A stretch of 33,440 nt of DNA from Eledone cirrhosa (taxonomy: Eukaryota): positions 1 to 33,440 of the forward strand of contig CAXHJY010000111.1 of the NCBI GenBank assembly GCA_964016885.1, given 5' to 3'. Below the pieces are notes generated by a model. It worked only from the letters and a program-made list of their open reading frames with translations. It did not search any database and was not told where the DNA came from. Made by a program: the position numbers and the translations under genes. Shown here in pieces: positions 1-33,440 of the stretch. Every line of letters begins with the position of its first letter. Within the stretch, counting starts at the first letter, position 1.

Positions 1-24
1 ATATATATATATATATATAATTCG

Positions 25-492
25 TATTAGCATTAACACAAGGCCAGCAATTTGGTGGAAGGTGGACATTGATTATATTAACCCAGTATTTAACAGGTAC
101 TATATTTTATCGAGTCAGGAAGACTAAAAGACAAAGATGACGCCAGAAGAAATGCTGCAAAGACTTGTGACCAACACTCTAACGACTATGCTAATCCAAT
201 ACGAAACAATTAAACACATATTGGTTTCTAATTTAAGCACAAATCCTGCAATTTTGAGGCATAAAAAGTCGATTAAATCGACCCTAGTGTTTGATTGGTA
301 CGTTATTTTATTGATCCCTTAATAATTGTTTCTACTTTTGGCACAAGACCAGCAATTACCCAGTACATTACTGGTACTTTAATAATGAGTGTCAACGTTG
401 ACCTCAGTGGGGTTCGAACTCAGAACGTAAAGAGCCGTAACTAAATGTTGCAAAGATTTTTTTTTACGCTCTAACGATTCTGCCAATCTACC
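25..492 (-). mobile_element. Cluster of degenerate copies of SINE family A (about 25-198, 225-320, 322-492)
   Basis: Reverse complement matches motifs repeated across the window: CTGAGTTCGAA (B-box-like), AAAGTACCAGTAATGTACTGGG and the tail CTTGTGCCAAAAGTAGAAACAATTATT. Boundaries are approximate. Confidence 0.65.
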
Positions 493-984
493 AAACAAAA
501 ACACAATAATAATATATCTAAACGTTAAGTTAACTACCATTGATAGGCCTATTCGTGTATATCAATAAGATAATACGAAAGGTCAAAAGGTTAAACACTC
601 AGGCATATGAAATAAGGAAATTATCATTTACCTATTTATCTCTCTTTCCATTAGAGTAAAATTAAGTACAGGAATGTTAGAAATGCCATATGGCTAGACA
701 ACACTAACAAATATATATATTGTATTCTATTTCTTGTGGAATGTTGAAAGGGTCATGAGAGTATAGAACTCATAATGAACCTGAGTCAAAGAAGGGTGGG
801 CGCCCAACATGATCGTTTGGATTGTTCGAAATAGCAGTCAAAATGGAATAAGCATGCATCCTTGTAAATGTAGTCCTAGATAGTCAAGACTTTAAACAAA
901 GTTCGAGAGCATCTCGCGGGTGAATAATTTTGATCATATGTGTATTCAATCAGAACTAATTTACGACTAAATAACGGGTTCTAA

Positions 985-1474
985 GTTTTGCAGAAGTCCA
1001 GTAATTTGCGAGAGAAGAGAAAGTCGATATACCGGCCTCAGTATTTTACTGGTATTCTTTATTTTATCAACCTCAAAATATTGAAAGGCAAAGTTGACCT
1101 CGTCAGAATTTGAACACAGAACGTACGAAGACGGAACAAATGCCCTATTGCAGGCATGTCTAACTGAGGGTCCCCCTGGGGGCCACATGTGTCACATATG
1201 TGTTGTCTGAGGGCCACACGGGTCAAATATGTGTTGTCTGAGGGCCACACACGACAACTAATTGCGCACATTAGAACTAATTTTTTTAATTTTATATTAC
1301 GAAGATAAAAAAATCTCGCGCTGTAAAAAAACTTTGTGCGGGCCGCAGGTATGCTTGTAGAGGGCCGCAGGTGTGCTTGTAAAGGGCCGCATGTGGCCCG
1401 TGAGCCGCATGTTTGACATGCCTGCCCTATCGCATCTTACACGACGGATGCTTTGTCGATTCTGGCAATCCACC
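985..1474 (-). mobile_element. SINE family A copy interrupted by a hAT MITE
   Basis: GAAAGGCAAAGTTGACCTCGTCAGAATTTGAACACAGAACG before 1150 continues after 1432 as CATCTTAC...GATTCTGGCAATCCACC, colinear with other copies such as 16975-17085. Confidence 0.6.
1151..1424. mobile_element. Non-autonomous hAT (Charlie/MER58-like) MITE, 274 bp
   Basis: TIRs CAGGCATGTCTAAC / GTTTGACATGCCTG. 8-bp TSD CCCTATTG (1143-1150) / CCCTATCG (1425-1432). Subterminal GGGCCRCA motifs and an internal 24-bp duplication ATATGTGTTGTCTGAGGGCCACAC. Confidence 0.9.
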
Positions 1475-1514
1475 AACATTTAATAACAAGACCAAATGCA
1501 CCACTCCCGCCGAC

Positions 1515-2750
1515 GCCGCCACCACCACCACCACTACTACCACCACCACCACCATTATCACTACCACCACTACTACCACCACTGCCACTAACATCATCAC
1601 CGCCACCACCAATATCACCACCATCTCCACCAAGATCACCACCACCACCACCGCCATCACCACCACCATTACCACCACCACTATCACTACCACCACCACC
1701 ACCACCATCTCCACCAAGACCAGCATCACCACCACCACTACAACCACCAAGACCACCACTACAACCACCAAGACCACCACTACAACCACCACTATCACTA
1801 CCACCACCATCTCCACCAAGACCATCCCCACCACCACCACCACCACTAGCACTACTGCCACCATCATCACTACCATCACTACTACCACCACTACTACCAC
1901 CACCACCATCTCCACCAAGACCACCACCACTACCACTATTACCACCACTATCACTACCACCACCACTACCACTATCACCACCGCTATCACTACCACCACC
2001 ACCATCTCCACCAAGACCACCACCACTACCACTATCACCACCACTATCACTACCACCACCACCATCTCCACCAAGACCACCACCACTACCACTATCACCA
2101 CCACTATCACTACCACCACCACCATCTCCACCAAGACCACCACCACTACCACTATCACCACCACTATCACTACCACCACCACCATCTCCACCAAGACCAC
2201 CACCACTACCACTATCACCACCACTATCACTACCACCACCACCATCTCCACCAAGACCACCACCACTACCACTATCACCACCACTATCACTACCACCACC
2301 TCCATCTCCACCAAGACCACCACCACTACCACTATCACCACCGCTATCACTACCACCATCACCATCTCCACCAAGACCACCACCACTACCACTATCACCA
2401 CCACTATCACTACCACCACCACCATCTCCACCAAGACCACCACCACTACCACTATCACCACCGCTATCACTACCACCACCTCCATCTCCACCAAGACCAC
2501 CACCACTACCACTATCACCACCGCTATCACTACCACCATCACCATCTCCACCAAGACCACCACCACTACCACTATCACCACCACTATCACTACCACCACC
2601 ACCATCTCCACCAAGACCACCACCACTACCACTATCACCACCACTATCACTACCACCACCACCATCTCCACCAAGACTACCACCACTACCACTATCACCG
2701 CCGCTATCACTACCACCACCACCATCTCCACCAAGACCAGCACCACCAGC
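1515..2750. repeat. ACC-rich tract containing a 60-bp minisatellite (about 13 near-identical units from about 1960)
   Basis: Successive 60-nt lines are near identical (CCACTATCACTACCACCACCACCATCTCCACCAAGACCACCACCACTACCACTATCACCA). Confidence 0.95.
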
Positions 2751-2759
2751 CCCAGGTGT

Positions 2760-2997
2760 AAGAGAGGGGGAAGGGGATAGGGTGAGAAACTCTGTGCCTT
2801 GGTCGGTTGCATCCCACTGACAAAACTGCAAAGGAATTTCCACGAACAATGACCACCGGCACCCACTGCAACAGTCACCCCTCCCCCTCTCGGGGTCCTT
2901 CCTCAGACGGGTTGCTGACGTTTCGATTTTACAGAGGAGCCCGGCTGTACGGGGTGCAAGAACATCTGAGATGTCGACGGTGACCGACGCGACAAAG
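2760..2997 (-). mobile_element. 3' fragment of a CRE-like (RLE-type) non-LTR retrotransposon
   Basis: Reverse complement aligns with 18630-18830 (GTTCTT..ACCCCGTAC, ATCG.AACGTC, TCTGAGGAAGGA). It encodes VVIVRGN, resembling the C-terminal 'IQRGN' motif of CRE-type ORFs. Confidence 0.65.
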
Positions 2998-3017
2998 TTA
3001 GAATATTCGAAAGTGTT

Positions 3018-3131
3018 AGAGACGGTGAATTGACAGAGACGTTAAAACAGCGGATTAAAAATGTTTCCTTATTTATTCCGGCTTTGTGTTCTGAGTTTCA
3101 AGCACGATGGGGTCAGCTTTACCTTCCTTTC
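3018..3131 (+). mobile_element. Degenerate 5' part of SINE family A
   Basis: GGTGAATTGACAGAGACGTTA...GTTCTGAGTTTCAAG...GGTCAGCTTTACCTT, colinear with the other copies. Confidence 0.5.
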
Positions 3132-3137
3132 AAGGTA

Positions 3138-3194
3138 GTTGTTGTTGTTGTTGTTGTTCTTCTTCTTCTTATTATTATTATTATTATTATTATT
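3138..3194. repeat. Compound microsatellite (GTT)n(CTT)n(ATT)n, 5' flank of Tx1 copy 1
   Basis: Read directly from the sequence. Confidence 0.95.
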
Positions 3195-3410
3195 GAATGC
3201 CATGGTTGACGGAGGCTCGGCTCTGTAAGGTATAGTAATTTTTAACCGTTAAAACAATTGTAAATTGTTTAAAACTTGAACCAAATTGTTGATAAAGACA
3301 CCCTCCTCCTCGTGAGAGGGGTCTTTCTGTCCGTTATTTGGCCCTTCGGGGTTAAATAACCAGTTATTGGGGTTTTGTACCCAAAATTTCATTTTAAACA
3401 AAAAAACAAC

Positions 3411-5507
3411 ATGGCTACGAAAAAGAAATTTCATACGTCACTCCCACTCATTCCGTCTTCTTCTTCCTCAATCATCACTACAGCAGAGAGAAGATTGTCT
3501 CTCTCCCTCCCTTCTTTAAATGTGTCTCTCTCCCTCCCTTCTCTTTCACAAGCGACGAAAGAAAAGAAAAGTCTCGTGCAAAGCGTGCAAGGTTTCTCCA
3601 CGACGACGACGACAGCGACGAAACAGGTGTGCGGGAAATACGAAAACCCAGTTCATTCGTCTGACGTCAGGAATAATAGCAGTAGCAGCCGTAATAACAA
3701 CAGCAACAGTGACAATGAAAACAACAGTAGCAGCCGCAACAGCATCACCAGCAGCATAAACAACAACAGCATTAGCAGCAGCAACACCAACAACAACCAC
3801 AGCAACAGCGGCGGAGGCAGTAGTCGTAGTACCTGCAGCAACAACAAAAGTACCAGCAGCTCTGACGACAACAACAACAGCAGAGAAAAACCAATCTCAT
3901 TTGCAGGTATTGCGAAAAACTTGGAAACAATCCTCATAACAAATGAGGAATTAGAGGAAGCGAAGAAGATGGTGACAAAGAACGGACACCGAGCAATCTG
4001 CAAGGCAGCGAAAAATTTTTTCGAAACCCAAGAGCACTGTACGGTCACGTACCGTACAGTAAGTACAAAATCCCGTAGGGTGGAAAGAGCCACAGAGGCC
4101 CAAATACAAAAAGCCTTGGGGTCTGTGTGGCAGCGGAAAACGCACATCACCCGAGGCAAAAAATATGCCACCGTAGACGTACTTTTTGCCACACCCCAGG
4201 AGGCAAAGGCCCAATCAGTAGTGACCCTAAGGAGCGAGGAAATGGTGTTGGTGCCCTCCTACTGTGGGCAAAAAATTGTGAGGGTCAAACTGACCCACGT
4301 CCCCCCCGGAATGACCCCTTCTTGGCTGGCCGCGTCTGTCCTCGTCGGAATCGAGGACAAAACAACTGTACTGCAAGTACAGAAAAAAGTAAGAGAAGAT
4401 TGGGTCGGCTCCTCCATTGAGATGCTAATCCAAACCAACCAGGAGTGCATCGAAGCTATCCCGGATGTGATAGACTTCGATAACGGCACTCAACTGCCCA
4501 TAAGTGTTGAGGGCAAACGCCCGAAATGCTTTCGCTGTGGATCGAAGACTCACCTCAGGGCCTTCTGCAACGAGAAGACCCTGAGAAAGGAGAAAACCCC
4601 CCTCCTTCCGAATCCGGCTCCACGGCTACCAGCAACAGGACAAGCGGCAACCAGGAACGATAGGCCCGTGGCACCCATACCCACTCCACGGAAATCAAAA
4701 ACAGCAGCAGCAGTGGAAATACTAACAACAACAACAGCAATACCAAATGCAGCTGCAACAGAGACTCCAGTGCAAACATCACCAACAACAACAAGTGAAA
4801 GAGTGGAGTTGGTACCCCTCCCCGACCTCACAGAATCAGACATGGAGTGTGAGGTGGGAGAGAGATGGCAAAAGGTCGTAAGAAGGCACAAACGCAGAAG
4901 CAGCGCATCGTCGCCTTTGAAAAGGGAGGAAAGAAATGAGAAAAGGGTAAAGTCTACTGCAAAGAGACCCACAGCAGCAACAACACCAACACCATCACCA
5001 CCCACACTAGCGCCACCATCACCACCGGCGACAACCCCACCGCCAACAACACCTTCAACACCACCACCACAAGCACCAACATCGCAAACACAACAACAAA
5101 ACACACACACCCAGCAACAACGACAAGAAAATAGCAGAACCACACCCCACCCCCAGAAAAACAAATGCACGGCAATAAATACACACAACAAGAAACTAAT
5201 GACTTACATAATTGAACACACAGACATTTCACAACAGGACTACATAATACCAGCACCAATCAAAACGCCAACTAACATAAGACTGCTAAAAATAGCACAG
5301 AAACAATACACAAATATTAAAACGAAATTCCCCAACGCAGTTGGTGATTTCAGGGACCTAGGAGGAACCATCAATCGAAGAGTATACTCAGACATTCTCT
5401 TAGAAGAGCCGACGACCAGCCGAAGGGACGATTCAACGGTCCCTTCACCAGACGATCAAGTGAAAAGGGATGTAAAAACCATCCCTCCTCTACCAAAAGT
5501 ACGGTAA
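3411..5507 (+). CDS. Tx1 ORF1 (gag-like nucleic-acid-binding protein), 698 aa from the first ATG
   Basis: Open frame from ATG 3411 (MATKKK). CX2CX4HX4C knuckle CFRCGSKTHLRAFC, N/S-rich N-terminal and P/T-rich C-terminal linkers. Homologous to the copy 2 ORF1 core. Confidence 0.85.
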   Translation: MATKKKFHTSLPLIPSSSSSIITTAERRLSLSLPSLNVSLSLPSLSQATKEKKSLVQSVQGFSTTTTTATKQVCGKYENPVHSSDVRNNSSSSRNNNSNSDNENNSSSRNSITSSINNNSISSSNTNNNHSNSGGGSSRSTCSNNKSTSSSDDNNNSREKPISFAGIAKNLETILITNEELEEAKKMVTKNGHRAICKAAKNFFETQEHCTVTYRTVSTKSRRVERATEAQIQKALGSVWQRKTHITRGKKYATVDVLFATPQEAKAQSVVTLRSEEMVLVPSYCGQKIVRVKLTHVPPGMTPSWLAASVLVGIEDKTTVLQVQKKVREDWVGSSIEMLIQTNQECIEAIPDVIDFDNGTQLPISVEGKRPKCFRCGSKTHLRAFCNEKTLRKEKTPLLPNPAPRLPATGQAATRNDRPVAPIPTPRKSKTAAAVEILTTTTAIPNAAATETPVQTSPTTTSERVELVPLPDLTESDMECEVGERWQKVVRRHKRRSSASSPLKREERNEKRVKSTAKRPTAATTPTPSPPTLAPPSPPATTPPPTTPSTPPPQAPTSQTQQQNTHTQQQRQENSRTTPHPQKNKCTAINTHNKKLMTYIIEHTDISQQDYIIPAPIKTPTNIRLLKIAQKQYTNIKTKFPNAVGDFRDLGGTINRRVYSDILLEEPTTSRRDDSTVPSPDDQVKRDVKTIPPLPKVR

Positions 5508-5542
5508 GTGGTCTTTCCCATCTTTTCCACTCTATTTTAAAC

Positions 5543-8500
5543 ATGACCTCACTCAGAATAGGCAGCATAAATGCGCGTGGCTTGGGGTCGTCATGGAAGC
5601 AGGGTCACCTGCTCAACGACCTCAGGTCACTAAACATAGATGTAGTGGCCATCAGCGAGACCAGAATCTCCGAAGCACGGGCCTTCGCACCGATCTTCGG
5701 CGGCTACGATGTGTACGCATCTCCCAGCCGTCCTGGATCCGGTGGAGGAGTTGCTGTACTTTTTCGGAGAGGTTTGGATCTCGCCATACGGGCCATCTTC
5801 CTGGACCCAGAGGGTAAGCTGGTGGTGCTGGACGTGACCAGCGGAGACGGGCAAGCTTTCAGGCTAGTGGCCGTCTATGCCCCGACAGGAGCAGGGCGGC
5901 CTGATTTCTTCCGGCGTCTGGAGACCTTTCTTGGAACGTCGCGCTCTTTAGTGTTAGTGGGCGACTGGAACGGGATCTTAGATGCACGCTGGGACTGTGT
6001 GGGATTAGCGGATAGGGGTGGAGGGTGCAAGAGCCTCACCAACCTGCTCAGGCGTTTTGAACTGTCTGACAGGTACCGATTGGATTTCCCGAATGTGCCA
6101 ATGTGGACTTGGACAAACCGCATAGGGTCATCCAGATCATATCTAGATAGAGTATTTTGTAGGGAAATAGATAGGTCTAGCATAGGCTGTCCACAATTCA
6201 AGATAGTCAGCTACACGGACCACAAATTCGTGACCTGTGTGCTTGACTTAGATAGGCTTCATAGACAAGGACCCGGCTACTGGAAGCTAAACGCGTCCTT
6301 ACCAGCGCGCAAGGCCTACAGAGACCGGATTAACGAACTAGTTAAGCGGGCGTTGACGGGGGCCATCGTCAACAACAAGTGGTGGTTTGCTCTGAAAAGA
6401 GCGATTAGAATAGAATCGATTAGGTTTAGTAAGGCTTTAGCAATAGAGAAAAATAGAGCAGAGGGAGAACTAGTTAGAAAATTAGACGAGGCGCTTAGCA
6501 AAGGCATTGCGACCGACGTGCTTGCGGCGAAATTGGCCCTTGACCAATTCTTCAATGCAAAGCACGAAGGCTGCGTTGTCAGAGCTAGGGTGCGTGCTCT
6601 CAGACACGAGGGGACGAAAGCCGTTCAATGGGCCCGAGTGGCGGAGGCGCGTCGTGGCAACAAAGCCACGATCCGGTCTTTGGTGGACCACGACGGGCGC
6701 ATGCTACTCGATCCCGGGCAAATGTGTGAAGCTTTTCAGCGACACTTCGCTCAGCTGTTCGGGGGCAGCGGGGGGCCGGGTAGAGGGATGGACTTTAGTG
6801 TCTACCTCGACGGACTGCCGCGGCTCTCGGCCACTGAGGCGAAGTGTTGCGAAAAGCCGATAACAGCCGCTGAAGTAAGGGAGGCAATGACTGGCTGCAC
6901 AAGGGGTAAATCGCCTGGTTTGGATGGTCTGCCCTATGAACTTTACGTACAGATGCCAGACTTGTTCGGAGGCCTCTTAGCGGACGTCTACTGCAACTGG
7001 CAACAGAACGGGAGAATTCCCAGTTCTGTGAGCCGAGGAGCGGTGGCACTGCTGAGAAAGGATCCGAACAAGGGGGATAACATAGACAATTTCCGGCCCA
7101 TAACTCTGCTAAACACAGAGTTTAAGATTTTGGCCAAGGTGCTAGCAAAGAGGTTGGCGCTTGTCGTTGGTGGTCTGGTGGGAGAGGCGCAGACATGCGC
7201 CATTCCCGACAGATCCATCCACGACAACCTCCACCTCATGCGATACATCGTAGAGAGGGTAGCTAGGGAACCTGGCACGGGTGGGTCCTTGATCAATTTA
7301 GATCAGTCGAAAGCTTTCGATAGGGTCGACCATCGTTACCTAGCGGCAGTCCTGAGGGCGGCTGGCTTTGGGCCCGTCTTCAGAGGCTGGATCGCTGCCA
7401 TGCACAGCGACATCTGCTCTGTGGTGAGAGTGAACGGTCACCTGTCGGAACCGTTCAACATCATGCGCTCGGTCCGCCAAGGATGTCCCCTCTCGTCCCT
7501 CTTGTACGTATTGACTCTCGAGCCATTACTGCACAAACTGGAGACGTTGAGGGGAGTCCCGCGCGAACTAGGATGCGGAAGATCCGTGTCAGCATATGCG
7601 GACGATGTCACCGTAGTGGTGTCGAACGCCAAACACATCGAGGCGATCGGCACTACACTAAGAGAATACGAAGCGGTGACAGGAGCAATGATCAACCAGG
7701 AAAAGTCAGTGGGCCTGCAGCTCGGCACCTGGAGAGGCAGGTCCATGCCGTCCAACAGCGTCGTCGGGCGCTGGACGGACGGACCGGTTAAATTGCTAGG
7801 GGTCTGGTTCGGTCCGGACCTCCAGACGGACAAAAACTGGGACGAGGTGACGAGCAGGGTGGCTTCTCTCACCCAGAAATGGGCGGAGAGGAAGCTATCC
7901 CTGAAAGGTCGAGCGGAGGTGGCTAACGCGTACATCGCGTCTGTCATCTGCTACCGCCTAACCGTCGTACCTTGTCCTAAGCCTCGCCTGACTGCGCTGG
8001 AGCGTTTGCTCTTTCGCTTTTTGTGGAAGGGACGTGCTCCGATGGTCAGGCGGTCCATCTGTTGTCAACACCCGCTACGTGGAGGGCTGGGCATGCCGTG
8101 GCTGATGATGCGCAGGCACGCGCTCAGGCTACGACATCTCCACCTCTTCCTCGACGGTGATCAGGTGTGGTCGCCGTTTGCTAGACGCGTTTTTCCCCAG
8201 CTCGTTTCCTTGACGGAGCTGCAGTCCTGGGTCAAGCGAAGACCGAGAGGGAGCGCCTGGAGACTGGAATGTCTTCAGGCGCTCACAGCCCTCGACCAAT
8301 CGGGCAATGTGATCGGTGGAAACTCCACCTCGGCGTTCTATAGAGGATTAGTGGAGGGGAAGAGCGACGACGTACTTGGGGAAACTCTAGGCGTCGACGA
8401 AAATCAACTAGCCAATCTCTTCGGAAGAACTTTCGGGCCGGGGCCTATGGACAACTTCCAGAAATCTCTGGCCTGGCAGTGCTACCGAGGAGCCTTGCCA

Positions 8501-8962
8501 GTTCGGGATAAACTCTACAGGCATGGAGGTGCCGTCAGCCGGGCATGTCCGAGATGCGCGCAGGGCGAGGAAACCGTCCTGCACGCACTCGTCCAGTGTC
8601 CGAAAATTGCTGACTTGTGGGTTTATGTCGAACACCTGCTGTCGCGTTTAGGACGGATCCAGCTATCATCTGAGTCTATCGTGAGGATTGCCCCGCCCTC
8701 CTCCTTTAGCCGGGAAGGGCAGGCAGTTTTTATCTGTCTGGTGGCCATGGCGAAAGAGATAGTATGGTGGACACGTTTGAAAGGGCTGAAGACGAGCACT
8801 TACCTCTTCGGTGATGCTCTGATTGACTTTTTCAAATTTCATTTGAAAAGGAAAATCAGAGTAGAGAAGGAAGTGCTCTCTTCCCAGCATTTTGTTGAAA
8901 GATGGGTGAGAGAAGCAAGAATGGCCCGAGTGAATGGGCCGACTCTGAGTATATATCTGTAA
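5543..8962 (+). CDS. Tx1 ORF2: AP-endonuclease, reverse transcriptase and C-terminal zinc finger, 1139 aa
   Basis: APE motifs NARGL, ISET, VYAP, GDWN, YLDRV, TDH. RT motifs KSPGLDGL, NFRPITLLN, LDQSKAFDRVDH, RQGCPLS, YADD. C-terminal CPRC-X8-H-X4-C. Confidence 0.96.
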   Translation: MTSLRIGSINARGLGSSWKQGHLLNDLRSLNIDVVAISETRISEARAFAPIFGGYDVYASPSRPGSGGGVAVLFRRGLDLAIRAIFLDPEGKLVVLDVTSGDGQAFRLVAVYAPTGAGRPDFFRRLETFLGTSRSLVLVGDWNGILDARWDCVGLADRGGGCKSLTNLLRRFELSDRYRLDFPNVPMWTWTNRIGSSRSYLDRVFCREIDRSSIGCPQFKIVSYTDHKFVTCVLDLDRLHRQGPGYWKLNASLPARKAYRDRINELVKRALTGAIVNNKWWFALKRAIRIESIRFSKALAIEKNRAEGELVRKLDEALSKGIATDVLAAKLALDQFFNAKHEGCVVRARVRALRHEGTKAVQWARVAEARRGNKATIRSLVDHDGRMLLDPGQMCEAFQRHFAQLFGGSGGPGRGMDFSVYLDGLPRLSATEAKCCEKPITAAEVREAMTGCTRGKSPGLDGLPYELYVQMPDLFGGLLADVYCNWQQNGRIPSSVSRGAVALLRKDPNKGDNIDNFRPITLLNTEFKILAKVLAKRLALVVGGLVGEAQTCAIPDRSIHDNLHLMRYIVERVAREPGTGGSLINLDQSKAFDRVDHRYLAAVLRAAGFGPVFRGWIAAMHSDICSVVRVNGHLSEPFNIMRSVRQGCPLSSLLYVLTLEPLLHKLETLRGVPRELGCGRSVSAYADDVTVVVSNAKHIEAIGTTLREYEAVTGAMINQEKSVGLQLGTWRGRSMPSNSVVGRWTDGPVKLLGVWFGPDLQTDKNWDEVTSRVASLTQKWAERKLSLKGRAEVANAYIASVICYRLTVVPCPKPRLTALERLLFRFLWKGRAPMVRRSICCQHPLRGGLGMPWLMMRRHALRLRHLHLFLDGDQVWSPFARRVFPQLVSLTELQSWVKRRPRGSAWRLECLQALTALDQSGNVIGGNSTSAFYRGLVEGKSDDVLGETLGVDENQLANLFGRTFGPGPMDNFQKSLAWQCYRGALPVRDKLYRHGGAVSRACPRCAQGEETVLHALVQCPKIADLWVYVEHLLSRLGRIQLSSESIVRIAPPSSFSREGQAVFICLVAMAKEIVWWTRLKGLKTSTYLFGDALIDFFKFHLKRKIRVEKEVLSSQHFVERWVREARMARVNGPTLSIYL

Positions 8963-9224
8963 ACTAAAGGTGGAAAACTGGGAGAGGGCACTTGCCTTGG
9001 TGGTCAGGGTCATTGTGGCTTTTTACTGGGCTTTCTCCACAAATGTCCCTCCGAAGTCTCACCCCCTATTGGGGAATTTTTCATTGTTATTTTCATTGTT
9101 ATTTTTGTTACATCCTCTGTTTTTGTTTTTTTTACACGCAGAAATGCCCATTTGTACCGTCCTGCATTGTCCTGCACTGTCCTTAATGTCTACTTTATGT
9201 AAACCCTTGTGGTTAATAAAGAAA

Positions 9225-9226
<2 letters not shown>

Positions 9227-9280
<54 letters not shown>
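9227..9280. repeat. (ATT)18 separating the two Tx1 copies
   Basis: Read directly from the sequence. Confidence 0.97.
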
Positions 9281-9489
9281 GGCGACCTACGTAGTAAATC
9301 GCATCATCGTGAGCTCCGCAAAGGTTTGTTATTTCCGTTTGTTAAAAATTGCCATTTATGGAAAATTTTTATTGTTAACTATATATAAGCGCACATACAT
9401 TGTTTTCCGAAAAGGACACCCAAAAAGATTGGGGCCTTGTGCCCAAAATTTAAACTTTTATGATTATCAAAAAAATTCTTTGAAAAAAA

Positions 9490-11489
9490 ATGGCTAATTC
9501 ACCACTGCACCAAGCAGCTGAAAGCCTTTCTCACAAATTAACACCTCACACCGACACCACCATTGTAAATGATTATACGTCTTCCAACACAAACAATTTA
9601 AGCACTAGCAATATTTTAAATTTGTCTCAGGCAGACATTCATTTCCCGCCATTACCAATGACTGCAGGTGTTAAAGCCGACACCACCACCACCACCACCG
9701 CGACAACCACCACCCCCACCACCACCGCGACAACAGAAACAAAAGGAAAAAATAAATCAACTCGTGATGTCGAAATATTTTCAACCAAAATGGACTCTCC
9801 CAAACCGAACTTCACTGACGTCACCACTACCACAACTGAAACTAAAATTAATAATAACAAAAATAACGATAGCAACAACAACAACAATGACATTAAAAAA
9901 ACGACCCTGAGTTTTGCCAGAGTAGCAAAACAGTTCGAAGCATTTACGGTAACTCAGGGGGATTTAGAAAATGCCGCCAAACAAATGGTAAAGAAAGATG
10001 GGTACAGGGTCAGCCCCCCCCCCCCCCCACCACCACCTAATAAAATGGAGCATCGGCACCTATGCACCGTGTCGTATCGAACAATAAATGTAAAATCGCG
10101 CCGAGTGGAACGGGCATCCGAGTCCCAAATCCAAAAAGCTTTGGGACATGTGTGGGCAAGAAAAACCCACATCAGACGTGGGCAGAAGTATGGAACCGTG
10201 GACGTGTTCTTTGAAACACCAGAGGAGGCTAGAGAACACTCCATGGCCCCATTAAGAAGTGACGACTTCACACTCGTCCCAAGCTATTGTGGCCAGAGAC
10301 TCGTAAAGATCAGGGTGACTCACGTTCCACCAGCCATCGAAATTCCCTGGCTAATAGCGGCCGTCCTCGCCGGCATCGAAGCCAACACAAAGATAATAGC
10401 AATAGCAAAAGAAAAGCAGGAGAACTGGTCCGGATCTGGGATGGAGCTCCAGATCCAAGCGGACCAAAAAAGCATTGAGGAGATCCCAGAGGTAATAGAC
10501 CTCACTGACGGCAGCCACCTCACCGTAATTGTCGAGGGCAGAAGGCCTAGGTGTGTCGTTTGTGGTGAAGGAACCCACCTAAGGGCTTTCTGCCCTCAGG
10601 CTAAAAGGTTGAGGCCACCTCTCCTACCCACCCCAGTGACACAACCATCAACACCACCAGTAGCAGAGATGGCAGCAACAACTGTAGCAGCAACAACAGA
10701 AGCAACTATAACAGCAACAACCCCAGCAACAGTAGCAAAACCAACACCACCACCGCCAGCAAAACCAACACCACCACCACCCAACGCTTCAGAACTAGCA
10801 CCAGCGCCCACACCATCCAACACGCCACAACCAAAACTAACGCCTGTGGAGGATTTTCCACTCTCCGGCCTGTCACAACTGGAGACAGATTGTGACGACG
10901 AGGAGTGGGGAAATGGTATCAGGAAAAAAAAAAGAAACCAAAAAATAAAAAATTCTCTTCCTTCCCCCTCCAAAAACAAAATACAGAGGGAAACAAATAA
11001 AGTAACAAACAAAAAAGTTAGGACAGATATCCCACCATCCACACCAGCATCACCAACCCCATCAACCCAAACACCAACACCATCACCATCATTAACTCCA
11101 ACACCACCATCACCTACACCACAAAAGTCACCAAAATGCGATACAGAAACAAACCCACAACAAACGCAAACAAAACAAAACAACCAAAACGATACACACT
11201 ACACAGCATTAAATTTGAACAATAAGCAATTATTACACTACATTCAACACAACACCACATCACAGAAAAAGACTACACAACAACCCCAAAATTCACACCA
11301 CCTCCACACATACAAATCACTCGCATCACACAGAAAACGTTCATGACACTAAAACAAAAATTCCCCAAAGACATCGGAGACTTCCGACAAGCACTCTCCA
11401 GGAGGATTTATAAGGACATCCTTCCTGAGGAGGCCACAAGCAGTGAAAAGGATGGAGAAACCGTCCTTCCCCTACGAGAAGTAAGGTAA
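9490..11489 (+). pseudogene. Tx1 copy 2 ORF1 with one frameshift near 11257
   Basis: CCHC knuckle CVVCGEGTHLRAFC. After about 11257 the shifted frame reads ITEKDY...KQKFPKDIGDFR...RRIYKDILPEE...LPLREVR* (TAA 11487-11489), matching the copy 1 C-terminus KFPNAVGDFR...RRVYSDILLEE...LPKVR*. Confidence 0.85.
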
Positions 11490-11523
11490 GTGGTCTTTCC
11501 CATCTTTTCCACTCCTTTTCAAC

Positions 11524-14500
11524 ATGACCTCACTCAGAATAGTCAGCATAAATGCGCGTGGCTTGGGGTCGTCATGGAAGCAGGGCCACCTGCTCAACGA
11601 CCTCAGGTCACTAAACATAGATGTAGTGGCCATCAGCGAGACCAGAATCTCCGAAACACGGGCCTTCGCACCGATCTTCGGCGGCTACGATGTGTACGCA
11701 TCTCCCAGCCGTCCGGGAACGGGGGGAGGAGTTGCTGTGCTTTTGCGGAGAGGTTTGGATCTTGCCATACGGGCCATCTTCCTGGACCCAGAAGGTAAGT
11801 TGGTGGTGCTGGACGTGACCAGCGGAGAAGGGCAAGCTTTCAGGTTAGTGGCCGTCTATGCCCCGACAGGAGCAGGGCGGCCTGATTTCTTCCGGCGTCT
11901 GGAGACCTTTCCTGGAACGTCCCGCTCTTTAGTGTTAGTGGGCGACTGGAACGGGATCTTAGATGCACGCTGGGATTGTGTGGGATTAGTGGATAGGGAA
12001 GGAGGGTGCCAGAGTCTCACCAACCTGCTCAGGCGTTTTGAACCGTCTGACAGGTACCGAATGGATTTCCCGAATGTACCAATGTGGACTTGGACAAATC
12101 GCATTGGGTCATCCAGATCATATCTAGATAGAGTATTTTGTAGGGAAATAGATAGGTCTAGCATAGGCTGTCCACAATTCAAGATAGTCAGCTACACGGA
12201 CCACAAATTCGTGATCTGTGTGCTTGACTTAGATAGGCTTCATAGACGAGGACCCGGCTACTGGAAGCTAAACGCGTCCTTACCAGCGCGCAAGGCCTAG
12301 AGAGACCGGATTAGCGAACTAGTTAAGCGGGCGTTGACGGGGGCCATCGTCAACAACAAGTGGTGGTTTGCTCTGAAAAGAGCAATTAGAATAGAGTCCA
12401 TTAGGTTTAGTAAGGCTTTAGCAATAGAGAAAAATAGAGCAGAGGGAGAATTAGTTAGAAAATTAGACGAGGCGCTTAGCAAAGGCATCGCGACGGGCGT
12501 ACTTGCGGCGAAATTAGCCCTTGACCAATTCTTCAATGCAAAGCACGAAGGCTGCGTTGTCAGAGCTAGGGTGCGTGCTCTCAGACACGAAGGGACGAAA
12601 GCCGTTCAATGGGCCCGAGTGGCGGAGGCGCGTCGTGGCAATAAAGCCACGATCCGGTCTTTGGTGGACCACGATGGGCGCATGCTACTCGATCCCGGGA
12701 AAATGTGTGAAGCTTTTCAGCGACACTTCGCTCAACTGTTCGGGAGAGTGGCGGGCCGGATCGAGGGATGGACTTTAGTGTCTACCTCGACGGACTACCG
12801 CGGCTTTCGGCCACTGAGGCGGAGTGTTGCGAAAAGCCGATAACAACCGCTGAAGTACGGGAGGCAATGACTGGCTGCACAAGGGGTAAATCGCCTGGTT
12901 TAGATGGTCTGCCCTATGAACTTTACGTACAAATGCCAGACTTGTTCGGAGGCCTCTTGGCGGACGTCTACTGCAACTGGCAACAGAACGGGAGAATTCC
13001 CAGCTCTGTGAGCCGAGGAGCGGTGGCGCTGCTGAGAAAGGATCAGAACAAGGGGGATAAACATAGATAATTTTAGGCCCATAACTCTGCTAAACACAGA
13101 GTTCAAGATTTTGGCCAAGGTGCTAGCAAAGAGGTTGGCGCTTGTCATTTGTAGTCTGGTGGGAGAGGCACAGACATGCGCCATTCCCGACAGATCCATC
13201 CACGACAACCTCCACCTCATGCGATACATCGTAGAGAGGGTAGCTAGGGAACCTGGCACGGGTGGGTCTTTGATCAATTTAGATCAGTCGAAAGTCTTCG
13301 ATAGGGTCGACCATCGTTACCTAGCGGCAGTCCTGAGGGCGGCTGGCTTTGGGCCCGTTTTCAGAGGCTGGATCGCTGCCATGCACAGCGACATCTGCTC
13401 TGTAGTGAGAGTGAACGGTCACCTTTCGGAACCGTTCAACATCATGCGCTCGGTCCGCCAAGGATGTCCCCTCTCGTCCCTATTGTACGTATTGACTCTC
13501 GAGCCATTACTGCACAACTGGAGACGTTGAGGGGTGTCCTGCGCGAACTAGGATGCGGAAGATCCGTGTCAGCATATGCGGACGATGTCACCATAGTGGT
13601 GTCGAACGCCAAACACATCGAGGCGATCGGCACTACACTAAGAGAATACGAAGCGGTGACAGGAGCAATGATCAACCAGGAAAAGTCAGTGGGCCTGCAG
13701 CTCGGCACCTGGAGAGGCAGGTCCATGCCGTCCAACAGCGTCGTCGAGCGCTGGACGGACGGACCGGTTAAATTGCTAGGGGTCTGGTTCGGTCCAGACC
13801 TCCAGACGGACAAAAACTGGGACGAGGTGACGAGCAGGGTGGCTTCTCTCAACCAGAAATGGGCCGAGAGGAAGCTATCCCTGAAAGGTCGAGCGGAGGT
13901 GGCTAACGCGTACATCGCGTCCGTCATCTACTACCGCCTGACCGTCGTACCTTGTCCTAAGCCCCGCCTGACTGCGCTGGAGCGTTTGCTCTTTCGCTTC
14001 TTGTGGAAGGGACGCGCTCCGATGGTCAGGCGGTCCATCTGCTGTCAACACCCGCTACGTGGAGGGCTGGGCATTCTGTGGCTGATGATGTGCAGACACG
14101 CGCTCAGGCTACGACATCTCCCTCTCTTCCTCGACGGTGATCAGGTGTGTTCCCCGTTTGCTAGACCCGTTTTTCCCCAGCTCGTCTCCTTGACGGAGCT
14201 GCAGTCCTGGGTCAAGCGAAGACCGAGAGGGAGCGCTTGGAGACTGGAATGTCTTTAGGCGCTCACAGCACTCGACCAATCGGGCAATGTGATCGGTGGA
14301 AACTCCACCTTGGCGTTCTGTAAGGGATTAGTGGAGGGTAAGAGCGACGACGTACTTGGAGAAACTCTAGGCGTCGACGAAAATCAACTAGCCAATCTCT
14401 TCGGAAGGACTTTCGGGCCGGGGCCTATGGACAACTTCCAGAAATCCCTGGCCTGGCAGTGCTACCGGGGAGCTTTGCCAGTTCGGGATAAACTCTACAG

Positions 14501-14942
14501 GCATGGAGGTGCCGTCAGCCAGGCATGTCCGAGATGCGCACAGGGCGACGAAACCGTCCTGCACGCACTCGTCCAGTGTCCGAGCATTGCTGACTTGTGG
14601 GTTTATGTCGAACACCTGCTGTCACGTGTAGGACGGATCCAGCTATCAGCTGAGTCCATCGTGAGGATTGCCCCGCCCTCTTCCTTTAGCCGGGAAGGGC
14701 AGGCAGTTTTTATCTGTCTGGTGGCCATGGCGAAAGAGATAGTATGGTGGACACGTTTGAAAGGGCTGAAGACGAGCACTTACCTCTTCGGTGATGCCCT
14801 GATTAACTTTTTCAAATTTCATTTGAAAAGGAAAATCAGGGTAGAGAGGGAAGTGCTCTCTTCCCAGCATTTTGTTGAAAGATGGGTGAGAGAAGCAAGT
14901 ATGGCCCGAATGAATGGGCCTTCTCTGAGTATGTGTCTGTAA
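11524..14942 (+). pseudogene. Tx1 copy 2 ORF2, disrupted
   Basis: Near identical to copy 1 ORF2 but with TAC>TAG at 12298-12300, a -1 indel near 12750, +1 near 13060, -1 near 13517 and CAG>TAG at 14256-14258. Confidence 0.93.
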
Positions 14943-15210
14943 ATTAAAGGTGGAAAACTGGGAGAGGGCACTTGCCCTGGTGGTCAGGGTCACTGTGGTC
15001 TTTTAATGGGCTTTCTCCACAAATGTCCCTCGGAAGTCTCCCCCCTATTGGGGAATTTTTCTTTGTTATTTTATTACATCCTCTGTTTTTTTACACGCAG
15101 AAATGCCCATTTCTACCGTCCTGTATTGTCCTGTACTGTCCTTAATGTCTACTTTATGTAAACCCTTGTGGTTAATAAAGAAAACTTTATTATTATTATT
15201 ATTATTCGCC

Positions 15211-15268
15211 TACTAAAGTACCAGTAATGCACTGGGTAATTGCTGGCCTCGTGCCAAAAGTAGAAACA
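15211..15268 (+). mobile_element. 5'-truncated SINE family A 3' end with a 13-bp TSD
   Basis: AAAGTACCAGTAATGCACTGGG...GTGCCAAAAGTAGAAACA is flanked by ATTATTATTCGCC at 15198-15210 and 15269-15281. Confidence 0.75.
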
Positions 15269-15275
15269 ATTATTA

Positions 15276-15355
15276 TTCGCCCACTTATTCCTGAGATGGT
15301 CGTAGGGACAGGGGCCTCAAACACACCTTCCAGCGGGTCCTGTCAGAAGCAACCA
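15276..15355 (-). mobile_element. RTE-clade LINE extreme 3' end fragment
   Basis: TTCGCCCACTTATTCCTGAGA...TCAGAAGCAAC matches 28245-28323. Confidence 0.75.
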
Positions 15356-15494
15356 TTGAACTAAATCTTATAGACATGTTTCTTTACGTATCTGGAAGAT
15401 TAAAGATTATGCCACTCTCATGAGATGAAATATAATAGAAAACTGTTGTTTTGTTATTTGAATATAATGCTTATATTATTATTACTTTCTTTAG

Positions 15495-15935
15495 CATAGT
15501 TACGTTCCTTTACGGTCTGAGTTCAAATCCCGTCGAGGTTAAATTTTGTTTTTCATCCTTACGGGGTCGATAAATTAAAGTACAAGTAATGTACTGGGTA
15601 ATTGCTGGCCTTGTGCCAAAAGTAGAAACAATTATTATTACTTTCTTTATTTTTGTATTTATTTTATATTTGTTGTTGTTGTTTTGTTTGCACGCCAAGG
15701 AGGAACCCCATCTCGGATGCTTGTATTCACGATATAATTCTTTCGGGCTGTGGATTGGCAGTATCGGTAGAGAGTCGGACACCATGCTTTGAAGCATAGA
15801 GTTACGTCCCTTTATGATCTGAGTTCAAATGCCCCCGAGGTTAACTTTGCCTTTCATCCTTACGGTGCCGATAAAATAGAGTACCAGTAATGTATTGAGT
15901 AATTGCTGGCCTTGTGCCTAAAATGGAAACAATTA
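15495..15935 (+). mobile_element. Two SINE family A copies in direct orientation (about 15495-15638 and 15745-15935)
   Basis: Both contain TCTGAGTTCAAAT..GAGGTTAA..TTTCATCCTTACGG..GATAAA..GTAC.AGTAATGTA..GTAATTGCTGGCCTTGTGCC..GAAACAATTAT. Confidence 0.85.
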
Positions 15936-16167
15936 TCTAAGATTTATGACCATAGGAAGGGTTTATTTAGCAAGGTTGATAAATAAAATACCACTAGGTG
16001 CTAGGGTTGATTCTTTTCCTAATATCTCTTTCTCACTAGGAATAAACAATAACAACATTATAGAGTCTTTGATGTTTGTATTTATTTATTGTTTTTATTA
16101 TAGTTTGAAAGTAATAATGTATATTTTTATGAAAATCATGTTTCCATTTTATGGTTCACGATTGTCA

Positions 16168-16462
16168 TAAACAGTCAAAACAACAACAACAAAAGTAACA
16201 ACAGCAACAATAATAACAGCAACAACAAAAGCAATAACAACAACAGTAACAACAGTAATAACAACAGCAACAAAAACAATAGCAGCAGCAGCAACAACAA
16301 CTAAAGCAATAACAACAACAACAACAACACCAACAACAGTAACAACGACAATAGTAACAACGACAAAAACAACAACAGTAACAACAACAAGAATTAACAA
16401 CAACAGTAACAATGATAAAAACTAACAACAACAGTAACAACTACGAAAACTAACAACAACAG
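16168..16462. repeat. Degenerate (AAC)n tract
   Basis: Read directly from the sequence. Confidence 0.9.
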
Positions 16463-16469
16463 TATGTGT

Positions 16470-16776
16470 GAAGGTGCGTGGCTTAGTGGTTAGGGTATTC
16501 GGCTCACAATCGTAATGTCTTGAGTTCGATTCCCGGTGGTGCGTTGTATCCTTGAGCAAGACACTTTATTTCAACTGGCAAAAGTGAGTTGTACCTGTAA
16601 TTTGAAGGGCCAGCCTTATCACATTCTGTGTCACACTGAATCTCCCTGAGAACTACGTTAAGGGTACGCTTGTCTGTGGAATGCTCAGCCAGTAGCACGT
16701 TAATTTCACGAGCAGGTTGTTCCGTTGATCAGATCCACTGGAACACTCGTCATCGTAACCGACGGAGTACCAGTAG
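16470..16776 (+). mobile_element. tRNA-derived SINE family B, near full length
   Basis: A box TGGCTTAGTGG and B box GAGTTCGATTCCC, then CCTTGAGCAAGACACTTTATTTCA and a non-tRNA body. A second copy lies at about 22270-22500 on the minus strand. Confidence 0.85.
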
Positions 16777-16779
16777 TAT

Positions 16780-17088
16780 GTATAGGCCGTAACTCTTGAG
16801 GTAGTCGTAGGGGTGCCATATTGGGCAATTTTTTAAACCCGGTGGAGCATATCTACCTTCCAGCAGATTTCTTCCAGAGAAGAATAGAGTAAGAGAATGG
16901 AAGTGAGAAAGAGATATAGATGAAGAATCGATTCAGTACATGACTGGTACTTTTTTTTTATCAACCAAGAAAGGATGAAAAGCAAAGTTGACCTCGGCGG
17001 GATTTGAACTCAGAGAGGAGAGGAGAGAAGTGGAACGAATACCGCAAAGCATTCTATCTGACGTTCTAACGACTCTGCCAACTAACCC
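16780..17088 (-). mobile_element. SINE family A head with an alternative 3' tail
   Basis: Head GGATGAAAAGCAAAGTTGACCTCGGCGGGATTTGAACTCAG. Tail (reverse complement TCTCTGGAAGAAATC...TTACGGCCTATA) is shared with 26965-27075. Confidence 0.65.
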
Positions 17089-17090
17089 CC

Positions 17091-17615
17091 TAACAGCAAC
17101 AGTAACAACAACAACAGTAACAACAACAAAAACAACAGCAACGACAGTAATAATAACGAAAACAACAAAAACAACAGTAACAACAACAAAAACAACAGCA
17201 ACAACAGTAATAATAACGAAAACAACAAAAACAACAACAGTAACAAAAACAAAAATAACAACAGCAACAACAACGAAAACAACAAAAAACAACAGCAGCA
17301 ACAACAGTAAGAACAATGAAAACAACAACTACAATAACAACAACAGTAACAAAAACAAAAGTAACAAAAACAGCAACAACAACAAAAAGAACAAAAGCAA
17401 CAGCAGCAACAACAGTAACAACAAAAACAACAACAAAAACAACAGCAACAACAGTAATATTAACGAAAATAACAAAAACAGCAACAACAGTAACAAAAAC
17501 AAATAACAACAACAACAACAACAACGAAAACAACAAAAAACAACAGCAGCAACAACAGCAACAACAATGAAAACAACAAAAACAATAAGAACAATAACAA
17601 CAACAACAACAAAAG
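17091..17615. repeat. Degenerate (AAC)n tract with an internal duplication of about 60 bp
   Basis: Read directly from the sequence; ACAACAGTAACAACAACAAAAACAACAGCAAC.ACAGTAATAATAACGAAAACAAC occurs twice. Confidence 0.9.
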
Positions 17616-17739
17616 TATAAATCTTAGGAAAGACGTTAAGTGTCAAGGGACATAACTATTGTACAACAGGTCACAGATATAGGAAATATATATAGAGTTA
17701 AGATTGTTTAACTGACTGATGTAATATATAGTTAATTAA

Positions 17740-18088
17740 TGGTGGTGGTGGTGGCGGTGGTGGTAGCGGTGCTTGTGGTGGTAGCGGTGGTGGTGGTGGT
17801 AGCGGTGGTTGTGGTGGTGGTAACGGTGGTTGTGGTGGTTGTGGTGGTGGTAGTGGTGGTAGAGGTGTTGGTGGTGGTGGTAACGGTGGTTGTGGTGGTA
17901 ACGGTTGTTGTTGTGGTGGTGGTGGTGGTAGTAGTAGTGGTTGTGGTGGTGGTGGTGATGATGGTGGTCTTGGTGGTGTTGGTAGTGGTGGTGGTAGTGG
18001 TGGTGGTAACGGTGGTTGTGCTGTTGTTGCTGGTGGTCGAGGTAGTGGTGATGTTGTTGATTTTGGTGGTGGTAGCGACGGTGGTTGT
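17740..18088. repeat. Degenerate (GGT)n tract
   Basis: Read directly from the sequence. Confidence 0.9.
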
Positions 18089-18109
18089 TTATTGTTGATG
18101 GTCTTCTTT

Positions 18110-18960
18110 CAGGTGTATCGAGTCTGGCTTGGACCAACTCCGCCTCGCCTACCTCCGCTCCGCTTCACATCCAAACAGCGGAGCATGGCTCAATTCAGTG
18201 CCCTCCTTATCAACCGGTACCCTTCCTAATGACGAGTTCACTCGCATCGGCGTTGTCCAACACCTCAACCTCCGCGTGGATGAGCCACATAAATGCTGTT
18301 GCGTGGTGATCGTTGCACTCACTGTCTTGCACTCACTGTCTTGCCGCCAGAGCGCAGGCCGGTTCCCTAGACATGTCGTTCTCAATGACATATTGAGAAG
18401 GAGCCTGGACGCAGCAGGTTTCCCATCACAACTGGAACTAGCAGGCTTTGACTGTGGAGACGGCATAAGTCCTGACGGAATTACCCTCTTCCCATCTAGG
18501 ATGCCACATGTTGTGACATATTCTCCTCCTCCAGGTTAATCGCTTCAGCCACAAACCCTGGTACTGTGGCTCGCTATGCAGAGGAAAGGAAGATAAACAA
18601 ATACCTGGTATTGTCCGGCAGCTTCCTCTTGACACCGGTCGCCATCGAGACCTTAGGCGTTCTTCGACCCCGTACTGCTGAGCCCCACTGCAAGATCGGA
18701 ACGTCGGCGGCCCATCTGAGGAAGGAGCTCCGCGGGAATGGTTTTGCCGATTTTTCCACGGGTCGCAGCCCCCTTACCTCCGTGTCCTAGGCCCAGAGCA
18801 CAATCACCCTCACCCCCTCCTCATTCTTCCATGGCACTAGAACCCTTATCTTTCCCTTCCTTTTCTGTTTATTTTATATTTTCTTATTATATATTCCATT
18901 CTTTCTTCTCAATCTACTTTTTTCTGTTTCTATTAAACTGTATTTTACTATAATAAACAA
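18110..18960 (+). mobile_element. 5'-truncated, decayed CRE-like non-LTR retrotransposon (zinc finger and restriction-like endonuclease region, 3'UTR)
   Basis: Translation SGAWLNSVPS...CCC...HSLSC...GRFPRHVVLNDILRRSL...G..PDGITLFP, then AEERKINKY...PVAIETLG...LRGN. These are the RH, PD and AE..K..KY/ET.G motifs of RLE-type ORFs. T-rich 3'UTR with AATAAA near 18952. Confidence 0.8.
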
Positions 18961-19153
18961 TTTACTTCTGTAAATTAATTATATTTAACAAATAGTTAGG
19001 TTATTCTCCGTCGTGAAATCAAACCATGCTGGAGTTGTCTTTAGATATAATCTTTTCTATGAATGTTTAAATAAGTATTAACCGAAGATAACTATTTTAC
19101 CTCTGTAACTATTTTACAGAAGATAACAGACGCTTTCTAATGTATATATAATA

Positions 19154-20028
19154 CTAGCAGCTGAGCCTGGTTGCACCCGGGGCCACTTTTTATTAAGTTA
19201 ATAATTTGAAAAATATTATTGAAAGTTTATTATAAAGAAGCAGTTTCAGGAAAAAAAAATAGAAATATGCACTTGGGACTGGACGGCGTACAGTGAGAGG
19301 TGGGACGACGTGAAAAAGCGTTGTTTATTAACAGCGAAATAGCAATGTCGATGATATGCAATTTGAAAAATACTACTTACTCTTAGTGGTGGTTAACATG
19401 TATTAGAATTAAAATAAAAACACGCATCCCTTCTTCGCAATTTAAGGGTTTTATTTCTTTTGATGGAAAACAGTGACCGTACTGCAGAATCGATTTCATA
19501 AAACGGTACTATGAAAATGAAACGTACTGTAGAAGGCAACAGTTTATTAATCTGCATTTTCAAACTTGCATATCATCGACATTGCTATTTCGCTGTTAAT
19601 AAACAATGCTTTTCACGTCGCTCCACTTCTCATTGTACGCCGTCCAGCCCCAAGTGCATATTTCTATTTTTTTCCCTGAAACTGCTTCTTTATAATAAAC
19701 TTTCAATAATATTTTTCAAATTATTGGTACTGTATGTTAACAGCGAAAGAAAGTTGATGAGTTTAAAAATTTGTATGAAATTGTAAATAACTCAGCCAAG
19801 TATTAGAACAGGGGGAAATAACTCACCGAACGCGATAGTAAATAGACTGTTTGGGGATCCTAGAGACCACATTTTTCAAGTTAGAGATTTGAAACCTCGT
19901 CTATTTGCTTCCTTGGCACTTTTTACATAGGTGTGTAAATTTTCATGACCCGTCCGACCACGTCTACTACCATTTAACCGTGCACATCTGAATTTCAACC
20001 ACCACCCATTTCACAAATATATATTAGA
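19154..20028 (-). mobile_element. Non-autonomous Helitron 1
   Basis: On the minus strand it begins TC(TAATATATAT) at 20028 and ends CTAG at 19157-19154 followed by T. Subterminal GC hairpin CCTGG-TTGCAC-CCGGG at 19166-19181. Confidence 0.7.
19200..19725. repeat. Inverted repeat, arms of about 170 bp (19200-19370 / 19556-19725), spacer about 185 bp
   Basis: AATAATTTGAAAAATATTATTGAAAGTTTATTATAAAGAAGCAGTTTCAGG... and its reverse complement, with a few mismatches. Confidence 0.9.
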
Positions 20029-21097
20029 CTAGCAGAGGTACCCGACGTTGCTCGGATATTAAATAGCAATTGTGTATACCATTTATGTCAATACTTCAGT
20101 GCTGCTTCGAAAACTATACTTTTACAAAATCATCGGCTTTTTCCAAAAAGGGGTTCCTGCCGCCAGGGGTCCCCTACCCAATATGTGTCAATTCTGAGAG
20201 TTCACATTCATCTGTAGGACAAACGTAGCCCATGTGTCAAGTTTTGTGAAAATCGGTTGCGAACTCCAGAAGTTATGACGTTTTGTTGCATTGCATTGCA
20301 GTGCTTCAGTCGACTCCAAGGAAATGGTTAAAGTGGTTAAGGGGGTTATCTGCCGGGGGGGGGGGGGCTATAATAAATATCTGGAAAAATGACAGTGCCC
20401 ATGACCTTCTGGAATACATAAGTAACCTATGTCTTAAGTTTGGTGAAAATACTGTAGAAATGCATAAGGTTTATACATACGCGCGTGCGTTCGTGTGTGT
20501 GTGGGGGGGGGGGATGTATTTGTGTGTGCGTATGTCTGTGTATGTCCGTCGGGGCATACGTATGTACTGGCCTAAATCTTCACTATTTACTTTTACTATT
20601 TTAATAACCTCTGTCATTTTCGTTTTCAATTTTATTTACATCATTCTTAAACTCCGGGGCTGGAAATGATTCTGTTATTTTAAATAGAATATTAGTCTAA
20701 CGACTCCATTTATACCATAAACTTGGTCTTGTCTTTGCGTGAAATTGTTCTTCACGCGCTCCACATAACGACGTATTATCCCTGCTTTTTTCCCGTTCAG
20801 GGAACGTCTTCACGAACCAAAATATCGTCTTCCTATTTTCGTTCGGTTGCAACGTTTCTCGAAATATTTACTTCTGCATTCACAGATTACTCTCAGTTCA
20901 ATTTGAATGGGAAATTCCTGTTTCATCGATTTGCTCCGTAACCATGGAAGATTGTTGCTTGAAAGTCGACCCAACGCCTCCTCGGGTCATTCTGCATAAC
21001 TGTGTCAATTTTCGCTGCATTCCACCAAGCCGTTTCAACGTTTATCCGACTACACCTACATATACAACGTCCGACTACTTCCAATTTATATAGTAGA
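20029..21097 (-). mobile_element. Non-autonomous Helitron 2, fused head-to-tail with Helitron 1
   Basis: Minus strand A|TCTACTATATAAA at 21098/21097, ending CTAG at 20032-20029. Hairpin CCGA-CGTTGC-TCGG near 20042-20055. Confidence 0.65.
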
Positions 21098-21206
21098 TTT
21101 GTTTATATATGAATGACAAAAAGAAAAGTACAAAACTATACATGAATTGTTTCTACTAAACCTTCAATTTAAGACACAACCTACATATTTGATAGGACTC
21201 CAGCTC

Positions 21207-21207
<1 letters not shown>

Positions 21208-21237
<30 letters not shown>

Positions 21238-33440: not shown

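Follow-up and report, generated by a model that had tools for sequence, protein, structure and literature searches.

Two LINE-type retrotransposons lie one behind the other inside a single ATT microsatellite of the octopod Eledone cirrhosa, and the locus raises the question of whether this repeat was the target of both insertions or is simply the tail that such elements carry at their 3′ end. The window, by which we mean the whole stretch of DNA analysed, comprises 33,440 nucleotides of contig CAXHJY010000111.1 (assembly GCA_964016885.1).

Locus layout and junctions

The two copies and the repeats around them are as follows.

3138-3158: (GTT)7
3159-3170: (CTT)4
3138..3170, minus strand: the same two runs read as (AAG)4(AAC)7, likely the distal tail of an older RTE-like element
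3171..3194, plus strand: (ATT)8, flanking copy 1 on its 5′ side
3195..9226, plus strand: copy 1, a full-length Tx1-like LINE with both ORFs intact
9227..9280, plus strand: (ATT)18, separating the copies
9281..15185, plus strand: copy 2, a full-length LINE with both ORFs broken
15186..15206, plus strand: TTT (15186-15188) and (ATT)6 (15189-15206), flanking copy 2 on its 3′ side

On the plus strand, the window thus reads (GTT)7(CTT)4(ATT)8, copy 1, (ATT)18, copy 2 and TTT(ATT)6, with the copies head to tail in one orientation. The initial annotation had described this (ATT)n-copy-(ATT)18-copy-(ATT)n layout, with a shared orientation and no poly(A), and had taken the ORFs of copy 1 to be intact; the repeat and copy coordinates bear out the former, and the open frames of ORF1 (698 aa) and ORF2 (1139 aa) the latter.

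Both 5′ junctions read ATT|G. Both 3′ ends consist of AATAAA and six further nucleotides (GAAATC and GAAAAC), after which the repeat follows in register, and the repeat phase is identical at all four LINE/ATT junctions. The left tract is a compound of GTT, CTT and ATT units, of which the copies adjoin the ATT segment only. Long ATT runs are otherwise scarce: in the window outside 3138-15206, counting both strands, none of 42,742 positions is preceded by at least six ATT units and three of 42,742 are preceded by at least four. Positions that follow at least three units number 22 in the window, and no such LINE is found at these short runs.

Origin of the microsatellite

To the right of copy 2, the minus strand carries the remains of another element, which we take to be RTE-like from C-terminal motifs in its translation.

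15276..15353, minus strand: 3′ terminus of the RTE-like element, with the microsatellite as its likely tail; shares 81% identity with the copy near 28245-28322
15701-15744 and 15939-15956, minus strand: further pieces of the same element

When both LINEs and a small SINE are removed, the minus strand reads from this 3′ end through (AAT)n into (AAG)4 and (AAC)7. The related copy near 28245-28322 bears a long (GAA)n tail, and the copy at 26530-26701 likewise terminates in GAA units. The microsatellite is therefore likely to be the tail of the older antisense element and to predate both LINEs, a reconstruction made from the flanks of one locus. If the tract is the tail of that element, the (ATT)8 on the 5′ side would not be a Tx1 tail, and the target was likely present before insertion, as is asked of the repeat-targeting families Kibi and Koshi. 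RTE-like copies were also seen at 28127-28760 (minus strand) and 26530-26701, one with a (GAA)39 tail, and the tails vary by copy (GAA versus AAT/AAG/AAC).

Coding content and clade membership

The internal features of the two LINEs are listed below.

3195..3410, plus strand: 5′UTR type 1 (copy 1)
3411..5507, plus strand: ORF1 type 1, 698 aa, with two RRM-like folds, one CCHC knuckle and low-complexity flanks
5504..5556, plus strand: ORF1 stop, 35-nt spacer and ORF2 start; candidate 53-nt intron (GTAAGT, pyrimidine tract, CAG)
5543..8962, plus strand: ORF2 of copy 1, 1139 aa, with APE endonuclease, RT and zf-RVT / C-terminal CCHC
8963..9226, plus strand: 3′UTR of copy 1, with AATAAA at 9215-9220 and without poly(A)
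9490..11488, plus strand: ORF1 type 2 (copy 2), frameshifted near 11265, its core sharing 56% protein identity with type 1
11486-11537, plus strand: equivalent splice-like motif in copy 2
11524..14942, plus strand: ORF2 of copy 2, with stops at codons 259 and 912 and three one-base indels

Pfam assigned Exo_endo_phos, RVT_1 and zf-RVT to ORF2, and every endonuclease, RT and C-terminal zinc motif that was sought is present in copy 1. ORF2 thus combines an N-terminal APE, an RT and a C-terminal cysteine motif, the combination that marks the L1 group. Its top PDB match was human L1 ORF2p (E 1e-52, residues 5-854), with R2 reaching only 1e-21. The hairpin loop of the endonuclease aligns to human L1 without gaps and is two residues shorter than the Tx1L graft. 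In a quick RT tree of 76 of 85 rows, which held no named Tx1 or L1, the element clustered with protein P0001 (99) and with nine more proteins at about 40-44% identity (99). An atlas search returned APE-RT clusters only, all unnamed.

The core of ORF1 was modelled from a 42-sequence alignment (pLDDT 93), and the model matched tandem-RRM proteins (E 9e-5; Z 8.1, rmsd 3.0, 83 aligned). A CCHC knuckle was found in ORF1 of both copies, and zf-CCHC in 5 of the 42 aligned members. As modelled, ORF1 is predicted to consist of two RRMs and one CCHC knuckle, the arrangement of Tx1-type elements, which the accessible text of PMC5203782 indicates is consistent with the Tx1 clade. This arrangement, as opposed to coiled coil-RRM-CTD, is found in plant L1s too and is not unique to Tx1. 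A word search with ORF1 gave no match; a profile search did find relatives, and those that are named are octopod. A weak Pfam match of ORF1 to MBD lay under the cut-off and was discarded. Taken together, membership of the Tx1 clade is probable. The initial annotation's Tx1 label holds for the L1/Tx1-type anatomy (an APE-RT-zinc ORF2 and a two-RRM plus CCHC ORF1).

Likely exchange of the 5′ module

Comparison of the copies revealed two very different histories on either side of the ORF1 stop. High identity (95.2%) is confined to ORF2 and the 3′UTR (5459-9226 versus 11442-15183) and begins at the region of the ORF1 stop and spacer. Within ORF2, dS was 0.10 and dN 0.02 (dN/dS 0.2), whereas synonymous sites of the ORF1 core are saturated (pS 0.755, dN 0.32). 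The 5′UTRs are barely alignable, type 1 and type 2 giving a global score of 39 against a maximum of 36.5 in 200 shuffles. Some of the indels in copy 2 fall in short A runs.

The contrast between a near-identical ORF2 and a saturated ORF1 argues that the copies belong to separate lineages that evolved under selection, and that recombination near the ORF1 stop likely brought in one of the two 5′UTR+ORF1 modules. Two master lineages would then share a recent common ORF2 and 3′UTR, the targeting and copying module, while carrying different 5′UTR+ORF1 modules that may have been traded by recombination at the stop. Treating the copies as one family, as was done at the outset, is thus appropriate for ORF2 and the 3′UTR but does not extend to the 5′UTR and ORF1.

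Replacement of the 5′ module is known from mammalian L1, and exchange of ORF1 from Jockey, CR1 and L2. As in those elements, a recent ORF2 is here joined to different 5′UTR/ORF1 sequences; unlike in those elements, an entire homologous ORF1 has been exchanged, with a sharp break at the stop codon, and the two forms stand side by side. Diversity of ORF1 types is described in the accessible part of PMC5203782. The LINE pair shows, in nature, one ORF2 combined with two ORF1 modules.

Despite their low overall identity, both 5′UTRs share a TTGGGG..TTGT.CCCAAAATTT block directly upstream of ORF1. Each also carries a similarly placed AAG|GT motif (3226-3236 and 9319-9329).

A candidate intron at the ORF1 stop

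In both copies, the stop of ORF1 falls within G|GTAAGT, with a pyrimidine tract downstream and the first CAG at codon 5 of ORF2. If 53 nt were excised from copy 1 (52 nt from copy 2), ORF1 would run on into ORF2 without a change of frame, and splicing from the donor motif could thus yield an ORF1-ORF2 fusion, of 1833 aa in copy 1. The donor context has a chance of about 0.004 once a TAA stop is assumed, a figure calculated post hoc. Against splicing, ORF2 has its own ATG and the candidate intron is very short. The splice joint was not found among the 15 of 2720 listed, and no ORF1-ORF2 intron in such LINEs was found in a literature search. Two gene models, P0263 and P0275, in which other sequence is joined to an endonuclease piece, were set aside as they do not contain the ORF1-ORF2 junction in question. 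If true, the fusion would be a gag-pol-like route to the polymerase.

Representation in sequencing runs

Mapping of four runs skipped 3129-3200 and 9214-9288, that is, the microsatellite junctions. In run X1, depth was 35,090 in the first bin and 117,540 in the next, which fits a family start near 3200; the first-bin ratio was much lower in run X6 (8,032 versus 205,291), where a 443-nt contig begins to align at 9289, on the border of the repeat that mapping had skipped. Run X1 contained many contigs for each 5′ type, and in run X6 the type 2 module was far rarer than type 1. Summed depth in X1 climbs about fourfold at the ORF1/ORF2 border, with the qualification that depths are not copy numbers. 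Among the 40 of 1021 rows listed, copy 1 differs at three ORF2 positions from more than 97% of the X1 contig depth, and on account of these differences it is probably not a fresh insertion. With both ORFs intact, it may be active, as the initial annotation suggested.

At least half of the sampled ORF2 words were found in 13 runs under 10 organism labels. Run X11 was very thin, and the raw-read run X22, labelled as X10, gave low-complexity patches only and no ORF2 reads. Close loci of the family were not found in metagenomes, viral contigs or GTDB genomes; the metagenome search gave 80 loci at only 21-39% identity, with a short AT repeat in 2 of the 31 inspected.

An ATT-tailed SINE

The window also holds five copies of a SINE-like repeat.

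15211..15268, plus strand: 5′-truncated copy with an ATT-containing 13-bp target duplication (15198-15210 / 15269-15281)
15493-15630: SINE-like copy
15751-15934: SINE-like copy
29896-30081, minus strand: SINE-like copy
322-491, minus strand: SINE-like copy

An ATT run lies at or near the 5′ flank in four of the five, and three have ATT-containing duplications (9, 13 and 19 bp). These sites are ATT runs of about three units with unique flanks. When the last 22 bases of three SINE copies were set against the LINE end in register, 13, 14 and 14 matched; in this post hoc comparison, 10 of 41,190 background positions reached 14 matches. The 3′ ends of LINE and SINE showed no stable fold (z -0.2 to -1.3) and no Rfam match. 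Dong or RTE elements are alternative candidate partners of the SINE. SINEs make up 11.6% of the Octopus vulgaris assembly (PMC13282606), and if the LINE family also moves the ATT-tailed SINE, a large share of octopus repeats would have a named partner.

We regard as doubtful the fullest version of events, in which an octopod LINE lineage of Tx1 type is active, inserts strictly into (ATT)n, exchanges its 5′UTR and ORF1 as whole modules on one targeting ORF2 and drives the ATT-tailed SINE, perhaps with the 53-nt intron and the 1833-aa fusion.

Probable targeting of (ATT)n

The arrangement is best explained if each copy inserted separately, by target priming directed to (ATT)n, so that the two now stand in tandem in one tract, and we consider this account probable. 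That the LINE family prefers ATT repeats is likewise a claim in which we have good confidence, on the evidence of one locus that had been singled out for that very pattern. Both repeat-flanked copies (2/2) come from this locus, and the benchmark in the accessible text of PMC4494074 is more than 20% of copies. The initial proposal of an (ATT)n-specific family is upheld in that the tract likely predates the insertions, but not as to family-wide specificity, which reaches beyond the one locus examined.

Under the directed account, the endonuclease would nick the (AAT)n strand, and the RNA would extend a few bases beyond AATAAA and take in AUU repeats transcribed from the parent site. These AUU repeats may pair with the nicked end and prime reverse transcription there, which would explain why no poly(A) is copied and why the phase is kept. 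Each insertion would duplicate part of the tract and so renew the target, giving rise to head-to-tail arrays. In a pure repeat, such target duplication cannot be measured within the tract. If the ATT end of the first copy simply served as the site, the second insertion was not independent. The endonuclease mainly sets the target, and Tx1-group LINEs are known to target microsatellites, according to the accessible text of PMC4494074. Two observations run contrary to a strict endonuclease model, namely the L1-length hairpin loop and the presence of the SINE at short ATT runs.

Both observations would fit a weak, tail-guided preference, an unlikely explanation in which the (AUU)n tail of the element acts with a loosely specific endonuclease and a few AAT units suffice for priming; long ATT tracts would be hit more often, yet would not be a required target. 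The L1 length of the loop agrees with this, as the human L1 loop is loosely specific and that of Tx1L is longer in the sections of PMC1950540 available. The flanking ATT runs and the 9-19 bp duplications of the SINE-like copies are in its favour, since the landing of the SINE indicates that pairing between tail and primer could by itself account for ATT on either side, and priming by microsatellite-like tails is proposed for RTE-related retroposons in the available part of PMC6007223. However, a long tract encloses each LINE completely, no duplication includes unique sequence, and the short ATT runs that are common in the window (the 22 positions noted above) hold no such LINE.

Very unlikely is the absence of any targeting, with ATT merely a 3′ tail, one copy placed in the tract by chance and the other by chance or local enrichment. 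A single locus in a window rich in microsatellites leaves room for coincidence, but the (ATT)8 on the 5′ side of copy 1 cannot be the tail of either copy, the phase is the same at both 5′ ends, and none of the flank positions counted follows six or more ATT units. Least credible of all is an assembly artefact that joined two loci across ATT, or a tandem duplication by unequal crossover: no listed contig spans the stretch and some indels of copy 2 could be sequencing errors, but the outer flanks fit together as a single pre-insertion site, which makes misassembly less plausible, and duplication would not yield a dN/dS of 0.2 plus different ORF1s.

Comparison with known target-specific elements

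Known targets of the Tx1 group, in the accessible text of PMC4494074, are Tx1D, U2 genes, (TC)n, (TTC)n, (TTCC)n/(TTTC)n and transposons, to which a figure legend of the same source adds satellites, U5 and 5S. Directed insertion in (ATT)n by the present pair would resemble that of Kibi at (TC)n, Koshi at (TTC)n and crocodilian Tx1 families at (TTCC)n/(TTTC)n, which the same portion describes as likewise two-ORF APE-RT LINEs in a microsatellite. Unlike these, the target here is (ATT)n, without C, the host is an octopod and two ORF1 types are found on one ORF2. What is new is thus likely to be the target repeat and the host, as homing of a Tx1 LINE to a microsatellite was already known. No Tx1 family on (ATT)n was found in the literature searched, although Repbase, Kojima and Fujiwara 2004 and the supplements of PMC4494074 may list one. 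The accessible portions of PMC9115989, PMC8967140, PMC4758252 and PMC3747384 contained nothing on Tx1 targets in cephalopods.

The same class of repeat is targeted by Dong, for which TAA microsatellites of silkworm, mosquito and snail are given in the available text of PMC3812793; there, TAA repeats are named as a target for Dong only. In Octopus vulgaris, Dong-R4 elements are abundant and have been active recently (PMC13282606, in the part available). R4-clade elements encode a restriction-like endonuclease according to the accessible part of PMC4640811, with which PMC3812793 conflicts in that its available text places Dong among the APE types. A Dong/R4 identity, with a single ORF and a C-terminal restriction-like endonuclease, is ruled out for the LINE pair by its two ORFs and N-terminal APE. 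As the endonuclease type and the layout with a separate ORF1 differ from Dong, a shared ATT/TAA target would be convergent.

Octopus vulgaris carries 80 L1-Tx1 families, of which 13 are recently active with 421 insertions (PMC13282606); the word 'target' is absent from the main text of that paper. This set very possibly includes the LINE family described here. If our account is true, (ATT)n joins the targets of APE-type Tx1 elements, converging with the unrelated Dong, which is abundant in octopus. The intact copy 1 also supplies an endonuclease with which recognition of a pure A/T repeat by APE enzymes could be tested.

Other features of the window

A 60-bp minisatellite of about 20 copies, ACC-rich, occupies 1519-2746, with the insertion site about 400 bp downstream, and ACC/AAC-rich tracts akin to it lie at 16179-18073. 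At 16588-16743 (minus strand), tblastn aligned 48 aa with 67% identity to part of the Octopus bimaculoides gene model P0192, in which an ORF1-like piece is also present. A near-perfect palindrome of 1.3 kb (99.8%) at 23633-24941 is either a foldback element or an assembly artefact, and a (TA)n run of more than 1 kb (32400-33440) closes the window.

Follow-up and report, generated by a model that had tools for sequence, protein, structure and literature searches.

A probable exchange of the 5'UTR–ORF1 module between Tx1-like LINE lineages in Eledone cirrhosa

We find two full-length L1/Tx1-type LINEs, copy A followed by copy B, arranged head-to-tail within an (ATT)n microsatellite in the window, the 33,440-nucleotide stretch of Eledone cirrhosa DNA analyzed here. 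The two copies have nearly identical ORF2s and 3'UTRs, whereas their 5'UTR–ORF1 modules are deeply diverged. This discordance probably results from an old template-switch exchange of the 5'UTR and ORF1 between long-separated sister lineages. The exchange would have given rise to a second lineage, probably still amplifying alongside the first, with the spacer, ORF2, and 3'UTR common to both. The parts of the locus are as follows.

3138..3194, + strand: compound microsatellite (GTT)7(CTT)4(ATT)8, lying immediately 5' of copy A; probable target of insertion
3195..3410, + strand: copy A 5'UTR, with a motif common to copy B at 3366-3406
3411..5507, + strand: ORF1 type A, 698 aa, intact; its core resembles two ZCCHC3-type RNA-binding domains and one CCHC knuckle
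5459..5542, + strand: junction zone A, comprising the last 14 ORF1 codons, a stop overlapping G/GTAAGT, and a 35-nt pyrimidine-rich spacer
5504..5556, + strand: candidate GT-AG segment of copy A, 53 nt, whose excision would, by frame arithmetic only, fuse ORF1 with ORF2 in frame
5543..8962, + strand: copy A ORF2, 1139 aa, intact; APE endonuclease, RT, and zf-RVT
8963..9226, + strand: copy A 3'UTR, with AATAAA at 9215-9220
9227..9280, + strand: (ATT)18 separating copies A and B
9281..9489, + strand: copy B 5'UTR, with the common motif at 9428-9475
9490..11489, + strand: ORF1 type B; a frame change near 11257 leads to an early stop at 11346, and the homologous C-terminus continues in another frame to the true stop at 11487-11489
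11442..11523, + strand: junction zone B, with a predicted long RNA stem around the ORF1 stop (arms 11445-11462 and 11492-11509)
11486-11537, + strand: candidate GT-AG segment of copy B, overlapping junction zone B
11524..14942, + strand: copy B ORF2, broken (2 stops, 3 one-base indels)
14943..15206, + strand: copy B 3'UTR, with AATAAA at 15174-15179 and a final (ATT)6 at 15189-15206

Divergence of the two halves

The copies give a single self-BLAST match, 5459-9247 against 11442-15206 (3,790 nt, 95.2% identity), and the near-identity of ORF2 and 3'UTR reported in the first-pass annotation thus holds from the start of this match to the 3' end. Windows of 150 columns show an ungapped identity of 0.40-0.69 across the 5'UTR and ORF1, 0.74 where the junction falls, and 0.93-0.99 between 5529 and 9226. 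The ORF1 core, judged by eye to be roughly half identical, is 55% identical in protein (copy A residues 205-392, 186 codons; pS 0.765, bootstrap 0.68-0.87; dN 0.33), and its synonymous sites are saturated between the copies. In contrast, the ORF2s are 95.6% identical over 1135 codons (dS 0.102; pS 0.095, 0.076-0.117; dN 0.020), with dS homogeneous along their length (P = 0.34). The two ORFs therefore differ in dS by a factor of more than seven, and the boundary between them is sharp. Similar dS in the two ORFs had been named beforehand as evidence against an exchange; dS is not similar, and the exchange is not refuted.

It is scarcely credible that there was no exchange and that ORF1 and the 5'UTR merely evolve much faster, through an arms race or an A/C-rich composition, beside a constrained ORF2. 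The ORF1s are indeed A-rich (36-38% A vs 23%) and of low complexity beyond the core. However, saturated synonymous sites in the ORF1 core lie on the same RNA as 10% divergence in ORF2, the switch occurs within ~40 nt, and ORF1 is itself under purifying selection (pN 0.27 vs pS 0.77).

The linkers and most of the 5'UTR had been described as non-aligning. Identity there is low, as described, but the modules are homologous. A ~45-nt motif is common to the two 5'UTRs (no shuffle out of 1000 scores as high), and a C-terminal block of ORF1 can be aligned between the copies (61/111 nt; third positions 11/37). Thus, the 5' modules are diverged homologues. A hairpin common to both 5'UTRs does not rise above shuffles (z 0.3 and 0.0).

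The two ORF2s diverged under purifying selection. They are separated by 133 substitutions, 3 indels, and 2 stops, and 79 of the 133 substitutions are synonymous, a number reached in none of 5000 draws from a neutral null (mean 41, maximum 59); dN/dS between the copies is 0.2. This strongly synonymous pattern argues against homogenization of ORF2 and the 3'UTR by local gene conversion between the tandem copies, or by assembly collapse. Although the copies are adjacent and their identity is unbroken to the 3' end, decay after conversion would be neutral. Furthermore, copy A matches the multi-copy consensus of public run X4 at 99%, and has therefore decayed too little to explain the difference. 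Conversion or collapse is already largely refuted, and we regard it as highly improbable.

About 55 synonymous differences are in excess between the two ORF2 lineages, and the exchange therefore probably predates these insertions. The first-pass annotation had proposed that tandem read-through at this locus promoted swaps; since the swap is probably older than the locus, read-through is not needed. The tandem arrangement would be explained by target preference. An (ATT)n repeat lies on both sides of both copies (2/2), although the two belong to a single locus and the repeats at their 3' ends could be tails.

Copies beyond this locus

In public contigs, each of the two ORF1 types forms a high-copy family in one organism, and a second organism also has both. 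Run X1 contains the unique 5' flank of the locus (2760-3128; 0 differences, depth 9.4) and may be the source sample of the window itself. Its contig depths, whose sums are not copy numbers, total ~155,000 for ORF1-A, ~211,000 for ORF1-B, and ~615,000 for the 5' part of ORF2 (ORF2/(A+B) 1.68; ORF2/A 3.97). In the low-depth run X4, consensus-like contigs have depths of 6.06 for A, 3.5-4.7 for B, and 8.6-10.1 for ORF2, such that A+B approximates ORF2. These crude sums from X1 and X4 fit one ORF2 pool common to A and B. One X4 contig (4880-7249, 19 differences) spans the copy A junction. Run X7, which has another organism label and comes from another study, contains B-type ORF1 contigs (9710-10861, 50 differences, depth 285), showing that both ORF1 types are present beyond this assembly; in this run, where B is rare, ORF2/A is 2.36, as against 3.97 in X1. 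In the raw-read run X22, nothing of the element was matched apart from the microsatellite.

Together with the dS contrast and the purifying selection on ORF2, the multi-copy occurrence of both ORF1 types elsewhere supports the proposal that a promoter-plus-ORF1 cassette was exchanged between lineages. Purifying selection between the ORF2s would, however, also be seen were copy B a one-off chimera with the ORF2 of another active subfamily. That is, a B-type 5' module might have been joined at insertion to the ORF2 of A's sister subfamily, with the B family carrying its own divergent ORF2 elsewhere. Hybrids formed by truncation plus insertion have been proposed (excerpts of PMC4120745), and a second B-ORF1/ORF2 junction was not seen among the 15 of 2,694 joints listed, comparing the stretch up to 11495. 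In addition, the X4 B-type contig stops at 11441, one base short of the common zone, as a fork to another continuation would give, although low depth often breaks contigs. We nevertheless consider a one-off chimera unlikely, as the 14-codon tail of B is only 76% like that of A, too different for a fresh A-subfamily tail (P = 0.037 even at 10% divergence), and the depth arithmetic of X1 and X4 fits a common ORF2 pool.

The junction and the route of exchange

The abrupt rise in similarity near the end of ORF1, pointed out in the first-pass annotation, resolves into two steps. When the copies are compared without gaps along the diagonal fixed by the ORF1 stop, the best fit with two change-points places them at 5464 and 5503, where identity passes from 31% to 77% to 100%; two change-points outperform one (log-likelihood -60.8 vs -65.1). 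Over the last 14 ORF1 codons, 32/42 nt (third positions 13/14) are common to A and B. Identical third positions number 12/13 in the last ORF1 codons vs 74/178 in the core (Fisher P = 6e-4).

The exchange likely proceeded by an RT template switch near the ORF1 stop, although the data also fit recombination at the DNA level. During target-primed reverse transcription, ORF2p would have started at the 3' end of one RNA, read across ORF2 and the spacer as far as the final ~14 ORF1 codons, and then jumped to the RNA of the sister lineage. The resulting hybrid would be active, having retained the ORF2-translation signals together with ORF2. The two ORF2s would then have drifted apart under selection (dS ~0.1), and later one copy per lineage would have landed in the same (ATT)n run, as a common endonuclease and tail would allow. 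A 14-codon duplication at the copy A ORF1 tail, sought because it would show the direction of the swap, scores 21/42 nt. This score is matched by another of 685 windows, and the duplication was rejected as a direction marker.

A refinement compatible with this template-switch exchange is that exchange recurred: the crossover at ~5464 would be the older and that at ~5503 the younger, and additional ORF1 types would sit on this ORF2. We hold this as a tentative possibility. The two change-points are consistent with it, as are the ORF2 depth exceeding A+B in X1 and X7, variant 5'UTR letters at 3361-3363 in public contigs, and other ORF1 relatives such as P0134 (56% identical to B, 41% to A). On the other hand, an RNA-structure constraint could produce the intermediate zone, 5' truncation and related families also raise ORF2 depth, and ORF2 dS is homogeneous.

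More speculatively, the ~80-nt junction could be a dedicated coupling module, with a splice donor over the ORF1 stop, an acceptor of matching phase in the fifth codon of ORF2, a spliced ORF1-ORF2 fusion, and a stem-loop gate whose 5' arm lies at the crossover edge. On this view, octopod genomes would have seen repeated swapping of several deeply diverged promoter-ORF1 modules onto one ORF2. We consider this combined proposal very doubtful. The long junction stem is predicted in copy B alone (copy A folds differently) and 17/100 element windows reach z<=-2, which makes it a weak signal; an Rfam search returned 0 matches. Scans for the junction pattern gave 2+2 matches, none extending past 23 nt, and these are thus attributed to chance. 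A donor-like word over the ORF1 stop was not seen in the 26 distant metagenome loci having upstream sequence (of 54), and the splice lead is therefore not general; GTRAG occurs elsewhere upstream in 5-6 of these 26. Among 270 proteins searched for an ORF1-ORF2 fusion, none was found, bar P0226, a 176-aa fragment without known context.

Classification and comparison with known systems

The elements have the traits of the L1 clade: an ORF2 with APE, RT, and a C-terminal zinc-binding region (Pfam Exo_endo_phos 3e-14, RVT_1 1e-28, zf-RVT 5.5e-8), a separate upstream ORF1, a 3'UTR with a polyadenylation signal and repeat tail, and no LTRs. The best solved-structure match of ORF2 is human L1 ORF2p (1e-52), far above R2. 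By score, ORF2 is closer to Xenopus Tx1 ORF2 (330 bits) than to human L1 ORF2p (182 bits), and its closest named relative is from Argonauta. A quick RT tree (28 rows, no L1 reference) places it in its own octopod clade, with a weak link to Tx1 rows (SH-aLRT 81). Both ORF1s contain a CCHC motif, as in the Type I ORF1s of the Tx1 group; zf-CCHC matches 15 of 24 ORF1 alignment members, not the two window proteins. Atlas neighbours of ORF1 carry RBD_ZCCHC3_1st/2nd (0.91), and an RRM in the ORF1 core is a lead only.

Relatives of ORF1 are distant. Word-based searches with ORF1-A and ORF1-B returned nothing at E<=0.001. A full HMMER search returned 300 proteins, the best among the 150 listed being at most 41% identical to ORF1-A. 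The 54 metagenome loci (of 176 candidates) are likewise distant, near-full-length ones being 23-33% identical, and viral contigs yielded no related loci. Our literature search turned up neither this family nor an exchange of ORF1 in Tx1; the family may already be catalogued in Repbase or in the O. vulgaris consensus library (Zenodo, cited in PMC13282606), both outside this comparison.

Should both hybrids be active, a single ORF2 would function with ORF1 proteins that are only 55% alike, which would indicate loose ORF1-ORF2 coupling. They would also constitute a natural, mappable experiment on LINE lineage coexistence outside mammals, in which promoter and ORF1 differ and the enzyme is the same. 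Outside mammals, 5' replacement has been reported as absent in several vertebrate groups. There is also a practical consequence: RT-based or 80%-clustered TE libraries can fuse two biologically distinct lineages.

The Tx1 group, as described in excerpts of PMC4494074 (Xenopus Tx1, Kibi, Koshi, and crocodilian Tx1), likewise has two ORFs, an APE-RT-zinc ORF2, an RRM-like and CCHC ORF1, and a microsatellite flank, and tandem insertions are reported there for SINEs mobilized by Tx1. The repeat here is (ATT)n, however, rather than the (TC)n, (TTC)n, or (TTCC)n given in those excerpts, and ORF2 is only 29% identical to that of Xenopus Tx1.

A parallel in architecture is mouse L1 Tf/Gf, in which the 5'UTR and ORF1 of one family sit on the ORF2 of another, both are active, and strand switching has been proposed (PMC3600994, in excerpt). 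A sharp discordance in divergence across the breakpoint is found here. According to the same excerpt, the Tf/Gf breakpoints fall within ORF2, and the families that recombined had separated only a few million years earlier and retain a conserved 3' half of ORF1, whereas here the breakpoint lies at the ORF1 tail and the ORF1s are synonymously saturated. In the reticulate ORF1 evolution of CR1/L2, a whole ORF1 also moved between LINE lineages; those events (PMC4120745) are ancient and inferred from deep phylogeny across ORF1 types, while here the ORF2s are still 95% identical, the breakpoint can be mapped, and both ORF1s are of one type.

The analogy with L1 5'UTR/ORF1 replacement drawn in the first-pass annotation holds in part. 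Coexisting lineages with different 5' ends are seen in both, but mammalian L1 5'UTR replacement involves non-homologous promoters (PMC5381506, in excerpt), whereas the modules here are homologous and saturated, their 5'UTRs have a significant common motif, and ORF1 was exchanged as well. LINE modularity of this kind is known, as in mammalian LINE-1; here it joins unusually distant partners. As the principle is already known, these elements add a clean, deep, and recent example rather than a new mechanism.

Architecture and relatives of the tandem pair

The two neighbouring L1/Tx1-type LINEs, copies A and B, lie head-to-tail among microsatellites.

The two elements and their flanking microsatellites
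directly before copy A: (GTT)7(CTT)4(ATT)8 microsatellite
3195-9226, + strand: copy A, full-length LINE
between copies A and B: (ATT)18
9281-15188, + strand: copy B, full-length LINE
after copy B: (ATT)6

Copy A is intact: its ORF1 has 698 aa, and its ORF2, of 1139 aa, carries APE, RT, and zf-RVT domains. ORF2 of copy B is broken by two stops and three one-base indels, and its ORF1 has a frame change close to its end. Composition breaks sharply within one element: A stands at 36-38% against 16% for T in ORF1, and there is no such skew in ORF2, which has ~55% GC and a CpG o/e of 0.9; the host is AT-rich.

The nearest relatives of ORF2 are one protein in NCBI (79%) and one from Argonauta hians (69%), which makes an octopod the probable host; ORF2 scores 330 bits with Xenopus Tx1 ORF2 versus 182 bits with human L1 ORF2p. 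The ORF1 core is similar to RNA-binding domains of the ZCCHC3 type together with a single CCHC knuckle, and so resembles the Type I ORF1 described for Tx1-like elements (PMC5203782). A large sister ORF2 clade from ENA/JGI assemblies (protein matches P0003-P0066, 38-48% identity) groups with octopod elements at SH-aLRT 100 (8 members in the tree). ORF1 fragments of the copy A/B family also occur in four predicted host proteins (P0134, P0152, P0179, and P0191; domain names, such as astacin-like and LDL-receptor-repeat among others, assigned by eye), probably as gene-model contamination from decayed copies.

Other repeats of the window
1519-2746: 1.2-kb array with 20.5 copies of a 60-nt (ACC)-rich unit, which produces a spurious minus-strand poly-Val ORF of 461 aa
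17740-18073: (TGG)n, similar to that array
23633-24941: near-perfect (99.8%) 1.3-kb palindrome, possibly a foldback element or else an artefact of assembly
31791-32053: smaller palindrome
318-491, 1037-1120, 15207-15940, 16892-17015, 29705-30081: numerous copies of short interspersed repeats, some with (ATT)n at their end
2896-2986 and 18636-18726, opposite strands: 91-nt pieces, 77% identical, in GC-rich DNA that looks like decayed coding sequence (about 18100-18830), probably remnants of another retroelement

The tail of copy B adjoins one of the short interspersed repeats; thus, the pair may have inserted into the tail of a SINE, or these SINEs may use this LINE.

Divergence contrast and breakpoint

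The near-identity of ORF2 and 3'UTR described in the first-pass annotation is borne out, with 95.2% match between 5459-9247 and 11442-15206. Its by-eye estimate that the ORF1 cores share about half of their residues is close to the measured 55%. The synonymous divergence comparison set in advance is strongly unequal: in the ORF1 core, pS is 0.765, a saturated value, and dN is 0.33, versus dS 0.102 and dN 0.020 for ORF2, along which dS is homogeneous (p 0.34).

Similarity does rise abruptly in the last ORF1 codons. Along the diagonal through the ORF1 stop, identity is 31% before 5464, rises there to 77%, and reaches 100% at 5503. The final 14 codons agree at 32/42 nucleotides and 13/14 third positions, versus 74/178 third positions in the core; these codons therefore go with the ORF2 half, and are more diverged between copies than that half. 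The 5' modules (5'UTR plus ORF1) of A and B are homologous. A ~45-nt 5'UTR motif is common to both (0/1000 shuffles), and the ORF1 C-terminal block can be aligned.

The fully conserved zone starts at G|GTAAGT, which overlies the ORF1 stop; a pyrimidine run comes next, and the first AG lies in ORF2 codon 5. This candidate GT-AG segment (53 nt in A, 5504-5556; 52 nt in B, 11486-11537) is phase 2 at both ends in both copies, so its removal would fuse ORF1 with ORF2. Such splicing is hypothetical. The segment is short, and a spliced RNA would tend to shed it on retrotransposition; the splice-like pattern was missing from 26 distant loci. In copy B, a stem is predicted between the first bases of the shared zone and the spacer (most pair probabilities >0.85, z -3.2); this stem, too, is hypothetical. 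The copy A junction folds differently, and 17/100 windows reach z<=-2.

A probable exchange and its origin

Under assembly collapse, or conversion by the neighbouring copy, differences between the ORF2s should be neutral. Of the 133 ORF2 substitutions between copies, 79 are synonymous, whereas a neutral null redrawing identical substitution types with CpG status preserved gave 41 on average and never more than 59 in 5000 draws. We therefore consider local conversion or collapse a very unlikely source of the ORF2 identity. The ~55 excess synonymous changes thus arose in actively transposing lineages, and the exchange probably predates both insertions.

Part of copy A is present in 20 of 24 listed public sequencing runs, none of the 20 being recorded as RNA. 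Four runs were compared with window positions 2760-11495. X1, which may be the source sample of the window, contains the unique flank (depth 9.4) and has summed depths of five figures or above over both ORF1 types. At several ORF1-B sites nearly all X1 contigs differ from copy B, and these sites therefore represent private decay. Depth means over 6 ORF1-A, 4 ORF2, and 5 ORF1-B bins of X1 give ORF2/A of 3.97 and ORF2/(A+B) of 1.68. B is rare in X7 (3/5 B bins used, the other two being inflated by microsatellite hits); ORF2/A there is 2.36, and contigs of B type, matching copy B at ~95%, still occur with depths of 160-285. Near-consensus contigs in the low-depth run X4 have depths of 6.06 (A), 3.5-4.7 (B), and 8.6-10.1 (ORF2), and one contig spans the A junction at 99%. 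These depth sums, which are not copy numbers, are compatible with a single ORF2 pool supplied by two 5' modules.

Runs carrying 17 different organism labels contain words of copy A, in some cases at very low depth (X4), and raw reads of the same study (X22) lack them. These occurrences are likely trace DNA, although they may instead reflect horizontal spread.

It is unlikely that copy B is a one-off chimera; what probability this has comes from the depth sums not being copy numbers, from the absence of the B junction (ORF1-B joined to the shared ORF2) among the 15 joints listed of 2,694, and from X22, where none of the element was found. The feature itself is real, and we consider a lineage-level exchange of front halves its most likely explanation. 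The first-pass annotation proposed recombination or RT template switching; the most likely route would be a template switch during target-primed reverse transcription, close to the ORF1 stop. A switch there would keep ORF2 together with the spacer and with whatever signals serve its translation. Tandem read-through, also proposed as a cause, is disfavoured by the probable age of the exchange. The tandem itself requires no special cause, since both copies have a common endonuclease and (ATT) tail, Tx1 families are known to target microsatellites, and sequential insertions in tandem have been reported (PMC4494074).

Comparison with known LINEs

No report of this exchange was found in the literature searched, a comparison to which Repbase and the Zenodo library are external. 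In the parts of these sources covered, 10.1101/445429 added nothing on it, PMC9115989 concerns RTE and Dong elements, and PMC13282606 gives 13 recently active L1-Tx1 families in O. vulgaris without discussing their structure. Exchange of 5'UTR plus ORF1 is known for mouse L1 Tf/Gf, where strand switching and heteroduplex models are discussed (PMC3600994, in part), and whole-ORF1 transfer has been inferred for CR1/L2 (PMC4120745, in part). The likely exchange is a variation on known LINE modularity; it stands out because the ORF1 split is so deep while ORF2 is still 95% identical, and because the breakpoint is mapped to about 40 nt.
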